IMG/VR virus record: IMGVR_UViG_3300009026_000007
Coordinates: 24,520 to 88,519 of that record
DNA from: a virus
Length of the DNA stretch: 64,000 bases
Strand: one strand, 5' to 3'
Part shown: piece after piece, positions 1-64,000 of the stretch
How the letters are laid out: each line of letters starts with the position of its first letter
Position numbering within the stretch: the stretch's first letter is position 1
The notes under the pieces: model-generated
Databases searched by the model: none
What the model was told of the DNA's origin: nothing
What the model saw: the letters and a program-made list of their open reading frames with translations, nothing else
Made by a program: the position numbers and the translations under genes

Positions 1-375
1 GTCTACAGGAGGTTTTTCAATTCCATAATCTTCGTGGAATGTCCCAAGACCGTGGGCTTTACGTTCTGGATTGAGATACCAACTCAAAGCCAATGTATCA
101 ATCAACATAAGCTTTGACAAATCTACACCAAACAGTTTTTCCATCAAAGATACGTCAAATGAGATACCGTTGTGCATAACAATTGGTGTTTCGTTGTCAA
201 TGTGCCACTGAAAGAATTTAACAATCCTCTGTGATTCATCAGAACCTCGGAAAGTAAGAATATCTTTCATATCCATTTGAAAGCCAAGAACATGTAGCTT
301 GGTAGCCTTATCAAGAAGGTTATCACTTTCCAAGTCAGCTACTGTTGCTTTCTTCCAATTGTAAATATTTTTCAA
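1..375 (-). CDS. DNA polymerase (family A), N-terminal 3'-5' exonuclease domain; runs off the window
   Basis: Open frame from TTG at 375 after an AAGGAG SD: MKNIYNWKKATVADLESDNLL...VMHNGISFDV...LIDTLALSW. These are ExoI (DxE) and ExoII (HNxxxFD) motifs; the gene follows the primase-helicase. Confidence 0.85.
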   Translation of the reverse strand, partial: MKNIYNWKKATVADLESDNLLDKATKLHVLGFQMDMKDILTFRGSDESQRIVKFFQWHIDNETPIVMHNGISFDVSLMEKLFGVDLSKLMLIDTLALSWYLNPERKAHGLGTFHEDYGIEKPPVD

Positions 376-386
376 ACCATATCTCC

Positions 387-2105
387 TTAAAGTGAATCTC
401 CTTCCCATTCATACTGAAGGAGCAAACCTGTACTTTGTTGATACTGAGTCTTAAACTTGTCTTCGCCGCCAAACATTCGATTCTTAATACAACTAATAAA
501 GCTGTTTGCCTTAAGATCGCCAAGGGCATGCTTGTTACGTTGAAAACCCATTAGCAACGGGAATGCACGCATAATACCACGACTACCTGTGAATTGTGAA
601 GCAAATACTTCACCACCATTTTCGTGGTCCCGTGTGTCCTTTCCTTTTGGTGGGTTCAAGTGACTGTATACACCAATGTGAATATCAAGCTCTGCTGCAA
701 GGTTGGCAATCTCAGACGACCATTTGTTGATGAACTCGTTAGCTTCTGCACTTGACAAGTGATCGACAAGACGTGTCATGTTGTCGATCTCAACAAAGCG
801 TACACCATACTCCATAGCATTATATCGAATAGCTTTTACAATCTCTTCAATATCAAAGCGGTTCTGTGCAGCTTGTCCATCGCTCTCCCAAAGAAATAGC
901 TTGCCTTCAAGGCTATAGGCTGTCTCTAGATATTGTTCTCGGTTTTCTTGATGAATGCTTGGTACATGATAAGGTACACCATCAATCTTACCAGCAATAT
1001 TGTACAAGGTTGAACGGTTAGGTTCCTCCAACAACACAGAAAACACTTTCTCTTTGTGTTCAATAATGTTGTGTGCAGACTTCATATGTGATAACAGAGT
1101 TTTACCTAGGCCAACACCAGCACCAGTACACGTAGCTTCACCCATTCGCTGAGTGCAGTTCATATCTGTCAGTGCTTGCCAAGGATAGGCAAAACCTGGA
1201 GTAGGTGGTGTGTCATCACGGGACAGTACAGTACTTACCCCAACAACGCCCTCTGAAGTTGGCTTAGCACTTTTCCAAATACAGAAGTCTGCAAACAAAT
1301 CCCCATCACCCTTCAACAAAGCTTCGTTAGCATCCTTAGCGTTTGTTGGGTATGTAGCAACTTTAATGTCTGGAATAATCTTCTGTACATCTTTTACAGC
1401 CTTTTTGCCAGCCTCATCGTTATCAAATACCAAAACTATTTCAGTAAAGAATTTGTCAATCTCTTTACGCATACGGCCAAGGGTAGTTACAGCACTGCCT
1501 ACACCATGTGGCAAACTTGTTACCGCAAACTTGTTATACTGGTTATTACGTTTCTTGGCATGCGCTTCTAGCATCATCTCAAGGGCTCGTGAGTCAAACT
1601 CTCCCTCTGTAATATACAATCTTGGCTTTGGTCCATTAGCAGATTTCTTTGCAATCTCCCAGTTAAAAAGATCAGCACCTTTAATATCACCATGTGACCA
1701 CATAGCTTTCTTATCAAGCATGATAGATTTATAGCCAAGAAGTTTTCCCTCAAGTGTGTAAGGGAAATTCAAGGTAAAAGGTGTTTTACCGTCATACTCA
1801 CTGTACGCAAGTTTTACACCAGCTTTAGCAAAGTAAGTTGGATCAATACCTCGGTGTACAAAAGTAGGAGATTTTAGGTTACGAATCTCTTGTACTTCTT
1901 CGTAAATTTCGTCTTCTGACTTACGTACTGGTGGCTTAGGTTTAGCTCCGTTGTAAGGGTCTAGGACATAAGCTTCCAATCCTTTTGAAGCACAACTGAA
2001 ACAGTAACCAGTGAATAGGTTCTTCCCGTCATCATAGAATACTTGCAAACCTTTATCAGATGTGCAGTGTGGTACATCATGTTTAATTCGTTCTACGCAG
2101 CTCAA
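387..2105 (-). CDS. Bifunctional DNA primase-helicase (T7 gp4-like)
   Basis: N-terminal Zn-binding Cys/His, TOPRIM motifs (ITEGEFD, FDNDEAG), Walker A GAGVGLGKT and DnaB-like C-terminal motifs. Confidence 0.93.
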   Translation of the reverse strand: MSCVERIKHDVPHCTSDKGLQVFYDDGKNLFTGYCFSCASKGLEAYVLDPYNGAKPKPPVRKSEDEIYEEVQEIRNLKSPTFVHRGIDPTYFAKAGVKLAYSEYDGKTPFTLNFPYTLEGKLLGYKSIMLDKKAMWSHGDIKGADLFNWEIAKKSANGPKPRLYITEGEFDSRALEMMLEAHAKKRNNQYNKFAVTSLPHGVGSAVTTLGRMRKEIDKFFTEIVLVFDNDEAGKKAVKDVQKIIPDIKVATYPTNAKDANEALLKGDGDLFADFCIWKSAKPTSEGVVGVSTVLSRDDTPPTPGFAYPWQALTDMNCTQRMGEATCTGAGVGLGKTLLSHMKSAHNIIEHKEKVFSVLLEEPNRSTLYNIAGKIDGVPYHVPSIHQENREQYLETAYSLEGKLFLWESDGQAAQNRFDIEEIVKAIRYNAMEYGVRFVEIDNMTRLVDHLSSAEANEFINKWSSEIANLAAELDIHIGVYSHLNPPKGKDTRDHENGGEVFASQFTGSRGIMRAFPLLMGFQRNKHALGDLKANSFISCIKNRMFGGEDKFKTQYQQSTGLLLQYEWEGDSL

Positions 2106-2140
2106 ATCATCTCTCCCATAATCTCTAATCCCACCTTAAT

Positions 2141-2395
2141 TCAAATGCTTTCAAGAATAGCTAATGCTTCCTTAACACGCTCACGTACATTCTCAAGAGT
2201 GTCTTCTGCATCTTGCCCTTCCTCAATAGCCCTGTCTAATTCCTCTTGACTATACATACCCTCCATAATCTTACTGACAAACTCAGTCAAATCCATATTC
2301 CCACAAAACAGAATACCAGAATTAGAGAAACTTAGCAACTCATCTTTGGAATAAATGTTTAGGTTAATTTGTGAGATGTCAATCATTTTCTTCAT
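2141..2395 (-). CDS. hypothetical protein
   Basis: ORF packed between neighbouring minus-strand genes. Confidence 0.65.
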   Translation of the reverse strand: MKKMIDISQINLNIYSKDELLSFSNSGILFCGNMDLTEFVSKIMEGMYSQEELDRAIEEGQDAEDTLENVRERVKEALAILESI

Positions 2396-2777
2396 ACCAA
2401 CTCATAGCCTGTTCAAACAATTTCTCTGCATCATAGAATATAGACCCAGCTTCGTCAACACTGTCAATCGAATTGTAATAACTGTCACCATCATGATTGT
2501 AATCCCAACCAAGCTGATAGTTGCATACTTCACCAGTCTTGAAAGCGATATGAGCATTAAAATAACTCACATAGCTGTGACAATCAAAGTGTGGTTGATC
2601 CCACATTGTACCATCTCGATTGAATCGTGCAAATGCTGGATGTTTAGGATAGATGTATAGGTAGACACACCACTTGTTCTCACCAACATAGCCAATGTGT
2701 TTAGTCACAGACACTAGAAAGTTCTTACCCTCTTTCTTCCACTCTTGCTTTGGTTTCCATCCTTCTAGATTTGCCAT
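2379..2777 (-). CDS. hypothetical phage protein
   Basis: ATG at 2777 after a GAGGAGAG SD; GWDYNH motif. Confidence 0.7.
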   Translation of the reverse strand: MANLEGWKPKQEWKKEGKNFLVSVTKHIGYVGENKWCVYLYIYPKHPAFARFNRDGTMWDQPHFDCHSYVSYFNAHIAFKTGEVCNYQLGWDYNHDGDSYYNSIDSVDEAGSIFYDAEKLFEQAMSWYEEND

Positions 2778-2839
2778 CACATCTCTCCTCATCAATTAAT
2801 TTCAATACGATAAAATAATACTCGTAAAATTCTGTGCAG

Positions 2840-3254
2840 TCAAGGCATTTTGATTTCAAGACCGTTGTCTGTCAGGTAGTACATTGTAGGCTCATCGTCC
2901 TCTTCATAAAGTTCATAGCCAATGAATTGTTTATCTGAATTCTTCTCAGCATATGGAGCAACCCAGTCAAAGAAAGATTCAATTTCACCCTCGTAATTTT
3001 TAAGATCACTCCGGTTCAACAGAAACCATTGCTTTGTAATATCATCATACCAGAATTTACCCACACATCGGCATATGATAGAATGAGCTGCAACGTAGCA
3101 TAAAGTACCAGCGACCTTTTGTGAATAATTCATGATCCGGTAATGTTTCAGGGGCTTCTTTCTCACCCATCATTGCAGCAATTGTGTCAATTACGCTTTG
3201 TGGAGTCTCTGGTTTAAAGCTAATTTTTACATAGATTTCTGTGTACATGCCCAT
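2840..3254 (-). pseudogene. Conserved phage hypothetical (MGMYTE...KNYxxEIxxFFDW type) split by a frameshift near 3060-3066
   Basis: Two overlapping ORFs (3057-3254 and 2840-3166) join into one protein if the frame shifts at ATGTGTGGGTAAA. Confidence 0.65.
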
Positions 3255-3288
3255 ATTGTCTCTCCCACCTATTGATTAACGTAGACCA

Positions 3289-3381
3289 AGATTACACCCC
3301 ATCCTCAGACCTGTCAAGCTTCTTATGCAAAATAATTTCTCTAAATTTCCTCTTGACTCCTGTGGATTTGTTGGATAGGAT
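3289..3381. promoter_or_regulatory. Divergent pair of sigma70-like promoters
   Basis: Minus strand: TTGACA(3317-3312)-17-TAATCT. Plus strand: TTGACT(3353)-17-TAGGAT(3376). They sit at the strand switch. Confidence 0.75.
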
Positions 3382-3416
3382 GAGGGCTGTTGGATAAATT
3401 GATGAGGAGAAAGGCC

Positions 3417-3566
3417 ATGAACATTACAACCGAGCAAGCTAAAGAAATTCTAGAGCTTTTGTCATACGTAGCTGATGAGGTTTGGGGTAAAACTCGCAAA
3501 GAGCTAGAACTACGTACAGCTAAGATTGAACATGTAATTAAAGAAGGCTTGGAGGATGAGAAATGA
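3417..3566 (+). CDS. small hypothetical protein (49 aa)
   Basis: GAGGAG SD, MNITTEQAKEILELL..., ATGA overlap with the next gene. Confidence 0.65.
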   Translation: MNITTEQAKEILELLSYVADEVWGKTRKELELRTAKIEHVIKEGLEDEK

Positions 3567-3796
3567 CACCAACATTTGATTCGGAACACTATAACGAAGA
3601 CTTGACACCAAAGAAGTGTTATGAATGTGGTTGTACGACTTTCCACAAGAAAGTGATAGACACCCTAGACGGACACGTTATGGCTTTCAAGCTTTCGTGC
3701 TTGGACTGTGGTATTTTGCTACAATATTGGGATACAGGACATTACGATCCAGAAATGGCTTGGTTGTCTAATGGTAGTAAGGAGTTTGGTAGATGA
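3563..3796 (+). CDS. zinc-ribbon-like hypothetical protein
   Basis: CxxC...CxxC; GGAGG SD. Confidence 0.65.
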   Translation: MTPTFDSEHYNEDLTPKKCYECGCTTFHKKVIDTLDGHVMAFKLSCLDCGILLQYWDTGHYDPEMAWLSNGSKEFGR

Positions 3797-3978
3797 AAAA
3801 GAAATTCAAAATCATTGACGCGGGCTCTGGCGAGAAATTCAAGCTTAAAGATGGGCAAATGCTTGTCATGAATAATCAAGGAGTGTTCTTCTTGGTTGGT
3901 AATTTTAGAGATTATGACACTTATGTGCATAGGCTGTCTGATGTGTGTCCTAAGTATGAGGTGATTTGGAATGAATAA
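3793..3978 (+). CDS. hypothetical protein
   Basis: Overlapping start/stop packing. Confidence 0.65.
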   Translation: MKKKFKIIDAGSGEKFKLKDGQMLVMNNQGVFFLVGNFRDYDTYVHRLSDVCPKYEVIWNE

Positions 3979-4255
3979 TCTTAAAGCATACACGGTGCAT
4001 CACTTAGTTGGTAAAGGTTCGTGGCAACGTGAGGACACATCTGTTATCATTGCTTCGTCCAAATATGAAGCCAGCACCTTTGTAGAGGGAACTGTACTGA
4101 ATGTTTATGATGGCAGAAGCTTACGTAAAGGCGAGTGCCTAAGTCATTCCAGTTGGAGCCTAGATGGATGGGCTAACAAGAAGACTCCACAAGTGAGTGA
4201 AGAGTGGAGACAATATTTGATTCGTAGGCATTTTGATGATGGGATTGAGGATTAA
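3971..4255 (+). CDS. hypothetical protein
   Basis: GAGGTG SD, operon packing. Confidence 0.65.
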   Translation: MNNLKAYTVHHLVGKGSWQREDTSVIIASSKYEASTFVEGTVLNVYDGRSLRKGECLSHSSWSLDGWANKKTPQVSEEWRQYLIRRHFDDGIED

Positions 4256-4273
4256 ATTGATGATGAGATTTTT

Positions 4274-4546
4274 ATGAAACTTAGTGCTTGGGTTATGCAA
4301 GATCACTGTTCTCTGCGGTATGTGTTGGGCACAGACAAGGAAGCTATTGGTAATCGAGTAGCTTTTATTGAGAAGACTCCACGTGTACGTGTTGCTGAGT
4401 TTAATGGTAATTGGGCAGAGGATCAGAATAATTGGTTACAAGGTCCAAAAGGCTGTGCTCCAGAATACGGGCAGTATCAACCTAGCAGAGATTGGTGTGA
4501 TATGCAATTGATTGAAATGGGCTACATTTTGACGGAAGAAGAATAA
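4274..4546 (+). CDS. hypothetical protein
   Basis: ORF within the operon. Confidence 0.65.
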   Translation: MKLSAWVMQDHCSLRYVLGTDKEAIGNRVAFIEKTPRVRVAEFNGNWAEDQNNWLQGPKGCAPEYGQYQPSRDWCDMQLIEMGYILTEEE

Positions 4547-4702
4547 ATGAACGTTAAAGAACTTAAAGAGTTTCTAGAAAATTTGCCAGATGATGCTGAA
4601 TGTTTGGCTTATGAAAGTCATTGCACCTATACAGGTAAAATTTACTATGAGGAATTGAGTGTTGGTTATGACAAAGAACACAAGGAGGTTAAATTTTCAT
4701 GA
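4547..4702 (+). CDS. small hypothetical protein (MNVKELKEFLENLPDD...)
   Basis: TAAATG junction and ATGA overlap; common phage N-terminus. Confidence 0.65.
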   Translation: MNVKELKEFLENLPDDAECLAYESHCTYTGKIYYEELSVGYDKEHKEVKFS

Positions 4703-5109
4703 TTGAAGCAATCGTAGAAGTATGGTGTTCACCTCTTCGCCAAGAAGATTATTCTGTAAAGATCATCCCGCTTTGTGCTGGAGATTTGTTCAACGTAGAG
4801 GATGACATTAGAGACTATATAAATTGGGATTTCTACCTGAATACTTTTGGTGTGGATTATCTTGAGGTTAAAGGATTGTGGAAGGTTGTCTTTAAGATTT
4901 CTGTAAGCTATTCAACTTACTACACCTATGATGGCCCTGATGATGACGTAGATATTGGGCAAGAAGTTTTGTTCAAAGGTCAGTGTCAAGAGTGGTCTGA
5001 AATGAAATACATTTGGCTTGAGTTGAACGGTAAGATTGATGAGTATTTCAAGAAGCCTTGGAAGAAACACTTAGGCTTATATCAAGATAATTTGTTAGTT
5101 AGTGATTGA
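4699..5109 (+). CDS. hypothetical protein
   Basis: AAGGAGGT SD. Confidence 0.7.
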   Translation: MIEAIVEVWCSPLRQEDYSVKIIPLCAGDLFNVEDDIRDYINWDFYLNTFGVDYLEVKGLWKVVFKISVSYSTYYTYDGPDDDVDIGQEVLFKGQCQEWSEMKYIWLELNGKIDEYFKKPWKKHLGLYQDNLLVSD

Positions 5110-5237
5110 CAATCTCGGAAGAGTAGTGTCCGAAAAAATTCCGAAAAGTTTTCTGCAGGCCACGATTTACAAGGGCTGTAGAGATTTGCCCTTAGGACTA
5201 GGTACTATCTAAATAACACAGAAAAAGAGAAGAAAAT

Positions 5238-6479
5238 ATGGCAACTAAAATTGAAGTTTTAGATAAGATTATGGGCAGCGGTAAGACTACAGCGATCTTA
5301 AAATGGTGTGAACAAAACCCCACTACTGCGTTCCTGTATGTGACACCTTTGTTAAGTGAAAGTGAGAAACGTGTAGTTGATGCTTGTGTAGAAGCTAAGT
5401 TCATTGCACCTAATACAGAAGAATTTGAAACTAAAGGGGAACATCTTTTAGATTTGTTACAATCTGGTGTTAACATCTCTATTACTCATGCTCTTTACTC
5501 TAGTTTAAAAGAAACACATTTACAGTGGATCACACTAAATAAATATACTATCATTCTTGATGAAGAAGTTAGTTTTATTGAACCATTTACAAGCAGCTAT
5601 AAAAAACAAGATTTTGATTATCTCCGTTCTTTGAAACAAATTGAAGTTGCAGAAGATGGTAAACTTCTATGGTTGAATGATGATATTGATAATGGTGCTA
5701 AGTACTCTAAACTTGCTAATATGTGCCGCCTAGGCATGATTTATCAAGCTAAGCGCAGTGAGAATATGTTTGTAACCCAACTGCCTATGGGATTGATTCA
5801 TTCTGCTAATCGTGTAATCTTGTTAACTTATTTGTTTAAGGGAAGCATTCTTTCTTCTTTCTTGCAACTAAAAGGAATTCATGTTGTTGATTTTAAAGAT
5901 GTGGAAGTAAAAGAGGTTTCTAAGAAGTCTTTAATTCCTTTGATTGAGTATGTAGGAGAAAAGCAAGTTAAAGACTGGGCTGGTGAATCTCTATCTTCTT
6001 CATGGTATTCTAAGAAGAACCAGAAAGATTTAACACAACTTAGTAACTCAATTAGATATATTGGAGATGCAAATAAGGCTAAAAGTACAGACTTAGTTTG
6101 GTGTGTACCATCTACACTTGTTAACCCTACAAAGAAGGGAGCTAACAAAATTAGTCCTAAAGGTTATAGTGCAGGTACTGGTGAGATTGATGAAGATGGG
6201 ATTGCTCACGGTTGTTTCCTAGCCTGTACAGCTCGTGCTACTAACGCCTATCGTGATCGTTCTGTATTGGTGCATGCTTATAACCGTTTTCCTCATGTCT
6301 CTGTTTCTTCATTCCTACAAGATTATGGTGTGGATGTTGACAACAATCAATTTGCATTGTCTGAGCTAGTCCAGTTTGTGTGGCGATCACAGATTCGTGA
6401 TGGAAAACCAATTAAGATTTGCATTTTGTCAAAAAGGATGCGATCATTGTTTCAGAACTGGTTAGCTCAAGAGGACTAA
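5238..6479 (+). CDS. SF2 helicase-like P-loop protein
   Basis: Walker A MGSGKTT, motif Ia YVTPLL, Walker B IILDEE, motif VI-like QFVWRSQIR. Confidence 0.75.
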   Translation: MATKIEVLDKIMGSGKTTAILKWCEQNPTTAFLYVTPLLSESEKRVVDACVEAKFIAPNTEEFETKGEHLLDLLQSGVNISITHALYSSLKETHLQWITLNKYTIILDEEVSFIEPFTSSYKKQDFDYLRSLKQIEVAEDGKLLWLNDDIDNGAKYSKLANMCRLGMIYQAKRSENMFVTQLPMGLIHSANRVILLTYLFKGSILSSFLQLKGIHVVDFKDVEVKEVSKKSLIPLIEYVGEKQVKDWAGESLSSSWYSKKNQKDLTQLSNSIRYIGDANKAKSTDLVWCVPSTLVNPTKKGANKISPKGYSAGTGEIDEDGIAHGCFLACTARATNAYRDRSVLVHAYNRFPHVSVSSFLQDYGVDVDNNQFALSELVQFVWRSQIRDGKPIKICILSKRMRSLFQNWLAQED

Positions 6480-6482
6480 GAA

Positions 6483-6683
6483 ATGAACACCCAACAACTA
6501 AAACAATTTGATGAATCCTATCAATGGTGGGCTGACTTTCTAGCTGCTCGGCGGGAGGCTATACATGCTATGCATCGTCTAGGTAAATCGTTTGAGGATA
6601 TTCAATCCACTTTAGGTTTTACCTATCCAGATCACGCTAAGGCTATTTGGACTGGTACACGTTCTATTTATGAGGAAAAATAA
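6483..6683 (+). CDS. hypothetical protein
   Basis: ORF packing, GAGGA SD. Confidence 0.6.
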   Translation: MNTQQLKQFDESYQWWADFLAARREAIHAMHRLGKSFEDIQSTLGFTYPDHAKAIWTGTRSIYEEK

Positions 6684-6938
6684 ATGAAAGTTTGGATAGT
6701 GACATACGAAGTGAATGCTTATGACCAAGAAGGTGAATACTTCCAGTGTGGTTTTGTAAATAAACCGACCTACGAACAAGCTTTAAACTTGCTTGATGGT
6801 CTTGGTGTGATTAATAAAAACTATTCTGGCTATGCCGGGGATTACATTGAGAAATGTGTTAATAAATTCCTAGATGGTGGTGGACGTATTAGTACAGAGC
6901 ATTGTTGGTACAATCTGAGAGAAGAGGATTTTAAATAG
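6684..6938 (+). CDS. hypothetical protein
   Basis: TAAATG junction. Confidence 0.65.
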   Translation: MKVWIVTYEVNAYDQEGEYFQCGFVNKPTYEQALNLLDGLGVINKNYSGYAGDYIEKCVNKFLDGGGRISTEHCWYNLREEDFK

Positions 6939-6986
6939 TGCACAACCTAACAACAAACCATATTATCGTCAGAAGGAGAGGTACTG

Positions 6987-7319
6987 ATGAAAGTAGAAAA
7001 ATTCACAGATGAAGTTGTAAAGATAGGGGATGCTTTTCTAGCTTTATCTACGATCCATTCTATTAGCCCCGTGTACTTGAATGGTATACGTGGATATGGA
7101 TCTGTTTGGTATTCATTTGATGTACAAAGTGCATTAGGTGGTAGTATAGGTACAAAAATAGGTGGTGAAGCGATTGAGTATTGGGAGCTGCCATCAGAGA
7201 CTTTTAGACAGATTGATCAAGAAGAGCATGAGATGTTTATTAATAAGAAGATTGAACTACTTGTTGTCAGAGATGAGTTAGTACAGTTATGGTGTGAGTA
7301 TTTGGAGAATAATAAATGA
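6987..7319 (+). CDS. hypothetical protein
   Basis: AAGGAGAGG SD. Confidence 0.65.
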   Translation: MKVEKFTDEVVKIGDAFLALSTIHSISPVYLNGIRGYGSVWYSFDVQSALGGSIGTKIGGEAIEYWELPSETFRQIDQEEHEMFINKKIELLVVRDELVQLWCEYLENNK

Positions 7320-7591
7320 AAATGAAACAAGTCTCACAAAAAGACTGTGAACACATTATGAATTTATGTGGAGCTTACAAGTATGGTAATCAATATTATC
7401 GAAATGTCAGCGACTGGAGATTAGATACTCTTGTAGGAGAATATAAACAAGGTCAGTGGGAAGTTCCAAACTACCTCTACGAAGCCTACATTAGGCCGGG
7501 TTATGCAGTAAAAAGTACCCCAGAAACCTTGCAAAGCTATTCTCTATGGGATAGACTGTGTTGGTCAATTAAACGTATTTGGGAGGTATGA
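7316..7591 (+). CDS. hypothetical protein
   Basis: Operon packing. Confidence 0.6.
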   Translation: MKMKQVSQKDCEHIMNLCGAYKYGNQYYRNVSDWRLDTLVGEYKQGQWEVPNYLYEAYIRPGYAVKSTPETLQSYSLWDRLCWSIKRIWEV

Positions 7592-7592
7592 A

Positions 7593-7838
7593 ATGCTGGT
7601 ATATAAAAACATTACCCTTGTAAAATCATCTGATGGTGATTGGGAAGGGTTGTATCTTGATAACCAACTGTACACAGAAAATCACAGCCTACGTCTAGAA
7701 GATGTGTTTGAAATTATTAATGATCACCACATCTCAGAAGCTGTGTCATTTGAGATTGATTGTGATTGGTTAGTTGAGGACCAGGGCGGACTCTTACCAA
7801 ATTTTCTTAGTGATATTCCTGAAGGTGCAAGGGTGTAA
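7593..7838 (+). CDS. hypothetical protein
   Basis: GGAGGT SD; DWEGLY motif. Confidence 0.65.
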   Translation: MLVYKNITLVKSSDGDWEGLYLDNQLYTENHSLRLEDVFEIINDHHISEAVSFEIDCDWLVEDQGGLLPNFLSDIPEGARV

Positions 7839-8020
7839 TGTCTCTATCAAAATGTGACGGCACATCCTGCCCTGTAAAACACAAATGTCAACGCTTCCTA
7901 CAAACCCCTCTTGTGAAATATCAGAGTTATTTATGCATGATTATAGCTTGTAAGGATATGGACGAAGATGGGTGTAAATTCTTTATAGAGAGTGAGGAGA
8001 AAGAGAATGAATTGGTATAA
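7838..8020 (+). CDS. small Cys-rich hypothetical protein
   Basis: CDGxxCPVKxxCxRF pattern. Confidence 0.6.
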   Translation: MSLSKCDGTSCPVKHKCQRFLQTPLVKYQSYLCMIIACKDMDEDGCKFFIESEEKENELV

Positions 8021-8219
8021 TGAGATTTGTGCTAATGGACTTACTGAGAAACCCCCTAAAGATATACCTAAACCTAAATGGGCAACACACTCATTTAAAA
8101 GAATGGGAAGGATTCTTTATGGCAACCTTTACGGTGAAAGTTTGATTTGGGTTAATGAAGAAAGAACCTTGTATTATACAAATGAAGATATAGACCAAGG
8201 GTCTTTGTTAAAATTCTAA
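8007..8219 (+). CDS. hypothetical protein
   Basis: GAGGAG SD before ATG 8007. Confidence 0.6.
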   Translation: MNWYNEICANGLTEKPPKDIPKPKWATHSFKRMGRILYGNLYGESLIWVNEERTLYYTNEDIDQGSLLKF

Positions 8220-8228
8220 GAAAATGCC

Positions 8229-8257
8229 TTGACACACCTCTAAAAACCACCTAAGCT
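8229..8257 (+). promoter_or_regulatory. sigma70-like promoter
   Basis: TTGACA-17-TAAGCT. Confidence 0.7.
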
Positions 8258-8290
8258 ATCCCTACACACAGAATATTGAGGAGAGATGTT

Positions 8291-8506
8291 ATGAAGAGTC
8301 AATTTAACCTACGTCTGAATGAGAGATGTGAATCTCACTCTTGCTCAGAAGGTGATCATGCTAACCGCTGCCCCAAAGATGGTAAGTTATATGCTGTGTG
8401 GGGAATTGGTATTGAGTACAATGATCGGCACGAGTATTATCTTTGCGAAGAGGGTGTCAGTATTGATGTAAATCATGGGTTTACAGTTCAGGAGATTACA
8501 GAATGA
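8291..8506 (+). CDS. hypothetical protein
   Basis: GAGGAGAG SD, ATG 8291. Confidence 0.6.
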   Translation: MKSQFNLRLNERCESHSCSEGDHANRCPKDGKLYAVWGIGIEYNDRHEYYLCEEGVSIDVNHGFTVQEITE

Positions 8507-8724
8507 AGCAACCAAAGAAATCAGCCACTGTATCGGTGAAAGCATCCCAACAACAAATCCTAGACGCACAGAAATGGCTACAGTTTGTAGCCCATTGCCA
8601 AATCAAGTGGGAATGTCTCTCACCAGATTGGCAAGAGTTCTATTACAATATGGGTGATACGGGCTCTTCTAGTGAACTGTTGAATGAGTCTATTAGTAAA
8701 GCTATTGAAGGAGATAAAGAATGA
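8503..8724 (+). CDS. hypothetical protein
   Basis: ATGA overlap. Confidence 0.6.
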   Translation: MKQPKKSATVSVKASQQQILDAQKWLQFVAHCQIKWECLSPDWQEFYYNMGDTGSSSELLNESISKAIEGDKE

Positions 8725-8942
8725 GTAAAATTAAGCTGTTATACTTCAAACCAAGTGGTAAGTGGGGTTATGAAGGTGAACTTGAATGGGTTGATCATAG
8801 TTCTATGTTTTCGCTAAGGGAGCATGTAAGAAATCTAACTGCTACTAATAATCTTCCAGGCTTATCTTCTGGTTCTTGGGAAGGGCCAATTTACATTGAT
8901 GCATCTGAACACCCTCTAGGGTTTCCGCAATTAATTATTTAA
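8721..8942 (+). CDS. hypothetical protein (YFKPSGKW type)
   Basis: AAGGAG SD, ATGA overlap. Confidence 0.65.
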   Translation: MSKIKLLYFKPSGKWGYEGELEWVDHSSMFSLREHVRNLTATNNLPGLSSGSWEGPIYIDASEHPLGFPQLII

Positions 8943-8954
8943 GGTCAATTAAAC

Positions 8955-9143
8955 ATGAACATCCTACAATTACGTGACACACTCCGCCAAGCAGAACAAG
9001 CTTACACTAAAGCTAAAACTAGCTTGGACGGGAGTATTGAATTAATCCAAGCAAAGTCAGCTTTGAAAGATGCAAGGTTTAATTATGCAGAGGCTTGCCA
9101 AGATCTTGTTGAGGAAATGATAATGATGGGAGAATTGAAATGA
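8955..9143 (+). CDS. small coiled-coil protein
   Basis: Helical heptad pattern. Confidence 0.6.
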   Translation: MNILQLRDTLRQAEQAYTKAKTSLDGSIELIQAKSALKDARFNYAEACQDLVEEMIMMGELK

Positions 9144-9460
9144 ATCCTAAATATTCACAAGGTGAATCTATTATTTTGCAAAGTCTCTCTTCACCAGAAA
9201 GTAATGGTGAGTATACAATTCGTCAGGTAGTAAAACAGGGTGAAATGTATAAGTGTAGACATGCTGGCTGGGATGTTATAAACGTTGAAGGATTGGGATA
9301 TATTCTTGAGGAAATTGTAACACTTTCAGAAGCTGACGACGACACACCGATTGAAGGCATGTGGGCAGAATCAGCCTTACGTAAACGTCATGAACCTTCC
9401 CAAATGTCTTTCCAATCCCTTATCCAAAGTATCAATAGTCCAGTGAAACAAGAGAGTTAG
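9140..9460 (+). CDS. hypothetical protein
   Basis: ATGA overlap. Confidence 0.65.
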   Translation: MNPKYSQGESIILQSLSSPESNGEYTIRQVVKQGEMYKCRHAGWDVINVEGLGYILEEIVTLSEADDDTPIEGMWAESALRKRHEPSQMSFQSLIQSINSPVKQES

Positions 9461-9669
9461 CCATGAAACTCCTAAAAGATATAACAACAATATTCATTAT
9501 TCTATTCACATCTATCATAGCCTTTGGAGCAATTATTGTTCTCTTCAAGGCGATCTTTGGTTCAATGGCTAATTTATTTGGGTGTATTGTCCAGCCCTTG
9601 CCAAGAATGGGTAGAGTCTGTAAAAGTACCTAAGCTTGAAAATATCTGAATAATCTTACCAGAAACCTC

Positions 9670-9698
9670 TTGACGGCTTGAGAGGTTTCGATTAAGAT
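9670..9698 (+). promoter_or_regulatory. sigma70-like promoter embedded in an inverted repeat
   Basis: TTGACG-17-TAAGAT, flanked by GAAACCTCT/AGAGGTTTC and TAATCTTA/TAAGATTA. Confidence 0.65.
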
Positions 9699-9755
9699 TA
9701 TGCTTGTATCCGAGCACACATAAGAAGTAAGACAAACAGATATTGGAGAGATAAC

Positions 9756-10007
9756 ATGAAATACCCAATTGCAAATATCCCTTATGCTGGTGATGCTGGT
9801 TATCGAGTAGTGGGCTTCAAGATTCAAGAAGGTGATGAGGCTTATGGTCTTTATGGCCTATCAGAACCTGCAACATGGTTCAATAAATTTATCAAACAAG
9901 GCATCAAAAATCATGACGGACAAAAGCTTTTGGTTGAGCATATACTGAATACAGACAAGGGTATCTCTGACACAACACGTCAAATTCTTGAGGGGTTTTT
10001 GAAATGA
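9756..10007 (+). CDS. hypothetical protein
   Basis: GGAGA SD. Confidence 0.65.
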   Translation: MKYPIANIPYAGDAGYRVVGFKIQEGDEAYGLYGLSEPATWFNKFIKQGIKNHDGQKLLVEHILNTDKGISDTTRQILEGFLK

Positions 10008-10291
10008 AATATTCAATTGAACAAAAGCGTCAACTACTCGATTCCTTCGCTGGTAAATATTACAGCATTGATTGGGTAAAATCTAACGGTGAGTCCCGTC
10101 AAGCAACAGTTCAACACATGCAACACAAGATGTTTGTAGGTGGTCACGCAACCAAGGCTAATGTCAGCACTGTTGCACACAAAATCGAGATGTATACGGC
10201 AGTGGATGTGGTTAAACAGGGCTGGATTAATGTGAATTTAAACACACTGAAACGTGTAAAGTGTGGTAATTTAGAAGTGGAATTTGAGTAA
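10004..10291 (+). CDS. SH3/WYL-like beta-barrel phage protein
   Basis: Pattern F/W-x-K-x-x-G-E-x-R...D-x-x-K-x-G-W-x-x-x-N. Confidence 0.5.
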   Translation: MKYSIEQKRQLLDSFAGKYYSIDWVKSNGESRQATVQHMQHKMFVGGHATKANVSTVAHKIEMYTAVDVVKQGWINVNLNTLKRVKCGNLEVEFE

Positions 10292-10356
10292 AATTACTTA
10301 TGCCGGTTGCCTACAGAGGCCGTCGGTCGTGATTTCTGATTATTTGGAGTTGGGTC

Positions 10357-10920
10357 ATGAATGAAGTGAAGCGGTATGACGAATATGAGTGCGGCGTGCG
10401 TGAATGTGCAGAATATGGCGAGTACGTTAAATCAGAAGACTTCGACCGGGTAACCGCCGAGCGTGACGCGGCGCTGGGGCGCGAGGATGCGTTGACCTTT
10501 GCATGTAACTCGTGCGCCCTAGAGGTAACCCAAATCAAAGAAAGCATGGCCTATCGCGGAAGCCTGCTATGCCGAGTTCAAGCTGAGCGTGACGCCCTGC
10601 AACAGCACCTGACCGCTGCGGATGAGCGGGCGGATGTGCTGGAGGGGTTGTTGCGTGAGGTTCAGAAGTCCGCGCGCAAGCAAGACTGGGCAAGTGGCTA
10701 TCCGACACTGTTCGCAAGTGTTGATGCCGCACTCAAGCCAGCAGAGGCCAAGCTGTGCAAGACCTGCAACGGTACGGGCATTGTGAGTGAAGGCGCCATG
10801 TACTGCTCTTCTGGCGGAATCCCTTTTGAGTGCGGCCCCATTGAGTGCGTGAAGGACTGCCCGGAGTGCACAAAACCATGGCCCAACTCCCCGCCTACTG
10901 CCAGTGCCTACTGGCAGTAG
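10357..10920 (+). CDS. Ead/Ea22-like coiled-coil protein with C-terminal CxxC motifs
   Basis: GEYVKxEDF...AERDAAL...LTAADERADVLEGLL; CKTCNGTG...DCPEC. Confidence 0.55.
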   Translation: MNEVKRYDEYECGVRECAEYGEYVKSEDFDRVTAERDAALGREDALTFACNSCALEVTQIKESMAYRGSLLCRVQAERDALQQHLTAADERADVLEGLLREVQKSARKQDWASGYPTLFASVDAALKPAEAKLCKTCNGTGIVSEGAMYCSSGGIPFECGPIECVKDCPECTKPWPNSPPTASAYWQ

Positions 10921-10946
10921 GCACAACTGATTTGCTGAGGTGATTT

Positions 10947-11093
10947 ATGAATAAGCCGGTCTGGTATTACGAGAGGGGGGCGCTTCGCGTCCTAATCGGA
11001 AATCTTGAGGTTATATGCCCCGATATAGGTCTGCCTCTAGTCAGGATGGTCGCCCTGACTATCCAGCACTGCAAGGAGTCGAAACTGTTATGA
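10947..11093 (+). CDS. small hypothetical protein (48 aa)
   Basis: GAGGTG SD, ATGA overlap with the next gene. Confidence 0.5.
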   Translation: MNKPVWYYERGALRVLIGNLEVICPDIGLPLVRMVALTIQHCKESKLL

Positions 11094-11517
11094 CCACCAA
11101 CCAAACGATTGACGGCGTGCCGCGTGAGGCATTCAAGTGGGCGTTAGAGCAGCTTGAGGAAGACGGGAACAAAGGCTGCGGCTACTTCGACAGTCTGCGC
11201 GCCCTGCTGGATTCGCCTGCCGTGCATCCTGATTTGGGCTCTAGTCCAGCCAACCACATGGCATGGCTACTGGACAAGGTAGTTAACCCTGGCGAATACC
11301 CGGTCCATGTTCTGCATGAGCAGATACGCTCAACATTGGAAGTTCTCGGTAAGCCAGCCGCCCAGCCCCAGGGCGAGCCGGTAGAACTGGCGGTGCTGCC
11401 AGAAAGAGCTGATCACAAAAGCGACAATGCCCCAACCCGGCATTCTGCGAAGATGAAGATTTCGCACATGGCTGGAACGCCTGCCTCGACGAAGTAAAGA
11501 GGCTGAATACCAAGTAA
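11090..11517 (+). pseudogene. Prophage-type hypothetical (MTTNQTIDGVPRE...GWNACLDEVKRLN) with an apparent frameshift near 11410-11430
   Basis: The conserved-looking C-terminus lies in another frame that ends at TAA 11515-11517. Confidence 0.55.
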
Positions 11518-11613
11518 CCGTTGACAACACCTAAATCTATGCTAATATCTACACAAAGGAGAAGGAAATAAGTCTTTCTCTGTTTGTTGATAATATAGGT
11601 TTAGGAGGTTTTT

Positions 11614-11814
11614 GTGTCACTTAAAATGTGTAAGTGCAAATCATGTGGGGTGCAGATTGGCGTTAAGTCTGGGTTGTCTGGTGGTGGGCATTGTGTTGCC
11701 TTGTTGCTTACATTGTTCACTGGGTTGCTATTTGCTCCAGTGTATTTGTTGATGATTCTGGTTAGTGGCAACACTCGTTGTTCACAATGTGGCAGTGTTG
11801 CTAAAGCTATTTAA
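11614..11814 (+). CDS. LITAF-like zinc-ribbon membrane protein
   Basis: CxxC, then a hydrophobic stretch, then CxxC. Confidence 0.55.
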   Translation: MSLKMCKCKSCGVQIGVKSGLSGGGHCVALLLTLFTGLLFAPVYLLMILVSGNTRCSQCGSVAKAI

Positions 11815-11825
11815 AGGAGAAATAT

Positions 11826-12269
11826 ATGGAATGGTTTTTGATTTATCTATTTGTAATGGTTGAACGCGTTGGTTCAATGCTTATGTTTGGTTGGCTGTTT
11901 TTCTGGCTAGGCATTGGTTTGATTGTATTTGCTTGTATTGTTTCAGCTTGTTTAACTGAAGGTTGGGATAATAAAACAACGTTTAAAGATCATTGGACAG
12001 AGCACGCTTTCATTAAGTTACTCAAACGAAGCGCTAAGATTCTTATTCCCTTTGGTTTTCTCATTGGAACAATTGGTTTTCTCATGCCAAGCCAGAAGGA
12101 CGCAGCTATCATTGTAGGCAGTGGAGTCACTTACAATGTTTTGACAAGTGAAACAGGTAAACGCCTTGGCGGGAAGGCTGTTGAATTGCTGGAGCAGAAG
12201 ATTGACAATGCTTTGAATGATAAACCTATAGAGCCAGAAAAACCTAAGACCAAGGGTCAATCACTATAA
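11826..12269 (+). CDS. membrane protein
   Basis: Two hydrophobic segments; AAGGAG SD. Confidence 0.7.
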   Translation: MEWFLIYLFVMVERVGSMLMFGWLFFWLGIGLIVFACIVSACLTEGWDNKTTFKDHWTEHAFIKLLKRSAKILIPFGFLIGTIGFLMPSQKDAAIIVGSGVTYNVLTSETGKRLGGKAVELLEQKIDNALNDKPIEPEKPKTKGQSL

Positions 12270-12288
12270 ATAATCTGAAATTTCTTTC

Positions 12289-12315
12289 AAAGGCCCTTGA
12301 CGGGCCTTTTCTTTT
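12289..12315 (+). terminator. Rho-independent terminator
   Basis: AAAGGCCC-TTGAC-GGGCCTTT followed by a T-rich tail. Confidence 0.8.
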
Positions 12316-12362
12316 GCCTTAGAATTGACCTAACGAAACAGATAAAGCCTTTGAGGTGTATC

Positions 12363-12941
12363 ATGAGAAATTACATTGTAGCAAGCTGGAACGACGCTGA
12401 TCAATATGACTACTCTGGTCAGATGGTCGGTAATCGCCAGTCTAAATCTCAGAAGGTACACTTCAATCCTGATGGATCAGCTTGTACAGCCTCTTATGCT
12501 GATCCTACAGATAAAGTAGCCCGCAAAACATCTATCCCACTTCGTCAACGTATCCTCCCACAAGAAGTGCGTTTGAACACTCTTGACACTCAAATAGAAG
12601 AACTCAATCAAGAGTATAATTCTAATAGAATGTCTTATGGTGAATATGTACAACTCAAGACAATCCTTGACAAAAAGAGAGCAAGGGCTTGGGAGTTGTA
12701 TGTAAAAGCTGGTGGGGTTGTCCAAGAATCAATTGAAGAGGATGAATTATCGATAGAATCAGCCTATGAAATCAACGATAGTTATTCAGCTAACTCCGTG
12801 TGTGGGGTAGGGATTATCGACGATTTGAGTGATGAAAATTGCCTGAAAGTATTTTTACAAAAGGCTTGCACGATAGCTAAAAGTTTAGTAAAGTTGTCTC
12901 AACGGGCAAAAGCCTATTACCAAGAATTAAAAGAGGTGTAA
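12363..12941 (+). CDS. hypothetical protein
   Basis: GAGGTG SD, ATG 12363. Confidence 0.7.
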   Translation: MRNYIVASWNDADQYDYSGQMVGNRQSKSQKVHFNPDGSACTASYADPTDKVARKTSIPLRQRILPQEVRLNTLDTQIEELNQEYNSNRMSYGEYVQLKTILDKKRARAWELYVKAGGVVQESIEEDELSIESAYEINDSYSANSVCGVGIIDDLSDENCLKVFLQKACTIAKSLVKLSQRAKAYYQELKEV

Positions 12942-12942
12942 G

Positions 12943-13188
12943 ATGATTACTGTAAATGAAAAACAAGCAAACGTAGAAGAGTTTGAAGTTGGTACAGTTA
13001 TTTACGATTCAAAAGCGGGAAAAGATCCTAAAGATTGTCTTATTCTGATTGTAGAGGGTTACGACACAATCAACGAAGGTTGCTTTGCTGGTATTTACTT
13101 GAAAAGTCTTCGATACAGCGATGGACTAAGTAAAACCCACGCCGACTGGAAACTTTTTACTGGTAGTATCACAATTCAAAACGATTAG
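12943..13188 (+). CDS. hypothetical protein
   Basis: GAGGTG SD. Confidence 0.65.
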   Translation: MITVNEKQANVEEFEVGTVIYDSKAGKDPKDCLILIVEGYDTINEGCFAGIYLKSLRYSDGLSKTHADWKLFTGSITIQND

Positions 13189-13196
13189 GTGATATC

Positions 13197-13388
13197 ATGA
13201 ACATCCTCCCAAATGACATTGTATACGTCTTAAATAAATCCTCTACAGCTATTGTATTGTGTACGTATGGGCGTGACATCAAGTCGTCATCACCTTACAG
13301 TAAGCATAACAAGACACAAGCTTGCCTTAAGAGTCCAATTGAAGGTAAGCGTTATTGGAGCATTAACGATTTGAATAAGGTGGTGTGA
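13197..13388 (+). CDS. hypothetical protein
   Basis: Operon packing. Confidence 0.6.
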   Translation: MNILPNDIVYVLNKSSTAIVLCTYGRDIKSSSPYSKHNKTQACLKSPIEGKRYWSINDLNKVV

Positions 13389-13389
13389 G

Positions 13390-13719
13390 ATGGACAAATA
13401 CCAAGCTTTGTTTGTACGAGCAATTAAAAGTAAATCTCCCGATTTTCGTGTTAAACGTCTTTACTCTAGGTTTTATTGTTCACAGGTAGCTGAAATCCAC
13501 ATCTGTCGAGTAGTAAGTAAAATCGTAGAACATAACAACTTAATGTCTACTAAAGATTGGATTGATGGACTTAACCCCATTAATGGTTGGATGTACGGTA
13601 TTGATGAGAATACAAGCTACTACGAACGCTGCAACAAGTTAATGTATAGCTTTATTCGATTAACCGAAATCAGCAAGTTTGATAAATTTCCTCTACCAGC
13701 ATTCTGGAGAAACAAATGA
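13390..13719 (+). CDS. hypothetical protein
   Basis: Operon packing. Confidence 0.65.
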   Translation: MDKYQALFVRAIKSKSPDFRVKRLYSRFYCSQVAEIHICRVVSKIVEHNNLMSTKDWIDGLNPINGWMYGIDENTSYYERCNKLMYSFIRLTEISKFDKFPLPAFWRNK

Positions 13720-14159
13720 CAAACACACAAGCATTCACTAAAGCTTTCTCCTTGCTTGAGAAGGGGATTAAGGCTAAGCTGTATAAATCTAATGGAATGT
13801 GGGTTTGTGAGGAAGTGAAATGAATAAGTATGATGACAGTGTAATAAGCCAAGCTTACTTAAATGGCTATCAAGACTTTGAGAATCATGGTTATGATGTA
13901 CCTTGTCCATATCACCCTGAGACAAAAGAATCAAGTTATTGGACTATCGGTTTTAACGATGCTGTTAAAGACCATTCTGAATATAAGAGTAGCTACTAAT
14001 GAAACATATCCAACAACACAATGAACAAACATCTTTCCAGAAATTCGTTAAGACATCTAAGCGAGAAGTCTTTGAGGGATTGTATCCTAAAGAAGATAAC
14101 CCTAAGAAAAGTTATAGTAAGCAACGATCATTTAAACGAGATATGTGGAGTGTTGAGTG

Positions 14160-14333
14160 ATGGAAAGTTTTGAGGTTCTTAAATTTCATGTCGCCAAGTT
14201 TAATTACTCGCTTGATGACTACGAACAAATGTCTAATTCCATGAACTTAACAGCTTGCAGACTCTTTATTAAAAATTGTCGAGAGAAGTACCCCAACGCA
14301 GAATATGTTATTATTGCTGTCCTTGACGAGTGA
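14160..14333 (+). CDS. 57-aa protein, paralog of 16338-16511
   Basis: MESFEVLKF...FIKNCRE...YVIIAVLDE. Confidence 0.65.
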   Translation: MESFEVLKFHVAKFNYSLDDYEQMSNSMNLTACRLFIKNCREKYPNAEYVIIAVLDE

Positions 14334-14339
14334 TTAAAT

Positions 14340-14516
14340 ATGAACCCTTTTAATGTTGGTGCAAAGGTATTGTGTGTCCAAGGTACTGCTGATCTTAAGT
14401 CTGGAGATTATTACACTGTTAAGGTTATCTATGAAAGTGTCTATAATTATACATATGAACTAGAAGAACTTCCAGATATGTATTGGAGTCATTTACGTTT
14501 CGTAGAGGTTGATTAG
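14340..14516 (+). CDS. small hypothetical protein
   Basis: MNPFNVGAKVLCV..., 58 aa. Confidence 0.6.
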   Translation: MNPFNVGAKVLCVQGTADLKSGDYYTVKVIYESVYNYTYELEELPDMYWSHLRFVEVD

Positions 14517-14518
14517 AC

Positions 14519-14830
14519 ATGAAATTCATTGAAAACAATACATACACTCTACAAACTGACTATTACAACAGTGTTAAAGTAGTGTGTACTTATATTGAGG
14601 ATAATACTGTTTGGTTAGTTCAACACTCATCATTCAGTTTTGTAGGTAATCTGTCAGAGTATAAGCTTGATAGGAAGACTGATAAGCTGTATAAATGGGA
14701 CTGTAAGTTTCCGGGTTGGGAAGCTATTGAGAACACGTTGTCTGAAGAGACAGTGGAGGATGTGTGGTCTAAAGAATGGGCAATAGCTCTGACTATTATT
14801 CTGGGGTTGGTCAGGATTGAATATGAATAA
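14519..14830 (+). CDS. hypothetical protein
   Basis: GAGG SD. Confidence 0.6.
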   Translation: MKFIENNTYTLQTDYYNSVKVVCTYIEDNTVWLVQHSSFSFVGNLSEYKLDRKTDKLYKWDCKFPGWEAIENTLSEETVEDVWSKEWAIALTIILGLVRIEYE

Positions 14831-15089
14831 TTGGATTGATGTAAACCATAAGCTACCATTTACACCTAAAGATCTAGAAGAATCAAAAACATTAGGGATG
14901 AACTGGTATAGCAGTGATCCTGTTCTTTGTGTAGTAGATTCTCCGTTTACACCTAAGCTTGTAATAGCTATCTTACAGTTTGATGGTTATGCAAAGAAGT
15001 GGGGAGATATAGACAGAGACGAATATCGAGGAACAGCGAAGGTCACTCACTGGCAACCGCTGCCAGGGCTACCAAACAAGTCAAAATAA
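14823..15089 (+). CDS. DUF551-like protein
   Basis: WIDVxxKLP...VTHWQPLP. Confidence 0.75.
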   Translation: MNNWIDVNHKLPFTPKDLEESKTLGMNWYSSDPVLCVVDSPFTPKLVIAILQFDGYAKKWGDIDRDEYRGTAKVTHWQPLPGLPNKSK

Positions 15090-15093
15090 ACCC

Positions 15094-15122
15094 TTGACGG
15101 GATACTAACAACCCTGTAAACT
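15094..15122 (+). promoter_or_regulatory. sigma70-like promoter
   Basis: TTGACG-17-TAAACT. Confidence 0.7.
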
Positions 15123-15159
15123 CAATCCTAACAGAACGACATTCTCTAGGAACACAGCC

Positions 15160-15303
15160 ATGAAGCAATTAAGAACACCAATGTTTACAATGCTTGATGG
15201 ATCAGAGGTTGTTTTGTTACAGCCCTATTGGAATGCTTATACACATAAGCTGTTCTTGGTGCTTGGTGACCATGGGATGTATTGTCCTGTGGTTTTTGAT
15301 TAA
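15160..15303 (+). CDS. 47-aa promoter-proximal protein, copy A
   Basis: MKQLRTPMFTMLDGSEVVLLQPYWNAYTHKLFLVLGDHGMYCPVVFD; near-identical copy at 17147. Confidence 0.75.
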   Translation: MKQLRTPMFTMLDGSEVVLLQPYWNAYTHKLFLVLGDHGMYCPVVFD

Positions 15304-15313
15304 GGTGAATGTT

Positions 15314-15562
15314 ATGTCTACTTGGCAAACAAGCATAGTGAAAGCCAGAGCCTATGCCAAAGAGTTGGGTGTATCTCACATTAAAGACAGAAGTCACATA
15401 TCATTAATAAATGCGATTAATGATTGCTTGAATGATGAAGTAGATGTAGAATCAATTAAACGCAATATGCTTGATGTTGATTACACACAAAACCTTATGT
15501 CAAACATCCTCAATGAAGTTAGCCTTCAGACAGGAATTTCTGTAGATAACCTAAAAGGATAA
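15314..15562 (+). CDS. hypothetical protein
   Basis: AAGGTG SD, ATG 15314. Confidence 0.6.
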   Translation: MSTWQTSIVKARAYAKELGVSHIKDRSHISLINAINDCLNDEVDVESIKRNMLDVDYTQNLMSNILNEVSLQTGISVDNLKG

Positions 15563-15568
15563 TTAAAT

Positions 15569-15760
15569 ATGAAAGGTGAAGATCTTAAAAAGCTTCTGTG
15601 TTATGTTTATAACAATGGTTACCAGGCAGGACATTACGATACTGTTGAAGGGGGCTACACAGATGTTATGTTTGTTGACTTTACAGATTATTACGAAAAG
15701 GAAACTCAAGAGTTATTGGCTGAATTCCTTAGTGCTTACGTTTATTGCAAAGTTACATAA
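15569..15760 (+). CDS. hypothetical protein
   Basis: Operon packing. Confidence 0.6.
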   Translation: MKGEDLKKLLCYVYNNGYQAGHYDTVEGGYTDVMFVDFTDYYEKETQELLAEFLSAYVYCKVT

Positions 15761-15774
15761 TTAAGGAATATTAT

Positions 15775-16314
15775 ATGCATTCTGGATTAGATAATATAAG
15801 TCTGCAAAAACAAACAGCAGAACTGTTATATAAGCAAATAACCATCATTGACCCAGAATGCATTCTGGTAGGAGGTGCCCCAAGAGATTGGTACTTTAAC
15901 CAAGAAGCCACCGATCTAGATTTTTTCTTTGTTCCTAGTGCAGAAATTTCTATCCAGTATTTAATGTCACTATTAGGAATATCCTTAGTTAGTCGTAGAG
16001 GAACAACAGCACACCATCTCTGTGAGAAAATGCCAGGACCACTAAAGATATGGGAAGCTGTGTTTAACAGTATTAAGATACAGTTGGTTGAAATATCTTC
16101 CAAAGAGATTATGAGTGTTGCTGTTGATGAACTTCATTTATCAATATCTAAGATTGTCTGGTTGCCCTCAGATAACTTCAAAATCCATAAAGATTTTAGT
16201 AAGACACTTGAAACAAGTATTATCTATGGTAAGAGTGGCTATGATTTAAATAGCCCATACGCACAGAAAATACTAGCTAAATATAGCCCTTTAGGGTATT
16301 CTCTAGACTTATAA
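15775..16314 (+). CDS. nucleotidyltransferase (CCA-adding/poly(A) polymerase head domain only)
   Basis: LVGGAPRD...TDLDFF class-II NTase signature. Confidence 0.75.
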   Translation: MHSGLDNISLQKQTAELLYKQITIIDPECILVGGAPRDWYFNQEATDLDFFFVPSAEISIQYLMSLLGISLVSRRGTTAHHLCEKMPGPLKIWEAVFNSIKIQLVEISSKEIMSVAVDELHLSISKIVWLPSDNFKIHKDFSKTLETSIIYGKSGYDLNSPYAQKILAKYSPLGYSLDL

Positions 16315-16337
16315 ACTCTAAATTGAAAAGGTGTAAA

Positions 16338-16511
16338 ATGAATAGAGATAATTTTGAAGTTATGCGCTATCTGGTTGTTGAGTACGTGGGTGACTCCATG
16401 GTTCAGATTAGCCCGTCTTTGAGTTTGGAAAATGCACGTAATTTTATCAAAAATAGTCGTGAATGCGAACCAAAGGTAGAGTTTTACATTATCGCAGTTC
16501 TTGAGGAATAA
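16338..16511 (+). CDS. 57-aa protein, paralog of 14160-14333
   Basis: MNRDNFEVMRY...FIKNSRE...FYIIAVLEE. Confidence 0.65.
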   Translation: MNRDNFEVMRYLVVEYVGDSMVQISPSLSLENARNFIKNSRECEPKVEFYIIAVLEE

Positions 16512-16514
16512 CCT

Positions 16515-16616
16515 ATGTACTCCCTAAAAGACATTGTACGAATCAATGATATCCTTTCTGAATATCATGGTGTTAAATGTGTTGTTGTGAAGAAAGGAAG
16601 AGAAAAACTCTTCTAA
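16515..16616 (+). pseudogene. Truncated duplicate of 18086-18280
   Basis: First ~82 nt nearly identical to 18086 onward, then divergence and a stop after 33 aa. Confidence 0.65.
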
Positions 16617-16634
16617 AGACAAAGAGTAGCATAC

Positions 16635-17066
16635 ATGAACGCAAACATCGGCAAACTGAACAGCGGTAAATGCTATGTCTACCTGAACGGTTACAAAGAT
16701 GAACCCTTCTATGGTACTGAACAAGAATGTGAACAAGCAATTATTGAGTATGGTGTTGCTGATCCAATCCCTGTCTTTTGTGATGGTGTAGACCTAACTA
16801 CCAGCAAAACAGGTACAAAGCAAGCTCAAGCTGAAAAGATCAATACACCTACAAAAGCTGTCTATAAGATTGTAGAGACTTTCCGATACACCTTGACAAG
16901 TAAAGAGTGGTATGGTGGCGATCAGTATGGTGTAATCGAAGCTTACAACAAAACAGAAGCTCGTAAGTTGATTGCGGAAGCTTATCGTCAGGATACACCG
17001 CGTAATGCTAAAGCTTGTGGGTTTGTTCCTTGGAGTCAAGTTAAAATTATATGGGAAGAGGAGTAA
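16635..17066 (+). CDS. hypothetical protein
   Basis: 143-aa ORF. Confidence 0.7.
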   Translation: MNANIGKLNSGKCYVYLNGYKDEPFYGTEQECEQAIIEYGVADPIPVFCDGVDLTTSKTGTKQAQAEKINTPTKAVYKIVETFRYTLTSKEWYGGDQYGVIEAYNKTEARKLIAEAYRQDTPRNAKACGFVPWSQVKIIWEEE

Positions 17067-17083
17067 TTTTACAGAATCTCTTC

Positions 17084-17112
17084 TTGACACATTGAGGAGA
17101 CTCCAATAATAT
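17084..17112 (+). promoter_or_regulatory. sigma70-like promoter
   Basis: TTGACA-17-TAATAT. Confidence 0.75.
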
Positions 17113-17146
17113 TGTTATATAGACAAAGCAAAAGAGAACAATAACC

Positions 17147-17290
17147 ATGAAGCAATTAAGAACCCCAATGTTTACAATGCTTGATGGCTCAGTAGTTGTT
17201 CTGTTCCAACCCTATTGGAATGCTTATACACATAAGCTGTTCTTAGTGTTAGGCGATTATAGGATGTATTGTCCAGTGGTTTTTGATTAA
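17147..17290 (+). CDS. 47-aa promoter-proximal protein, copy B
   Basis: MKQLRTPMFTMLDGSVVVLFQPYWNAYTHKLFLVLGDYRMYCPVVFD. Confidence 0.75.
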   Translation: MKQLRTPMFTMLDGSVVVLFQPYWNAYTHKLFLVLGDYRMYCPVVFD

Positions 17291-17304
17291 CTAGGAGAGA
17301 CAAA

Positions 17305-17625
17305 ATGAAAGTATCAATGTCAGCAGGCGGTACAGTTAAGTGGTTTGCAGTGACTGTAGCCTCTAGTGAAGGTGAAACCACACATCTTCCAGGTTCTAAG
17401 TTCAACCAACTTATTGAGCACCCTGATTGGGATTCTGATAACATTGAGCTTAAGATTAGTCTAAACGGTGTTGAATTTGAAAATCTTGACGATATCTTTG
17501 AACGTTTAGACAAACACATTGAAAAAGAAGCTCAGCAAATGAGTGAAGATAATACATTGATTTTGGCTAAACTTCATGCTATTCAGGATATAATCAATAA
17601 ATCCTCTATTGAAGAGTTTGAGTAA
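17305..17625 (+). CDS. hypothetical protein
   Basis: AGGAGAG SD. Confidence 0.7.
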   Translation: MKVSMSAGGTVKWFAVTVASSEGETTHLPGSKFNQLIEHPDWDSDNIELKISLNGVEFENLDDIFERLDKHIEKEAQQMSEDNTLILAKLHAIQDIINKSSIEEFE

Positions 17626-17632
17626 TAATCCA

Positions 17633-17812
17633 ATGAAAGTAGTAGACCTCCATTCAGCAGAGAAACCCTTGATGACTCTAAAGCAAATAAATGATGCTAT
17701 TGAAGGCTTTAAAGTGTTTGCACAATTGAATCATGGCTATTATACTAGTCTTATTGAGCAAGGGTTTACAGAAGCCCAAGCGTTAGAGATTGTTAAGGCT
17801 TATAAATTCTAA
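17633..17812 (+). CDS. hypothetical protein (GFTEAQALEIV type)
   Basis: ORF packing. Confidence 0.6.
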   Translation: MKVVDLHSAEKPLMTLKQINDAIEGFKVFAQLNHGYYTSLIEQGFTEAQALEIVKAYKF

Positions 17813-17826
17813 CTTGAGGTGTGATT

Positions 17827-18081
17827 ATGGCTTGGCAAGAGATTGAAGATAAGATACAGGCTTTAGGTTTTGCTCTTTTTAAAGATTCTAAACCAGATGT
17901 TGGTAAGACTTTTGAAGGTGTACGCATGTGGCAACCAAAGGGTTTTGGTGGGGTTATCTTGAGGACTGAATATCTATCAGTAGATGCTCTACGTGATTCT
18001 GAATTTAATTACACTGACCTTACTAATAAAGACAAAGGTTTAGCTTCTTCTGAATGGGTTGGTTGGAAATATAAGGAATAA
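17827..18081 (+). CDS. hypothetical protein
   Basis: GAGGTG SD. Confidence 0.65.
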   Translation: MAWQEIEDKIQALGFALFKDSKPDVGKTFEGVRMWQPKGFGGVILRTEYLSVDALRDSEFNYTDLTNKDKGLASSEWVGWKYKE

Positions 18082-18085
18082 GCCC

Positions 18086-18280
18086 ATGTACTCCCTAAAA
18101 GACATTGTACGAATCAATGACATCCTTTCTGAATATCATAGTGTTAAATGTGTTGTTGTGAAGAAAGGGAAGAAGTATTATGATGTAGAGACATTGAACA
18201 CAAAGACTAGAATTCGAGTGGTGCAAGAACAGATTATTGGGATGGTCCGTACTAACGTACTTGGGAGTGTTAACAAATGA
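18086..18280 (+). CDS. KOW/SH3-like small protein
   Basis: MYSLKDIVRIND...YYDVE; AAGGA SD. Confidence 0.6.
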   Translation: MYSLKDIVRINDILSEYHSVKCVVVKKGKKYYDVETLNTKTRIRVVQEQIIGMVRTNVLGSVNK

Positions 18281-18489
18281 GGTATAAGTATGAATACGCC
18301 TGTCTTCAAAGCCATCTAGGGGATAATGGCACTTGGTTCGATGCTTGGAGTTTTATTGAAACGTCTGATCCATTAAAGGCTGTTTTATTGGCACAAGAAA
18401 AGACTTACAATAAAACACTACTTGGTAAAGTCAAGAAAATTGAACTTTATTCAACACCAATTCTGGAGAACAATCATGACACACAATAG
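18277..18489 (+). CDS. hypothetical protein
   Basis: Operon packing. Confidence 0.55.
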   Translation: MRYKYEYACLQSHLGDNGTWFDAWSFIETSDPLKAVLLAQEKTYNKTLLGKVKKIELYSTPILENNHDTQ

Positions 18490-18702
18490 AGAAGACGTTA
18501 CAGATTATGGGATCTTGTTTATCATTGGCTTTATTGCTTTGTGTGTGCTGTTGTAAGCATAAACAATATCTATAAGGAAATACAAGATGATAGCTTTAGT
18601 GTGCTTTACAGTCTTTATGACAAGGGATGCTAAAAGTCCTAAATTGCTAGACGTTTATGGTGTTACCAGTTACGAGAAGCTGAAATAAATCAAAATAAAC
18701 AG

Positions 18703-18730
18703 TTGACACACAAAGCCATTAATGTAGAAT
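18703..18730 (+). promoter_or_regulatory. sigma70-like promoter
   Basis: TTGACA-16-TAGAAT. Confidence 0.65.
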
Positions 18731-18775
18731 AGACACATAGGAAGCAGAAAGCTTCTACAGAGGGAGATTAAAACC

Positions 18776-18982
18776 ATGATTTACTTCTACCACATTCGAC
18801 TTGGTAATGCAACCTTAAACAAAATGGATTCCCAAGGTAATGATCTTGATAAAAAGCCTAAACTGATTGGTAAATTCAAGAGTGAAGAGGAAGCCAAAAA
18901 AGCTTGTCTTGAGCACTTCAATAAATCTGTCACATTAGCTCAGCGTGTTGGTCGCGAAATTCCTACAATGGTGTTTAATTGA
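18776..18982 (+). CDS. hypothetical protein
   Basis: GGGAG SD. Confidence 0.65.
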   Translation: MIYFYHIRLGNATLNKMDSQGNDLDKKPKLIGKFKSEEEAKKACLEHFNKSVTLAQRVGREIPTMVFN

Positions 18983-19003
18983 ATTTTTAAAGGTGGGTGT
19001 CTA

Positions 19004-19267
19004 ATGAGTGTTTGGAGTAGCCTAGAGGGGACATTAGTTATTCACCCTCGTGAAAGCTTTTCAATAAAGAAATATACACATGCTATGTTTGATGAGCATA
19101 GCCTGTCAATTGTAGACAGAGTGGTATCAAAAGATAATGAGATTTTCTATAAGATCGAGCTTTCAGTTTGCCTAGATGGTGATGAGGCTTATAGGATGCT
19201 TTCTTATTGGCTTTCCGGTATCCCCGGACGTGCCGATGTTGAAATTATTGTTAGGAAGTTAAAATGA
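19004..19267 (+). CDS. hypothetical protein
   Basis: ORF packing. Confidence 0.6.
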   Translation: MSVWSSLEGTLVIHPRESFSIKKYTHAMFDEHSLSIVDRVVSKDNEIFYKIELSVCLDGDEAYRMLSYWLSGIPGRADVEIIVRKLK

Positions 19268-19470
19268 AAATTGACAATTTAATCTTGATGGATTATAAAA
19301 TTCTTAAGTGTCCTTGTTGTGATGGTGTTGCTAAACTGATAGAAAATAAATGTGATTATCATGTCGGTCCAACGTATTACTATGTAGAGTGCTCAGAATG
19401 TTGGTTGGCTACTCACACAAATCAAGACTCATCTGAATCTATAGAAAATTGGAACAGGCGGGTAAAATAG
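19264..19470 (+). CDS. Lar/Ral-like restriction-alleviation zinc-finger protein
   Basis: LKCPCCDG...VECSEC...IENWNRR. Confidence 0.65.
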   Translation: MKIDNLILMDYKILKCPCCDGVAKLIENKCDYHVGPTYYYVECSECWLATHTNQDSSESIENWNRRVK

Positions 19471-19483
19471 TTTAAGTAAATTC

Positions 19484-19512
19484 TTGACAAAACTTTCTGA
19501 TAAATTTATACT
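19484..19512 (+). promoter_or_regulatory. sigma70-like promoter
   Basis: TTGACA-17-TATACT. Confidence 0.7.
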
Positions 19513-19644
19513 GAAAGATTGTCTTTTATCTCAGGCACACTGCTTAACATTTACTTTCATTAATTTGAATCTAGCTGTTGTCAGTGTGCTTTTATTTGTG
19601 TAAAATAAACTCATTGAAACGAACAACACACAGGAAGAAAGAAC

Positions 19645-19833
19645 ATGACTACTAACATATTGAACGATCAATTCAAAATTATCCGCCGAGAAGGTAAGAT
19701 CCTAGAACGCTTTGACTGGGAGAATGACAAAGGATCTAACAGTGGATTCTATGTTGAATGGCAAGGTTATGAGTATAGAGCCACTATGAGGAATGGTGAA
19801 GTGGTTAGTCTCAGGAAGCTTTGGGAAGTATAA
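19645..19833 (+). CDS. hypothetical protein
   Basis: AGGA SD. Confidence 0.6.
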   Translation: MTTNILNDQFKIIRREGKILERFDWENDKGSNSGFYVEWQGYEYRATMRNGEVVSLRKLWEV

Positions 19834-20312
19834 TCTAAGCAGGCTGCATAATGCCCATCAAATGATGGGCATAAGTGTATCAACAAGATTAATAGATTGG
19901 GAAATAAATCATCTTCTGGTTAATAGTATAATTTCCTATGGAAGCCTTATAGAATCTAGTCAAAATGACTACAGGGAGTAAACTGATTAGTGTACTTTTA
20001 GGTGATGTGAGAGTGGGTGAAGATATGTGTTATGGCTAAGCTCACACACTTTTCCCTCCAATCTTCACCCACAAACTGCCCCAACACAATCATTTAGTGC
20101 ACTAAACATTAGCTTCTTTACACTCTAGCTACAAATAATCCTGTACAACACACTGAAAGTGTGAACTCTGAACACGATAGGTTTTCTCTACTTGTAGCCA
20201 AAGGTCTGATAGAAATCTTTGTTAGGGAATGTTGGAAATAAATGGAGACAGGCGTACTGAAAGTGTTATACTAACCACACAGAACGAAACACTACTTACA
20301 GGAAGAATGATC

Positions 20313-20531
20313 ATGGCTAACATGAAGACAGTAAACCAGTACATCAAGACTAACTTCCCACAATGGGATATCAAAGCTTATCGTGGTGACTGCTACGTCT
20401 ACTTTGAGTTTGGTGCTCATGAGATTGATATCCTATATGTACACCCTGTCAGCACAGACACCAACACACTGACTGACCTTGTGTTGGAACAGATTCAAGA
20501 CTACTTAATCTCTAATGATATGGTTGTCTAA
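20313..20531 (+). CDS. hypothetical protein
   Basis: AGGA SD, ATG 20313. Confidence 0.6.
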   Translation: MANMKTVNQYIKTNFPQWDIKAYRGDCYVYFEFGAHEIDILYVHPVSTDTNTLTDLVLEQIQDYLISNDMVV

Positions 20532-20600
20532 GATAGGCTAGTATCAGACCATCTGAGCAACGTTAGCTGTCTACCCATACACGCTGTTAGCTTGACCAAT

Positions 20601-20625
20601 AGAGCCCCTTAAGTGGGGCTTTTCT
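20601..20625 (+). terminator. Rho-independent terminator ending the rightward block
   Basis: AGCCCC-TTAAGT-GGGGCT-TTTCT. Confidence 0.7.
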
Positions 20626-20695
20626 GTGCCTGTTGTTTATCTAATCTTATTACCATTGACATATACTCCATCTTATGAGTTAGCCTATAAACTAC

Positions 20696-20723
20696 ATTAC
20701 GCATAATAGCCATTATGTTAAAT
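20696..20723 (+). other. dif: dif-like XerC/XerD recombination site
   Basis: ATTACGCATAA-TAGCCA-TTATGTTAAAT. The XerD arm is 11/11 and the XerC arm 8/11 identical to E. coli dif, with a 6-bp spacer. Confidence 0.85.
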
Positions 20724-21100
20724 GGCTGATCTAGATAGTGTTTAGATGGTGTTGTCAAGTGCATTATTTGATGAGGGTGTGGGCTAGACCATTGGTCAGA
20801 GTATTGTCAGATATTTTGATATTATAGTTGACATATTAGGGTGGGTATCTTAGAGTGTTAAACCCCTCAGATACCGAGACAGTATTATTTGAAACTAGCT
20901 TTTAGCCTACACCCCTCACAAATAAAGGCTTTCACATATTTCCAGACATAAAAATAGACACCTACTAATACAAGCTAAGTGTCTTTCTAGAGGGTTGGGG
21001 AATTATTATACCCAGAACTCACTCTTATATTATATATGTCTATTTGCTCTGTCACAGAATACGTGGCTTACAGACACTTTAGGGGATTTTCAAAATCCCT

Positions 21101-21742
21101 TTAGCTCATTTCTATATCCTCCCCATATTCGTAACTGAGACCAATAGCCACAGCCCATGCACTGTATCTACCTTTCCAGTAAAGCTTTGGGTGTACTTTA
21201 ATCAAAGACTTCCATGCGCCGCCTAAGTCAAACCTGTCATGGAGCAATTTGACAAGTCCTTTTTCTTCAAGGGATTTAAATACTCTACCTGCATGTTTCT
21301 TACTCTTAAGCTTTAGTGCATCTTTGAAGGATTCTTGGTCCACCACAGAGTAGTTCCAAACAATAACATTCTCACACAGATATTTGAACAGCTTAGTTTC
21401 AGTTAGAGTGCAGTCTTCATTCCACAAGAAGTCCAGAAGGAATCCATCATCACCTTTACGATGTCTAGTCTTATCCGAACACAGCTTGTGTAACTCAGGT
21501 AAATCTTTAGCTGTATCCGGATGATTCTTTGGGATTGAATACCCTTGCGTATAAAAGTCTCTAAACGTTGTATTATTGTTCCACTCATAATCCCATATTT
21601 CTATGTATTCATCTAGGGTAACTTTCTTATATATTTCACCTGTGTGTTTATCAGTTACGAATAGAAAATCCCCATCTCTGATATAGAGTATGGGGTAATT
21701 TGGTATATCGTCTGTTATAAATTCTATCTTGTATCTGGTCAC
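21101..21742 (-). CDS. RepL-like winged-helix DNA-binding/replication protein
   Basis: C-terminal HTH (KKHAGRVFKSLEEKGLV) followed by KVHPKLYWKG, resembling the RepL NP..F/WkG motif. Confidence 0.55.
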   Translation of the reverse strand: MTRYKIEFITDDIPNYPILYIRDGDFLFVTDKHTGEIYKKVTLDEYIEIWDYEWNNNTTFRDFYTQGYSIPKNHPDTAKDLPELHKLCSDKTRHRKGDDGFLLDFLWNEDCTLTETKLFKYLCENVIVWNYSVVDQESFKDALKLKSKKHAGRVFKSLEEKGLVKLLHDRFDLGGAWKSLIKVHPKLYWKGRYSAWAVAIGLSYEYGEDIEMS

Positions 21743-22176
21743 TCATAGTCCTCTTCACTGTACATCATTGATATTTTAATCTCCCAGTCAAGTATAGTTT
21801 CTTTAGAAGGGTAGCGGTTGTACATATCCATGAAATCATCAATCCACTGTTGCATTAATTCTTGTGGTCCGCTCATTCAGACCACTCCACAGTAGTGAAT
21901 AAGAACCCATCTTCAATGTAAAGAGACTGTTCATCTTCATATGCAATAGCATCTTCAACTTTATCAAAGCTTGCCAAAACATCCCAACGTTCATCATCGT
22001 AATCTTTTCGATAGCAGTGTGTCACCACATATCTAATGTCCATCATTCTTCTCTCCTAGAAAACCTAACATTATATTTCATACCAAAAGATTCTACTTGT
22101 AGAACAGTATTCCCAACCATGAACATAGTGTAGGCAATAGGCATCTTGAGGATGTTCTTTCTCAATGTCAATTCAC

Positions 22177-22767
22177 TTAACTTGTCTCATGCTCATATCT
22201 ACCCCCCCATAAAGCCTTTCTTTCTAAATATTTAGAAAAGTCTTTCTCAACAAAAACCTTATACCAATTACCGGAACAATAACCTTCAGTAAACGCATCA
22301 TTATTTTTTAACCAAAACTCAACCCCTTCAAGATCATTAAAATATAGAATGTTTTCATAGTTATCACCACTACCACTAAGTAGAAGTATAGTTTTATTCA
22401 TATTTATACTCCTCTTCTTCATTTTCTATGCCTAAGGCATCAAGTAGTTCTGGCACATCACTTAGGAAATTAAAATCCCAGTAATTACCCTCTGCCCAAC
22501 ATTTACCGTTGATCCAAATTTCTAACATTTCACAAGATTCATCATTTTTGAACACCACTTTATTCTTTTTAGCACTCATCACTTAACTCCTATGTTTTCA
22601 ATCATATTCCACACTTTTTCGTAAATAGGCCAATCAGACTCTACTACAACACATTCTCTTTGTTCAATACTTCTACTTTCTATGTAGCTATCAATATAAT
22701 CATACTCGTCATCAGATAGATCAGATAATTTTAATACGATGTAACGTTCTTCTCTCTTAAAATTCAT
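22177..22767 (-). CDS. three small hypothetical proteins (22177-22401, 22394-22582, 22579-22767)
   Basis: Overlapping minus-strand ORFs with SDs. Confidence 0.55.
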
Positions 22768-22810
22768 AGTCTTTCCTCAACAATAAGCCGAACACTTGTT
22801 ATTTTATAGG

Positions 22811-23536
22811 TCACATACTTTTTGTAACGTCAAATAACCTAAACTTTTCAATTACTCGGTACTCCATATTTTCATGGTACCTTTCAATTAGGACTTTGAC
22901 ACATTCAATTTTCCAATCTCGGTAGATGGTAAAAGCTTCTTCTGGCGTTTCACAAGCTTTCGCTCTAACCTTATCCGTCAATTTGTAATTAATCCTAGGA
23001 ATATATTTATTACAATGTTCGTATATTCCTAGAAAATTCATTCCACGTTGCTTTGTATTTACATTTAGAAAAGTGTTGATATCTTTGTGGACAAAGCAAC
23101 AAGTACTGGGCGAATAAGATTTAATATCTAATGAAAGAATGTCTTTGTCTAGGTGGTAATCTTTTTCTTTGAACCCTTTCTGCCACTGACACCATTCAGC
23201 AAATTCCTGAAAATTGTGCCATTGTTCATCTACTGAACATCCAATGTAGGTTGGGAATTTTCCCTGGTATGCTGCTGAATAACACCTTTCCAGCATACCA
23301 GTCCACAGCCTATATTCTTTAGTATGTTTTTGATTATCGGATACTTTGTGTGGGCCTGCGCCTACAAAACCAACACCATACACAGATGGATTGAACAAAT
23401 CCTTAACTGAACCTGTTTTTATATTACCGTTTGAGGCAATACATTCATAACCTGTCTCAATAAAACGAATATAAGACCTTTTACCCTTTTCTTTCGAAAT
23501 TATTACAAATTCCTGACCTGCATTATTATAAGGCAT
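22811..23536 (-). CDS. HNH-type homing endonuclease (His-Me finger)
   Basis: WxxMLERCY...YIGCSV..QWHNFQEFAEW...HLDKDIL...YSPSTCCFV. Confidence 0.8.
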   Translation of the reverse strand: MPYNNAGQEFVIISKEKGKRSYIRFIETGYECIASNGNIKTGSVKDLFNPSVYGVGFVGAGPHKVSDNQKHTKEYRLWTGMLERCYSAAYQGKFPTYIGCSVDEQWHNFQEFAEWCQWQKGFKEKDYHLDKDILSLDIKSYSPSTCCFVHKDINTFLNVNTKQRGMNFLGIYEHCNKYIPRINYKLTDKVRAKACETPEEAFTIYRDWKIECVKVLIERYHENMEYRVIEKFRLFDVTKSM

Positions 23537-23774
23537 ATGGTGTACACCTCCGACATCCACACGATAAACCCATAGGCTTCATACGGTCTTCTGGAGATAG
23601 ATTCTCCATGCTCTCCCACAGACACTTAGTTTCACGAGTAATATCATACTTAGGTTGTTCTTGACTCAACCACCCAAATCTTTTATACCGTGCAATACTT
23701 TCTTCCGTCTCTTTGCGAAGTTGTTTTAGTTCATCTTCTACGTTCTGCATACGATCTTCTAGTGTAATGTTCAT
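23526..23774 (-). CDS. hypothetical protein
   Basis: C-terminal SCGCRRC. Confidence 0.6.
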   Translation of the reverse strand: MNITLEDRMQNVEDELKQLRKETEESIARYKRFGWLSQEQPKYDITRETKCLWESMENLSPEDRMKPMGLSCGCRRCTPYAL

Positions 23775-24262
23775 TTCAATTCCTTCGGTAATCCATCATA
23801 AACCTCTTTAAAGTGTCCGCGTATCACCATCCTACGTAGAGCACTATACATATAATCACATTCACCCTGTTTGTCACCTGTAAAGGGCTTACCACTTATC
23901 CAATCTGTGTTTGTAGGCCATCCTACCATTTTCTTAACACGTTTGCCATCAGTTTCAAGTAACCCCCAACCATTAGGCAATTCATATGGTGTAATTAGTC
24001 CGCTGGGTGTAAGAAAAAACCTCCAATCGCCTAGTCCTATACTTGGATCAAGCCTAAACTTCTTTCTACGATCTACAAGGAAATCACTTCTAGATGTTTT
24101 ACACTCGATCAGACACGACACCCTGTTACGAAAACCTAAACAGTCTGGTTGTTCTCCAGACGTAGTAGATGCTTTGAATTTATCATGGAAGACAACACCA
24201 AATCCATTTTTAAATAAGAATTTTTCTGCAATTAGGCAAAGCTCTGAGTGTGTGATAGTCAT
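23771..24262 (-). CDS. PD-(D/E)xK (MmcB-like) nuclease family protein
   Basis: EQPDCLGF...LIECKTSRSDF..D...ELPxGWGLL. Confidence 0.65.
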   Translation of the reverse strand: MTITHSELCLIAEKFLFKNGFGVVFHDKFKASTTSGEQPDCLGFRNRVSCLIECKTSRSDFLVDRRKKFRLDPSIGLGDWRFFLTPSGLITPYELPNGWGLLETDGKRVKKMVGWPTNTDWISGKPFTGDKQGECDYMYSALRRMVIRGHFKEVYDGLPKELK

Positions 24263-24413
24263 TCTTCATCCTTTAAGTCTTCCACGTAAGCTTTCAGAAC
24301 CCTTTGCTGCTGTTCTGGTGTCAAGTATTTAGGTAAAAGTTCTACACGTAACTCTTCTCGTAGTTTCTTAAGTTCTTTGTCAACATTAGACATGCGATCT
24401 TCAATTGATTGTT

Positions 24414-25809
24414 TCATTTTTCACTAAGCTCCTTTAAAGCATGTTGGTATCTACCAAACATAATATCAAAAGTATCTTCAACAATCAAGTTGTTCGGTTT
24501 AGGTTCTCCACGAAGGCACATTTTCCCACTCCCATGCTCATTCTCCTCATAGCATTTATGTTTAGGTCTTTTACCACATGTGCATAAGTAGGCATGTCCA
24601 TTATCCATTGATTATCTTCTCCATCCAACAAAAGAGTTGATAAATCAGGTAGCAAGTTAAGCCTAAAGGCCAAATTAAGGAACCAAAAGTTATGAAAAAT
24701 AAATCCTCTTTATTAACATAACCCCAATCCTTCTTACCTTTCTTTACGAGAAACAGAAAAGAGCCTAGACAAGACACCAGATATAAGATAATTGCTAATG
24801 TAATCATTTATTCCTCCAATAATTCTCACACTCAGATTGATAACAACCTTTTGATTTAAAGAATAGCCAATTGTGCTTCATCCCACTACCACATAGCGGA
24901 CATGGATCACCATTGCAGCCTACACGCATTAGTGGTGGCTTAGGCGGTGCAGATGGAGCTTTAGGTCTAATAATACCCTCTGGCATGGGTGTAACTGCTT
25001 TAGCTGTCATTTTATAACACTCCTTTTGTCAATACAAATTTCTTGCTCACCTCGTGCATGGTATAAAACACCACCTTTCTTTTCACAATCCGTATGTTCC
25101 TTCTCTACTTGTCTAATATTCCAAGGCAACCAAATACAAAATAAGATTATAGCGCAAATAATAGCAAATGTTTTCATAAATCCGTCCTATTTAAATTTCT
25201 TTCCACGATTATAACTAGCCTTCTTCCACTTGTACAGTAATCTTTCCTCTTCTTTCTGATAATCGTCAGCATATTTTAAATATTGACTTGCTAGAAGGGT
25301 CGTATCTGGAGATTCTGGGTTAAGGGAGGCTGCTAGCTTTCTGTAGTAGGCTGGAACACTTGGTTGTGGTAGGTCTCTTTTACCGCTCAATGTCCAAAAC
25401 CTCCAACACCCAACATGGATTAATTAATCCTCGTGTTTCTTTCATAACAAGGCTCATAGCTTCTTCTTTGGATGTGTATGTTTGAGACTGTAGGTACTTA
25501 CCAATCCAATCTTTCCAGTTCTGTGCATACTCTTTATCATGCAAAGCGGTAGTAGGCTTTTCAAGATCCATATCAACTCACCTTGTAAATCAAGTAACCC
25601 TTCTCGATAGCCTCAGCAAGCTTTACAAGCTGCATATTTCGCTGTGGAAGGTATGTGTAATACTCACCATCTTTCTTAACGATACTAAATACAGCATTCT
25701 CAACATCTGCAAAGCGAATAGATGAGATTGATTTCAATACAACTCCATCTTGTGCTGTGTAGAACGATGTTACTCCGTTAATTGTACGTACTTTGATGTG
25801 ATTACTCAT
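24414..25809 (-). CDS. cluster of small hypothetical proteins (24414-24608, 24601-24807, 24804-25010, 25187-25390, 25380-25571, 25573-25809)
   Basis: Tightly packed minus-strand ORFs; one is a membrane protein and one a Zn ribbon. Confidence 0.55.
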
Positions 25810-26399
25810 TTGTATAACTCCATTAGTCGATCACGCTCTCTTTGTTTAGTTAATTGTGCAAATTTGTTTTGCTGATTAAGTTGACGATCTTTACGGTACT
25901 CAATAAGTTCAACATATCTCTCACAGCGTTTTTTATAGTAAGGTAAGATGTTATTTTCTAGGTATTCAACTTCAGCATCAGTCATCCAAGATGGAGTTGA
26001 CTTCAAAATATATCCCAAGCATACATAAAGCCCATGGTCCCCAAACTTAGGTTTGAATAGAAGCGATGAATAATCCTTTACAGCGGTATGTTGTATATGA
26101 ACACCAAACTCAAAAGTCTCTCCTGAAACAACATCATAAAACTCTGATTGTACCAGACTTTGGTTTGGTCTGTTAACATTAACATAAATACTTTCAAAAT
26201 TATGTTCTTCTGAAAATATAAACCTCTTTGGATCTTCTTTCCAAGCTTTCAAGATTGCGTATACTGGTTCAGAGATATTAGGAAGTTTCACAACTAAATG
26301 CTCTGGGTGGTACTCTTCTGATGATCTATCACCAAACAAACTCTCTTTAATCCATTTAAACATAATAAATCCCCTTCTCTCGTCGTTCAGTGTCAGCAT
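25806..26399 (-). CDS. hypothetical protein
   Basis: 197-aa ORF; the start may be the internal MFKW. Confidence 0.7.
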   Translation of the reverse strand: MLTLNDERRGFIMFKWIKESLFGDRSSEEYHPEHLVVKLPNISEPVYAILKAWKEDPKRFIFSEEHNFESIYVNVNRPNQSLVQSEFYDVVSGETFEFGVHIQHTAVKDYSSLLFKPKFGDHGLYVCLGYILKSTPSWMTDAEVEYLENNILPYYKKRCERYVELIEYRKDRQLNQQNKFAQLTKQRERDRLMELYK

Positions 26400-26577
26400 C
26401 TATAACACCCTTCCAATAAGCATTGGTGAACATCATCCAGCTTGTTTGGGTATTCAAGTCTTGGAAATATTTATCCAGTGTAGGGTGTAGCTTCACATTC
26501 ATCAATGTGGTATCCATTCCCCAAGACTGCGCAAGAGATACGAATGTCTGGAATTGATCTTCGTGTGATTTAACCAT
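26356..26577 (-). CDS. hypothetical protein
   Basis: Operon packing. Confidence 0.55.
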   Translation of the reverse strand: MVKSHEDQFQTFVSLAQSWGMDTTLMNVKLHPTLDKYFQDLNTQTSWMMFTNAYWKGVIDADTERREKGIYYV

Positions 26578-26871
26578 TATGGCTTGTCCTGCATCTTGTA
26601 CACTGAAAGAATTGTAAGAGGAACACTGACAGGAAAGAACAAAGCTGCAATAAAGCTACCTTTTAGACTAAATTTATGCTTGGCTGCATAGCAACACAAA
26701 GCATCATTGTGAATTGTTAACAGAACACCTACAACATAGATTATAAATAACATATTCCTCTCCTAAAACAATCGGTAAAATTCATATAACAAACATAGCT
26801 TATCATATGAACCTATGCAATGCAACCCCTTTACTAATAAAACGTCTCCAGCATGCTAAAACACCGCATAA

Positions 26872-27216
26872 CTATTCACTTTTCTGCGAGAATTCAAGTA
26901 CAAGCCCCACCATAGCTACAGCAGTCCATGTACAATTAGCATTTACAAGCTGATTTAGGTTACTAAAACCCGTTGACTCAATAAATGCCTCCATGTCTAC
27001 TCCAGTCTTCTTGCAAGCTCGACGGATGTACTTTGTAGCTGATGCTGGAATGTACCAATGTGGCATAGTTAGCTTGTACTTTGAGGCAATTTCACGCCAA
27101 TATGGTTCATCTGCATAATCTGTTTTGAGGTTAGCTTTAGCATATTCTTGAGCTTCCAGTCGTTTCTGTTTAGCTTGCTCTCGTTGTTCTTCAGTCATCG
27201 GAACTAGATGTGTCAT
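26872..27216 (-). CDS. hypothetical protein
   Basis: AAGGAG SD. Confidence 0.7.
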   Translation of the reverse strand: MTHLVPMTEEQREQAKQKRLEAQEYAKANLKTDYADEPYWREIASKYKLTMPHWYIPASATKYIRRACKKTGVDMEAFIESTGFSNLNQLVNANCTWTAVAMVGLVLEFSQKSE

Positions 27217-27284
27217 TTTGTCTCCTTACGCATTCTTTTGCAGACCTTAGACGATTTTAGCCGAAGATCTGCACTATATTTCAC

Positions 27285-27572
27285 TTATATGGTGATACCG
27301 CTGTTCATAGAACATTTCTTAACCAAATAACTATGAATATCTTTAATGGTTTCTTCTGTAAAGCTATACCCTTCCTTAGATTTCTCAATCACAAGCTCTC
27401 GTGTAACATCCCAAGCTTTAGATTGACATTCCTTGAACACAGCATCATGCCAATTGTTATACATTGTACCACTTCCCACAATAACGTTCTGCTTTGGTGG
27501 GCTAATTGTACAGCCTGTTATCACAACAGTCAATGATATTGTCAGGATAAGCTTTACAGAAGAAATATTCAT
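27285..27572 (-). CDS. putative lipoprotein
   Basis: Hydrophobic signal ending in an ITGC lipobox. Confidence 0.55.
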   Translation of the reverse strand: MNISSVKLILTISLTVVITGCTISPPKQNVIVGSGTMYNNWHDAVFKECQSKAWDVTRELVIEKSKEGYSFTEETIKDIHSYLVKKCSMNSGITI

Positions 27573-27608
27573 TTTGGTTTGTCCTTGAGGGGCTTCCTCA
27601 GTGAGACT

Positions 27609-28031
27609 TTATGGAAACATATATTCAAATTCCTGAATTATAATTTTCTTACGTTTTACAAATTGATCAAAGATAGTGTCTTCTAGTTTTGGTGTACCCC
27701 AATCAAATTCATCTGGAACATTCAAAACAGAAATGATTTTATCTAAATCTGAAATCAAGACTTTCTCCTCTCCGTCTAATTCAATAAGATTATCAGCATT
27801 CACAAACACAATCTCATCTGCCCATGTGATAAGGGCTTCACTGATAGGGATGAGTGCAAAATCCTTACAGCTACCACACGCACGAGTGTTTAGACCAAGG
27901 CGTTTATGGATTACATTGGCAGCAGTAGGTGAACGAAGAAGTCCCGCACTACAAACACACAGAATCTTCTTGGTGGTCCCTTGGAACTGGTTTCCAACGT
28001 TTACTAGCTGGTTTCTGTTAGCCTTGATCAT
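27609..28031 (-). CDS. low-molecular-weight protein-tyrosine-phosphatase-like protein
   Basis: CVCSAGLLRSPTA (CX5RS) P-loop, WADEI. Confidence 0.85.
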   Translation of the reverse strand: MIKANRNQLVNVGNQFQGTTKKILCVCSAGLLRSPTAANVIHKRLGLNTRACGSCKDFALIPISEALITWADEIVFVNADNLIELDGEEKVLISDLDKIISVLNVPDEFDWGTPKLEDTIFDQFVKRKKIIIQEFEYMFP

Positions 28032-28212
28032 TTTCTTTCTCCTTTATTGATTCAATGTACTCTAATACATCTTGAGTCTGTTGTACGGCATAGGAAATAA
28101 GTTCATTTGGCTCAACACCACAAGCTTTAGATATGCGCTTGCAACGACGATCACATTTATCAAGATCACGTTTAAGGAATTCAAGTTCTTTTACCAACTT
28201 ATCTTTAGTCAT
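28018..28212 (-). CDS. hypothetical protein
   Basis: Operon packing. Confidence 0.55.
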   Translation of the reverse strand: MTKDKLVKELEFLKRDLDKCDRRCKRISKACGVEPNELISYAVQQTQDVLEYIESIKEKENDQG

Positions 28213-28444
28213 TAATCACCTTTATTTTCTTACGTTCATATTTTTTAGCTTTCCATTCTTTACAAACGTAATCACTAGAACATCTTAACTCTTTAGCTTC
28301 ACAGAGGCCATCTTCAGGCCACTTAAACCAGAATTTACAACCGCCACAAGATTTATTCACTGAAGATCCTCCTAATTAATTTATAAATCCATAATAACAA
28401 AAAGAGCAACCAATCACAAGGACTGGCTGCTCTATAAATATCTA

Positions 28445-28633
28445 TCAACTCTTATCTTGAAATAGGGTCTCGCTATTTTCCTCATAGTACTCTCTGATCA
28501 TCTGATTAATATCTCTGTCAGACCAGTTCGTTCCTACAATAATCTTGACTGCATTTGTAGGGCTTCCAGATTGCCAATCAAACATGTCAACCCAGCACCA
28601 ATTGCCATTTGGGAATAAGAATACTCTGTCCAT
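28445..28633 (-). CDS. hypothetical protein
   Basis: GAGGAG SD. Confidence 0.6.
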   Translation of the reverse strand: MDRVFLFPNGNWCWVDMFDWQSGSPTNAVKIIVGTNWSDRDINQMIREYYEENSETLFQDKS

Positions 28634-28642
28634 AAATACTCC

Positions 28643-29053
28643 TCACAGATATTTAGAGTAAAGCATGTATTCATAAGCCTTGTCTACAAAGTTTACAAGA
28701 TTACTTGTAGTGCGAATATGTCCAGTTTTCTTGTTTAGTTGGATATTGACAATGTTTACAATCTTAGCAGCTTTAGCTTTACGGATTTTGTAGTGGGTGA
28801 AGTCAAAGGGAGCTTTGAAGTCTTTACCATGCCAATCTGTGTAAGCACCATTGTGCAGAAGACAAGCAGTGTGCACAGAAATACTCTTACGAGCTTTGTT
28901 CTCGTAGTCGTAGCTTACGAAATGTGGTGAACCGAACAGACGCCCTTCGTATTCATAATTAAGTCCACGCATGAATTCTATCAAAGATTTGAACTGAAGC
29001 TTATATGTGTCAATGATTTCTTCTGGTAGAAGGATATTTTCTGTAGCTGTCAT
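28643..29053 (-). CDS. hypothetical protein
   Basis: AAGGAG SD. Confidence 0.7.
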   Translation of the reverse strand: MTATENILLPEEIIDTYKLQFKSLIEFMRGLNYEYEGRLFGSPHFVSYDYENKARKSISVHTACLLHNGAYTDWHGKDFKAPFDFTHYKIRKAKAAKIVNIVNIQLNKKTGHIRTTSNLVNFVDKAYEYMLYSKYL

Positions 29054-29065
29054 TTAGTTTCTCCT

Positions 29066-29470
29066 TTAAATTTTAATTACTTCAACATTATTCGCACGAA
29101 GGTAGTCAAGACCCTCTGTGCTACGATATTCGTTACGATAGTAAACTTTGGTGATCCCTGCGTCAATAATATCAATTGAACAAAACTTGCAACATCCATG
29201 CGTGCAGAATAGCACGCTTCCAATAGAACTTTCATTGCTTTTTACTAAGGCAAGTAGCGCATTCTTTTCACTGTGACGTGTCTCAGGTTTAGTATTACCA
29301 CTCTCATCCTCAAGAGGACCACTAAGGAAAGCTGGCAGAGCATTATACCCTGTAGCAATAATGTTGTTATTCTTTACAATAACACTACCAACCTTAAGCC
29401 TTTGTGCAGAAGAGGTTTCAGCAACAGCTTCTGCAATCCTCATATACATAAGCTGATGTTTTAGTTTCAT
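29066..29470 (-). CDS. dCMP deaminase
   Basis: KVGSVIV...GYN...HSEKNAL...CCKFC zinc-deaminase motifs. Confidence 0.88.
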   Translation of the reverse strand: MKLKHQLMYMRIAEAVAETSSAQRLKVGSVIVKNNNIIATGYNALPAFLSGPLEDESGNTKPETRHSEKNALLALVKSNESSIGSVLFCTHGCCKFCSIDIIDAGITKVYYRNEYRSTEGLDYLRANNVEVIKI

Positions 29471-29877
29471 TAAATCTCCCCTTCCAAATAAACCCTTGCT
29501 GCAAATGTCACAAATCTTCTAGGTCCATCTTTGTAATCATACACCACCCCATCTTTAACACAAAGTGCATGACCCCTGACTAGGATGTAATATCTCCCTT
29601 TATTATGCTTCTCACAGAAGGCTTTAAGATTTATCCTCTCAGTAGTACCATATGGACCAACCTTAATCTTAGCTTTCTTGCAACTGTCTAAAGCCTTTTC
29701 AATATCTTTAAGCAGCATACCTCTACGGTTTATTCTACCATGTTTCTTCAACCAAGCATGCGCAGCTTCATAAGAACAATCGAAAGTATTAACCCAAGCT
29801 TTCACGGTACAGTCATTATGCTCTTTAAGAGATTTACTTTTACTTATAAGTTCCTCCGAGTATTTTATATGTTCCAT
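29470..29877 (-). CDS. conserved phage hypothetical (HNDCTVKA...GHALCV)
   Basis: AGGAGAG SD before MEHIK; possible Cys/His papain-like dyad. Confidence 0.65.
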   Translation of the reverse strand: MEHIKYSEELISKSKSLKEHNDCTVKAWVNTFDCSYEAAHAWLKKHGRINRRGMLLKDIEKALDSCKKAKIKVGPYGTTERINLKAFCEKHNKGRYYILVRGHALCVKDGVVYDYKDGPRRFVTFAARVYLEGEI

Positions 29878-29887
29878 TAAGTCTCTC

Positions 29888-30181
29888 CTAATTTGGTGCC
29901 TTTTGACCTTTTCGACAAGAAGTTCCCGTAGCTGATAGGCCGCCAGACTCAAGCTTCGACTTGCTTACAATATTCTTAGATGTCTTCACAACATACCTAC
30001 CAACACCAAATAGCTCATCACACTTATCTTGCGCTAACTTCCTATCACTTGTCTTATAGAAATAATAGTCTTGCATAGCACTCATTGAAAAGAAACTTCC
30101 AGGCTCAACGAAGTCATATGACGTGTAGTCGGTGAATGAGACGATAACCACTTCGATATCTTTAGGTTTCTTTTCAGTCAC
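29888..30181 (-). CDS. hypothetical protein
   Basis: 97-aa ORF. Confidence 0.65.
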   Translation of the reverse strand: MTEKKPKDIEVVIVSFTDYTSYDFVEPGSFFSMSAMQDYYFYKTSDRKLAQDKCDELFGVGRYVVKTSKNIVSKSKLESGGLSATGTSCRKGQKAPN

Positions 30182-30531
30182 TCTACTTCCCTCTTGCTAA
30201 CTGAAATAAATGCAAAACCTTCTGTTAAATAACAATCTGAATCTTTAAACTCCTCAGCTTTTTCTTCTGTATTAAATACACCTAGGATATCTGTACCACC
30301 TGAATCAAAACCTTGCACAATCCATACATAACTCATTGCCAATCCCCTTGAGCGTATTCCAAGTCTACTTCTTGATTCCAGAAAGGATCTACATCAAAAT
30401 TGTGCTCATGTATACACAAAAAATCTTCGTAGTCATCACCAAGCTCATAAACCAAATCATTCAAATTCATTTTAGTCTCCTTTGTGTTAATCTGTCGCTA
30501 TTGTAAGCCGACAGATTGTTTAAGTCAACAA

Positions 30532-31323
30532 CTATTTTACAATTACTTCGTCAGCATCGTCTACTTTGACTGGTTTTGGTTTAGATTTCCGGGCTAACTT
30601 CTTAGCAGCTTCGTCTTTTTGTTTGTCGTATGCAATTAGAGCTTTTGTCACAGCTTGTTCAACGATTTCATCAATTGTAGGCATGTCGTCAAAGCTTTCT
30701 TCTTCCTCAAGAGCAGCTAGGCGTTGATTCTGGGGGCAGTCAGATGATCCGCAATCACAAGGTTGTGACTTTTGGTACTCATAGAAGTTTTCCATTCGCC
30801 GCTCAAGTTCTTTAGCGCCAAACCAGAACTCCTTGCCTTCATTACAGAGTTCTAACTCACGATCATCCAGTAGGCCACTATAGGTTGAGATAATTTCCTC
30901 TTCCATTTGTTTCAAACCAAACTCAGTCTGACTCTTGATATCAGGATTTTTACCAATTGCACCCCACCATGCGCAATGTGCCATAAACTGAATGTGTGGT
31001 GCCCAACCATGCTGTTTACAAGCCAAAAAGATACCTGTTGCAGCGCTCATGCAGTCATACTCAATGAAACCTACAACATTCGCTTCTGATTCTTGAACTG
31101 CGTTTACGATCATCCGTTCCGATGCAACAGATCCACCTCTTGAATTTATACGGATCAAAATTTCGTCTTGTGAACCTGAGCTACGAAGGATATTGCACAA
31201 GTCTACATAGTTTTCTGGTTCGGTAATTGGACCTGTCAAATAGTAAGTATGCTGTGAGCCTCGAACCTCTGTTGTAAAGATGTTCTTAGGTGAGAACATT
31301 GGGATAAAACTTTCTTCACTCAT
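30532..31323 (-). CDS. clpP: ClpP-like serine protease
   Basis: RINSRGG, CMSAATGIF, FMAH; acidic/basic C-terminal extension. Confidence 0.85.
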   Translation of the reverse strand: MSEESFIPMFSPKNIFTTEVRGSQHTYYLTGPITEPENYVDLCNILRSSGSQDEILIRINSRGGSVASERMIVNAVQESEANVVGFIEYDCMSAATGIFLACKQHGWAPHIQFMAHCAWWGAIGKNPDIKSQTEFGLKQMEEEIISTYSGLLDDRELELCNEGKEFWFGAKELERRMENFYEYQKSQPCDCGSSDCPQNQRLAALEEEESFDDMPTIDEIVEQAVTKALIAYDKQKDEAAKKLARKSKPKPVKVDDADEVIVK

Positions 31324-31324
31324 A

Positions 31325-32065
31325 TTATTTATTCTCCCGTTCTTTAGCTTTAACCATGGCTTTACAAAGGCCCGACCTAACAATATCGTTACTGTCTGCT
31401 TTGATCACTTTAATATGTTTGGTGAGTTCAGGGTTATTTTCAACAAACCCCTCTAGCCAATCAATTGCATTCAATCCACGAATATCGCTCTGGTTGGGGT
31501 CTCCGATGACTATGAGTTTTGAGCCAGTCTCCATTCGAGTAAGTAGTGTGTAAAGCTCATCTGGATGCAAGCTTTGTCCTTCATCGATAATCATCACCCC
31601 TTCAACACTACGACCACGGCTATATTCCGGGGCCAGAAGCTCAATTGAACCATTTGCAAGGCAGTTCTCGTAGTAACTTTTACCGTAACGCTTCCACAGC
31701 ACCTCCAGAAGAGGCATTAAGTACGGTTCAAACTTTTGCTGAAGTGTAGAAGGAAGCATACCAAGGCTACGACCCATAGGAATTACAGCCCGAGTTAATG
31801 TAATCTTGTCATAAACACCTTTCTTCAACCAATCAGCAGCTTCACTCATGGTCAGATAGCTTTTACCTACGCCTGCGGGAGCTGAGAAGACAACAACATC
31901 AAACTCCTTAAGCGCGTTTAAGAACAACTTCTGTACATCTGTCTTTGCAGTTACTGGAACAGCAAGATAACTTTCATCTTGAAACTTACTCTTAATAACA
32001 CGACCAACTTCTGATTTCTTTTCCCAGCGTTGTTGTACAGTTTGTTCCAAGCTGCGCTTAGCCAT
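31325..32065 (-). CDS. phoH: PhoH-family ATPase
   Basis: APAGVGKS, GMLP, RGRS, IIDEGQ, LLTR, GDPNQSD, DIVRS. Confidence 0.93.
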   Translation of the reverse strand: MAKRSLEQTVQQRWEKKSEVGRVIKSKFQDESYLAVPVTAKTDVQKLFLNALKEFDVVVFSAPAGVGKSYLTMSEAADWLKKGVYDKITLTRAVIPMGRSLGMLPSTLQQKFEPYLMPLLEVLWKRYGKSYYENCLANGSIELLAPEYSRGRSVEGVMIIDEGQSLHPDELYTLLTRMETGSKLIVIGDPNQSDIRGLNAIDWLEGFVENNPELTKHIKVIKADSNDIVRSGLCKAMVKAKERENK

Positions 32066-32076
32066 AATTTAATTCC

Positions 32077-32751
32077 TTACAGTGATTTAGTTTCTACGCC
32101 GTTTGCATTTTCCAGCCTCAAATTCCAAACTCTTTTCATTAAAGCCTCAGCAACATCTGTACGAAAACACTCCTCCTGTGCGTATTTTGAGATATATTTT
32201 TCTAGCTCTCTAGTCCTTGCAAGCTGCCAAACAGCGTGTGCTTCTTTTTCAGTATGAAACTGACCTAAGAATTCTCTTTTACCATTTAACAAATTAACAT
32301 CAGAACGAAACTTTTTAGATTTTTCTTTCTTGACACGTTTGTCTATTTGTACACCAAAAGCAAGACCATTGTTGTTTCCATTGTTCACAGAAAGACAAGT
32401 GTTTAACCATGCTGGCACAAATGCACAAGTGTTAGGTCCATACTGTTTGTTACCCTTCACCAATATATCCTTGTCTAAATGTAGACCTTTCCAGTTCTGT
32501 GTTTCCATCCAACCTTTGAAATTGGAAGCATATAGCCAAGACTCGTGAACACTAGAACCTAAATAGTTATTACCAGATTTTCGTGTGTAGTCTGGGTGGG
32601 TTCTTGTTAAAACATCTTTCCATCTATTGTAAAATGGACATAGCTTTTGCTTATTTTTGCCATTAACTTGTTCATAAATTCCTACTGGGTAAGGTAAATC
32701 ATTTACTCCTACACCAGCAACCAATTTATTTGAACTTTTCTTCCCTCCCAA
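32077..32751 (-). CDS. HNH-type homing endonuclease with an AP2-like C-terminus
   Basis: VAGVGVND...SNFKGWM...HLDKDIL..GNKQYGPNTCAFVP...LGQFHTEKEAH. Confidence 0.8.
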   Translation of the reverse strand: MGGKKSSNKLVAGVGVNDLPYPVGIYEQVNGKNKQKLCPFYNRWKDVLTRTHPDYTRKSGNNYLGSSVHESWLYASNFKGWMETQNWKGLHLDKDILVKGNKQYGPNTCAFVPAWLNTCLSVNNGNNNGLAFGVQIDKRVKKEKSKKFRSDVNLLNGKREFLGQFHTEKEAHAVWQLARTRELEKYISKYAQEECFRTDVAEALMKRVWNLRLENANGVETKSL

Positions 32752-32791
32752 GATACCACCTCACTACGTTAATTAATATTACCAACCACTC

Positions 32792-35034
32792 CTACCCTAC
32801 CACAAACACAATCTCACCACTTTCCTCTACACTATCCCACCAACTCTGCCTTTCCTTGTGTTTCTCAGTACACCTCATCTCGGTCTCAATCGTCGCAATA
32901 GCCTTCTCAAAAGAGACATCACCTTCCACTAGTATAGCAACAGTTGCAATTATATTCAAGAGATATTCTTTACCACCGCCAACATAATACACTAAACCAG
33001 ATTCTGATGTGTATACTCCGTTTGATAGGGTTCCTCGTACTGTGTCCATTATTTGTTCTCCTTGATCAACTCAAGAGACTTCTTAGCAGCTTTAAGAGAT
33101 TCTTCAGCTTTCTTTACAGCTTCAGTAGCAGCAAGCTCTTCTTTGGTTGGGATTTTAACAACATCAAGCTTCACTAATCTGGTTTCCCAGTATACTCCCT
33201 CATAACCTTGAAAATATGTTTCACCTATAATATAATATTTACAGATTTTATCTGATGCTATCATTCCTTCATATACACCATTACGACTAGGTAAACGTTC
33301 TTCTGTTTGTATCACATTGGTCAGTTGCTTTTGTGGCCTAAACATTTATCTCTCCTTAAAAGTCTTCAACAATCTGCTGATAACTAGCAGCACTCTTCAA
33401 CACAGATTCTAGCACTTTCCCTTGATAAGTCAAGCCATTGTGAATAATCACTAAGAATTCTTTTTCAAAAGGTACTTGCAAGCAATTACCTGTGTACTTA
33501 AGCTTCTTCAAAGGAAGCCCTTCAATATTCCCATACTTTGCATCAAAGGCTATGACACCCGATACGCTGCGGATATTACCTTCGTAGAAATAGAGAAATC
33601 CAGAGGTCGTTCTGAAGACAAGTGATGTACGCTCATCGTTGATGATGAGGCTGTCTAGTGTTTCTCGTTTAAGTTCTTTGAAATCTGTCACTCTTGTTCT
33701 CCGTGAAGTTCTGCATAATACTCATCTGCAAGAGAACAAACAACCTCTACATGAGTAAGTGGTTTAGTGCAAGCACCACCAGTCACATGTTCAAAGATAC
33801 GTGGGACATTTTGAATGAGACGATGGAAGTCATGAAGCTCTTTCTTTATTTGGTCAAAGTCAATTATCCCATCCACCTCAACTAAATCTTTCCAAAAGTC
33901 TTCATACGTTTGTTCGTAATCTTTAAGCATCTTACTTCTCCTCATGATTTGGTAGGACATTATCTCTATGGTATAAATTATTCGCTTTCAAGACTGAGGA
34001 TAGCACACGATTCTCTTCTGTCAAAGCTTTCTTTTCCTCTAATGTCTGTTTGACCAAATACTCCAATGCTTTGTGGTAAGGCATATTCAGGATATTTGGG
34101 CGCATAAGTAGTTCCTGAATCGTTCCCGAGAGGCGATCTGGATCAAGACCAACAAGGAAGCGTATCTCGTTTTCTTTCATGTGTTTTCCTCGGTAACTCT
34201 GGATTTATTCATACTTCCCTGCCATGTACACGAATGCACCCATCAATGAAACTCTGATACTCAGCCTGATCTACTGAAACAAGCTCTGCTTGAGAAACAG
34301 CATATTCAACATCACCACGAATATAGTCATTAAACCATTGAGTAAGGTGATGTTCATCATTAATGATTTTATGCTTAAGTTGTTCATGAGTTTGAGGCTC
34401 AGCGATGTCATCTTCATCCTGCCACTGAATAGCTGTATCTGCATAATCCTCAGCAATCCGTTCAGGAGACCACCGATAGGTGTGTCCGAAATTAGTCTTA
34501 ACAATAAATTCTTTCATCAAACCCTCCAGCAGCTATTCATATTGTACGGTGGTACAAGGTAAATTTCAGCAAATGCGTTAGCAGACTCTCTTGTAGAGAA
34601 CTCGGCTAGCTTCTCACGTTTATAGAATATTGCAAAGCGTTTCTTGCCATAGGGTTTTTCTATTAGCTTTAGTTTGGTCATTTTGATACTTCCAGAAGAT
34701 CTGTCAACCAAGATAGTTTAGATTCTTCTGTCTCTCCACACAAATCCATCCAAACGTTGACAATTTCTTCTGTTGTCATGTCACAGAAATCTTTTGGTGG
34801 GGAAATGATCAGAGTCTTGTCAGTCCAGTTAAGAATTCCACCCTCATAACAGTCTGGCCAATAAAACATCTTACCTTCACTATAATCCGCGATACCGTGG
34901 CAGTGATAACCATCCATACTCAGATAAGTAAGTTTAGGATATTTCTGGTTTAGAATAAGGTATGCCATCCACTGTGGTTTGTCTTGATCAGGAAATAATG
35001 TTTGTTGTATAAGGTGCGTTGCCAGATTACTCAT
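32792..35034 (-). CDS. cluster of small hypothetical proteins (32792-33049, 33049-33345, 33356-33691, 33688-33960, 33932-34180, 34209-34520, 34517-34681, 34678-35034)
   Basis: Packed minus-strand ORFs with SDs, downstream of a TTGCAA-17-TATGAT promoter at ~35095-35067. Confidence 0.6.
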
Positions 35035-35200
35035 TTTCTATATCTCCTTCTGTATTTGATATAAGAATCATAGCATAGTGATCGATAGATTGCAAGGGTA
35101 TTTTTGAGTAATTTATGTGTGGTTAGATTTTATTGGAATAGGTGGTTGACATGGGGATATTTTAGGAGTAGTCTTGTTGGTGTGGATTAAAGCTACTTAA

Positions 35201-35470
35201 TTTGTCCTATAGTATGGGACATTTGAGGTCATATGTATAGGACAAAAGGTCTCTTTATATAGAATGATTGAGATAGAAAGAAAATATAGATTTTAAAAGC
35301 TTTATAGGTCTTAACATCCTATACTTGACAAACAGAGAAGCGAAGCGTAAGATTGTAGTATTCAGCAAGCTTTTGATTTGAGAGTGCAGGGCTTTTGTTC
35401 TTTTATCATGCTTGGTGCAAGAACGAAGTGATAGAGAAAGAAACGAGTATGGGATCTTTTGTCCTATACT
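35201..35470. repeat. Six copies, in both orientations, of an iteron/operator-like motif (TG)TCC(T/C)ATAC(T)
   Basis: TTTGTCCTATA 35201; AGTATGGGACA 35211; GTATAGGACAAAA 35235; CATCCTATACT 35315; AGTATGGGATC 35446; TTTTGTCCTATACT 35457. Confidence 0.75.
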
Positions 35471-35499
35471 AATGAGATAAATAACGTAGGAGATACAAA

Positions 35500-35625
35500 A
35501 TGAGTCTGATTATCCCTCGACCACTGCTTTCTTGGATTGATGAGAATCGTGGCGAGATGAGCCGACAATCCTTTATTCTGAAATGTATGTTCAAACTAAA
35601 GGAGATTCAAGACATGAATAAGTAA
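35500..35625 (+). CDS. ribbon-helix-helix (CopG/Arc-like) DNA-binding protein, 41 aa
   Basis: AGGAG SD; MSLIIPRPLLSWIDENRGEMSRQSFILKC fits the RHH pattern. Confidence 0.7.
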   Translation: MSLIIPRPLLSWIDENRGEMSRQSFILKCMFKLKEIQDMNK

Positions 35626-35684
35626 AAGCAAAGCTTCATAAAAACTATAGATTTACAAGACTAAATAACTAAAGGTGTACAAAT

Positions 35685-36167
35685 GTGAACACAGATGAAT
35701 TCTACAAGCTACCCAAGAGCCTAGCATTGGCAGATGGGTATATCAGCAAGAAGACAGGAGAAGCTGTAAAGCTGTCCGCAAGCAGTAAGATTATCTATGC
35801 TTACATGCTAAGTAAAAATGAGTTCTTTACTGAAACTCTGAAAGGTCAGCACTACGAAGCACAATCTACTATTGCTAAATGTTGTGGTGTGGAATACAAA
35901 GCAGCAGGAAAAATCCTAAGATCCTTTCTTGATCATAATATTATGGAAGGTAGAAAGTTGAGACCCGATTCTGGTCAATGGCGATGGTTTTATTACAAGG
36001 TGCATTCTGATTTAGTGTTGTGGGAAGGTAGTGTTGCAGACTTCAATATACTTGAGGAAGAAAAGCCTAAGTATTCGGAGAAAGTAGTGCCTAAAGCTAC
36101 GCAAACAAATAAACCATATCACCATCAACCCATTGATGATTGGGATGATTCACAACTACCTTTTTAG
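35685..36167 (+). CDS. winged-helix protein, RepA_N/replication-initiator-like, with an acidic SSB-like tail
   Basis: FYKLPKSL...LSASSKIIYAYM...QSTIAKCCGV; ends DDWDDSQLPF. Confidence 0.6.
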   Translation: MNTDEFYKLPKSLALADGYISKKTGEAVKLSASSKIIYAYMLSKNEFFTETLKGQHYEAQSTIAKCCGVEYKAAGKILRSFLDHNIMEGRKLRPDSGQWRWFYYKVHSDLVLWEGSVADFNILEEEKPKYSEKVVPKATQTNKPYHHQPIDDWDDSQLPF

Positions 36168-36175
36168 GATAAAAT

Positions 36176-36706
36176 ATGAAATTTGTAGAGTATATGAAAA
36201 TCAGAAATACCAACCCCAAGAAAAAGAATAGTCTTAGTACAGCCGAGGCAAACATTTTGGGAGTTGATATGAGTATCAGAGGCTGGATGACCAAAGATAC
36301 CAATCTAACAGACGATCAGGTAGAGAGGGCAGTTGACTTCGCACTTAAGTCTAAATTTATGAGGCAAGGTGTTAAAGATAACCTGCGTCCACTGTATATG
36401 AAACAACTTGACGGTATGGACTCACAGTGCGTGTATCTCATGGAAAATGAACTAGGTATGTTGAAAATTGGCATTAGTAATAATCCAATAAAACGTGCAA
36501 GGTCACTAAGCACAGGCAGTGGATTATCTGTAAATCTGCTTTGTTATTGGCAGATAGCTAATCCGGCAAGAAGTACAGAGGCAAAACTTCATAGACTATT
36601 CAATCAATTCAAAGTAAGTGGTGAATGGTTTAAGAGGGATAGTTTCGACAAAGAAGACATTGAATCAAACTTTAATTTTTCTTTTATTAGAAAAGATTTT
36701 GATTGA
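36176..36706 (+). CDS. GIY-YIG/T5orf172-family nuclease
   Basis: VYLM...KIGISNNPxKRxRxL...EAKLHRLF...GEWF. Confidence 0.85.
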   Translation: MKFVEYMKIRNTNPKKKNSLSTAEANILGVDMSIRGWMTKDTNLTDDQVERAVDFALKSKFMRQGVKDNLRPLYMKQLDGMDSQCVYLMENELGMLKIGISNNPIKRARSLSTGSGLSVNLLCYWQIANPARSTEAKLHRLFNQFKVSGEWFKRDSFDKEDIESNFNFSFIRKDFD

Positions 36707-36772
36707 TGCTTGACAAATAGCATTTGAGTATGTTTTACTAACAACTTGAACTTAAACAACGGAGTCCACATT

Positions 36773-36949
36773 ATGGGCGAGATTTGCTTTTGCTCACAAT
36801 GTGGGCGTATTAATAACTATTGTGTATGTGATATCATTGTTGAGTATTTGGAAGATAATGACCCCGACTTCAAATTTGAGTGGGCTCATGAGTCAACGAC
36901 AGAATTGAAGTCAACATCATTTAGAATTATTTTACCAATCTATGAATAA
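36773..36949 (+). CDS. small Cys-rich hypothetical protein
   Basis: GGAG SD, MGEICFCSQCG. Confidence 0.5.
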   Translation: MGEICFCSQCGRINNYCVCDIIVEYLEDNDPDFKFEWAHESTTELKSTSFRIILPIYE

Positions 36950-36953
36950 ATAC

Positions 36954-36982
36954 TTGACAAATAACTATTATTCATATAAACT
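36954..36982 (+). promoter_or_regulatory. sigma70-like promoter of the ncRNA/tRNA region
   Basis: TTGACA-17-TAAACT. Confidence 0.7.
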
Positions 36983-37022
36983 AAAAGAACTGAATCAGAA
37001 AAGATTTATGAGAAGTCAGATA

Positions 37023-37100
37023 GCCTTCCCCTCTTAGACATACGAGCTTTGAGATTCGTGAGGTTATCGAAAGGTCAGAACACCACTGACGGAAGCCACC
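37023..37100 (+). ncRNA. degenerate tRNA-like element
   Basis: GCCTTCC/GGAAGCC-ACC acceptor-like stem, GTCAG-7nt-CTGAC arm, ACGAG/TTCGT hairpin with CTTTGAG in the loop. Confidence 0.35.
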
Positions 37101-37386
37101 GGTGTAGATGTATTTATACATACTATCTGGTCTGTCGCTGACACAGCCTCTCACTTAACACATTCAATCTTGACGAAGATTGTCTAATTCCCTTAAAGGG
37201 GCTTGAAGAATTCTGACGAGAGTTTAAAGTCTTCCCTTTGTGTGACGGGGAGCAATGAATTATGGGCTGCGCAACAGCCATTAAAAACAAGTAACGGTAA
37301 GACCTTTTCAGCAAGTCTCCCTTTGTGGGGTTTGTTACATTGTCCCTGTTGCGACATCCGGCGACTTGACTAAAGAGGTCTTATTT

Positions 37387-37953
37387 ATGAAAATTGAGCT
37401 AAAAGAGCCTTATTCTTCTGATTGGAAACTTGGTTATTTGAGAATTTCTAGTTTAGATGGAAGAAAAAGATTAGATTTATTTAATTCAAGTACAGAAAGA
37501 ACGACTACAGCTTTTGCTAGATATTTAATGTCAGTTAAAATTGGAAGGTATTTGACAGAAGATGAAGAAGCTGATCACATAGATAATGATGCAACAAATG
37601 ATTCAATAGAAAATCTACAAGTACTTAGTGTAGAGGAACATAAAGCTAAGACTAAAAGATTCGTTGAGGGTCGAATATTTAAAACCTGTGTTTGTAGTTA
37701 TTGTGGTATAGAATTTGAAAGGGAAGTCAGACAAATTAAGTCTGATAAAACCTTGTGTTCAAGGTCTTGTAATGCAAAATACAACAGGGAGTTTGGGTCT
37801 TGGACCGGAAAGCTCAAAAAGCACACCCAAGAAGAAGTAGATAAAATAGTGGAGCTAAGAGCTTCGGGTTTATCAGACTATAAAATATCCGATATAATTG
37901 GTATTCATAGGTCTAAAATACAAAGACTTCGTATTGAGCTTGGTATTAAATAG
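37387..37953 (+). CDS. HNH homing endonuclease with Zn finger and C-terminal HTH
   Basis: ARYLM...ADHIDNDATNDSIENLQVL...H; CxxC...CSRSC. Confidence 0.88.
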   Translation: MKIELKEPYSSDWKLGYLRISSLDGRKRLDLFNSSTERTTTAFARYLMSVKIGRYLTEDEEADHIDNDATNDSIENLQVLSVEEHKAKTKRFVEGRIFKTCVCSYCGIEFEREVRQIKSDKTLCSRSCNAKYNREFGSWTGKLKKHTQEEVDKIVELRASGLSDYKISDIIGIHRSKIQRLRIELGIK

Positions 37954-38039
37954 TCTCTGTCCCTCACGAGGTCTTCTAAGCCTTTGACATTAAACTAGAG
38001 GATGGATGTCACGGAGTTCGATACTTCCAGAGACTACCA
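37952..38039 (+). tRNA. non-canonical tRNA-Arg(TCT): 8/4 fold, no ordinary D-arm, long variable arm
   Basis: AGTCTCTG/CAGAGACT-A-CCA; GAGGT-CTTCTAA-GCCTT; TGACAT/ATGTCA; GGAG-TTCGATA-CTTC. Confidence 0.75.
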
Positions 38040-38046
38040 GTTTCAC

Positions 38047-38291
38047 CCACAATCACTAAGATTAACTCTAAAAAGATTGTGGTATTCACGCTGTCATTTT
38101 CCTCTCCTAAGACAGCACTTAAGATATTCTCTGTTCCTCCTCTCTCTCCTCGCAGAGAATATCTTCTGGCCTTGGATAGATTATACTAGTACTCTCCTTC
38201 TAGTGTAATCTTCGCTAACAGGGCCATTTCTAAATAATCTTGTTGTTCTTTAACGATAATGTCAGTGGTCTGATCAGGATTATTTAGAAAT
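38047..38291 (+). ncRNA. multi-hairpin RNA with CU-rich (anti-SD) loops
   Basis: Five consecutive hairpins, three with TCTCCT loops; G-U wobbles favour the + strand. Confidence 0.65.
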
Positions 38292-38301
38292 TAATAGTAA
38301 G

Positions 38302-38565
38302 TAATATTTCTCATGTGTTTTAAAACCTAGAGCTAACTAGGAAGTTCGAATACTTATCTCCGCAAGCGGCTTCTGATGACTAAAGTAGGATTAATTACCC
38401 GAAAAGGTTGGTAGGAAGCTCTATTCATTAGAATTGAAGACAATAGCCAGAGTTAATCACTGTGCCGTACTGGAGTTGTGAAGCTAATGTAGGTTGGGGA
38501 CGGTTGATTACCTAAAAGAGATAGAGTTGGAGATGAGCACCAACTAAAACACAGCAGAAATATTA
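38302..38565 (+). ncRNA. ~265-nt multibranch structured RNA
   Basis: Closing stems TAATATTTCT/AGAAATATTA and TGTGTTTTA/TAAAACACA with several internal hairpins. Confidence 0.5.
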
Positions 38566-38583
38566 TTTATAGGAATATATGAC

Positions 38584-38991
38584 ATGGCTAATAAGCAGCC
38601 CCATACAGATAAACAAAAAGCAACACGCTTTGATGGTGAAAAAAGTAATAGAAATAACAAAGGCAATTCTTCTACTCGTATCAAGAAAAGTAAGTTGCGT
38701 GAACTGGCTGACAAACTTATTGAACGTCAGGATATTGCCTTGCAATTGATTGACAAGAGTTTAAAGAGCGAAGAAGTTAACCCGGACGCTGTAGCAAGTG
38801 CTAAGTGGATCATTACTTCAATCAATTCCGTTGTCAAGAGTGCTTCAGCAGAAGAGCTTGGTAGCTTCAATGCTCGCTTGAAAGGTAAGCGGGATGATGA
38901 AGAAGCTGAACAAACTCCTACTGAAATCAGTAAAGAATTGAAACCCCGTTTGAGTTTGGTTTATGTTGACCCCGGCGAAGACGATGATTAA
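38584..38991 (+). CDS. possible terminase small subunit
   Basis: Basic N-terminus (TRFDGEKSNRNNKG), helical middle, acidic end; lies upstream of the packaging module. Confidence 0.45.
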   Translation: MANKQPHTDKQKATRFDGEKSNRNNKGNSSTRIKKSKLRELADKLIERQDIALQLIDKSLKSEEVNPDAVASAKWIITSINSVVKSASAEELGSFNARLKGKRDDEEAEQTPTEISKELKPRLSLVYVDPGEDDD

Positions 38992-39004
38992 GATTTAAAG
39001 AACG

Positions 39005-39470
39005 TCCTACAGAGCGAGTGAATATCGAAACTGGACCTTAGAGGTCGTTCTCTGTAAGAAATAGGTAAATACCTTTGGTTTGTGAGGAGCCACCACTAAA
39101 GTACAGAAAGCCCTAGACGTGAGTTTAGGCGAGCTACTGATACATACTTAAATGGGTAACTTTTCACGCTAAGCCCTAGGCTGAAGCCACTTTATGTGGG
39201 GGTGGTTTAGAGTTGTTTACCGACCTTATTAATTCCTTGTGTGTGCAGACGTACCCCAGCAATTTCTGCATGTTTGTTGCTGTAGGGTGAGAGCAAGGAA
39301 ACCTAACTAGATCGCAAGGTCTGGTATCTCAGCTAGTTCCTGAGACCCCGGCATTCTGGCGGATGCCTGTTGTAAGACACTACGGACAGACGTGTAGGGT
39401 TGTGAATCCCGTCATGAATCTGAGTAGGGCACTCATACTAATTTCACCTCAGAAAATGCCCACCTATTCC
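39005..39470 (+). ncRNA. structured non-coding region upstream of the tRNA
   Basis: GNRA hairpins (CCTAGAC-GTGA-GTTTAGG; ACTAGATC-GCAA-GGTCTGGT) and a pseudoknot at 39233-39300; no ORF. Confidence 0.5.
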
Positions 39471-39472
39471 AA

Positions 39473-39546
39473 GGGTCTATAGTTCAGCCGGTTAGAACAG
39501 AGAACTCATAATTCTTTGGTCGTAAGTTCAAATCTTACTGGACCCA
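39473..39546 (+). tRNA. tRNA with CAT anticodon (elongator Met or Ile2)
   Basis: Canonical cloverleaf GGGTCTA/TGGACCC, GAGAA-CTCATAA-TTCTT, GTAAG-TTCAAAT-CTTAC; followed by CCC rather than CCA. Confidence 0.9.
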
Positions 39547-39697
39547 CCCTACATTATAGTCAATTATATTCTTTGGTATAATTGATTCATTTGAAAGCAG
39601 ATGAGGCTGTCCCACAAAAAGCCTGTGTTGTCTGTCTACAGGCTATAATCCCTCAGAACAAGAGACCTAAAATAAATATAATATAAGGTGTTAGTTA

Positions 39698-39967
39698 ATG
39701 ACCACAACAATCCCCGATTTAATCCTCAATGGTGTTGCATACCAAGATGTGTATGCACTTGCTGGCCTCGCACCCGGAACACCCCTTATTATTCAGAATA
39801 AATGTTCTGGTCAAGTAACCTTACAAATATCGGCAATAGCACCACCAGCATCAGATAAGGATGGTTATATTCTCTACCCTTATAAAAATGCTTATATTAA
39901 TGATGCTACGGAGGGCTTGTTTGCATTTGGTAAAGGCCGCATCCATGTTGCAGAGGATGTTTCCTGA
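39698..39967 (+). CDS. virion-associated hypothetical protein
   Basis: Beta-rich 89 aa, translationally coupled to the fibre-like gene. Confidence 0.6.
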   Translation: MTTTIPDLILNGVAYQDVYALAGLAPGTPLIIQNKCSGQVTLQISAIAPPASDKDGYILYPYKNAYINDATEGLFAFGKGRIHVAEDVS

Positions 39968-42120
39968 TGCCTATTACAGAATTTAAGAGTGGTAATTCCC
40001 CAAGACTTGGCCCACCTACAAACCTTTTTGATGGTGTAGATCAAGCAGCTTCTGTAGCCTTAAGGGATTCTTACTTCGCTGCCAACCCAGCTAAATTAGC
40101 AGTGTATAACAGTAATCCGGCCTATTTAATTCGTATGACATATAATGATTCTGGTAATCCAGTTGTCAAGTATATGTCTAGGGTTGCGGGAACTTGGGTA
40201 GACTACACTCCTGTTGTTCAAGGACTTCCCGGAGAAGTTGCTTCACTCCTTGGTGTACAAGTTGGTGAGATACCATTTAAGAAACTTGATGGTACGTTCT
40301 CCGGCTCAAACATGCGTGTCCTAGATGATGGTAGTATTCTAGCACCTCCCGGCTTCACTGTTGAAAGTGGGTCTGTCACCTTTGGTCAAGTGCTTACACT
40401 CTCTGAGATTAGTGGGTTCCTCGGGATAACTAACCATTTAAATGGTAATCAGTATACCCTGGTAGATTTTAGAACACCTACAGATTCAGCCTCGTCTGTA
40501 CCTCAAATATTCCATCTTATTGGCCCGGAATCTGAGTTTATTGCTCAGGGAACAGACAGTACAAATATCCCAGACAATCCACTGATCTTTCAGTATACGG
40601 TTCAAAATACAGCAAAAACAAATAAGCTTAAGTTTCGTACTTATTCAACGATGACTAATGTACGTATTAGGATTAGGCAGTTAAGTAATGGAGTGGTTGC
40701 TAAATACATACCATCCCAACAAGCTTGGGAAGAAGAGTTTGGTGGCGTTAATTGGGTATTAGGAGATAATATTTACGACCTAGGAGACACTCCACTTATC
40801 TTTAACGCTGGCACAATCATTGAGATTGAAATCAGAGCAGATATTGTCTCTTTAAAAGGTAATGCAAGTGAGATTCCTTATTTTACTGGAATTTTACAAG
40901 CCGGGGAATTTAGACAAGTAATCACTAATGCTGCCTATACTGCATCAGACATCAAGACAAAGCTTGAAACACTTTCTAGCCCTAATAAGCTCGCTAAAAC
41001 AGCCATTCAAGATGCTGTATTGAGTGTCAACGCAGGTACAGGTGATGTAGTCATTGGCAAATCTGATATTGGTTTAGGTAATGCTGATAATACGTCTGAT
41101 ATTAACAAACCCGTAAGTACAGCCCAGCAGACAGCTATCAACCTGTCTATGTCTAACCATTTGGTTGCTGGTGACCCACACCCTCAGTACACAACTCCTG
41201 CTGAAGCATCCGCCGCCGCGCCTGTTCAGACAGTCCAGGGTTTGACAGGTGCTGTTGTCTTAACAACTGCTAATATCACTGAGAGTGGGAATTTATACTA
41301 TTCAGACAGCAGAGTTACAAACTACCTTGTAACTAACGGCTACGTTACAAAATCTGCAAGCTCTGTTGGCTCTGGAAGTTCTATCTATAAACAAAATAAC
41401 TTAAATAATCTTGAGTTTAGAAGCCTTATAGGGACAGGTATTGCTTCTGTAACACAGAATGCAAATGACATCACTATCAACGTACCAGCAAATTCTATTA
41501 CAAGTGTGAATGGTCAAACGGGTGTTGTAGTTCTTAGTACAACAAATATTGCCGAAGGTACAAACCTCTACTATACAGATTCTCGTGTAGGGACTTACCT
41601 CACGTCTAATGGATACACTGTTAAGTCAATTAATAATGTAGGCACGGGTAGTAATATATACGCGGGTAATACAGCGGGATCGGTTACACTAAGAAGTATT
41701 ATTGGTACAGGTGGTGTGACAGCTACACAGAACGCCAACGATATTACACTGAGTACCCCAACGATCACAGGGGGCACTTACACCCCAACACTCACTAACG
41801 TTTCTGGCGTAACAACTTCTTCTGTTTCTTCTGCTCAATGGCAGCAAGTTGATGGTACAGTCACTGTAAGTGGGCAAATAACTATTGACCCAACTGGAGC
41901 AGGGGGAGGCACCTCTGTAAGTATTGGATTAAAACTTCCTGTAGCCTCTAACTTCGCTAACGCTAATGAATGCGCGGGTACTGCTGTTTCTCCAGGAATC
42001 GGGGGGCAATGTGGTGCAATCTTAGCTGATGCTGCAAACAACAGAGCAAACCTTCAATTCGTCTCTGTGTCTGGTTCAAGTCAAACTTGGTATTATCAAT
42101 ATACTTACAGAGTTATCTAA
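39967..42120 (+). CDS. fibre-like structural protein with internal repeats
   Basis: SVNGxTGxVVL, GLGNADNTSDINKPVS, DPHPQY and EGTNLYYTDSRV fibre motifs; ~90-aa tandem duplication. Confidence 0.7.
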   Translation: MPITEFKSGNSPRLGPPTNLFDGVDQAASVALRDSYFAANPAKLAVYNSNPAYLIRMTYNDSGNPVVKYMSRVAGTWVDYTPVVQGLPGEVASLLGVQVGEIPFKKLDGTFSGSNMRVLDDGSILAPPGFTVESGSVTFGQVLTLSEISGFLGITNHLNGNQYTLVDFRTPTDSASSVPQIFHLIGPESEFIAQGTDSTNIPDNPLIFQYTVQNTAKTNKLKFRTYSTMTNVRIRIRQLSNGVVAKYIPSQQAWEEEFGGVNWVLGDNIYDLGDTPLIFNAGTIIEIEIRADIVSLKGNASEIPYFTGILQAGEFRQVITNAAYTASDIKTKLETLSSPNKLAKTAIQDAVLSVNAGTGDVVIGKSDIGLGNADNTSDINKPVSTAQQTAINLSMSNHLVAGDPHPQYTTPAEASAAAPVQTVQGLTGAVVLTTANITESGNLYYSDSRVTNYLVTNGYVTKSASSVGSGSSIYKQNNLNNLEFRSLIGTGIASVTQNANDITINVPANSITSVNGQTGVVVLSTTNIAEGTNLYYTDSRVGTYLTSNGYTVKSINNVGTGSNIYAGNTAGSVTLRSIIGTGGVTATQNANDITLSTPTITGGTYTPTLTNVSGVTTSSVSSAQWQQVDGTVTVSGQITIDPTGAGGGTSVSIGLKLPVASNFANANECAGTAVSPGIGGQCGAILADAANNRANLQFVSVSGSSQTWYYQYTYRVI

Positions 42121-42159
42121 TACAAATACCTAAAACAATAAAAATAAGGTAGAAAGTGT

Positions 42160-42501
42160 ATGGCAGAGCACCTCAGTCCTTTTGTATGGAATACGGCGGG
42201 ACAGATGTTGGCCCCAATTATTTGGGTCGGAACTACCACTACAACAGGTGGAGTATGGAGTATTGACTACACGTCAGCAGGATTTATATCTGCCCCTTAT
42301 GTAGTCGCTACTACTCAACTGTCTTCTGCAAACGTTTATGATCGAAGTGCGGCAAGTCTAAGTACTGCACCTTCAACAACTACCGCCGCTGGGTATGGAG
42401 TTCGTTGGGCTAACTTGCTTGTACTAGGAGCAACTGCACGAAATGTACCAGATGGAACTGCCGTACAAGTAATTGCAATAGGTGAAACCTTCTCAGGTTA
42501 A
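42160..42501 (+). CDS. small beta-rich protein (fibre tip/lectin-like)
   Basis: T/A/G-rich, follows the fibre-like gene. Confidence 0.55.
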   Translation: MAEHLSPFVWNTAGQMLAPIIWVGTTTTTGGVWSIDYTSAGFISAPYVVATTQLSSANVYDRSAASLSTAPSTTTAAGYGVRWANLLVLGATARNVPDGTAVQVIAIGETFSG

Positions 42502-42635
42502 GTTGTTTTACAAAGCTACTTTGAAATATAAGTAGCTTCAATAAAATAATTGAAATAAATATTCAAAAAGCTTGACAAACGACTCTTATGTAGCGTAATA
42601 TCTCTTTTATGAATTGAACATTAACGGAGAGAACT

Positions 42636-42998
42636 GTGAACGAGTATAAAGTATTAGTTACAGGTAATGATGGTATTGGCTACACATTCATGAAAAATGT
42701 GATTGAGCTGGCTAACATGGGCGCCACCCTTGAAGAAGGTAAAGTGCCAACAATGCGCTTCCCTTATTCAGCATGGATGTATTTGAAGACTGATAAGCTT
42801 ATGGAAAGTAAGCCAGGGTTTCAGTTTCAGATTATGCAGGAAAATTTCACTAAAGAACAGCTTGACGAGCTAGAGTGGTCAGAGTTCAAAGCTGTAGTTA
42901 AGAAGAAGCATGGTATTGGAGGTCGCGACCGTCAGGTTATGACTCAGCAGTATTTGAAAGCAAGTGGTCAAGTAGAATCTTCCAAGGAAGAAAAATAA
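42636..42998 (+). CDS. hypothetical protein
   Basis: GGAGAG SD; TTGACA promoter at 42572. Confidence 0.7.
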   Translation: MNEYKVLVTGNDGIGYTFMKNVIELANMGATLEEGKVPTMRFPYSAWMYLKTDKLMESKPGFQFQIMQENFTKEQLDELEWSEFKAVVKKKHGIGGRDRQVMTQQYLKASGQVESSKEEK

Positions 42999-43110
42999 CA
43001 AGTTGTGTAAACGGCCTCTGCTATAAAGAATTCGGTGAACTATAATACCAAACATGAGGCTGTCTTGACGGCTGGCGAGGTGAGGCACCGTTTTACTTTG
43101 AGAATTAAAG

Positions 43111-43788
43111 ATGTTACTAGAAAGACCAAGAAAAGACTTAACTTCAAATCAATATACCAGACTTACTGTTATAGATTTCTCACACTTCCATATTCAACCT
43201 AGCGGACAAAGAAAAGCAGTTTGGAATTGTCTGTGTGAGTGCGGAAATCAGGTGAAAGTTAGTCACTCTAACCTTGTTTCTGATCACACTCAAAGTTGTG
43301 GATGTCTTAAGCAAGAAAGAATAACAAAGCATGGTATGTCAGATACTACAGAGTACAGATCGTACCGTGAAATGAAAAACCGGTGCACTAACGAAAATGA
43401 TACAGCTTATAGTTATTACGGAGAACGTGGAATTAAAATCTGTGATCGTTGGTTAGAAGATATGCCTGCTGGATTTAATAACTTTTATCAAGATTTAGGA
43501 CCATGCCCTCAAGGTATGTCTCTAGAACGTATAGAAGTTGAAGGAGATTATACTCCTGAGAATTGTAAGTGGGAAACTGACAGTATGCAGTCCTACAACA
43601 CAAGAATTAAGTCTCATAATACTTCGGGTCGAACTGGAGTTGGTTGGGATAACGCTAAGAATAAGTGGCTTGCTCAGATCGGTTATTTGGGTAAAGTTAT
43701 CTTTCTTGGTAGATATTTTTCTTTTGATGAAGCGGTTTCAGCTAGAGAAAAGGCTGAGATAAAGTATTTTGGACGAACCAAAGAGTGA
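43111..43788 (+). CDS. HNH/AP2 homing endonuclease
   Basis: CLCECG...SCGC...HG...YGERGIKIC.RW...SLERI...YTPENCKW...AP2 (LGRY.SFDEAV.AR). Confidence 0.88.
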   Translation: MLLERPRKDLTSNQYTRLTVIDFSHFHIQPSGQRKAVWNCLCECGNQVKVSHSNLVSDHTQSCGCLKQERITKHGMSDTTEYRSYREMKNRCTNENDTAYSYYGERGIKICDRWLEDMPAGFNNFYQDLGPCPQGMSLERIEVEGDYTPENCKWETDSMQSYNTRIKSHNTSGRTGVGWDNAKNKWLAQIGYLGKVIFLGRYFSFDEAVSAREKAEIKYFGRTKE

Positions 43789-43829
43789 TGTTATTCCCTC
43801 TAGGTTATAATTATTTAGAGGGAATTTAA

Positions 43830-45305
43830 GTGGCAGATAATGTAATTGCCCCAGCGAGCCGCCCTCAAGCCATGTTTCTGTCAACTCCTGATTGGGTTGA
43901 TATTTGTTTCTACGGTGGTCAAGCTGGGGGCGGCAAGACTTGGGCAGGACTTGCTCATCACGCTAAGTACATGCACGATCCTCTTTATAGGGGATTGACG
44001 CTTCGAAGAACAACCCCAATGTTACTTAAACCCGGCGCTGTTTGGGATGAAGCAAAACAGTTATACAAGTTACTAGACCCCGATTGTCGTGTAAGAATTA
44101 AAGATTTGAAAATCATTGCTAGTTCAGATGCCGAGATATTCTTTTCGCACTTTGAGCGTGTTGATGATACTGACAACTTTCAAGGTGCACAAATCTCCAG
44201 CTGTGTAATGGAGGAATTGTGTCAGTTCGAAGAATCTCAGTTTAACTATATACTATCTCGTTTGCGTACTAAGGCTAATATGAAGCCTAACATGCGAGCA
44301 ACGATGAACCCAGATCCAGATTCTTGGGTAAGGAAGTATGTTGATTGGTATCTTTATCCAGAAGGTCATGAATTATTTGGAAGACCTGACCCAGCCAAAC
44401 AAGGTGTCATTAGGTGGTTTGTTCGACTTGATAATGAATTGTACTGGGGAGAAAGTAAAGAAGATTTAGAACAACGTCATCCAGATCTTGTTCCGCTATC
44501 TTTCAGGTTTATTTCTGCTTCGGTCTACGATAACCCGCACATTGAAAAGAGTTACATTGCATTCTTGCAAGGTCTTCCCCGTGTAGAAAAAGAAATTCTT
44601 TTGCACGGCAATTGGGAGGCAAGGCCAGAAGGTCAAGGTCTTATAAAACGTGAGTGGTTCAAAGAAGAAGATCAGGAACCAGCATGGTGTGATATTGTTA
44701 AAACAGTACGGGCCTATGACGTAGCGGGTACGCTTAAGTCTTCTGACAGTGCTTACGATCCAGATTACACAGCCTGTATTAAGATTTCAAAGATGAAAGA
44801 TGGCACTTACTTCATTCACGATATTCAAAGAACACGTATTCGTTTTGGTGATTGGAAAGCCTTCATCCTAGAAAATGCACAAAGGGATGGTAATAAAGTA
44901 GATATTGTTTTACCACTAGATCCTAATCCCGCGTCAAAAGCAGCCACGACAATGTTAGCAAGAGAAATCTCAGCGGAAGGGTTCTTTGTGAGAACTATGC
45001 GTGCGAATTCTAGCAAAGTAGACAGGTTCCGCCCATTCGCGTCTATGTGTATGAATGGTGGTATCCGCATTCTAAGGAACTGCGGGACAGACTTTGAAAA
45101 CAAAGTATTCAGTGAGCTTGGCTTCTTTTACAAGGAGTTGGAGACATTCACAGGAGAAAGGAAGTCTGGAAAAAATGGTCATGATGATCTTGTCGATGTT
45201 TGCAGTGATGGCTTTATGATATTAGCACAGAAACAGATTATTCCAAACTTTACCGCAGCGCTTAAAGCTGCAAACCTAACTAAACCAAATCTATTTACCC
45301 AATAG
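43830..45305 (+). CDS. terL: terminase large subunit
   Basis: YGGQAGGGKT Walker A, MEEL Walker B, ATMNP, AYDVA and HDDLVD nuclease motifs. Confidence 0.93.
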   Translation: MADNVIAPASRPQAMFLSTPDWVDICFYGGQAGGGKTWAGLAHHAKYMHDPLYRGLTLRRTTPMLLKPGAVWDEAKQLYKLLDPDCRVRIKDLKIIASSDAEIFFSHFERVDDTDNFQGAQISSCVMEELCQFEESQFNYILSRLRTKANMKPNMRATMNPDPDSWVRKYVDWYLYPEGHELFGRPDPAKQGVIRWFVRLDNELYWGESKEDLEQRHPDLVPLSFRFISASVYDNPHIEKSYIAFLQGLPRVEKEILLHGNWEARPEGQGLIKREWFKEEDQEPAWCDIVKTVRAYDVAGTLKSSDSAYDPDYTACIKISKMKDGTYFIHDIQRTRIRFGDWKAFILENAQRDGNKVDIVLPLDPNPASKAATTMLAREISAEGFFVRTMRANSSKVDRFRPFASMCMNGGIRILRNCGTDFENKVFSELGFFYKELETFTGERKSGKNGHDDLVDVCSDGFMILAQKQIIPNFTAALKAANLTKPNLFTQ

Positions 45306-45313
45306 GAGATTAC

Positions 45314-46807
45314 ATGGCTGTAGACACAGAAGTCTCCTTGGAAAGTGGAGATAATGAAACTCCAACGCTGACTATGGGCGAGACTGGTTTTACTGGTTTG
45401 CTAACGCTTTCAGGCCAAGTGATGGAAGAATGTTCTCACGAGCTTCGTTGGCCTGAAGCAATCAATACCTATAAGCGTATGGCAAAAGATGGGGCTATTG
45501 CTCCAGCCCTAGAACTTGTAGAGATGATGATTGCACGGGTGCCCTGGACTGTAAAGATTCCTGAAGGTTACGAAGAACAACTTAAAGATAAAGCAAACTT
45601 TGTTCGTCAATGTATTAATGACATGGACCAAGATTTCCAAAGCTTTATTAAACAAGTGGTGTCTTACAATCGTTACGGTTTTTCAGTGCACGAAAAGGTA
45701 TTTAGATATCGACTGAAAGAAAAGGGTAGTAAGTATAACGATGGTTTGATTGGCATTAAGAAGCTTCCAATCCGTTCTCAGGATAGTATTGAACGTTGGT
45801 ACTGGAAGAACAATGGTCGTGAGCTTGCTGGTTGCATTCAAAATGTGATGTTGCCTGGTACAGAAAGCTCTAATGGATGGGATTTCGTATCAACATCCAG
45901 CAACCAGACAATGGAGAAGAAGATTCCTCGTAAGAAGTTCCTCCTTTTCAGAAATAATCCGCTGAAGGACTCACCCTGCGGAACTTCACCACTTAATGGT
46001 GCATGGCAGGCTTGGAAATATAAGCAAGCCTATCAAGAAAGTGAAGCTATCGCCGTAGCTCAGGATTCGAACGGCTTCAAAGTATTATACATCCCACCGG
46101 AGTATATGACTACTGATGCTTCTGAAGATAAGAAAGAGGCTTTCGAAGAGTACAAGAAAATCTTGTCCAACATGCACCAAGCGAAACAATCCGGTGTGAT
46201 TCTTCCGCTTCTTATTGACCAAGACGGTAATAAGATGTTCGAACTTAAATTCGAATCCATCACTGGTCAGAAGTCTTACGATACTAATGCTATTATCAAT
46301 CGATACACTTCTGAGATTCTGACAGCATTATTCGCTGATTTCTTGTCTCTTGGTAGTAACGGCAGTGGTAGCTTCTCTCTTGCAGAGTCTAAGATTAGTG
46401 TTGTAGAGATGGCAATCCAATCTAAGTTGGATGAAATCAAGTCCCAATTGAACCATGACCTCATTAAGCAATTGTTTGAGTTGAATGGTTGGGACACTGA
46501 TGTTCTTCCTTATCTAGATTATGGTTCCGTAGGTACTGAGTCTCTTGATGAGCTCGGTAAGTTTATCCAACGTGTGTCTGCAACCGGCAACCTTCCGAAA
46601 GTTCCTGAAGTTATCAACTGGATCATGAAAGCTGCTGATATCCCTTATCGTGTGGATCTTGGTTTGTCTACAGAGGATCTTACAAAGATTCTTTCTCCAG
46701 ACACATCGGCATCAGGTTCTGGTATGGTCGAGGGCCTGAACAATGGTACTGGATCTTCAGATGGTAGCTCAGGCGACTCTTCCACATCAAATAACGAAAA
46801 CGTTTAG
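45314..46807 (+). CDS. portal protein
   Basis: Follows TerL; YGFSVHEKV and GSFSLAE motifs (DUF935-like). Confidence 0.9.
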   Translation: MAVDTEVSLESGDNETPTLTMGETGFTGLLTLSGQVMEECSHELRWPEAINTYKRMAKDGAIAPALELVEMMIARVPWTVKIPEGYEEQLKDKANFVRQCINDMDQDFQSFIKQVVSYNRYGFSVHEKVFRYRLKEKGSKYNDGLIGIKKLPIRSQDSIERWYWKNNGRELAGCIQNVMLPGTESSNGWDFVSTSSNQTMEKKIPRKKFLLFRNNPLKDSPCGTSPLNGAWQAWKYKQAYQESEAIAVAQDSNGFKVLYIPPEYMTTDASEDKKEAFEEYKKILSNMHQAKQSGVILPLLIDQDGNKMFELKFESITGQKSYDTNAIINRYTSEILTALFADFLSLGSNGSGSFSLAESKISVVEMAIQSKLDEIKSQLNHDLIKQLFELNGWDTDVLPYLDYGSVGTESLDELGKFIQRVSATGNLPKVPEVINWIMKAADIPYRVDLGLSTEDLTKILSPDTSASGSGMVEGLNNGTGSSDGSSGDSSTSNNENV

Positions 46808-46815
46808 GAGGCTGT

Positions 46816-48180
46816 ATGGCCCACAGTCTTCTCAGACTGAAAGAAAAGATTTGTAATACTCCTCACTTGATGCATCCTGCATCCTTTGAAATTGTTATTC
46901 AATATCTTAACGAACGAAATAGCGAAGACTTTAAACTGGATACAGCAGTTGAAGATAATCGTGAAAGCAATTCCCGATATTCTTTTAACAAAGATATTGG
47001 GGTTGCTGTTATGAACATTGATGGACCACTTAGTTATAAGCCAGTCACTATGATGGGTTTTGATTGTGGTGGTGCATCTTATCAGCAGATTAAAGAAGAC
47101 TTTACCTACCTTGTAGACAGTGGTGCAAAGACTATTGCATTTAGTGTCTCTAGTGGTGGTGGCGAAGCCTTCCAGATGATGCCAACTGCTAATTACATGC
47201 GTAAATTAGCTACTGAAAACGACGTTCGTATCATTACCTATGTAGATGGTCTATCCGCTTCAGCAGCCTATGGTTTGTCTGTAATTGCTGATGAATTGAT
47301 CATGGCTCCAAGCTCAGAAGTTGGTAGTGTTGGTGTTCTGGTTCGTTTAATGAACGATTCCAAAGCACTTGAGAAAGAGGGTTATGAACGCACCTTTATT
47401 TCTGCTGGTGACGATAAGATTCCATTTGACGCTGACGGTAGTTTCCGTAAAGAATTCTTGGAAGATATTCAAGGTAAAGTTGACACACTTTACGAAGAGT
47501 TTACTGGGTTTGTTGCAGAACATCGCAACTTATCAGTAGAAGCAGTGAAGTCCACACAGGCGCGTACCTTCTTACCAAAAGAAGCTATTGAGCTTGGACT
47601 AGCTGACCGTGTTATGACTCTTGAAGAGTTTTACACACATTTGGCTGATACAGCTCAAAAACAAGAAGGTGGTATGTTAAAAACCAAACTGTTTACCCAA
47701 TTTAATAAAACCGAGGAAACTCTAGAAATGACTCAACTTGCCGAACTGCAAGGCGAGCTTACCCAAGCTCATGAACAACTTCAGGCCGCTCAATTGAGTG
47801 TTTCTGATGTTACTTCTAAATTCGAAGCTGCTGCTTTGCTTCTTGCTGAAAAAGAAACCCTGCTCACTCAAGCACAAGAGCAAGTTGCTCAATTGGTTGC
47901 GGATAAAGAAGGTATGAAACTCACCAGTCGCAAGACTGCTCTTGCCGCTGTTATGTCCGCTGACAAAGTAGAGGCTGTGTCCAGTTCCCTCTCTAGCCTC
48001 GACGACAGCGCATTTGAAACCGTTCTGAGTGGTTTTGCTGCACAGAAACAAGCTCTTGAAGCATCCGATATGTTTACAGAACTTGGCGACCAAGGTACAG
48101 AAGTAGTTCCTGAAGCTAAAGCTTCTAAGTCTAAAGATGTTACCGAAGACCTTATCAAACAAAAACTAGGTTTGAAATAA
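46816..48180 (+). CDS. prohead protease (S49) with C-terminal scaffold
   Basis: SSGGG, SASAAY, VGSVGV; coiled-coil C-terminus. Confidence 0.9.
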   Translation: MAHSLLRLKEKICNTPHLMHPASFEIVIQYLNERNSEDFKLDTAVEDNRESNSRYSFNKDIGVAVMNIDGPLSYKPVTMMGFDCGGASYQQIKEDFTYLVDSGAKTIAFSVSSGGGEAFQMMPTANYMRKLATENDVRIITYVDGLSASAAYGLSVIADELIMAPSSEVGSVGVLVRLMNDSKALEKEGYERTFISAGDDKIPFDADGSFRKEFLEDIQGKVDTLYEEFTGFVAEHRNLSVEAVKSTQARTFLPKEAIELGLADRVMTLEEFYTHLADTAQKQEGGMLKTKLFTQFNKTEETLEMTQLAELQGELTQAHEQLQAAQLSVSDVTSKFEAAALLLAEKETLLTQAQEQVAQLVADKEGMKLTSRKTALAAVMSADKVEAVSSSLSSLDDSAFETVLSGFAAQKQALEASDMFTELGDQGTEVVPEAKASKSKDVTEDLIKQKLGLK

Positions 48181-48219
48181 TTAACCTTAGCTAATCTCTC
48201 TATTTTAAAGGAATCAAAT

Positions 48220-48684
48220 ATGCCTTTCGTTGCTGAAACTTTCACCCAACGCTTCTCTGATCTTGTTGTGCATGAGCTTGACCCATCTGTTGGTTATAGC
48301 CGTCGTGACCTCAACGTCACCCCAATCACTCCAGCTATTCGTATGGGTACTGTAGTTTATCGCGCTAAGTCTGCTGACCTGACTGCTGCTTGGACCGTAC
48401 TGGCCTCGGATACTCCTCTGGTTCTGACCAATGAATTCGCCGTTGTTTATGGCGATCATTTCTCATTCAATCCTTCGTTCGTTCCCCGTGCAATTGCCGC
48501 TAACCGTTATAACGCTGTTGGTTTTGTTGGTACTTCGGGTGCTCTGCAACTGAAAGAATACTACATCAAACAAGTTGCTAAGTCTACCGCTGCCACTGGT
48601 GGTGCTGATTTGACTGATGCTCAAGTTGAAACCCTCAAAGGTTTGCTTGAACAGCAAGGCATCCAAGTACTTAAAACAGTTTAA
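48220..48684 (+). CDS. head decoration protein
   Basis: Position between the protease and capsid genes; highly expressed codon bias. Confidence 0.75.
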   Translation: MPFVAETFTQRFSDLVVHELDPSVGYSRRDLNVTPITPAIRMGTVVYRAKSADLTAAWTVLASDTPLVLTNEFAVVYGDHFSFNPSFVPRAIAANRYNAVGFVGTSGALQLKEYYIKQVAKSTAATGGADLTDAQVETLKGLLEQQGIQVLKTV

Positions 48685-48728
48685 GCGACTGTTTAACAAA
48701 CTCTCTAAGCTAAGGAAACATAAATAAT

Positions 48729-49796
48729 ATGGCTATTGTACTAGATCGTCAGAACCTCGGTAAAGTTGTTGACCGTACCGATTCCCTGATTGTAATCCCC
48801 AACACCGTAGGCATTACCAATGCTCTGGGCCTGTTTGAGGATGTATACTCCACCCAAAAGACTATTGAGATTACTCGTAGTACTCGCAAATCCCATCTGC
48901 TTGAAGATCGTAACTGGGATGAACGTAACCAAACTATCGCTGGTCGTGAACAAGACAGCCTGTTGCTGAAAATCCCTCACTTCCCACTGGATGATGCAAT
49001 CACTCCAAACGATGTTGACGGTATTGTACAGGCTGGTTCTCTGGCTGAGTTTGCTGAACTGGAAACTGTTGCGTCTGTTCGTGCTGACAAAATGATTGAC
49101 GTTCGTGAAGCTCATGCACTGACCAAAGAAGCTGCTCGTATGCAGCTGATCACCACTGGTACTGTGTACGCACCTCGTTCCACTGTAATTACCAACTTCT
49201 ACACTGAGTTTGGTGTTACTCGTATCGAGATTGTTACCGATCTGTCTTCGGCTACCGACCCTCGTGCAGACTTCAACGATGCCAAGAAAGCTACCCGTAA
49301 CGCATTGCGTGATGGTCAAGCTGGTACTGTCCGTTCTTTCGTTGTCCTGTGCTCTGATTCCTACTACAACGCTGTTCAACAGAACGCTTACGTCACTGAC
49401 GCATTCAAGTATGTAGACCAAGCTCAAGCTGCTCGTATCCTGTTGGGTCAAGGTGGTATGGATGTTCCTGGCTTGGATGCTCGTTTTGAAATGATGAGTG
49501 TCTTTGGTATGACCTTTATCAATGCCGGTGCCGCTGGCTACGAGAATGCTGCTGGTACTTTCGTACCGTTCATTCCTGAAGGTGATGCTTACATGATGCC
49601 TGTTGGTATCCGTAACTTCCTCAAAACCTACTACGCTCCGGCTAACCGTTTTGGTAGCATCAACCGTCGTGCTCAAGGCAGCTACTTCTTCGAATACCTG
49701 AACGAGAAAGATGATCAGATCGAAATCATGACTGAACAGAACTTCTTGAACGCTTGCTTGAATCCAGAAGCCATCGTGCGTCTGTCCTTGACCTAA
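48729..49796 (+). CDS. major capsid protein (lambda gpE-like)
   Basis: 355 aa, IPHFPLDD, strong codon bias, position. Confidence 0.9.
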   Translation: MAIVLDRQNLGKVVDRTDSLIVIPNTVGITNALGLFEDVYSTQKTIEITRSTRKSHLLEDRNWDERNQTIAGREQDSLLLKIPHFPLDDAITPNDVDGIVQAGSLAEFAELETVASVRADKMIDVREAHALTKEAARMQLITTGTVYAPRSTVITNFYTEFGVTRIEIVTDLSSATDPRADFNDAKKATRNALRDGQAGTVRSFVVLCSDSYYNAVQQNAYVTDAFKYVDQAQAARILLGQGGMDVPGLDARFEMMSVFGMTFINAGAAGYENAAGTFVPFIPEGDAYMMPVGIRNFLKTYYAPANRFGSINRRAQGSYFFEYLNEKDDQIEIMTEQNFLNACLNPEAIVRLSLT

Positions 49797-49865
49797 GTAT
49801 TAAGTTAAGAACTAAACAAAGAAAGGGGTTTGAAATATAACCCCAAATTCTTAGGAGTATGAAAG

Positions 49866-50093
49866 ATGGCTGTAGAAACTAAAAATGGTTGGATCTTCGC
49901 TGTGCGTCAACTTGACGGTGCAATCGTAGGTGCAACTGTTCCCGCTGCAAGCACTACTGTTGCTGGTAAAGTAAAACAAATTACTTTCACTGCTCAACAA
50001 GGTACAACCTTTGCTGATTTGGCTGCTGTAACTGCTGCCTACAATGCATTGCTCACTAAATTGATTGCTGCTGGTATTATGCCTGCTGCATAA
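49866..50093 (+). CDS. head fibre-like protein
   Basis: PAASTTVAGKVKQ...YNALLTKLIAAGIM. Confidence 0.7.
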   Translation: MAVETKNGWIFAVRQLDGAIVGATVPAASTTVAGKVKQITFTAQQGTTFADLAAVTAAYNALLTKLIAAGIMPAA

Positions 50094-50133
50094 GAAACTG
50101 GGCAGCTTGTCTGCCCTCCTTTAAGGAGAGGCT

Positions 50134-50571
50134 ATGGCTCTTACCCCAGTACAACAGGTAAATCTTTTGATAGGCAATGTCCCATCAAATCCATTTTACC
50201 CTATTTTTACAGATGAAGAGATTCAACAGTTTCTTGATCTTACTAACCAAAATGTTTATGCAGCAGCAAGGATGGCAGCAATTTCAGCTTCGTTCACTAT
50301 TGCTGGTTATTCGTCTCGTGAACGAACTGGCGACATAGAAGTCTGGAACGACTACGCAAAGAACTATCTAGCAGCACTTGGTAATTTCATCAACAACCCT
50401 ACGTTTATTATCCCTCCAGGTTTGTTCCCTTGGTCTGCTAATAAGTGTCCAAGCAAGCTTATGAATATTGAAGTATGCGATGGAGATAATTGTAGGGAAG
50501 CAACTTGCTGTGAAACTAGTTGTGGGTGTAATGATTGTCACGCTGCTGGTGAGACATTTGTCTACCCTTAA
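50134..50571 (+). CDS. head-tail adaptor
   Basis: FTDEEIQxFL motif; position. Confidence 0.7.
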   Translation: MALTPVQQVNLLIGNVPSNPFYPIFTDEEIQQFLDLTNQNVYAAARMAAISASFTIAGYSSRERTGDIEVWNDYAKNYLAALGNFINNPTFIIPPGLFPWSANKCPSKLMNIEVCDGDNCREATCCETSCGCNDCHAAGETFVYP

Positions 50572-50580
50572 GGAGTTGAA

Positions 50581-50967
50581 ATGTTAAAACCTCAATTCCT
50601 ATTAACTCACAAAATTCCACTAACAATCTTTCGTAAATCTGAAGGTTCTTATGTTAATGGTAGGTGGGTAGAAGGATCTACTTCTGAAATAGTTTTGCAA
50701 GTTAACATCCAGCCACTAAAGCCTTACGAAATTCTAATGCTTCCAGAAGCTGACAGAACAAGAGCTTGGGTTAAATTCTATTCTGCTGATTATGCTCGTA
50801 CTCTTAAGGAAGGGACTGGTGGTTGGTCCGCTGACGAATTCATTTGGAAGAATGACCGTTATAAAATCATGAAGGGTGATGATTGGACAAACGGAATGGG
50901 GATATTGGAGCATGTGAAAATTCAAGCCGCAAGAATCGAGCTTACCCCAGATGCACCATCGACATAA
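50581..50967 (+). CDS. head closure protein
   Basis: GxYVNGRW, NIQPL; position. Confidence 0.7.
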   Translation: MLKPQFLLTHKIPLTIFRKSEGSYVNGRWVEGSTSEIVLQVNIQPLKPYEILMLPEADRTRAWVKFYSADYARTLKEGTGGWSADEFIWKNDRYKIMKGDDWTNGMGILEHVKIQAARIELTPDAPST

Positions 50968-50976
50968 GGAGTATCT

Positions 50977-51444
50977 ATGGCGTTTACATTAAAAGTAGAT
51001 ACTTCTGTGTGGGATAAGATAAAGAGGAATATCTTGGTTGGTAACAACCTTGAGGTTTCTACTGGATTCTTTGAAGATGCTATTTATGGTGAAGAGAATA
51101 ACAACGCTCAAGTTGCTCAGATTGCTAGGGACAACGAAGAAGGAACTGTAAAGAACCCAACACGTCCTTTTATGCGTGTAGGATTTGGTGGCAAGGTAGC
51201 CAAGCAGCTTCCAGACTTATTCAAAGCTAACATGAAACGCATTGCCGAAGGTAAGTCTACCTTTGTTCAAGAATACACAAAGTTAGGCTCAATTCTTACT
51301 GCTGAAATGAAGCAATCTATTATCGAATGGTCCACACCACCTAACAGTCCCAGAACAATTGCAGATAAGGGTTTTAACGATCCTTTGATCAAGACAGGGA
51401 AGATGTTGGAATCTGTAGAATCAAAAGTTGAGGCTAAACAATGA
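50977..51444 (+). CDS. neck/tail completion protein
   Basis: PxRPF, PPNSPxTIxxKGFNDPLIxTG. Confidence 0.75.
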   Translation: MAFTLKVDTSVWDKIKRNILVGNNLEVSTGFFEDAIYGEENNNAQVAQIARDNEEGTVKNPTRPFMRVGFGGKVAKQLPDLFKANMKRIAEGKSTFVQEYTKLGSILTAEMKQSIIEWSTPPNSPRTIADKGFNDPLIKTGKMLESVESKVEAKQ

Positions 51445-51974
51445 GTATTTATTCTCAACTAGAAGATGGGCTTCGTAATGTTGCTTTGATAGCTCTTTCA
51501 GAGTTCACTAATCCACAGGTTATTTTCAGCCACCTCAATGGTACAGAACCTGCTGAAAGCTTTGTGATAATCAATATCCTAAGCAACACACAGCAAGGTC
51601 ATCACACCACTTCAACACTTACAGATACTCAAGAAATATTGGCTACTCAAGCGTCTTATGAAGTTTTTGTACAGTTTAGTTTCTGTGGTAGTAAGTCTGG
51701 AGAAATGTCCTCAAGCTTTAACCAAAGAATTAATAACAATCACAAGGTGTTTGAAGAATTAGCTAGAAATAAAATGGGTGTTATGCGTAAAAGTCCTATG
51801 CGTAGAGCACCACAGAAAAGAGATACTAAGTGGGTTGAATACCATAACTTAGATGTTACCTTTTCCTATACAGTCGTTACACAAGAGCTTGTAGATGTTA
51901 TTGAGGTTGTAATTCTTCAAGATGTTATTACAGGCGATGTATTCACTGTTCCCCCAGATATCGTTACACCATAA
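51441..51974 (+). CDS. tail terminator/neck protein
   Basis: Position before the sheath gene. Confidence 0.65.
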   Translation: MSIYSQLEDGLRNVALIALSEFTNPQVIFSHLNGTEPAESFVIINILSNTQQGHHTTSTLTDTQEILATQASYEVFVQFSFCGSKSGEMSSSFNQRINNNHKVFEELARNKMGVMRKSPMRRAPQKRDTKWVEYHNLDVTFSYTVVTQELVDVIEVVILQDVITGDVFTVPPDIVTP

Positions 51975-51985
51975 AGGATAATCAC

Positions 51986-52786
51986 TTGGATAGAATTCAT
52001 TATTTATATAAGATAATAAACTTAGTGAATAATAAAATTTATATAGGTGTAACTTTCGATCCTGAAGCAAGAAAGAAACAGCACTTCAATATGAAAAATA
52101 AATCAAGCTTAGTTTCTAAAGCTATTCGAAAACATGGAGTAGATAATTTTTCGTTTGAGGTTATTTGTGTTGGTGATCGGAACTTTATCTTTGATCTAGA
52201 AGAAAAAGCAATAGACTTGTATAAATCTAAAGTATCAGGACATGGTTATAATATTGCAGACGGTGGGGCCGGTGGAAGTAAGCCTAGACGTGGAAAAGTG
52301 GGGTTTAGGAAGGATGACAAGCCTGAATATGTAGCTGGCTTTTGGTTTCCGAATAAAAGACTAGCCATGAATTCCTTGAATCTTACTGGAAGTAAGTACA
52401 GGTACAGGAAAGATACCGGAATACTAGGCAATATAACTGTTGCTAGGATGATTAATTACAACAACAAAATCTTAGATGAGCCTTGTTACTACCGTGGTTT
52501 TTGGTTTAATAGTATTTCTAAAGCTTGCCAAATATACTCTATGAATATAGAGAACCTAAGAAAAGAAATTAAGATTGGTCGTTACGAAGAAAGCTCGTCA
52601 ATACAAGATTTTCTTATTGTAAAGAAGTATGTGGTTTTTGGCGTAGAGTACAATTCTATCAAAGAAGCTGCCGCTGCAAATAATATATCAACTGTTGCTT
52701 TAACAGCTCGTTACTATAGAAATAAAAACCCAGAAAATTACACATACTCATACATAAAAGAGGTTATAAACCATGGCCGAGCTTGA
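51986..52786 (+). CDS. GIY-YIG homing endonuclease
   Basis: YLYKIINLVNNKIYIGVT...R..QH...GYNIADGG. Confidence 0.9.
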   Translation: MDRIHYLYKIINLVNNKIYIGVTFDPEARKKQHFNMKNKSSLVSKAIRKHGVDNFSFEVICVGDRNFIFDLEEKAIDLYKSKVSGHGYNIADGGAGGSKPRRGKVGFRKDDKPEYVAGFWFPNKRLAMNSLNLTGSKYRYRKDTGILGNITVARMINYNNKILDEPCYYRGFWFNSISKACQIYSMNIENLRKEIKIGRYEESSSIQDFLIVKKYVVFGVEYNSIKEAAAANNISTVALTARYYRNKNPENYTYSYIKEVINHGRA

Positions 52787-54065
52787 CTCAATAGTCCAAC
52801 TACAGCTTACAAGAGGCTCTACCCCCGTGGAGAGCGCCAGTTTTCAAATCCCCGGTATCTTAGCCACATTTACTAATTTCTCGGAACGTACCCGCACCTA
52901 CACTGATATGGAGGGTGTTGGTGAAGACTTCCGTACAACTGACCCAGTTTACATTATTGCAAGTAAATTGTTTGGTCAATCTACTGTTGGTGCTGTTCCT
53001 CCAAGTATTGTAGTAGGTCGTCGTCAAGTTAACACTGTAAACGGCTCTGTAACTGTACAGAACTCTACTCCTTACACTGTAACTATTAACGGTACTACTT
53101 ATAGCTTCACCAGTGACGCTTCAGCCACTGCAATTGAAATCATTGCAGGTTTGGACACAGCAGTAGGCACAAGCCCGGTAGGTGTAACTTTTACCGATAA
53201 CTTGGATGGTACTTTCACTGTAGGTCCAACTGTCGCTGGTACTCCATGGTCTTTCCGTGCATCCCCTAATATCACTCTTGCAAACGCTACTCCTACTGAG
53301 AGCTATGCAGATGCTGAAGTAGCCATGAATCAAGACAATGGTACTTGGTATGCTCTGTTTACCGACACCCATGTTCAAGCTGATGTAGTTGCTCTAAGTA
53401 ATGTCATTGTAGCACAACGTAAGATCTTCGGTACTTCCTCACAAGATGCTGCTGTAATCACTACTGGTACTACTGACGTAGCTGCTGTGCTGAGTGCTGC
53501 AAGTACAGGCCGTACTTATGGTGTATATCTTCCTACTGCTGATACCGAGTACCCAGAAGCAGCTTGGGCAGGTAGTCAACTAGCTTATACCCCAGGTTCT
53601 AATGATTGGGACTTCAAGCGCGCTGTAGGTGTTACTGTCAGCAAACTTAGTGATACTGCTCGTGTTAACCTTCGCAACAAGAACATGAACATGTACACTC
53701 GTGTTGGTGGCGTTAACATCTTCCAAGACGGTAATATGTTTGATGCTTCTCCGATTGATGAAGTTATCGGCATTGATTGGCTGTATGCTCGTTTGCAAGA
53801 AGGTATCTATTTCCGTTTGATCAACTCCCTAAAAATTCCTATGACCAACCCAGGTTTAGTTATTATCGAGAATGAAATCCGTTCTGTACTCTCACAAGCA
53901 GAGGCTAATGGTTTGATTGATCGCGGATGGAACGTAACCACGCCCGATGTACTCGACATTCCAGAGAACATGCGGGCAGCTCGTACAGCCGCTGTATTCA
54001 AGTTTAATGCACGTCTTGCAGGGTCCATACGTCGCGTCCAGATCACCGGGTTCCTTAGCGTGTAG
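52773..54065 (+). CDS. tail sheath protein (DUF3383-like)
   Basis: 430 aa; IDEVIGIDWL...KIP...AGSI. Confidence 0.88.
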   Translation: MAELDSIVQLQLTRGSTPVESASFQIPGILATFTNFSERTRTYTDMEGVGEDFRTTDPVYIIASKLFGQSTVGAVPPSIVVGRRQVNTVNGSVTVQNSTPYTVTINGTTYSFTSDASATAIEIIAGLDTAVGTSPVGVTFTDNLDGTFTVGPTVAGTPWSFRASPNITLANATPTESYADAEVAMNQDNGTWYALFTDTHVQADVVALSNVIVAQRKIFGTSSQDAAVITTGTTDVAAVLSAASTGRTYGVYLPTADTEYPEAAWAGSQLAYTPGSNDWDFKRAVGVTVSKLSDTARVNLRNKNMNMYTRVGGVNIFQDGNMFDASPIDEVIGIDWLYARLQEGIYFRLINSLKIPMTNPGLVIIENEIRSVLSQAEANGLIDRGWNVTTPDVLDIPENMRAARTAAVFKFNARLAGSIRRVQITGFLSV

Positions 54066-54087
54066 ATATTAACGGATCTTTACCAGT

Positions 54088-54116
54088 ATTGACTTCTACA
54101 ATAAATCGTGTATAAT
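54088..54116 (+). promoter_or_regulatory. sigma70-like promoter of the HNH gene
   Basis: TTGACT...TATAAT between the sheath stop and the HNH start. Confidence 0.65.
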
Positions 54117-54145
54117 CTAAGCTCCATAAATAAAGGAGCTTTAAA

Positions 54146-55042
54146 ATGCGAAAAGAAACAGAAGTTAATATTGGTGATATTTACAACAGATGGACAATCA
54201 CCTCACAGGTTTATTATAAAACCTTCCCAAACGGCTCAAAGGCAAAGTTTGTGGACTGTACTTGTGAGTGTGGGACTCAGAAATCTCTAAGACTTGGGGC
54301 CTTGACTGACACTAAAACACCAAGTCTCTCTTGTGGGTGTCTTAGAAAAGAAGCTATGGCTAAACTCAGGAAACCTGTAGACATAGGATCAGTTTTTGGC
54401 AGGCTAACCGTTGTAGGGGAAATGGTAAGGGTTAATAAAAAGTCAATCGTAGAAGTGGTTTGTCAGTGCAACCCCATAAGTTTTTATGTAAGGTTAGATG
54501 GTTTAAAGTCCGGCACTACAAAATCTTGCGGGTGTTTCCACAAAGATCTAGTAAAAGATTTATTTACAACCCACGGAATGACAGGAACTACGGCTTACTC
54601 TTCTTGGCAAGGGATGAAAGACAGATGTACTAATCCAAACAACTCAAGAGCAGATCGCTACCTGTTCAGGGGTATTTCTTTCCCTGAGAGCTGGGAGTCC
54701 TTTGAAAACTTCTGGGAAGATATGTCAGAAGGATGGTATGAGGGAGCCGACATAGACCGAATTGATTTTGACGCAAACTACTCAAAAGAGAATTGCCGCT
54801 GGGTTGATAGGGATGTTGGTAACCATAATAAATCTAAACCAGAAGACTGCACATCATCTTATAAGGGTGTTTACTACGATAAACAAAGGGACAAGTGGAC
54901 AGCCCGATTAAACCGTAACGGAATCATACACCTTCAAAAGAGGTTTGATACTGAATACGAAGCAGCTTTAGCTTACGACGATGCATCAGAAGAACATTAT
55001 GGTGATCGACCGAACAAAACTCAAAAGGGAGCGATCCCATAA
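54146..55042 (+). CDS. HNH/AP2 homing endonuclease
   Basis: Two CxC...SCGC repeats, THG, MKDRC, IDRID...YSKENCRW, AP2 domain. Confidence 0.88.
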   Translation: MRKETEVNIGDIYNRWTITSQVYYKTFPNGSKAKFVDCTCECGTQKSLRLGALTDTKTPSLSCGCLRKEAMAKLRKPVDIGSVFGRLTVVGEMVRVNKKSIVEVVCQCNPISFYVRLDGLKSGTTKSCGCFHKDLVKDLFTTHGMTGTTAYSSWQGMKDRCTNPNNSRADRYLFRGISFPESWESFENFWEDMSEGWYEGADIDRIDFDANYSKENCRWVDRDVGNHNKSKPEDCTSSYKGVYYDKQRDKWTARLNRNGIIHLQKRFDTEYEAALAYDDASEEHYGDRPNKTQKGAIP

Positions 55043-55059
55043 TTAAAAGGTATATTTAA

Positions 55060-55581
55060 ATGGCCGATGGCGTATTGGGCTCATACAGCCCCGAAGCAAT
55101 GGTTGTAATCATCAGTAAGGGTGACTTTGTTCACCGTATTGGTGGTTATGCCGATGGTACTTTTCTAAATATTTCACGTATCACTCCAGCATCAGAACTC
55201 TATGTAGCCTCTGATCTACAAGCTGGGCGTGTTAAACGTCGCAATAAAGCAAGTACTATTTCTTTGACACTGTTTCAACAAAGTTCAAGTAATGCTATTT
55301 TGCAAGAACTGCAACGTGCTGACGAAGAAGACGATAGGAATTCTTGGGTTTTTTCTATCACAATTAAGGATACCTCTGGTACTAGCGTATTCTCATCTAA
55401 CCAAGCATTCATTGCAACGGTTCCAGATGTTGGGTATTCAAATACCACTGAAACTCGTGATTGGATGATCAGTGCCGTAAGTATGGATTCTCACGTTGGT
55501 AGCAACATGGAGTTTGATGCTGCTGAGGTTGCAGCAATGGCAGCAGTCGGTGCTCAAGTTCCAGCTCGGTGGCAGCTCTAA
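55060..55581 (+). CDS. tail tube protein
   Basis: SYSPE...IGGYADG...TIKDTSG; follows the sheath gene. Confidence 0.8.
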   Translation: MADGVLGSYSPEAMVVIISKGDFVHRIGGYADGTFLNISRITPASELYVASDLQAGRVKRRNKASTISLTLFQQSSSNAILQELQRADEEDDRNSWVFSITIKDTSGTSVFSSNQAFIATVPDVGYSNTTETRDWMISAVSMDSHVGSNMEFDAAEVAAMAAVGAQVPARWQL

Positions 55582-55597
55582 TAGGTAAGGAAGTATA

Positions 55598-56098
55598 ATG
55601 GCCCAGTTAGCTACTTATATGCCAGAGGAAGTAACGATCCTTCTTGCTGGCATTCCAGTCTCAGGCTTTATCCAAGGGTCATTTATTTCTGTTGACAAGG
55701 ATGTCAAGCCTTTTACATCTAAACGCACTGCTGATGGAACAGTTAGTCGAATGTATAATAATGACCAAACCTATACAATTACGTTGACTCTTTACAGCGG
55801 TAGTGATTCTAACCAACTTCTAACAAGACTTTGGCAATTAGATGAAATTACCCAAAGAGGTAAGTTTCCTTTGATGATCAAAGATGGTAGTGGATCAGAC
55901 TTGTTCTTCTCTACTACAACTTGGATTGAGGGTATCCCTTCTTTAGTTAAGAGTAATCAATACGAACCTCGTGCATGGACATTACGTTCAAGCTCAGCAA
56001 TCATAAATATTGGTGGTAATGGTGATGCTGAATCTATCTTAAATGATATTGTTAGTATTGCTGCTTCTGCTCTTCCAGCATTGAATGGGTTAATTTAA
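55598..56098 (+). CDS. tail tube-like protein (paralog)
   Basis: TYMPEEV...GF..G...IKDGSG. Confidence 0.7.
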   Translation: MAQLATYMPEEVTILLAGIPVSGFIQGSFISVDKDVKPFTSKRTADGTVSRMYNNDQTYTITLTLYSGSDSNQLLTRLWQLDEITQRGKFPLMIKDGSGSDLFFSTTTWIEGIPSLVKSNQYEPRAWTLRSSSAIINIGGNGDAESILNDIVSIAASALPALNGLI

Positions 56099-56596
56099 AT
56101 GACTAATTCTTTTAGTGTTGAGACATATTCAGCTTCAGATGTTAAGTTGTCTATTGGTGGTTATATAATCACAGGATGGGATAACTTAAGTATTAATAGA
56201 CGTGTAAAAGCATTCACCCCTGTCTATGGTATTCGTGGTAAGAACACACGAGTCAAGAACGTAGACAGTTCGGCTACTATTACTGTCACTCTTATTCAGA
56301 CAGCACAGAGTAATGATGTGCTGTCTGCAATACATGACTTGGACATTGATGAGGGCACAGCAAGGATTACCTTGACCCTTAAAGATAGCTCTGGAAGAAG
56401 TGTATTTTCAAGCAATGAAGCATACATTACATCCTACCCTGCAAAATCTTTCTCCGGTGATTTTACTTACAACACTTGGGAAATTATTTTACAGTCTACA
56501 CAATCATACACTGTTGGCGGGAATGGCAGACCAAGCACTGGCCTTCTAGATAATATCATCAGTGATGCAACTGACTTTGTTAGTGATTTATTTTAA
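56099..56596 (+). CDS. tail tube-like protein (paralog)
   Basis: TYSASDV...LKDSSG. Confidence 0.7.
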   Translation: MTNSFSVETYSASDVKLSIGGYIITGWDNLSINRRVKAFTPVYGIRGKNTRVKNVDSSATITVTLIQTAQSNDVLSAIHDLDIDEGTARITLTLKDSSGRSVFSSNEAYITSYPAKSFSGDFTYNTWEIILQSTQSYTVGGNGRPSTGLLDNIISDATDFVSDLF

Positions 56597-56623
56597 AGCT
56601 AACTATAATCTGAGATAAAATAA

Positions 56624-56950
56624 ATGGCAGCTCCACAATTTATAGACTTCCTTCCTCAAGAAACTCTTGAAGTTGGTGAGGAAGAATACGTAGTAACAGC
56701 TATGTCAGCCACCGATGGTTTGCTCTTTATGGAGAAATATCAAGCTGATATGGATAGCGGTAAGAGTGACCTCAAGGTTATGAAAGGTGTAATCATGGGT
56801 TATGTTACCAAAGATAATAAAATTATTGATGCTAAACGATTCGATATCTTGTTTGCTCGCAAGTACATGCACCTTCAACAACTTTATGCAGAAGTCATTA
56901 AATATAACTTCGCTGATGTTTTTCAGGCGCCCGGTACAGAAGAACAGTAA
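56624..56950 (+). CDS. tail assembly chaperone (G); -1 frameshift product extends to 57186
   Basis: Upstream of the TMP; GTTTTTC site, downstream hairpin and an open -1 frame. Confidence 0.8.
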   Translation: MAAPQFIDFLPQETLEVGEEEYVVTAMSATDGLLFMEKYQADMDSGKSDLKVMKGVIMGYVTKDNKIIDAKRFDILFARKYMHLQQLYAEVIKYNFADVFQAPGTEEQ

Positions 56951-57197
56951 ATAACCCATCTGTATCCGGGCCAGTAGAAACAGAGATACAAAGTAAATAC
57001 TCTCAGAGATGGGAGATTTACAGAATTGCAACTCACGAAAAAGGTGGGCTGGATATAGCTGCTGACATGAGTACGAAGTATAGTACAAAGCAATTATACC
57101 AGATGCTAGAAACATTAGATGTATATGACACACTTAAGAAGCTGGCTCATGATAAAGCCCTAGCAGAATCTAAGACTAAGAAATAAGGAGCTTCCTG

Positions 57198-59033
57198 TTG
57201 GAGATTGCAAAGTATACGATAGGAACTTCGATTGTCTTTCCTAAGTCTGAGATGACAAGGTTTGATTCTCAACTTAAGATTTTAGAAAATAAAATGAAAG
57301 CATCTGGTGAAAGGATGCGACAATTATTCAATCTTAATTTAACTAGATTTAGTGTTAATCAAACTGCAATGAATAGGGTCATTGGTGGAGCATTAGATGT
57401 TGCTAGCCAATCAACAGTATTTAGAATTGAAAGGTTTGTTGTAGACCAATCTCGTTTGAATGCGGCCCTTGGTTCTGCAATGGCGAGAACCAACACTGTA
57501 GCTAATATACGCCAGAATGGTGCTCCAGTTGGCACTAGAAGAGCTGCTGCTGTAGGTGGGTTGATTGGTGGGGGGTTATCCAGGTTCTATGGTCCAGCAC
57601 TTGCGTTAGGTCTGGGTGGTTATGGACTTGGTGCACTAAACAAACGTAACCAAGAAGTAGTATCAGCACAGCTTCAATCTTCTGCTGTAGTTCAACAAGC
57701 TGGTGGAACAGCTGCACAGGGCTCAGAATCTTTCCAATACCTTCGAAGTGAAGGACAGAGAATTGGTTTTAACTACCTAGATGCATCTGGTGACTATAAT
57801 AAACTAATTTCTGGATTGACTGGTTCTGGTATCGGTCTTAAAGAGAGTCAAAAAGTATTCAGTGGATTTGCTGAATTAGCTCGTGTTAATAAATTAGATA
57901 AAACAACTCAGAACAGACTTTTCCGAGCACTTTCACAAGTTGCCGGCAAGGGTAAATTGATGAGCGAAGAGCTTACTGGGCAAATTGCAGAGGCATTGCC
58001 GGGAGGTACAGCACTGTTCGCTCAAGCTTACCAATCTAAGCTAGGCGGCAACAAAACTGGTGCAGATGCAATCCAACAGCTTCTTGCTGATATGAAGAAG
58101 GGTATAGTTACAAGTGACATTCTCACTTTCGCTGGTGCAGCGGCATCACAAAGAGCAAACCAAGGCGGTGCTTTAGGTACGGCTTCACAAGCCTCCCAGG
58201 CTGAGCAGGCTAGATATCAAAACTCTGTGAATGACATGGCAGTATTGGCCTCAAACTCAGGCGTAGAGGAGGGTTTTGCGCGTATTTTCCGCACCCTTAA
58301 CGCTGGCTTGAGTGAGAGTGGTGGCCTAGTCAGGAATCTGTCAGAAGGATTCAATGAAGCTACAAAATGGGCGGACGACTTACTACTTTTTCCACAGTCT
58401 TTTGTAAGGGCTTTGGAGGGCAAAGATAGCATGGTTGCTGATTGGTTGGGTATTGGTCAAACCTCACAGTTGGTTAAGGATTGGCAAGACATTAAAACCC
58501 TCTGGGATCAGATGTCAGCTCTTAATCCTAGCAATCTATTTGGTCAATTCTTGCCAACTATTGAAGCTACCACTCGTGAATTGGCTATGATTTTGAATCA
58601 ATTAGCTGAGTTCCAAAGGTGGAAAAATAACTTAGTTGCATCTCCTAGTCAGGAACAAGATGTAAGTTTTTGGCAACGTCCTATTACTGCTACCTACCAA
58701 ACTCTTGGTAAGTTCTTTAGTGGTGCTGATGAGGCCATAGATAGATCTAAGGAAAGAGGGCGAGCTGTATATGATGACCCCAATTCTTTCTACTATCAAA
58801 ATCCAGAGATGTACGACCAAAACCAAAAAAGTATGGCAATGGATCAAGCCACAACTGCTAATGACTATCAACTTAATGCAGCAGGCTCAGTGACAAACCA
58901 GTTCGATATTAGTATTAATGTAGACGCTGAAACTCTTGGTAATATTGATATTAAATCTCAAGCACAAGAGTTAGCTGATATGTTCAGAATAGAACTATCT
59001 AATGCCTCTGTCAACTTCCCAGTTAAAGAGTAA
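57198..59033 (+). CDS. tape measure protein
   Basis: RALSQVAGKGKLMSEELTGQIAEALPG TMP motif; TTG start with an AAGGAG SD. Confidence 0.9.
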   Translation: MEIAKYTIGTSIVFPKSEMTRFDSQLKILENKMKASGERMRQLFNLNLTRFSVNQTAMNRVIGGALDVASQSTVFRIERFVVDQSRLNAALGSAMARTNTVANIRQNGAPVGTRRAAAVGGLIGGGLSRFYGPALALGLGGYGLGALNKRNQEVVSAQLQSSAVVQQAGGTAAQGSESFQYLRSEGQRIGFNYLDASGDYNKLISGLTGSGIGLKESQKVFSGFAELARVNKLDKTTQNRLFRALSQVAGKGKLMSEELTGQIAEALPGGTALFAQAYQSKLGGNKTGADAIQQLLADMKKGIVTSDILTFAGAAASQRANQGGALGTASQASQAEQARYQNSVNDMAVLASNSGVEEGFARIFRTLNAGLSESGGLVRNLSEGFNEATKWADDLLLFPQSFVRALEGKDSMVADWLGIGQTSQLVKDWQDIKTLWDQMSALNPSNLFGQFLPTIEATTRELAMILNQLAEFQRWKNNLVASPSQEQDVSFWQRPITATYQTLGKFFSGADEAIDRSKERGRAVYDDPNSFYYQNPEMYDQNQKSMAMDQATTANDYQLNAAGSVTNQFDISINVDAETLGNIDIKSQAQELADMFRIELSNASVNFPVKE

Positions 59034-59045
59034 GGAGCTACACTT

Positions 59046-59837
59046 ATGACGCTAGCCGTTAGATGGGGTGAAGACCTTACAGATGATTTAGGCGGTTTCA
59101 TCTACTTTGATGCTGTTACTGCGTATACACAAAACTTCAAAGGTCAAGTCACAAAACATCCTATTGCTAATGGTGGGAATGTCTCTGACCACTTCATTAG
59201 AGATAATCCAGTAATCACATTATCTGGTGTGATTACTGGGGTTGACATTTCTACTGGTGTATATCTAATACAAGATGGTAATGGTATAGAGCCTTCCAAT
59301 ACCTTTCCAGCTCCATCGGCTGTGTCAGTAAATTCTACTGATCAAAGTGTTTTACAGAAATTTATCCCAGATAGTATTGGGCAGTTTCTAGGCGATGCAA
59401 CTCCTAATGTAACAGTAGACGCAAGACGTGCTGATCTTATTGAACAGATTAGACAAGCTTTAATGAATCTTGCAACAGGTGATGTCTATAATTCAGATAC
59501 AGGACAATTCAAACCTCAAATTCAGCTTGTACGTTTGTTTGAATTTGAAAAATCTCTTGTTAGAAGAATTATTAACAGACTTGTAATCACCAATGTCACT
59601 TTCAAGGAAGACGCTAACTCTGGGTATGCTCTTTATTGCGATATCACTTTTGAACAAGTAACCTTTGCAAATCTTAAGAAAACCACTATCCCAAAAGATG
59701 TAACAACATCTCTTAAGAAAAAGGGTGCTGTTAAGGCTGATAAGGGTAAACAAGATAGCACACCCCAAACCATCGGCAGTGGAAGTGCTGATGAACCTAA
59801 AGATACAGATCCTTTAAGACAAGCTAGGGAGAACTAA
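59046..59837 (+). CDS. baseplate/tail initiator protein
   Basis: FDAV...TKHPI..G..VSDH. Confidence 0.75.
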   Translation: MTLAVRWGEDLTDDLGGFIYFDAVTAYTQNFKGQVTKHPIANGGNVSDHFIRDNPVITLSGVITGVDISTGVYLIQDGNGIEPSNTFPAPSAVSVNSTDQSVLQKFIPDSIGQFLGDATPNVTVDARRADLIEQIRQALMNLATGDVYNSDTGQFKPQIQLVRLFEFEKSLVRRIINRLVITNVTFKEDANSGYALYCDITFEQVTFANLKKTTIPKDVTTSLKKKGAVKADKGKQDSTPQTIGSGSADEPKDTDPLRQAREN

Positions 59838-60169
59838 TGGCTACTAATTACATTGCACTCCCTTTGTCTTCTGATCCTTACTACACCTATGCCGTAGCAC
59901 TTGAAAACGTATCCTATAATCTTGAATTTATCTATAGCGAACGTACTCAATTATACTCAATATCTTTGTATGATCAAGACAATGATCCTATCGTTCTAGG
60001 TGAAGCTTTAATTCCAAATTATCCAATATTTAAAGACTACGCAATATTCCCTCTAACTGGATTCTTTTGGATGGAGGAGAAAGCAGATATTATTTCCGAA
60101 CCTTACAAAGTTTACCCTGATTCTGTTGATCAATATTATAATCTCTTTTATATCTACGAAGGTGATTAA
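59837..60169 (+). CDS. baseplate protein
   Basis: Position; 110 aa. Confidence 0.65.
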   Translation: MATNYIALPLSSDPYYTYAVALENVSYNLEFIYSERTQLYSISLYDQDNDPIVLGEALIPNYPIFKDYAIFPLTGFFWMEEKADIISEPYKVYPDSVDQYYNLFYIYEGD

Positions 60170-60171
60170 TA

Positions 60172-61059
60172 ATGGACTTGGTTCAGAAGAATCGTGAGTA
60201 TAAGTTAATAATTGGTGATTCAAAAACCGCTGCTGCATTAGAGATTGATGCTCTTCAAGTTACATTTGATATTTCAAAGTCAATGAACAACAAGAAGAAA
60301 ACAAATTCTGCATCTATTGAAGTGTATAATCTTACTGATGATCAGCTTAAGATGTTGGACACAGATTATCCAGCTGCTGTGTTTTCAGTTGGATATGCAG
60401 ATACAGGTGGTGTTAAAAGGTTGTTTGCAGGACAAGTTAACAATGTAACCACAAGAAAATCTGGTGCTGATAGAGTGACTCAGATACAAATGGGGAGTGG
60501 TTACACTGAATTAAACCACGAAGTCTTGAGTCAAGTTGTCCCAGCTGGTAAGAACGTAGAAGCTGCTATTGAAGAGCTACGTAAGGCCATTGGTGCTGAT
60601 CGTGGAGTCTACAATGGTACTAACCTAAACAACCAAATCATCTACGGTTATCCCCTGTCCGGCACACCCAAAGAGATGCTAGATGAGTTAGCTGAAAAGT
60701 ATAACCTAAACTGGCAACTTGATGGTGAAGTTCTTTATGTAAACAATAATGATAGGGCTAATACTGAGAACTTTAATCAGGCTTATGTGATATCTGAGTT
60801 CACAGGTATGGTTGAGATTCCTTATCGCACTACTTTGAACAAAGACAGATCAAAGAAAGATAAGGTTAAGAAGCCAGGAATTCAATTCAAGATTCTGCTT
60901 AATCCAGCTATTACAGCTGGGGATATCATTAGACTTGAAGATACTCTTATCACAGGCTGGTATAAAGTAGAGGATATTAGGCACACTGGTAGTTGGCGCT
61001 CGAATCCATGGTACACAGAAATCAAGGCAACAACACTAGAGAAAGTAGACAGGAAGTAA
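60172..61059 (+). CDS. baseplate hub protein
   Basis: FDISKS...ASIEVYNL...VGY...LLNP. Confidence 0.75.
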   Translation: MDLVQKNREYKLIIGDSKTAAALEIDALQVTFDISKSMNNKKKTNSASIEVYNLTDDQLKMLDTDYPAAVFSVGYADTGGVKRLFAGQVNNVTTRKSGADRVTQIQMGSGYTELNHEVLSQVVPAGKNVEAAIEELRKAIGADRGVYNGTNLNNQIIYGYPLSGTPKEMLDELAEKYNLNWQLDGEVLYVNNNDRANTENFNQAYVISEFTGMVEIPYRTTLNKDRSKKDKVKKPGIQFKILLNPAITAGDIIRLEDTLITGWYKVEDIRHTGSWRSNPWYTEIKATTLEKVDRK

Positions 61060-61062
61060 ATC

Positions 61063-61821
61063 ATGGTTCCAGAATTACAAGAATTTGTTATGAGTGCAAT
61101 CGAGTCAGAGAACAATAACAAATACACTTGTATCCCTTGTATTGTTGTTGCTATCCGAGATGATTTAAACACTCAGATGGTAGATATTCAACCAAGTGTG
61201 AACCAGATGTTCAAGGACGGTACTGTTAAAGAACGTCCTGTAATTCAAGGTGTTCCTGTCTCTTTTCAAGTATCCAAAACTGCTGGATTCACCTTTCCAA
61301 TTAATGTAGGTGATACTGGCACAGCTATTTTCTCTATGCGAAGTATTGAAGCATGGAAAGGTGGTAACGGAAGACCAGCCGCGCCTACTAACTTCTCTAA
61401 GATGGATAAAAGTGATGCCATCTTCATTCCCGGTATTCAACCTCCGGGTAATGCTGTAAACAATCCAGCAAAGCATGTACTTACTCATAACAGTAAAGAT
61501 ACCGTGATTTTTGGCAACATTGGTGGTGCTGAGGCTGAAGTTCGTATTCGTGCTGATGGTAGTATTGGTATTACGACTAGTAATATGCCCATCATTGTTG
61601 AAGGTAGTGATGTCACAATTAATGCAGCCTCAAGTATTAATCTTAACTCACCAACAATGGTTGTCGATGTTCCGTCCACAACTTGGATTGGTAATATAAC
61701 GCATCAAGGCGACTACGCTCAAACTGGTAACTATACTCTGGTTGGTGGTCAAGCTACGTTCAACGGCGTAATTTTCAACACCCATAGACATGCACCATCC
61801 ACAGTGCCACCAAGTAATTAA
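61063..61821 (+). CDS. baseplate spike (Gp138/gpV-like)
   Basis: VDIQP, GVPV, GDTG..IFS.R, C-terminal HxH. Confidence 0.82.
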   Translation: MVPELQEFVMSAIESENNNKYTCIPCIVVAIRDDLNTQMVDIQPSVNQMFKDGTVKERPVIQGVPVSFQVSKTAGFTFPINVGDTGTAIFSMRSIEAWKGGNGRPAAPTNFSKMDKSDAIFIPGIQPPGNAVNNPAKHVLTHNSKDTVIFGNIGGAEAEVRIRADGSIGITTSNMPIIVEGSDVTINAASSINLNSPTMVVDVPSTTWIGNITHQGDYAQTGNYTLVGGQATFNGVIFNTHRHAPSTVPPSN

Positions 61822-61832
61822 GGAGGTGTATC

Positions 61833-62189
61833 ATAGATTTTCTACTCAATGAACAACACGATATTGTTTGGCATAACGGGCCACTTTTGAGGTCTGATAC
61901 TACCCAGCCTCTTATTGATACAGTTAGACAGAGATTGCTTATCCTCTTGAAAACGTTTCAAGGTGAATGGTTCCTTGATACAACTTATGGTATTCCCTAC
62001 TATCAAAGCATCCTTGGACGTAAGACCACAAAAGATGGTGTAGACCTAATCTTTCAGACAGCTATCTTATCAGAAAATGGAGTCAAGGAAATTACATCCT
62101 TCTCATCCACATTCGTTAAAAGACAATATTCCATGACTTTCTCTGTGAGAGTCAATGATGGTCAGATTACACCTCCCATCACTATTTAA
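61833..62189 (+). CDS. baseplate wedge/sheath initiator (gp25/W-like), probable ATA start
   Basis: QRL...GEWFLDTTYGIPY; AGGAGGT SD 5 nt before an in-frame ATA. Confidence 0.78.
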   Translation: MDFLLNEQHDIVWHNGPLLRSDTTQPLIDTVRQRLLILLKTFQGEWFLDTTYGIPYYQSILGRKTTKDGVDLIFQTAILSENGVKEITSFSSTFVKRQYSMTFSVRVNDGQITPPITI

Positions 62190-62207
62190 TTAAATTAAGG
62201 AAATAAA

Positions 62208-63650
62208 ATGGCGGGTATTTCTGACCAAGGCTTTACAATTAAAAGAATGACAGAGATACTTTCAGACCTACGCGCTGAAGCTACATCTTTGTTTCAAGAT
62301 TTAGTTGAACCCGGTGATCAGGTCGACACATCCAATAGCTCAGCTCTGGGTAGGCTTGTAGCGCTTGTGAGTCCAAGCTTAGCAGATTTGTGGGAAGTAG
62401 CACAAGCTGATTATCAAGCCTTTGATCCTAACTCTGCAACAGGTATTGCTTTAGATAACCTTGTAGCCCTTGGTGGTATCACTAGACAAGAGCAGACCTA
62501 TTCAACAGCACAAGTGATCATCTCAGGGGATAATGGTACTCTGGTGTCATCAGGTCTGACTGTAGGCAGCTCAATTGACAGTAGTCAGTGGACTATTCTG
62601 TCTCCTGTAGCACTTTCTCCTTCTCAAGCTGTCGGTATTACGGTTACTCCCATAACGGTCTCTAACACCACAGTTTATAGCATAACTTATACATCTATCA
62701 CTACTGCTAACACAATCAACTACACTAGTGGTGCATCTGCTACAGCTTCTGAAATTGTTTCTGGACTGAATGCTGTAATAATTGCAAGCCACCCTAGTCT
62801 TGTTAGCAGCATTGAGGGTACGTCTCTTAAAATTAGTCGTGTTGATGAATTCTCTGCTGTAACTTTCACTGTTACCCCTAATATTGGAATCACTAAAGTA
62901 CAAAAGCTTGGTGAAGTTCAGAGCAGTGTAGTGGGCGAAGTTAACGCCGAAGCTAATACATTGAATGTTATTCTTACCCCCCAGCTTGGTTGGGACAGTG
63001 TTACAAACCCCCAGGCTGCAAGCCCCGGACGTAATCTTGAAACAGACGAGGAACTTCGTCTACGGTTTAGAGAGACTAAATTTGAGCGGGCCTCTAATAT
63101 TCTTGAAGCTTTGTACTCAGCATTGATTAATCTTGAAGGTGTTGAGGAAGTAAGAATCTACGAGAATGATACAGATGTTGTAGATGCCTTTGGTGTTCCT
63201 GCACACAGCTTTATGCCCATTGTTCTTGGTGGTGTTAGTATTGATATTGCAAATACCATTTGGGAGAATAAACCAATGGGTATCAGAAGTTACGGTGATA
63301 CAGTTGTAGTTATCTTCGATACCCAAGGCTTTTCTCATAATATTGGTTTTGAACGACCTGATCCACTGCCTGTTTATATTACGATCAACCTCACCACTGA
63401 TAGTGAATTCCCTGGTACTGGTGTTGACGACATCAAATCAGCATTAATTGCATACTTTGATAGTAATCTTGGTATTGGTGATGATGTTATTTGGAGTAGA
63501 TTATTTACCCCAATCAATACCGTAAAAGGTCATGAAATTGATAGCTTGTTTATTGGTACATCCGCCAGCCCTACAAGTACTGACAGTATTCCGGTAGCTT
63601 TCGATATGATTGCTTCACTGTCTTCAGACAACATTATTATCAATACATAA
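62208..63650 (+). CDS. baseplate J-like protein
   Basis: DPNSATGIALD...ETDEELRLR...ENDT. Confidence 0.88.
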   Translation: MAGISDQGFTIKRMTEILSDLRAEATSLFQDLVEPGDQVDTSNSSALGRLVALVSPSLADLWEVAQADYQAFDPNSATGIALDNLVALGGITRQEQTYSTAQVIISGDNGTLVSSGLTVGSSIDSSQWTILSPVALSPSQAVGITVTPITVSNTTVYSITYTSITTANTINYTSGASATASEIVSGLNAVIIASHPSLVSSIEGTSLKISRVDEFSAVTFTVTPNIGITKVQKLGEVQSSVVGEVNAEANTLNVILTPQLGWDSVTNPQAASPGRNLETDEELRLRFRETKFERASNILEALYSALINLEGVEEVRIYENDTDVVDAFGVPAHSFMPIVLGGVSIDIANTIWENKPMGIRSYGDTVVVIFDTQGFSHNIGFERPDPLPVYITINLTTDSEFPGTGVDDIKSALIAYFDSNLGIGDDVIWSRLFTPINTVKGHEIDSLFIGTSASPTSTDSIPVAFDMIASLSSDNIIINT

Positions 63651-63660
63651 GGAGTGATAT

Positions 63661-64000
63661 ATGGCTATCACGCCTTTTGAAGAAATCGATTATCTTTCTG
63701 AAGCTCGTGAACGAGTGACTGAGCAGTTCGTAGGGAAGGAAGTTTTTGATAAATATCTTCAACTCCTTATCAACGCTCAAGTAGAAATACAAAAAGTATT
63801 CAAAGATTTGATGCAGCTTAGAAGCCTTGATACTGCTACTGGTGCTCAACTTGACGTAATTGGTAGAATTGTAGGTCAAGAGAGAATCTTACTGAATGCT
63901 GATTTCTACGACTTCTTTGGGTTCCAAGGTGCAATCAAAGCATCAAGTTTTGGTGAAGTTGGCAACCCATCTGTAGGTGGTATGTTTTACGATTTTGGTA
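63661..64000 (+). CDS. baseplate wedge protein (DUF2612-like), runs off the window
   Basis: MAITPF...RSLDTATGAQLDVIGRIVG. Confidence 0.8.
   Translation, partial: MAITPFEEIDYLSEARERVTEQFVGKEVFDKYLQLLINAQVEIQKVFKDLMQLRSLDTATGAQLDVIGRIVGQERILLNADFYDFFGFQGAIKASSFGEVGNPSVGGMFYDFG

What the first reader, a model, noticed from the sequence alone, without database searches (positions are those of the whole stretch)
20696..20723. XerC/XerD dif site in a large lytic-type myovirus, where transcription converges
Seen: ATTACGCATAA TAGCCA TTATGTTAAAT. The XerD arm is perfect and the XerC arm matches E. coli dif (GGTGCGCATAA TGTATA TTATGTTAAAT) at 8/11, with a phage-specific 6-bp spacer. It lies in the non-coding gap where the rightward (3.4-20.5 kb) and leftward (35-21.1 kb) blocks meet, as a chromosomal dif lies at the terminus. 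An AGCCATT/AATGGCT inverted repeat overlaps the XerD arm. Established: dif-like sites are used by plasmids (cer, psi, pdif) and by IMEX elements such as CTXphi and TLC. No integrase or resolvase is visible in this window. Inference: the phage borrows host XerCD to resolve circular dimers, or to persist as an episome or integrate. The divergent spacer favours self-resolution over integration at host dif.
Basis: partly seen in the sequence, partly recalled or inferred. Interest (0 to 1): 0.85.

Follow-up and report, generated by a model that had tools for sequence, protein, structure and literature searches.

The report
Host-type dif site in virulent myovirus
A large virulent-type phage with no recombinase of its own keeps an exact look-alike of its probable host's chromosome-untangling site (dif), as do several cultured relatives, so these phages probably borrow the host XerC/XerD enzymes to circularise or separate copies of their own DNA.

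Summary
The 28-bp site is real, unique in the 88.5-kb phage genome and far beyond chance. Both 11-bp arms are identical to the chromosomal dif arms of many gammaproteobacteria, chiefly fluorescens-type Pseudomonas, which a GC-rich insert also marks as the likely host. Only the 6-bp spacer differs.

The site lies in a 569-bp gene-free gap where a rightward and a leftward block of small genes meet. Orthologous sites sit in the same gap, in the same orientation, in two divergent uncultured relatives. They also occur in more distant phages with a related capsid protein, including cultured phiPMW, SYP, Barba28A, H101 and rV5-like coliphages. Two closer relatives and 12 other relatives lack it.

No site-bearing genome encodes a tyrosine or serine recombinase. 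Spacers vary freely. No relative of the capsid gene was found in 401 Pseudomonas genomes, and no phage-host junction was seen.

I read it as a selected host XerCD site used on the phage's own DNA, for cyclisation through terminal repeats or for multimer resolution, not for integration. Function is inferred, not shown. I found no published description. This scan noted the same theme earlier in other phages.

The parts
20696..20723 (+). Complete 28-bp dif-type XerC/XerD core site
   Evidence: Read directly. Unique in the window and in the genome. Both arms are identical to those in 110 bacterial loci.
20696..20706 (+). XerC-binding arm ATTACGCATAA
   Evidence: 11/11 identical to the XerC arm of the dif-type site in 110 bacterial loci. 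29 of the 80 listed titles are Pseudomonas and 8 are Alteromonas.
20707..20712 (+). Central 6-bp spacer TAGCCA
   Evidence: It differs at 4 of 6 positions from TGTATA, the spacer in 79 of 118 loci with these arms. None of the 118 has TAGCCA. Orthologues carry TGCCCA (L243) and TACCCA (G008).
20713..20723 (+). XerD-binding arm TTATGTTAAAT
   Evidence: 11/11 in all 7 sites found through homology, not through the motif: L243, G008, phiPMW, SYP, JeffSchatz, Barba28A and H101.
20532..21100 (.). Gene-free gap where the rightward and leftward gene blocks converge. It is the candidate terminal-repeat or regulatory module that holds the site.
   Evidence: ORF maps. Homologous gaps hold the site in G002, G003, G004, G008, L243, phiPMW, SYP, JeffSchatz, Barba28A and H101.
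20601..20630 (+). Intrinsic terminator closing the rightward block, upstream of the site
   Evidence: 8-bp G+C stem plus U run, -17.5 kcal/mol, z = -2.5. A hairpin with a different loop is kept in G001 (alignment A1).
20707..20728 (+). Inverted repeat (hairpin) over the spacer and XerD arm; probably incidental
   Evidence: -8.8 kcal/mol; 9 of 200 shuffles fold as well. Not conserved in orthologues.
20810..20866 (+). Conserved non-coding motif block on the XerD side (GATATTTTGATATTATAG, then TTGACA-17-TAGAGT, then GTTAAACCCC)
   Evidence: Conserved in G001 (A1). A like motif occurs in G002, G003, phiPMW and at the edge of SYP's end repeat (A3). Promoter-like match 10/12.
21026..21047 (+). Invariant 22-mer inside a non-coding block that is more conserved than the genes (about 20900-21100)
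   Evidence: Identical in G001, L243, G007 and G008. It was used to find G007 and G008.
21101..21742 (-). Conserved 213-aa neighbour gene of unknown function, first gene of the leftward block
   Evidence: 94% identity in G001, 73% in G007, 62% in G008, 56% in L243. No Pfam or PHROG family. It is kept in relatives that lack the site, so it is not tied to the site.
20229..20531 (+). Last gene of the rightward block (100 aa, unknown function, not conserved)
   Evidence: ORF list. No family. No homologue in G001, G002, G003, G007 or G008.

Best explanation
The 28-bp element is a functional recognition site for the host's XerC/XerD recombinases. Selection keeps it in the gene-free junction region of a lineage of recombinase-less, virulent-type myoviruses.

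Its arms copy the host's chromosomal dif, so host XerC and XerD should bind it. Its spacer is private to each phage, so it can recombine productively only with another copy of itself, not with the host dif.

I think it acts on the phage's own DNA by recombination between two directly repeated copies. There are two possible settings:
- **Cyclisation.** The two copies would sit in the short terminal repeats of the injected linear genome. Recombination would close the genome into a circle without RecA, as Cre/lox does for P1.
- **Resolution.** The copies would sit in successive units of circular dimers, multimers or catenanes made during early replication from an origin. Recombination would return them to monomers, as cer and psi do for plasmids.

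**Shown:** the site, its match to host-type dif, its positional conservation, the absence of phage recombinases, and the absence of integrated copies in the genomes searched.

**Inferred:** XerCD binding, any strand exchange, how XerD would be activated (FtsK or a phage factor), and which of the two settings applies.
For: 1. **Not chance.** The site is unique, and 0 of 100 shuffles match. The reversed-pattern control gave 0 hits in every genome.

2. **Both arms are exact host-type dif arms.** 110 bacterial loci carry the same arms, and 79 of the 118 parsed loci have spacer TGTATA.
- Independent host clue: a 54-59% G+C insert at window 10.3-11.5 kb.
- Of its 13 organism-named homologues, 11 are Pseudomonas spp. 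and 1 is a Pseudomonas phage.
- The nearest cultured phages infect Pseudomonas.
- The E. coli phage JeffSchatz carries arms equal to the E. coli dif arms as quoted in the finding. So the arms follow the host.

3. **Positional conservation in otherwise unalignable DNA.**
- L243 (neighbour protein 56% identical) has ACTACGCATAA TGCCCA TTATGTTAAAT, on the same side and in the same orientation.
- G008 has AGTTCGTATAA TACCCA TTATGTTAAAT about 350 bp from the shared 22-mer, as in the window.
- G002 and G003 (capsid protein 42-43% identical) have sites with the phrog_631 gene 1.8-4.4 kb to the right in the same orientation.
- Changes fall in the spacer and the XerC arm. The XerD arm is 11/11 in all 7 homology-first sites.

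4. **Cultured relatives.** phiPMW (20942-20969) and SYP carry the site. So do 3 of 13 further phages with a related capsid protein. Each site lies in a 0.6-2.6 kb gene-poor gap, mostly convergent.

5. **No recombinase in any of the 14 genomes.** PF00589 gave 0 of 2 and 0 of 12. PF00239 gave 0 of 14.

6. **Link to terminal repeats.**
- SYP's site lies inside the exact 351-bp repeat at both ends of its record.
- Vequintaviruses have published 458-459-bp terminal repeats (passages of PMC7471380 and PMC6563267).
- Record OR062943 opens at the homologous block with the site at 214-241.

7. **Purifying selection in rV5-like phages.** 113 of 115 matching records keep the 36 nt around the site at 99% identity or more, while the surrounding 501 bp differ by 1-10% in 119 of 120 records.

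8. **The site-bearing variant recurs.** It appears at 99% identity or more in contigs of 3 other runs from different studies.

9. **An initiator-type origin is plausible.** An initiator-like protein (DUF6945, phrog_8102) and iteron-like repeats lie at 35.2-36.2 kb.
Against: - **The site is dispensable.** G001 (no site within 3 mismatches in the whole genome) and G007 lack it. So do L244, DC31 and 10 of the 13 phages in the further panel. In all, 14 of the 21 homology-first relatives lack it.
- **Packaging argues against need.** Phages that package from concatemers do not obviously need monomer circles. Xer action on concatemers could even hurt packaging.
- **Activation is unexplained.** A bare dif core normally needs FtsK at the septum to complete exchange. 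No conserved accessory sequence was seen on the XerC side. No XafT-like DUF3653 protein was found (0 of 5 genomes).
- **Physical ends of this phage are unknown.**
  - The IMG/VR 'terminal repeats' of its relatives are 77-127-bp assembly overlaps.
  - G000's contig ends fall inside structural genes.
  - Only one copy of the site is seen in records MT884009 and OR062943.
  - SYP's 351-bp repeat could be an assembly overlap.
- **Weaker XerC arms elsewhere.** phiPMW, SYP, Barba28A and H101 have non-canonical XerC cores (CCTATAA or CCCATAA).
- **No biochemical or genetic data exist.**
Confidence: 0.5

Rival explanations
1. Docking site without recombination. Host XerD, with XerC, binds the site but is not meant to exchange strands. 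Binding could stop or park FtsK, tether or mark the phage DNA ends or junction, insulate the two converging transcription units, or regulate the neighbouring conserved promoter-like block.
For: - The XerD arm is invariant (7 of 7 homology-first sites), while the XerC arm is loose (CCTATAA, CCCATAA, CGTATAA).
- The site sits beside conserved non-coding motifs and a promoter-like element.
- No FtsK-independent activator was found.
Against: - The full two-arm, 6-bp-spacer geometry is kept in every case. So is the final A of the spacer (13 of 13 sites). Binding alone would not need this.
- Both arms track host dif.
- In rV5-like phages the spacer itself is invariant.
- No such binding-only role of XerCD is known to me in gammaproteobacteria.
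Confidence: 0.18
2. IMEX-type attachment site. The phage, or a fraction of infections, integrates into the host chromosome at dif through host XerCD, as CTXphi, VGJphi and TLCphi do. This would give a hidden lysogenic or carrier state.
For: - dif-like attP sites with perfect arms and odd spacers are common on small viral contigs: 119 or more hits, 58 different spacers among the 119 parsed.
- Known IMEX need only partial spacer homology (established knowledge).
- The phage has no integrase.
Against: - 0 of 401 sampled Pseudomonas genomes have a capsid homologue at E <= 1e-20. The same query finds G002, G003 and G007 at 1e-87 to 1e-125.
- Spacer bases next to either cleavage point match the host TGTATA at only 1 of 3 on each side. 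They are not conserved among related phages.
- No joints or loose ends appear at the site in contigs of 4 runs (contigs only, so weak).
- phiPMW and SYP are described as virulent or integrase-free (passages of PMC5587285 and PMC10580904).
- An 88-kb myovirus with its own replication genes and no repressor found is unlike any known IMEX.
Confidence: 0.07
3. Module-exchange hot spot. Xer-mediated recombination between co-infecting related phages with compatible spacers swaps the two gene blocks that meet at the site, in the manner proposed for pdif modules of Acinetobacter plasmids.
For: - The site lies at the border of two highly mosaic blocks of small genes.
- G000 and G001 lose homology just left of the gap, and the 150 bp around the site are replaced in G001.
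- The three closest site-bearing phages share the spacer pattern T-N-N-C-C-A.
Against: - There is only one site per genome, whereas pdif modules need pairs.
- Spacers differ at 1-2 positions even among the three close relatives. That blocks complete exchange.
- Mosaicism is equally strong along the whole early region and is usual for such regions.
- The benefit would be to the population, not to the individual genome.
Confidence: 0.08
4. No present function. The site is a relic of captured host DNA, or a passenger of some other conserved element: a small ORF on the opposite strand, a promoter or a packaging signal.
For: - The site is missing in G001 and G007 without visible replacement.
- An opposite-strand ORF overlaps it in the window (51 aa) and in L243 (61 aa).
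- The phiPMW authors annotated the reverse strand of their site as a weak 'putative phage specific promoter'.
Against: - The two ORFs resemble each other only over the residues encoded by the 28-mer itself (10 of 20 identical, nothing outside). No ORF of 50 aa or more overlaps the site in G008.
- The phiPMW motif was 9 weak MEME hits that the authors themselves doubted.
- A relic would not keep 21-22 of 22 arm bases across lineages whose capsid proteins are 42% identical, while the flanks are saturated.
- A relic would not stay invariant in 113 of 115 rV5-like records.
Confidence: 0.1

Closest known systems
Chromosomal dif with XerC/XerD and FtsK (chromosome dimer resolution in gammaproteobacteria)
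   Same: - The same 11 + 6 + 11 layout.
- Both arms are identical to the dif-type site of many Pseudomonas, Alteromonas and other gammaproteobacterial genomes.
- There is one copy per replicon.
- It lies where gene orientation converges.
   Different: - It sits on an 88-kb virulent-type phage, not a chromosome.
- The spacer is TAGCCA instead of TGTATA.
- There is no evidence that it marks a replication terminus.
- Too few KOPS-like words exist to test polarity (4 in the genome).
- FtsK dependence is unknown.
Plasmid multimer-resolution sites cer (ColE1) and psi (pSC101), acted on by host XerCD
   Same: - A small replicon without its own recombinase borrows host XerCD through a dif-like core with a private spacer.
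- It recombines only with itself.
   Different: - cer and psi depend on roughly 180 bp of accessory sequence on the XerC side that binds PepA with ArgR or ArcA (recalled).
- Here only 5 bases beyond the XerC arm are shared between the window and L243, so no accessory region is evident.
- The replicon is a lytic phage.
IMEX attP sites (CTXphi, VGJphi, TLCphi, Xanthomonas and Ralstonia filamentous phages, gonococcal genetic island)
   Same: A virus with no integrase carries a dif-like site recognised by host XerCD.
   Different: - Known IMEX are small (under about 20 kb, mostly filamentous or tailless) and are found integrated at dif.
- This is a tailed myovirus of 88 kb.
- No integrated relatives were found in 401 Pseudomonas genomes.
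- There is no conserved spacer homology to host dif.
P1 Cre/lox (cyclisation of terminally redundant phage DNA and plasmid-prophage dimer resolution)
   Same: - The proposed logic is the same. A site-specific recombination site present twice on the infecting linear DNA closes it into a circle, and later resolves dimers.
- In SYP's record, and by published repeat length in rV5-like phages, the site lies in the short end repeat.
   Different: - The recombinase would be the host's, not phage-encoded.
- The phages are virulent, not plasmid prophages.
- For this window's phage, placement of the site in a terminal repeat is not shown.

Membership tests
dif-type XerC/XerD core site | An 11-bp XerC arm, a 6-bp (6-8) central region and an 11-bp XerD arm in this order | tested here: met
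   The pattern search finds one site in the genome and none with the reversed control.
dif-type XerC/XerD core site | The arms match the dif of the organism whose XerCD must act on it | tested here: inconclusive
   The arms are 22/22 identical to 110 bacterial loci, many of them Pseudomonas. The host is inferred as Pseudomonas from the GC-rich insert and from relatives, but it is not known.
dif-type XerC/XerD core site | Bound and cleaved by XerC and XerD | not testable with these tools
   Needs gel-shift, cleavage or in vivo recombination assays.
Chromosomal dif (terminus function) | Lies at the replication terminus, with FtsK-orienting words pointing to it | tested here: inconclusive
   G000 holds only 4 GGGNAGGG words. 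The candidate origin is 14.5 kb away. GC skew follows gene direction.
Plasmid resolution sites cer / psi | Accessory sequences of about 180 bp on the XerC side that impose resolution selectivity | tested here: not met
   No conserved block adjoins the XerC arm. Only CTACA is shared between the window and L243. A palindrome about 200 bp upstream in SYP, G003 and phiPMW is not present in the window.
IMEX attP | Integrated copies next to host dif | tested here: not met
   0 of 401 sampled Pseudomonas genomes have a capsid homologue at E <= 1e-20. No joints were seen in contigs of 4 runs. Other host genera were not searched.
IMEX attP | Spacer homology with host dif on the side of the first strand exchange | tested here: not met
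   TAG against TGT on the XerC side, and CCA against ATA on the XerD side: 1 of 3 each. This is not conserved among 13 phage sites.
pdif modules (Acinetobacter plasmids) | Pairs of sites, usually inverted, flanking a gene module | tested here: not met
   There is a single site in G000. The next best 28-mers have 6 or more mismatches out of 22.
Cre/lox-like cyclisation site | The site is present in both terminal repeats of the packaged linear DNA | tested here: inconclusive
   - Met in the SYP record: two copies inside the exact 351-bp end repeat.
- Consistent with rV5-like phages.
- Unknown for G000, because its assembly gives no physical ends.

The most novel reading that the evidence does not exclude
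Several lineages of strictly virulent myoviruses carry a copy of their host's dif inside their short terminal repeats. These lineages are the phiPMW/SYP group, this uncultured ~90-kb group, the Barba and H101 phages and the rV5-like coliphages. They would use the host's XerCD (with FtsK or an unknown phage activator) to close the injected linear genome into a circle within minutes of entry. This would be a host-supplied equivalent of P1 Cre/lox that makes circularisation independent of RecA and shields the ends from RecBCD. The private spacer would keep the phage from being trapped in the host chromosome.
Probability: 0.2. Interest if true: 0.85.

Novelty: new variant of a known kind. Interest (0 to 1): 0.64.

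Why it matters
Exploitation of host XerCD is textbook for plasmids and for small integrating elements. It is not textbook for large virulent tailed phages, which are assumed to handle their DNA ends and concatemers with their own enzymes.

A conserved, host-matched dif site in such phages would add a host dependency that nobody screens for. It bears on how these phages circularise or process their DNA, and it could explain some host-range limits.

It also gives a practical host-prediction mark for uncultured phages. Here the arms point to fluorescens-type Pseudomonas, in agreement with an independent clue.

The question is directly testable. Site-bearing phages are in culture (phiPMW, SYP, Barba phages, H101 and the BASEL rV5-like phages on E. 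coli K-12), and xerC, xerD and ftsK mutants exist.

Tried and rejected
**Searches and tests that led nowhere**
- Megablast of the 2-kb region against cultured phages found nothing.
- Rfam search of the gap gave 0 matches at E <= 1.
- Pfam and PHROGs found no family for the two flanking genes or for 8 other nearby genes. The exceptions were an HNH endonuclease (22811-23560) and phrog_631. So a note on this genome (e1-6128238) that the 213-aa neighbour is RepL-like got no support from Pfam.
- A search for a XafT-like Xer activator (DUF3653) gave 0 of 5 genomes.
- KOPS polarity could not be tested, with only 4 words in G000 and 2 each in G002, G003 and G008.
- Physical ends could not be found. 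The IMG/VR end repeats are 123, 127, 127, 77 and 77 bp, which are k-mer overlaps. G000's ends lie inside structural genes.

**Reads**
- Only contigs were available.
- Three contigs stop at 20830-20859, and none of the 4 runs covers 20860-21021.
- I first wondered about molecule ends. I reject that, because the stops coincide with entry into the block shared with G001-like phages (from about 20810). That would branch a de Bruijn graph.
- Absence of joints in contigs is weak evidence.

**Features I rejected**
- The hairpin over the XerD arm is not conserved.
- The opposite-strand small ORF is similar to L243's ORF only where the 28-mer encodes it.
- The phiPMW 'phage specific promoter' label is a weak MEME motif that its authors doubted. 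Its S1 Fig is a supplement that I could not see.
- The rV5-like records with '2 places' are not all true duplications. MT884009 and OR062943 have one copy of the site, and I29 has two copies 594 bp apart. So 'the site is in both end repeats' is only partly verified for that group.

**Not done**
- I did not determine the dif of the actual hosts of phiPMW, SYP, Barba28A or H101.

**Literature**
- Four full-text searches found only filamentous or tailless phages, or phage-encoded recombinases (I saw listings and abstract starts only).
- The phiPMW paper has 0 occurrences of 'Xer'.
- So I found no published description. The library lacks most subscription journals.
Full report
**1. The observation**

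Window 20696-20723 (+) reads ATTACGCATAA TAGCCA TTATGTTAAAT.
- It is the only match in the window at up to 3 mismatches, and none of 100 shuffles gave a match.
- The window is bases 24520-88519 of an 88,519-base virus record, G000, rated complete.
- A scan of the whole record found no second site. The next best 28-mers miss at least 6 of the 22 arm positions.
- From the genome's 39.6% G+C, my arithmetic gives about 1e-5 expected chance matches to the 18 core bases and about 1e-7 to all 22.

The site lies in a 569-bp gap.
- The last rightward ORF is 20229-20531 and the first leftward ORF is 21101-21742.
- The rightward block ends in a strong terminator at 20601-20630.
It is not kept in orthologous sites.

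The phage is a myovirus with its own primase/helicase, terminase, portal, sheath and baseplate genes. Its capsid protein is at most 41% identical to any cultured phage. The nearest are Pseudomonas phages SYP and phiPMW.

**2. The arms are a host dif, and they point to the host**

A scan of one genome per bacterial species for the two arms with any spacer returned 110 loci.
- After parsing these together with 8 viral loci, 79 of 118 have the spacer TGTATA. None has TAGCCA.
- Of the 80 titles listed, 29 are Pseudomonas, largely fluorescens, mandelii and syringae-type species. Another 8 are Alteromonas.
- So both arms are 11/11 copies of a natural chromosomal dif. Only the spacer is foreign, with 2 of 6 positions shared.

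An independent host clue agrees.
- A 1.2-kb insert at window 10.3-11.5 kb has 54-59% G+C in a 39% genome.
- Its first ORF has 13 organism-named homologues among the best 120. Eleven are Pseudomonas spp., one is a Pseudomonas phage and one is an uncultured phage.
- Partial identity reaches 95% to a Pseudomonas rhodesiae protein.

The E. coli phage JeffSchatz carries arms equal to the E. coli dif arms as quoted in the finding, again with a foreign spacer. Host-matched arms are what one expects if the ligand is host XerC/XerD rather than a phage protein.

**3. Conservation in relatives**

The neighbour protein (213 aa) found one IMG/VR relative and three metagenome fragments.
- **G001** (94% identity in that protein, but only about 30 kb of 88 kb alignable). 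It keeps both flanks of the gap. About 150 bp around the site are replaced by unrelated sequence. Its whole genome has no site within 3 mismatches.
- **L243** (56%). It has ACTACGCATAA TGCCCA TTATGTTAAAT on the same side of the gene, in the same orientation. The site is an island of identity in otherwise unalignable DNA.
- **L244** (50%). It has none within 6 mismatches.
- **L242.** It is too short to tell.

An invariant 22-mer in the gap (21026-21047) found two more relatives.
- **G008** has AGTTCGTATAA TACCCA TTATGTTAAAT about 350 bp from the 22-mer, as in the window.
- **G007** has none.

Motif scans of IMG/VR then found sites in two complete phages whose capsid proteins are 42-43% identical to G000's (G002, G003), and in one at 29% (G004).
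- In G002 and G003 the phrog_631 gene lies 1.8-4.4 kb to the right of the site in the same orientation as in the window. So these sites are positional orthologues.
- Two large phages with unrelated capsid proteins (G005, G006) also carry sites.

**4. Cultured phages**

- **phiPMW** has GTGTCCTATAA TCTGCA TTATGTTAAAT at 20942-20969. It lies in a roughly 1.5-kb gene-poor stretch between rightward and leftward genes.
- **SYP** has GTTACCCATAA CGTACA TTATGTTAAAT at 134-161 and again at 106956-106983. Both copies are inside the exact 351-bp repeat at the two ends of its record.
- **A panel of 13 further phages** with a related capsid protein gave 3 with a site: JeffSchatz, Rheinheimera phage Barba28A and Pseudoalteromonas phage H101.
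- **The 10 without a site** (within 2 mismatches) were phiK7A1, vB_PseuGesM_254, Boevelstad, PHB09, VCM, P3_CHA, PaGz-1, phiEa21-4, Andreotti and ICP1. Limnohabitans phage DC31 also has none.

Counting only the genomes reached through homology, 7 of 21 carry a site. All 7 have a perfect XerD arm. The reversed-pattern control gave no hit in any genome.

The sites lie in gene-poor gaps of 0.6-2.6 kb, mostly where gene blocks converge.

The non-coding module is itself partly homologous across SYP, G002, G003 and phiPMW. One of its motifs recurs in the window at 20810-20866.

**5. What the site is not**

- No tyrosine or serine recombinase is encoded in any of the 14 phage genomes examined.
- No XafT-like activator was found.
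- Integration is unlikely, for four reasons.
  - Spacers differ in nearly every phage and do not keep the host's bases next to either cleavage point.
  - None of 401 sampled Pseudomonas genomes holds a capsid homologue at E <= 1e-20, although the query finds distant phages at 1e-87 or better.
  - Contigs of four other sequencing runs show no joint or loose end at the site.
  - The phiPMW and SYP papers describe no lysogeny. I read passages only.
- Three of those runs, from different studies, carry the site-bearing variant at 99% identity or more. So it is not an assembly chimera.
- The small opposite-strand ORF is not a conserved gene.

**6. How it most likely works**

A host-matched two-arm site with a private spacer, on a replicon with no recombinase, is the design of plasmid resolution sites. 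It can only recombine with itself. Two settings give two direct copies.

*First setting: the terminal repeats.*
- SYP's record has the site in both 351-bp end repeats.
- Vequintaviruses have published terminal repeats of 458-459 bp (passages of PMC7471380 and PMC6563267).
- The roughly 460-bp block around their dif site is where several records are opened. One of them, OR062943, has the site at 214-241.
- Recombination between two such copies would excise a monomer circle from the injected linear DNA, as Cre/lox does for P1.

*Second setting: multimers.*
- Circular dimers or catenanes could arise in early replication from an initiator-type origin.
- An initiator-like protein (DUF6945, phrog_8102) and iteron-like repeats lie at 35.2-36.2 kb.

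Selection on such sites is clear in the rV5-like group. 113 of 115 matching records keep the 36 bases around the site at 99% identity or more. The surrounding 501 bp differ by 1-10% in 119 of 120 records. By my arithmetic, about one in six would be unchanged at 5% divergence without selection. Shared ancestry inflates such counts.

**7. Weak points**

- The site is dispensable (G001, G007 and many relatives).
- The physical ends of this phage are unknown.
- A bare dif core normally needs FtsK.
- Xer action on concatemers could be harmful.
- Nothing biochemical is known.
- A docking-only role for XerD/XerC is the main rival.

**8. Known or new**

Four literature searches found dif or Xer use only in filamentous, tailless or microvirus-type phages, or as phage-encoded recombinases. 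The phiPMW paper does not mention Xer.

Earlier notes of this scan report the same theme in rV5-like, CR3-like and soil phages. I re-tested part of the rV5 claim and found it largely, but not fully, borne out.

I class the finding as a new variant of a known kind: host-Xer exploitation by virulent tailed phages.

Noticed in passing
window 10300-11500: A 1.2-kb insert of 54-59% G+C sits in a 39% genome, with two ORFs (10357-10920 and 11015-11497) that have no Pfam family. Named homologues of the first ORF are almost all from fluorescens-type Pseudomonas, up to 95% identical over part of the length. This looks like recent capture from the host or its prophages, and it is a useful host marker.
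   Followed up: partly
window 20900-21100: A non-coding block is conserved better than the neighbouring genes. It is nearly identical in G001, and the 22-mer 21026-21047 is invariant in G001, G007, G008 and L243. On the minus strand a promoter-like GTGACA-17-TAATAT is followed by a hairpin plus U run (about 20990-20950). This may be a small RNA of about 70 nt. There is no Rfam match.
   Followed up: partly
window 20810-20866; also L277 (SYP), L260 (G003), L258 (G002), L276 (phiPMW): The motif GATTTTGAnATTnTA ... GTTAAACCC on the XerD side of the site is shared across the whole clade. SYP's 351-bp end repeat stops just before it. A palindrome, GTGTTCCACGTGGAACA, lies about 200 bp on the XerC side in SYP, G003 and phiPMW but not in the window.
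   Followed up: partly
L277 (SYP) 100-130 and 200-270; L260 (G003) just after the site: CATTGAATGAGAATCATT-type words directly follow the XerD arm in SYP and G003 and recur in SYP's end repeat. By my recollection they resemble Fur boxes.
   Followed up: no
phiPMW 20942-20969, Barba28A 30466-30493, H101 60689-60716: Three phages of different hosts (Pseudomonas putida, Rheinheimera, Pseudoalteromonas) share the same non-canonical XerC core CCTATAA. This hints at common descent of the phage sites, or at selection for weak XerC binding.
   Followed up: no
ON286975.1 (Escherichia phage I29) 104393-104420 and 104987-105014: Two identical copies of the rV5-type dif site lie 594 bp apart in one record. 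This may be a terminal repeat assembled in tandem, or a real duplication.
   Followed up: no
window 35200-36170: Iteron-like repeats TTTGTCCTATA(C/G)T occur in both orientations (35201, 35236, 35317, 35458). They are followed by a 41-aa ORF (phrog_31326) and a 160-aa protein that matches DUF6945 and a PHROG of replication initiators. All this lies at the point where gene blocks diverge, so it is a candidate origin.
   Followed up: partly
window 22811-23560 and 36176-36706: Free-standing homing-type endonuclease genes (HNH; T5orf172/MUG113) lie in the early regions. This fits the strong mosaicism of these blocks.
   Followed up: no
window 30532-31383: A ClpP-like ATP-dependent protease gene lies in the leftward early block. 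It is separate from the prohead protease at 46816-48180.
   Followed up: no
L003-L121 (IMG/VR loci): Among 119 viral loci with perfect dif cores, 58 different spacers occur. Many end in CCA or CA (TAACCA, GCACCA, CCTCCA, TGCCCA, TACCCA), like the window's TAGCCA. Most loci are small contigs that look like integrating elements.
   Followed up: no

Follow-up and report, generated by a model that had tools for sequence, protein, structure and literature searches.

A phage-borne family of D-armless, probable tRNA-Arg(UCU) genes with a predicted pseudoknot between the connector and the variable arm

Locus and genomic context

The window, i.e., the whole stretch of 64,000 nt that we analyzed (positions 24,520 to 88,519 of IMG/VR record IMGVR_UViG_3300009026_000007), is part of an 88.5-kb virus record with a GC content of 39.6% and genes for a terminase, a portal protein and a major head/capsid protein. 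A first-pass annotation had assumed a Pseudomonas host, which we rejected as unsupported given this GC content and a nearest cultured capsid protein that is only 41% identical. On its plus strand the window carries a tRNA-like gene of 88 nt at 37952-38039, located between an HNH homing endonuclease gene and a small-RNA-like element. Direct examination of the sequence matched the earlier reading of this gene base for base, and every element listed in that reading was located. The features of the locus are as follows.

37387..37953, plus strand: HNH homing endonuclease gene (Pfam HNH_3, PHROG 14913), outside the RNA
37952..37959, plus strand: 5′ strand of the acceptor stem, 8 nt, the eighth base G pairing with C38028
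37960..37967, plus strand: connector replacing the D-arm, 8 nt only
37962-37965, plus strand: 5′ strand of the pseudoknot helix S1, CCTC, part of the connector
37968..37984, plus strand: anticodon arm, 5-bp stem (two G.U pairs) and 7-nt loop CTTCTAA
37975-37977, plus strand: anticodon TCT within the loop CTTCTAA, with U33 and A37 present
37985..37990, plus strand: 5′ strand of the variable-arm hairpin S2, TGACAT
37991..37997, plus strand: A-rich loop from the S2 5′ strand to the S1 3′ strand, with conserved TA-AA columns in the family alignment
37998..38001, plus strand: 3′ strand of S1, GAGG, partner of 37962-37965
38002..38006, plus strand: A-T-G-G-A, with GGA a candidate stand-in for G18, G19 and A20
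38006..38011, plus strand: 3′ strand of S2, ATGTCA, forming a 6-bp hairpin with 37985-37990 and a 15-nt loop
38013..38027, plus strand: T-arm, 4-bp stem GGAG/CTTC (38013-38016 with 38024-38027), with G53-C61
38017-38023, plus strand: canonical T-loop TTCGATA
38028-38035, plus strand: 3′ strand of the acceptor stem, followed by discriminator A73 (38036) and an encoded CCA (38037-38039)
38040..38232, plus strand: small-RNA-like element directly after the CCA; in relatives, after a canonical tRNA or a stop codon

The 15-nt loop closed by S2 holds GAGG (37998-38001) followed by ATGG. In the window copy S1 has four pairs versus five in the family, with A37966 unpaired opposite A37997, and the anticodon stem contains two G.U pairs.

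The stop codon of the HNH gene (TAG, 37951-37953) shares bases 1-2 of the tRNA, and if RNase P cut at the tRNA 5′ end, the HNH message would lose its stop codon. This gene is an insertion just 5′ of the tRNA, because other contigs have the 3′ end of a tRNA at that place. In contigs from a soil run and from an RNA-library run, for example, the sequence from 37948 onward, with the element, is preceded by a short spacer and, before that, the 3′ end of another tRNA, and in one of these two runs an extra 467 nt separate the element from the downstream RNA. A third soil contig, with the HNH arrangement, has 16 differences and 4 gaps over 904 nt, none of them within the 88 nt. Across contigs of four runs, with different flanks, the element shows no listed difference, one piece having one unlisted letter. 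The RNA-library evidence is one 218-nt contig, containing the end of the neighboring tRNA, the element and 58 nt beyond, which could be precursor RNA or DNA carry-over. We ruled out an element that travels with the endonuclease, as four loci with relatives of the HNH gene have no such element downstream.

This phage is a member of an IMG/VR clade whose phages measure 83-93 kb, reached via a 135-aa protein encoded 550 nt downstream (38 loci), and in this clade a variable tRNA island directly precedes a small-RNA-like element starting GTTTCACC. No tRNA is present in 12 of the 26 related records (complete or partial), and up to six are present in the others. A canonical tRNA-Arg(UCU) occurs in 5 of the 38 clade loci; in the relative L055 (L055:2165-2241) it ends in CCA at the same junction with the downstream RNA.

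The small-RNA-like element is also found at L022:1249-1440, L006:546-720 and L002:3762-3900. A first hairpin is followed by three hairpins with CU-rich loops (CCUC/CUCC motifs), the loops being conserved in relatives and the stem sequences divergent, and the element, which has a weak Rfam match to ar14 (23.6 bits, under the cutoff), could be an anti-Shine-Dalgarno-type regulator. RNAalifold on 12 copies returned no consensus because MAFFT misaligned the variable stems, and a metagenome scan with the first 17-mer of this RNA found 5 true relatives among 80 of the 99 stretches, none with a window-type gene. Other conserved non-coding stretches lie nearby: two of them (window 36985-37255 and 37254-37384) sit behind a strong promoter-like site (36954-36982), neither with an Rfam match, the former in common with L022:815-1040 and the latter a 130-nt leader with long-range complementary ends that is also present in L002, L004, L005 and L017, ahead of different genes. 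Between the small RNA and the 135-aa gene there is a long hairpin with 14-nt perfectly complementary ends (window 38227-38296), conserved in L002 and L005.

Pattern searches, folding energy and gene finders

We searched the window with a composite pattern consisting of a 7/7 acceptor stem, a T-stem with at least 4 of 5 pairs including G53-C61, a TTCRA loop and CCA. The only match was the gene under study, and there was none in 200 dinucleotide shuffles (mean 0.0); without the CCA there were two matches, this gene and a tRNA-Met, versus 0.125 per shuffle. The minimum free energy structure (-23.5 kcal/mol) is the fold given in the earlier reading, and its energy is not significant (z = -0.81, with 37 of 200 shuffles as stable or better).

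The first-pass annotation had also raised the possibility that standard tRNA finders miss the gene, and they do. ARAGORN, run on the window and on the whole 88.5-kb genome, called the tRNA-Met alone, and it called the family gene in 0 of 12 IMG/VR loci (L229-L240) and 0 of 8 deposited-phage loci. Rfam, RF00005 included, gave no match at 37952-38039 at the gathering score or at E up to 10. A blastn search of deposited phages with the window element returned no match, and no exact copy of the 27-mer at the 3′ end of the gene was present in IMG/VR; the window's own record and very close ones possibly lie outside both of these sets.

A family of related genes

Our searches assembled 27 distinct family sequences from IMG/VR contigs, one MAG contig and eight deposited phages. 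A first scan of IMG/VR, using a gapped pattern of the anticodon loop, ATGGAT and the T-loop, returned 38 loci, of which, as read from the parse, 19 were window-type and 2 (L166 and L169) a 7/5 variant, while a second scan with the anticodon left free returned 29 loci, i.e., 18 true members, all with UCU, and 11 chance matches. Running the model R2, built on 15 family sequences including the window copy, over 26 whole records added a member in the record of L178 and a paralogue with anticodon GUA. With R2 the score of the window copy is 94 bits (rank 10 of 27), which is partly by construction since the window is in the training set; the nine sequences found by blastn or by the model score 49-91 bits. 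A Verrucomicrobiia MAG supplied another member, on a binned contig of 13 kb that is rich in tRNAs.

Copies in deposited phages were found via blastn with two members, and all eight loci examined pass R2 with 56-78 bits. These are Escherichia phage Av-05, Salmonella phage Arash, Acinetobacter phages ME3 and KARL-1, Vibrio phages PG07 and D40, Salicola phage SCTP-2 and Nitrincola phage 1M3-16. With the Av-05 copy as the blastn query, 340 deposited records match (Vibrio 301, Acinetobacter 32), eight of them model-checked. Among the 40 matches listed, the annotation under the match is "none" or "hypothetical protein"; in ME3 and 1M3-16 the neighboring tRNA-Met is annotated and the family gene is not, and some matching records have zero tRNAs annotated.

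Family members sit in tRNA clusters. The anticodon is UCU in 26 of the 27 and GUA in one, and 24 encode their CCA. Roughly half of the family carries U73, where A/G73 is usual for tRNA-Arg, and some members carry G73. The phage with the GUA (Tyr) paralogue (L240:1965-2050, minus strand) also has a UCU gene, about 460 nt away; the paralogue has TCTGA/TCAGA as its S1 and no encoded CCA.

Covariation and the predicted pseudoknot

Covariation was scored on a MAFFT alignment of 15 family members that was not fitted to structure (A4), and on an alignment of all 27 sequences fitted to a model that includes S1; A4 is therefore the cleaner test of S1. Over the five helices of A4, 96.1% of cells pair and 18 of 28 pairs have changed on both sides, with a covariation score reached by 0 of 500 shuffles, and sliding the partners by 1-3 columns lowers pairing to 42-54%. 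A covarying family, together with the absence of the composite pattern from 200 shuffles, argues for a structured RNA, not a chance resemblance.

The first-pass annotation had proposed that CCTC and GAGG pair as a D-stem-like pseudoknot, and the covariation check bears this out. S1, i.e., connector positions 4-8 with the five bases preceding N-N-GG, pairs in 74 of 75 cells on A4, with 3 of 5 pairs changed on both sides, and in 134 of 135 cells on the 27 model-aligned sequences, with 5 of 5 pairs changed on both sides; the lone unpaired cell among the 27 is the window's own fifth pair. Pair types at the middle positions are UA/CG/AU/GU and CG/AU/GC/GU, and examples of the whole helix include CCTCC/GGAGG, CCCGC/GCGGG, CCACC/GGTGG, CTTCT/AGAAG, TCTGA/TCAGA and CCAAC/GTTGG. 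The other helices behave similarly on the 27 sequences, with changes on both sides in 8 of 8 acceptor pairs (98.1% of cells pair), and covariation in 5 of 5 anticodon-stem pairs (99.3%) and 3 of 4 T-stem pairs (99.1%). For S2, scored on alignment A6, in which S2 was outside the model, 84.7% of cells pair and one pair has changed on both sides, the misses being five short-arm rows registered one column off.

An 8/4 fold, also part of the earlier reading, is upheld: of the 26 sequences having letters there, 25 pair G8 with the C that follows the T-stem, and the alternative fifth T-stem pair is, by inspection, a C.C or A.C mismatch in all 15 rows of A4. We also looked for homologues with a normal D-arm, and in each of the 27 sequences the D-arm position is occupied by 8 nt only, with no D hairpin. 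GGA follows S1 at a distance of two bases in all 27; the ATGGAT motif was imposed by the search pattern in 18 of these and was free in the nine found by blastn or the model.

We regard as shown, by this comparison of sequences, a pseudoknot, formed with S2, in which S1 joins 4-5 bases of the connector to the 3′ half of the loop of the variable arm. In its topology S1 extends the anticodon stem along the 5′ strand of S1, and the 3′ strand of S1 runs on into GGA. From this we infer that a D-stem and a minimal D-loop would be remade from the variable region.

Comparison with known tRNAs and tRNA-like neighbors

The window gene resembles the canonical tRNA-Arg(UCU) of L055 in its anticodon loop, type of T-loop, encoded CCA, A73 and island position, but differs in having no D hairpin, an 8/4 instead of a 7/5 branch, a long variable hairpin and the pseudoknot. 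Among the features of a canonical elongator tRNA it has the acceptor stem with A73 and CCA, the T-arm, a 5-bp anticodon stem and a 7-nt loop with a purine at 37, and it lacks the D-arm hairpin and recognition by RF00005 and ARAGORN.

Three known groups come close to this architecture. Allo-tRNAs and 8/4 phage tRNA-Ser/His share the 12-bp branch split 8/4 and the long variable arm, and allo-tRNAs, as described in the sections of PMC5389517 consulted, occur in metagenomes and phages with odd anticodons that include AGA/AGG readers. However, allo-tRNAs as presented there keep a D-arm with a long stem and tetraloop, where the window gene has none, and they are serine acceptors, whereas AGA in the window phage aligns with Arg/Lys; the word "pseudoknot" is absent from that paper. 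Since the window gene has no D-arm, we rejected its membership in the allo-tRNAs. D-armless mitochondrial tRNA-Ser (AGY/AGN) likewise has a short connector for a D-arm, and some of these tRNAs carry UCU, but the portion of PMC7609411 consulted describes them as small, flexible RNAs of organelles in which the variable loop is short and the T-arm often reduced; the window gene, by contrast, belongs to a phage genome, is 88 nt long and has a full T-arm, its core being apparently rebuilt by a helix and GGA. Finally, the engineered "mini HisT" of evolved E. coli is D-armless and used by bacterial machinery, and the parts of PMC11551756 consulted report that E. coli HisRS, EF-Tu and the ribosome tolerate an engineered D-armless tRNA and that a PNPase mutation was required in vivo. 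Unlike the window gene, mini HisT is artificial, has no pseudoknot and needs the PNPase mutation.

Examination of the islands also identified a second D-armless UCU type in the window's clade (L022:1166-1248, L006:75-157 and L017:1289-1371), 83 nt long, 7/5 and with U73. In this type CCC at the end of the connector can pair with GGG directly after the anticodon arm, and the AATTGGA that follows is D-loop-like and matches the D-loop of the canonical tRNA-Arg in the clade; the three sequences show compensation at 7 of 21 pairs, and L166 and L169 resemble a related 7/5 form. Model R1, from the second-type alignment A3, did not recognize the window element (4.3 bits), and the two types cannot be aligned by sequence.

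Further tRNA-like genes were noticed. An 88-nt RNA at L060:1178-1265, directly after a canonical tRNA-Arg(UCU), scores 32.5 bits with R2; it combines an acceptor stem, a T-arm and CCA with a 6-bp connector/variable helix that TTGG follows, and its middle arm closes in a tetraloop, with no anticodon loop. Three tRNA-Met(CAU) genes of 89-90 nt (L006:1589-1678, L051:2949-3037 and L052:3033-3122), which ARAGORN calls, combine an unusual T-loop, TGCAATT, with a long D-stem and a variable region that is extended. A 92-nt tRNA-Ile(UAU) at L257:3114-3205 (record G031) is allo-tRNA-like, with a 4-bp D-stem, a tetraloop and a long variable arm, and shares its phage fragment with a pseudoknotted UCU gene. 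Lastly, CCA-ending tRNA-like sequences read by eye at L017:1037-1240 and L161:901-986 (minus strand) are not called by ARAGORN; one of the sequences here has a UGU loop and a non-canonical T-loop, and another a CCA anticodon loop and a long 5′ part.

Decoding role and alternative explanations

The window gene is most likely an intact non-cloverleaf tRNA gene, the arginine isoacceptor UCU of a phage-borne family, and we consider it reasonably probable that it functions as an AGA-reading tRNA-Arg whose core is rewired. In agreement with the first-pass annotation, AGA is common (184 of 17,488 codons, 24% of Arg codons, in 71 ORFs), AGG makes up 17% of Arg codons, and AGA and AGG together 40%. At the 6 AGA codons of the terminase, R or K is the commonest residue at 6 of 6 columns among 100 homologues, and at its 9 AGG codons this holds for 8 of 9 columns, Q being commonest at position 226. 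All six records that hold the gene lack a canonical tRNA-Arg(UCU), among them one with 21 other tRNAs, Arg-UCG and Arg-GCG being two of these. The replacement of a decoder fits these data, because the gene and the canonical tRNA-Arg(UCU) are mutually exclusive in 6 of 6 records and use the same slot. As for its structure, 8/4 tRNAs are functional in E. coli according to the sections of PMC5389517 and PMC7609411 consulted. Arg identity, as given in the portion of PMC9976931 consulted, resides in A20, C35, U36 and A/G73, and the window gene has C35, U36, A73 and an A following GG.

Under this reading, S1 would stack on the anticodon stem at the usual place of the D-stem, and the two G of GGA would take the part of G18 and G19 in docking on the T-loop. 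The A of GGA would be the A20 determinant for the host arginyl-tRNA synthetase, alongside C35, U36 and A73; this candidate A20 doubles as the first base of S2 and so may not be free. The RNA would be excised from the transcript of the tRNA/small-RNA island with its CCA already encoded, would be charged with arginine, and would read AGA, and AGG by wobble. The D-armless gene would stand in for the canonical tRNA-Arg(UCU) found at this position in relatives.

A possible, if unlikely, alternative is a tRNA mimic that is made and folded and acts outside translation. One role could be to titrate, as a decoy or sponge, a host nuclease or defense protein that recognizes the anticodon loop of tRNA-Arg(UCU); another could be that of a processing signal at which RNase P and 3′-end cuts free the neighboring small RNA and destroy the HNH message. 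Covariation proves a structured RNA, not charging, and several observations suit a mimic: the small RNA begins at the base following the CCA, and relatives show it immediately behind other tRNAs; a cut at the tRNA 5′ end would take away the HNH stop codon; U73 is found in roughly half of the family; related islands contain tRNA-like RNAs that lack an anticodon loop (L060:1178-1265); and published irregular tRNAs, the allo-tRNA(UAU) species in the sections of PMC5389517 consulted, are inactive in E. coli translation. Yet a processing signal needs the acceptor/T half alone, and here the anticodon stem covaries and its loop is kept; in some relatives, moreover, the small RNA follows a stop codon with no preceding tRNA. 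The mutual exclusion with the canonical tRNA-Arg(UCU) in 6 of 6 records, in a slot which that tRNA occupies in relatives, also speaks for a decoder.

It is very unlikely that the gene is a working tRNA charged with an amino acid other than arginine, e.g., with serine via the long variable arm, and that AGA/AGG is recoded or misread. Its 8/4 branch and long variable arm are those of the serine-charged allo-tRNAs (PMC5389517, sections consulted), and many members have U73 or G73, but serine has a frequency of at most 0.02 at the six terminase AGA columns (100 homologues), where R or K is commonest, which makes serine recoding unlikely. Further, the variable arm would be held in the pseudoknot, and the GGA motif with C35 and U36 fits Arg identity as set out in the part of PMC9976931 consulted.

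That the window copy is a decaying tRNA-Arg(UCU) pseudogene which has lost its D-arm, in a clade where tRNA loss is frequent (12 of 26 related records have no tRNA), is highly improbable. The copy is one S1 pair short and has the two G.U pairs in its anticodon stem, but its other stems are intact, it scores 94 bits, and the D-armless layout is the family norm, with compensatory changes in all helices over 27 sequences. The pseudogene reading is made unlikely by this family-wide covariation and by the 88 nt that, apart from the one unlisted letter in one piece, are unchanged across the contigs of four runs with different flanks. A chance resemblance to a tRNA in non-coding DNA, with which a folding z-score of only -0.81 would agree, has a negligible probability given 0 matches to the composite pattern in 200 shuffles, and is refuted by the covarying family.

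Novelty and significance

The opening of a 2024 paper describes all known bacterial tRNAs as cloverleaves (PMC11551756), and a 2020 review of non-canonical tRNAs, in the portion consulted, places D-armless tRNAs in mitochondria only (PMC7609411). We found no published description of a pseudoknotted D-armless phage tRNA in the full-text literature, a search to which subscription journals and supplements were out of reach. The kind of RNA is known, i.e., a tRNA, and its architecture is new; its function as a working tRNA-Arg is probable, as judged from the comparative evidence.

A broader proposal, which we consider doubtful as a whole, is that phages of Gammaproteobacteria and of uncultured hosts use natural non-cloverleaf elongator tRNAs in which the variable arm, by way of a pseudoknot, supplies a new D-stem, G18/G19 and A20. 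This altered core would be retained because it lets readers of AGA (and of UAY and AUA) escape host enzymes or defense nucleases that recognize a normal core, and these tRNAs would still be charged and used by host translation.

What the family offers is a D-armless, pseudoknotted shape that is conserved by compensatory change, including in culturable phages of E. coli, Salmonella, Acinetobacter and Vibrio, and with it a natural and readily testable case of how much of the tRNA core translation needs. It exposes a blind spot in tRNA finders and in censuses of phage tRNAs, and would provide a new scaffold for orthogonal tRNA design. It may also bear on how phage tRNAs fare against tRNA-targeting defenses.

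Follow-up and report, generated by a model that had tools for sequence, protein, structure and literature searches.

Next to an odd tRNA-like gene of a large environmental phage lie three consecutive hairpins whose C/U-rich loops are complementary to Shine-Dalgarno (SD) sequences, which raises the question of whether they belong to a genuine RNA and what such an RNA might do. The window, i.e., the whole 64,000-nt stretch of viral DNA analyzed here, carries genes for a phage terminase, portal, and capsid. We propose, with a probability of roughly 45%, that positions 38040–38291 (+ strand) specify a non-coding RNA, stable and some 250 nt long, situated inside the phage tRNA cluster, which would act by pairing its loops with AGGAG(AG) SD sequences and so lower the translation of a subset of messages.

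The minimum-energy fold of 38040–38300 (+) is composed of five hairpins, including all three motif-bearing ones, and has a free energy of −81.1 kcal/mol, compared with −45.9 ± 4.1 kcal/mol for shuffled sequences (z = −8.66; none of 200 shuffles was as stable). All three hairpins described in the initial annotation, among them one with a 13-bp stem, were recovered in place, together with the flanking hairpins, named H0 and H4 here. The element begins with a conserved single-stranded 5′ end, GUUUCACC (38040–38047, +), which in the window directly follows the terminal ACCA of the odd tRNA-Arg-like gene; among relatives, conservation sets in sharply at 38040. In the folds, H0 (38047–38082, +) pairs over 8 bp and includes a small internal hairpin and an A-rich loop; it is near-invariant among close relatives and of the same shape in distant ones. 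H1 (38090–38116, +) has a 6-bp stem and the loop AUUUUCCUCUCCUAA (38096–38110), with CUCUCCU at 38102–38108. The 14-bp stem of H2 (38121–38165, +) is made up of 13 Watson-Crick pairs and a closing U-G pair, and its 17-nt loop (38135–38151, +) carries CUCUCCU at 38144–38150, plus CCUCCU. H3 is built of a 7-bp outer stem with a conserved U-G pair (38168–38225, +), an internal loop, and a 12-bp inner stem (38178–38211, +) topped by the loop UACUCUCCUU (38190–38199), with CUCUCCU at 38192–38198. Finally, H4 (38226–38291, +) is a long, A/U-rich hairpin whose lower stem has 17 bp and whose tip is forked; it closes the conserved RNA on the 3′ side and may also serve as a processing site.

A scan of 38040–38300 gave no terminator-like site, the + strand sites listed being at 39034 and 39184, and the sequence 3′ of H4 (AAAU and onward) contains no U run. 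As an intrinsic terminator with a U tail is absent, the element lacks this feature of the classical Hfq-dependent sRNAs. Neither ARAGORN nor the Rfam tRNA model called it as a tRNA; in the window, they identified only a tRNA-Met (39473–39548). Single hairpins that expose CUCC are frequent in the window, with 55 on the + strand and 42 on the − strand (stems of at least 6 bp). Since such single hairpins are common and the count of the complementary 7-mer (see below) is unremarkable, the feature owes its significance to the clustering of three hairpins, to the z-score of the fold and, above all, to conservation in relatives.

When 16 members of the family were folded singly, the same five hairpins were observed in every one. 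The stem sequences are almost wholly different between members, with the pairing kept. H4, found in 16/16, has a conserved base and exists in three or more versions of unrelated sequence; it was left out of the covariance models. As MAFFT with RNAalifold on nine sequences missed H2 through misalignment, we used alignments fitted to the covariance models. In these alignments, which are biased towards the model's own structure, 97.4% of the cells are paired for 14 sequences, against 38–45% with slid partners, and double changes are seen in 32/40 pairs; for 28 sequences the corresponding values are 94.2%, 37–47% (slid controls), and 38/40. The covariation score of the 28 sequences is 0.550, versus 0.038–0.078, and was reached by 0/500 shuffles. 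In the same set, double changes occur in 6/6 pairs of helix 1, 13/14 of helix 2, 7/8 of helix 3, and 12/12 of helix 4, the last two helices corresponding to H3. By comparison, the loops vary little: of the 47 C/U-rich loops in the 16 RNAs, all with an unpaired probability of 0.99–1.0, 45 contain UCUCC, 38 contain CUCUCCU, and 8 contain CCUCC. The comparison of loops with stems in relatives that the initial annotation had suggested thus supports its reading, the former being conserved and the latter covarying. Loop sizes range from 8 to 19 nt and by eye do not have the 7 nt of an anticodon loop, for which reason an anticodon-nuclease decoy was discarded.

The same data bear on whether the inverted repeats could instead work at the DNA level, as protein-binding or cruciform sites of, e.g., a packaging or replication signal. 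With the head genes (TerL at 43830) lying downstream, their location would suit such a role; nevertheless, the neighboring gene ORF135 has no match to a terminase, the stem sequences are not conserved, unlike those of protein-bound DNA repeats, and the compensatory changes pass through G-U rather than A-C intermediates, a strand-asymmetric pattern that is a signature of RNA. We consider a DNA element extremely improbable.

The asymmetry also indicates which strand is folded. The window RNA contains six G-U pairs on the + strand and none on the − strand, whose fold of 38040–38300 is less stable (−70.6 kcal/mol, z = −4.74). In 14/14 members the + strand fold is the stabler one, with 83 G-U pairs in total against 33 on the − strand, and the conserved pair 136/198, which is U-G in 14, U-A in 5, and C-G in 4 of the 23 lettered sequences, would in its commonest form become a C-A mismatch on the − strand. 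The wobble argument by which the initial annotation had chosen the + strand is therefore borne out by G-U counts and folding energies, and these disfavor the alternative it had kept in reserve, a − strand RNA whose loops would show AGGAGAG, and hence GGA motifs, as a CsrB/RsmZ-like sponge for CsrA/RsmA. Such a − strand fold would present 1–3 GGA per loop, and there is a promoter-like match on that strand at 38209–38180; this match, however, falls within a stem of non-conserved sequence, the neighboring genes and tRNAs all lie on the + strand, and no Rfam Csr/Rsm model matches at the element. The chance that the − strand is the active one appears minute.

The RNA was found with two covariance models in at least 41 of the 49 phage contigs that carry the neighboring gene ORF135, always on the strand of ORF135 and in a single copy in 5/5 genomes. 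All family members come from virus records of about 80–93 kb or fragments thereof. We take the RNA to be a core gene shared by a clade of as yet uncultured phages of about 85–93 kb, distantly akin to the Felix O1-like phages. A relative lacking the RNA, which could have served as a natural control, was not found, the RNA being present in every ORF135-bearing record searched for one. Outside the clade, blastn of positions 37900–38600 against INPHARED gave no match among cultured phages, and Pseudomonas phage vB_PsaM_M1, the closest cultured phage by its terminase, has no copy (best R1 hit 11.1 bits, E = 0.54; no R2 candidates). A degenerate pattern retrieved 53 stretches from viral contigs, 47 of them new, of which two are true members; in bacterial genomes it yielded at least 80 loci, and model R1 matched none of the 80 listed. 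Among the papers listed by a literature search, none describes this RNA.

The family is real and stands outside Rfam, in which it gives only a sub-threshold match to ar14 (RF02344; 23.6 bits versus a gathering score of 58.8, E = 0.22). No Rfam match with E up to 10 was obtained for a group I intron remnant, a HEARO/IscB RNA, a Y-RNA-like RNA, or a riboswitch, and these candidates were rejected. Infernal aligns the three hairpins of the window to the three of ar14, a member of the cuckoo family, which also comprises RSs0680/CcsR of Rhodobacter and SmelC397 and others of Sinorhizobium. Both groups share 2–4 adjacent hairpins on freely varying stems, and three adjacent motif-bearing hairpins are present in all 16 phage RNAs folded singly. 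The loop motif given for the cuckoo RNAs in PMC4615179, CCUCCUCCC, is however seen in 0/47 phage loops, whose core is CUCUCCU. Furthermore, the cuckoo RNAs are encoded by alphaproteobacterial chromosomal or plasmid genes, whereas the phage gene resides in a tRNA cluster and has the extra domains H0 and H4. The phage RNA is thus an analogue of the cuckoo RNAs and not a member of their family.

A comparable design has been proposed in PMC4615179 for RNAIII of Staphylococcus aureus and related sRNAs of the Firmicutes, in which a C-rich motif present in several loops would seed pairing with ribosome-binding sites. These differ from the phage RNA in their motif (UCCC), in being host-encoded, and in having neither a sequence relation to it nor a tRNA context. 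RsaE and LhrC of Listeria are further sRNAs with C-rich loops. We regard the phage RNA as a novel phage form of the anti-SD sRNAs with multiple hairpins, whose architecture it matches. CsrB, RsmY, and RsmZ likewise repeat a short motif across many hairpin loops on variable stems, with the difference that their GGA loops bind CsrA/RsmA, while the + strand loops of the phage RNA show the complement and are C/U-rich. No Rfam Csr/Rsm model matches the element, the only RsmY match (16.8 bits) being at 37619–37769, outside the feature.

The surroundings of the RNA suggest how it might be produced. The preceding tRNA-Arg(UCU)-like gene (37952–38039, +), recognized from its fold, abuts the RNA with its CCA end; it was not called by ARAGORN or Rfam, and an identical copy exists in an RNA-library contig. 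Across the family, AG precedes UUUCAC in 23/31 members, and in 11/31 a CCA stands immediately 5′ of the conserved G. Six of these eleven CCA ends belong to ARAGORN-called tRNAs of four kinds (three Thr, and one each of Arg, Gly, and Leu), and in two further members the tRNA 3′ end is 10 nt away from the RNA; same-strand tRNAs flank the RNA in many members. That the RNA starts directly after a tRNA-type CCA in so many relatives supports its release by tRNA processing, in agreement with the initial annotation. From its sequence, the RNA is predicted to be made as a discrete molecule. In RNA libraries, a 389-nt Logan contig from a soil run covers 38039–38149, joined to the upstream tRNA sequence of a relative, and a 4415-nt contig from a wastewater run covers 37948–38231; both lie in long, evenly covered stretches and could thus represent DNA or the whole operon. 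Logan contigs of two estuary runs do not cover 38040–38291, although contigs cannot show absence.

In every member examined, ORF135 (38584–38991, +) follows downstream of the RNA in the same orientation. Its product carries a conserved basic block at the N terminus and has no match by sequence in Pfam, PHROGs, or PDB, nor by tblastn among cultured phages; the Atlas yields nothing beyond unnamed viral clusters and a lead to DUF5681 (0.91). This constant order could mean that the hairpins act in cis, either punctuating a tRNA-ORF135 precursor as RNase sites or stabilizers or controlling the translation of ORF135. In 7/10 close relatives, some 25 nt separate the end of H4 from the ORF135 start, and H4 would be the kind of long duplex that RNase III cuts. 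On the other hand, the gap to ORF135 can be as short as about 25 nt or as long as about 3.6 kb, and what intervenes may be a tRNA-Gln (L195), an insert of about 290 nt (38292–38583 in the window), or, by eye, tRNA-like pieces (L003 and L005). Moreover, the SD region of ORF135, of the AGGAA or AAGGU types, is free of sequestration by H4 as read by eye, and a mere spacer is not expected to keep one 7-nt loop motif three times. A cis-acting cassette is thus clearly unlikely.

We turn to what the loops could recognize. AGGAGAG, their complement, occurs 13 times on the two strands of the window, against 7.15 ± 2.78 expected (3/100 shuffles reach 13). In nine cases the site stands 3–6 nt upstream of an ATG that opens an ORF of 40 aa or more; three further sites are the loop sequences read from the opposite strand, and the remaining one lies elsewhere. 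The five sites that the initial annotation had named as SD sequences are all among the nine, so that AGGAGAG does serve as the SD of many genes of the window. After an SD-placed AGGAG, AG is the commonest pair of following bases, both in the window (9/38) and in relatives (20/66), which makes AGGAGAG the commonest extended SD of the clade; AG is also fairly common at this place in a control phage without the RNA (8/57). The best candidate target is the SD of a 58-aa membrane ORF (26577–26753, −), which offers a 12-nt complement to loop 1. It was rejected as a specific target, as the match shrinks to 9 nt in four relatives and to 7 nt in one and does not covary with loop 1. With crude gene calls, the predicted loop pairing is stronger in the small-gene blocks than in the structural block (p = 0.002), as is ordinary anti-SD pairing (p = 0.012), and after subtraction of ordinary SD strength no significant class-specific (early versus late) targeting is left (p = 0.095). 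Complementarity to SD sequences of the GGAG type is generic, and late genes would be matched too.

As its three exposed loops exactly complement the ribosome-binding signal most used by these phages, the RNA probably controls protein synthesis during infection. In the mechanism that we favor, it would be transcribed within the tRNA-cluster precursor and excised by host enzymes of tRNA and mRNA processing. Its 5′ end would fall on the conserved AG/UUUCACC junction, either right at the CCA of the upstream tRNA or shortly behind it, and its 3′ end after H4. Three stems, rigid and free to evolve, would hold out three loops in single-stranded form, each with CUCUCCU as its conserved core. The loops are predicted to pair with AGGAG(AG) SD sequences, above all with the phage's own AGGAGAG type, their match to which comprises seven bases, i.e., two beyond the canonical anti-SD core CCUCC; such pairing would block ribosome binding and thus reduce the translation of a subset of messages. 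Both the pairing in vivo and the choice of the affected messages are what we infer from this complementarity.

One loop motif repeated thrice on variable stems is, however, also the design of protein sponges, and the loops could be recognition sites for ribosomal protein S1, another single-strand RNA binder of the host, or the ORF135 product, the RNA acting as a decoy or scaffold that titrates or delivers the protein. To our knowledge, no bacterial protein reads CUCUCCU loops. The case for ORF135 draws on its linkage to the RNA in at least 41/49 contigs, its basic N-terminal block, and its lack of a known family, and in the cuckoo system a small neighboring RNA-binding protein takes part in sRNA maturation, as described in PMC8034643. 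Yet the motif exactly complements the SD favored by the clade, which is not required of a protein site, and ORF135 can be up to 3.6 kb distant. We hold a protein decoy to be unlikely, if worth keeping in mind.

The loops might also pair with purine-rich host RNAs, such as the GGA-rich loops of the CsrB/RsmY/RsmZ type or another host sRNA, instead of acting on SD sequences, and so free CsrA/RsmA or disable a host response. Indeed, they complement motifs of the A/GGAGA type in general, and the closest cultured relatives infect Pseudomonas, which uses Rsm RNAs. Rsm/Csr sites need just GGA, whereas the conserved 7-nt core exactly matches the phage SD type; such a sponge thus seems very unlikely.

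Returning to pairing with SD sequences, a more specific version, which we advance only as a rather improbable elaboration, is a translational timer operating on a private SD extension. The last two bases of AGGAGAG would be useless to the canonical anti-SD core but complete the 7-base loop match, so that the RNA, as it accumulates, would out-compete ribosomes on AGGAGAG messages and shut them off. The silenced messages would be mostly small early-type genes, including that of the conserved 58-aa membrane protein. We know of no earlier phage sRNA that is matured by tRNA processing and has many genes of its own phage as targets. For the role proposed here, the nearest functional parallel is RegB of phage T4, through which one class of T4 messages is inactivated via the GGAG of their SD sequences (PMC3014915). 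RegB is a protein nuclease, whereas the phage RNA would act as its antisense equivalent at such sites, with no cleavage implied.

By its location in a phage tRNA cluster, on the strand of the tRNAs, the RNA can be likened to RNAC and RNAD of T4. Both are stable RNAs of small size from the T4 tRNA region, with biological roles given as unknown in PMC3014915, and they are classed as late RNAs in PMC9697503; they are not known to us to carry anti-SD loops. Few phage-encoded regulatory RNAs are known, and PMC3014915, a 2010 review, states that no trans-acting regulatory RNA of T4 had been functionally characterized. In the present case, an RNA with strong covariation is retained by an entire clade of large environmental phages in the same kind of location as those of T4, and its sequence suggests a testable role, i.e., to pair with the ribosome-binding sites of the clade itself. 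If this is true, phage tRNA clusters would double as factories of regulatory RNAs, the bacterial multi-hairpin anti-SD sRNAs would have a phage counterpart, and similar orphan RNAs of other phages could be assigned a putative function. Irrespective of function, the family, with its two covariance models, provides a clean new entry for RNA-family databases and a marker of the phage clade, in which one relative (L236) displays four motif-bearing loops.

In the window, the RNA lies in a 630-bp stretch that has no credible ORF and separates an HNH endonuclease gene (37366-37953) from ORF135, a gene of 135 codons (38584-38991); a tRNA-Met gene follows further downstream (39473-39548). The parent virus record is 88.5 kb long, with a completeness rating of 100% and about 39% G+C, and the window encodes a T4-type large terminase, a Mu-type portal, an S49 prohead protease and an E-type capsid protein. 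The large terminase is nearest to that of Pseudomonas phage vB_PsaM_M1 (47% identity; filed under Ounavirinae), followed by that of phiPMW (43%).

The minimum-energy fold of 38040-38300 (+) is composed of five independent hairpins, H0 (38047-38082), H1 (38090-38116), H2 (38121-38165), H3 (38168-38225) and H4 (38226-38291), all on the + strand. Its energy is -81.1 kcal/mol, compared with -45.9 +/- 4.1 kcal/mol for shuffled sequences (z = -8.66; 0 of 200 shuffles equally stable), and the reverse strand folds more weakly (-70.6 kcal/mol, z = -4.74). The three hairpins and loops reported in the initial annotation are present exactly as described, each loop of H1-H3 carrying CUCUCCU once, at 38102, 38144 and 38192. 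They do complement the Shine-Dalgarno sequences (SDs) of window genes, as was claimed: AGGAGAG has 13 occurrences, both strands taken together, of which nine are SDs ahead of an ATG that opens an ORF of 40 codons or more, three are the loops themselves and one lies elsewhere. This bare count is unremarkable (expected, 7.15 +/- 2.78) and the window has many single hairpins whose loop contains CUCC (55 on the + strand, 42 on the - strand), so that the significance rests on the cluster of three, the fold and the comparative data.

Relatives were gathered from viral and metagenome contigs by exact-word and protein-anchored scans. Fourteen distinct sequences, each folded singly, adopt the same five hairpins, some with little stem sequence identity, and H2, H3 and H4 each exist in several unrelated sequence versions. 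A covariance model restricted to H1-H3 and built from five close sequences, R1, recovered all 14, on one strand only. The proportion of paired cells in the 14-sequence alignment is 97.4%, and sliding the 3' partners lowers it to 38-45%; 32 of 40 pairs have changes on both sides, and the covariation score is 0.543 (0.03-0.08 slid). A profile search with ORF135 gave 49 contigs, and R1 matched 28 of these loci at E <= 1 (23 at E <= 0.01), every time upstream of ORF135 and on its strand. The corresponding 28-sequence alignment has 94.2% of cells paired (37-47% slid), double changes in 38 of 40 pairs and a covariation score of 0.550 (0.038-0.078 slid), none of these measures being reached in 500 shuffles; both alignments were fitted to the model structure and are thus biased in its favour. 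The independent single-sequence folds agree with this structure.

A broader model, R2, added nine in-locus members, L201 among them. When whole records were searched, R1 located the RNA in six further contigs, at a distance of 2.5-3.6 kb upstream of ORF135, and R2 found it in three more (L210, L214 and L215), for a total of 41 of the 49 ORF135 contigs; seven of the remaining eight gave no match in a search of the locus only, and one a partial match at the contig end. Searches of five whole genomes with R1 gave one copy in each. Among 47 C/U-rich loops of 16 RNAs, UCUCC is found in 45, CUCUCCU in 38 and CCUCC in only eight, and the motif is unpaired with a probability of 0.99-1.0. The loops are the conserved part, and the stems vary yet covary. 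The contig L236 (about 1170-1350) displays four such loops rather than three. These data strongly support a new RNA family of a phage clade, and we put the probability of a real, independent, processed structured RNA at about 0.9.

The + strand had been proposed as the folded one, and several observations agree. It is the more stable strand in 14 of 14 members, with 83 G-U pairs against 33 on the - strand, and the neighbouring genes and tRNAs all lie on the strand of the RNA. In addition, one pair of the outer H3 stem is formed by U-G in 14 sequences, by U-A in five and by C-G in four, and this U-G would read as a C-A mismatch from the other strand. These features disfavour a minus-strand RNA with GGA loops acting as a CsrA sponge, and the G-U intermediates used in stem evolution disfavour a DNA-level element.

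Conservation sets in sharply at GUUUCACC (38040) and ends after H4. Sequences upstream of the RNA are unrelated among members, hence there is no conserved promoter; a match at 37870-37898, by consensus only, may drive the window copy. The 5' motif could be placed in 31 of 33 members examined. CCA directly precedes the conserved G in 11 of these 31, and in six of the 11 an ARAGORN tRNA ends exactly at the RNA start (three Thr, Arg, Gly and Leu); in two further members a tRNA-Arg ends 10 nt upstream. In the window, an odd tRNA-Arg(UCU)-like gene (37952-38039, +) holds the same position, ending ...ACCA at 38039. It folds into an acceptor stem, an anticodon arm with the loop CUUCUAA, a long extra arm and a T arm, with no D hairpin; it is called by neither ARAGORN nor Rfam, and its first bases are touched by the HNH stop codon. 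The RNA is embedded in a tRNA cluster and transcribed from the + strand. As to its proposed release by tRNA processing, the CCA junctions and the six tRNAs fit, and release itself is probable. In the simplest reading, the RNA would be part of a tRNA precursor and be freed by the tRNA-maturing enzymes, and the long duplex of H4 may direct the 3' cut. The junction AG↓UUUCAC, found in 23 of 31 members, fits the preference R-N↓W-U-U reportedly shown by RNase E of Salmonella, which we take as a lead only.

Expression data consisted of assembled contigs of public runs. In a 389-nt contig from a soil RNA library, the tRNA region of a relative is followed by H0, H1 and one half of H2. A 4.4-kb contig from a wastewater RNA library carries an identical odd tRNA and H0-H3 (six differences and three gaps in 193 nt), with about 350 nt of other sequence between them. 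Both lie in evenly covered stretches and so are no proof of a discrete RNA.

The H4 end lies about 25 nt before the ORF135 start in seven of ten close relatives. In the window, L014 and L006, about 290 nt separate the two. The gap contains a tRNA-Gln in L195 (1405-1478, starting about 5 nt after H4) and, by eye, tRNA-like pieces in L003 and L005, and reaches 2.5-3.6 kb in some contigs. This variable gap, the intervening tRNA and an ORF135 ribosome-binding site of the AGGAA or AAGGU kind, outside H4 by eye, argue against a leader of ORF135: the two are linked, and the RNA is independent of proximity to the gene. A purely cis role of the RNA may nevertheless be considered.

The simplest explanation of the three loops is that they are anti-Shine-Dalgarno pairing sites, the conserved core being the exact complement of AGGAGAG. 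Where AGGAG stands in SD position (at a spacing of 4-11 nt from an ATG that opens an ORF of 40 codons or more), the dinucleotide that most often follows it is AG, with 9 of 38 cases in the window and 20 of 66 at the relatives' loci; AG follows a non-SD AGGAG of the window in 4 of 64 cases, three of them the loops. The corresponding count in the control phage vB_PsaM_M1, which lacks the RNA, is 8 of 57. SD-placed AGGAGG is rare (2 of 38 in the window and 2 of 66 in relatives, against 23 of 57 in vB_PsaM_M1), indicating that the clade avoids the canonical AGGAGG and prefers AGGAGA(G). Such a preference would fit co-adaptation with the loops; it could equally be a host or composition effect.

Loop-leader duplexes were predicted for 138 ORFs from crude gene calls. 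In the small-gene blocks (1-35.1 kb; n = 100, median -9.25 kcal/mol) they are stronger than in the structural block (n = 37, median -6.70 kcal/mol; p = 0.002). The small-gene blocks also have the stronger ordinary anti-SD pairing (p = 0.012), and once this is compared with the loop pairing, the blocks do not differ significantly (p = 0.095). The best single candidate site precedes a 58-codon two-helix membrane ORF (26577-26753, -, within the region 26577-26795; weak PHROG "membrane protein" match, E = 0.004), and its SD region in the window complements loop 1 perfectly over 12 nt. Across five relatives the 45-nt leader and the first codons of this ORF hardly change, with protein identity down to 38%; the complementarity there extends over only 9 or 7 nt and does not follow the changes in loop 1. 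This leader may be a target, or no more than a conserved promoter with a ribosome-binding site. The anti-SD mechanism is a well-motivated proposal, and we give the full mechanism, SD occlusion included, slightly less than an even chance. The RNA may instead bind a protein, or its loops may serve as a sponge for host purine-rich RNAs.

Rfam 15 holds no family for the RNA, the sole match being ar14, the alphaproteobacterial cuckoo RNA (23.6 bits, threshold 58.8). [quoted passage not shown] The design is the same; motif, score and host range differ, and the phage RNA would work like a cuckoo RNA without being one. The closest phage precedents come from T4: for location, two small RNAs from its tRNA region, presented as of unknown role (PMC3014915; PMC9697503), and for the proposed role, RegB, described as inactivating early messages through cleavage at the GGAG of their SDs (PMC3014915). 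We found no description of the present RNA in the published literature, supplementary files aside; the original observation is confirmed and extended.

Only the window, L014 and L006 have the insert of about 290 nt that separates H4 from ORF135. Within this insert, the stretch 38337-38554 (+) is 100% identical to one short contig from each of two estuary metatranscriptome runs of two studies (218 and 185 nt). Both contigs end at 38554 and match nothing else in 37300-39600. The stretch has a fold z of -3.1 and no Rfam match, and may be a second, abundant stable RNA.

Homing-endonuclease genes crowd the island, with a T5orf172/GIY-YIG-like ORF (36176-36706) besides the HNH ORF, and in L002 (about 2300-2760) a different ORF, HNH-like by eye, terminates directly at the first base of the RNA; the locus looks like a hotspot for the insertion of mobile endonucleases. 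The tRNA-like sequences between the RNA and ORF135 in L003 (about 2895-2965) and L005 (about 2775-2860), with a T arm and CCA-like ends by eye and uncalled by ARAGORN, may be further "rewired tRNA" members. Upstream of the RNA, some distant relatives share conserved non-coding blocks seen by eye (L003 2300-2420, L005 2320-2460 and L004 2660-2720), which are possible additional structured RNAs of this island.
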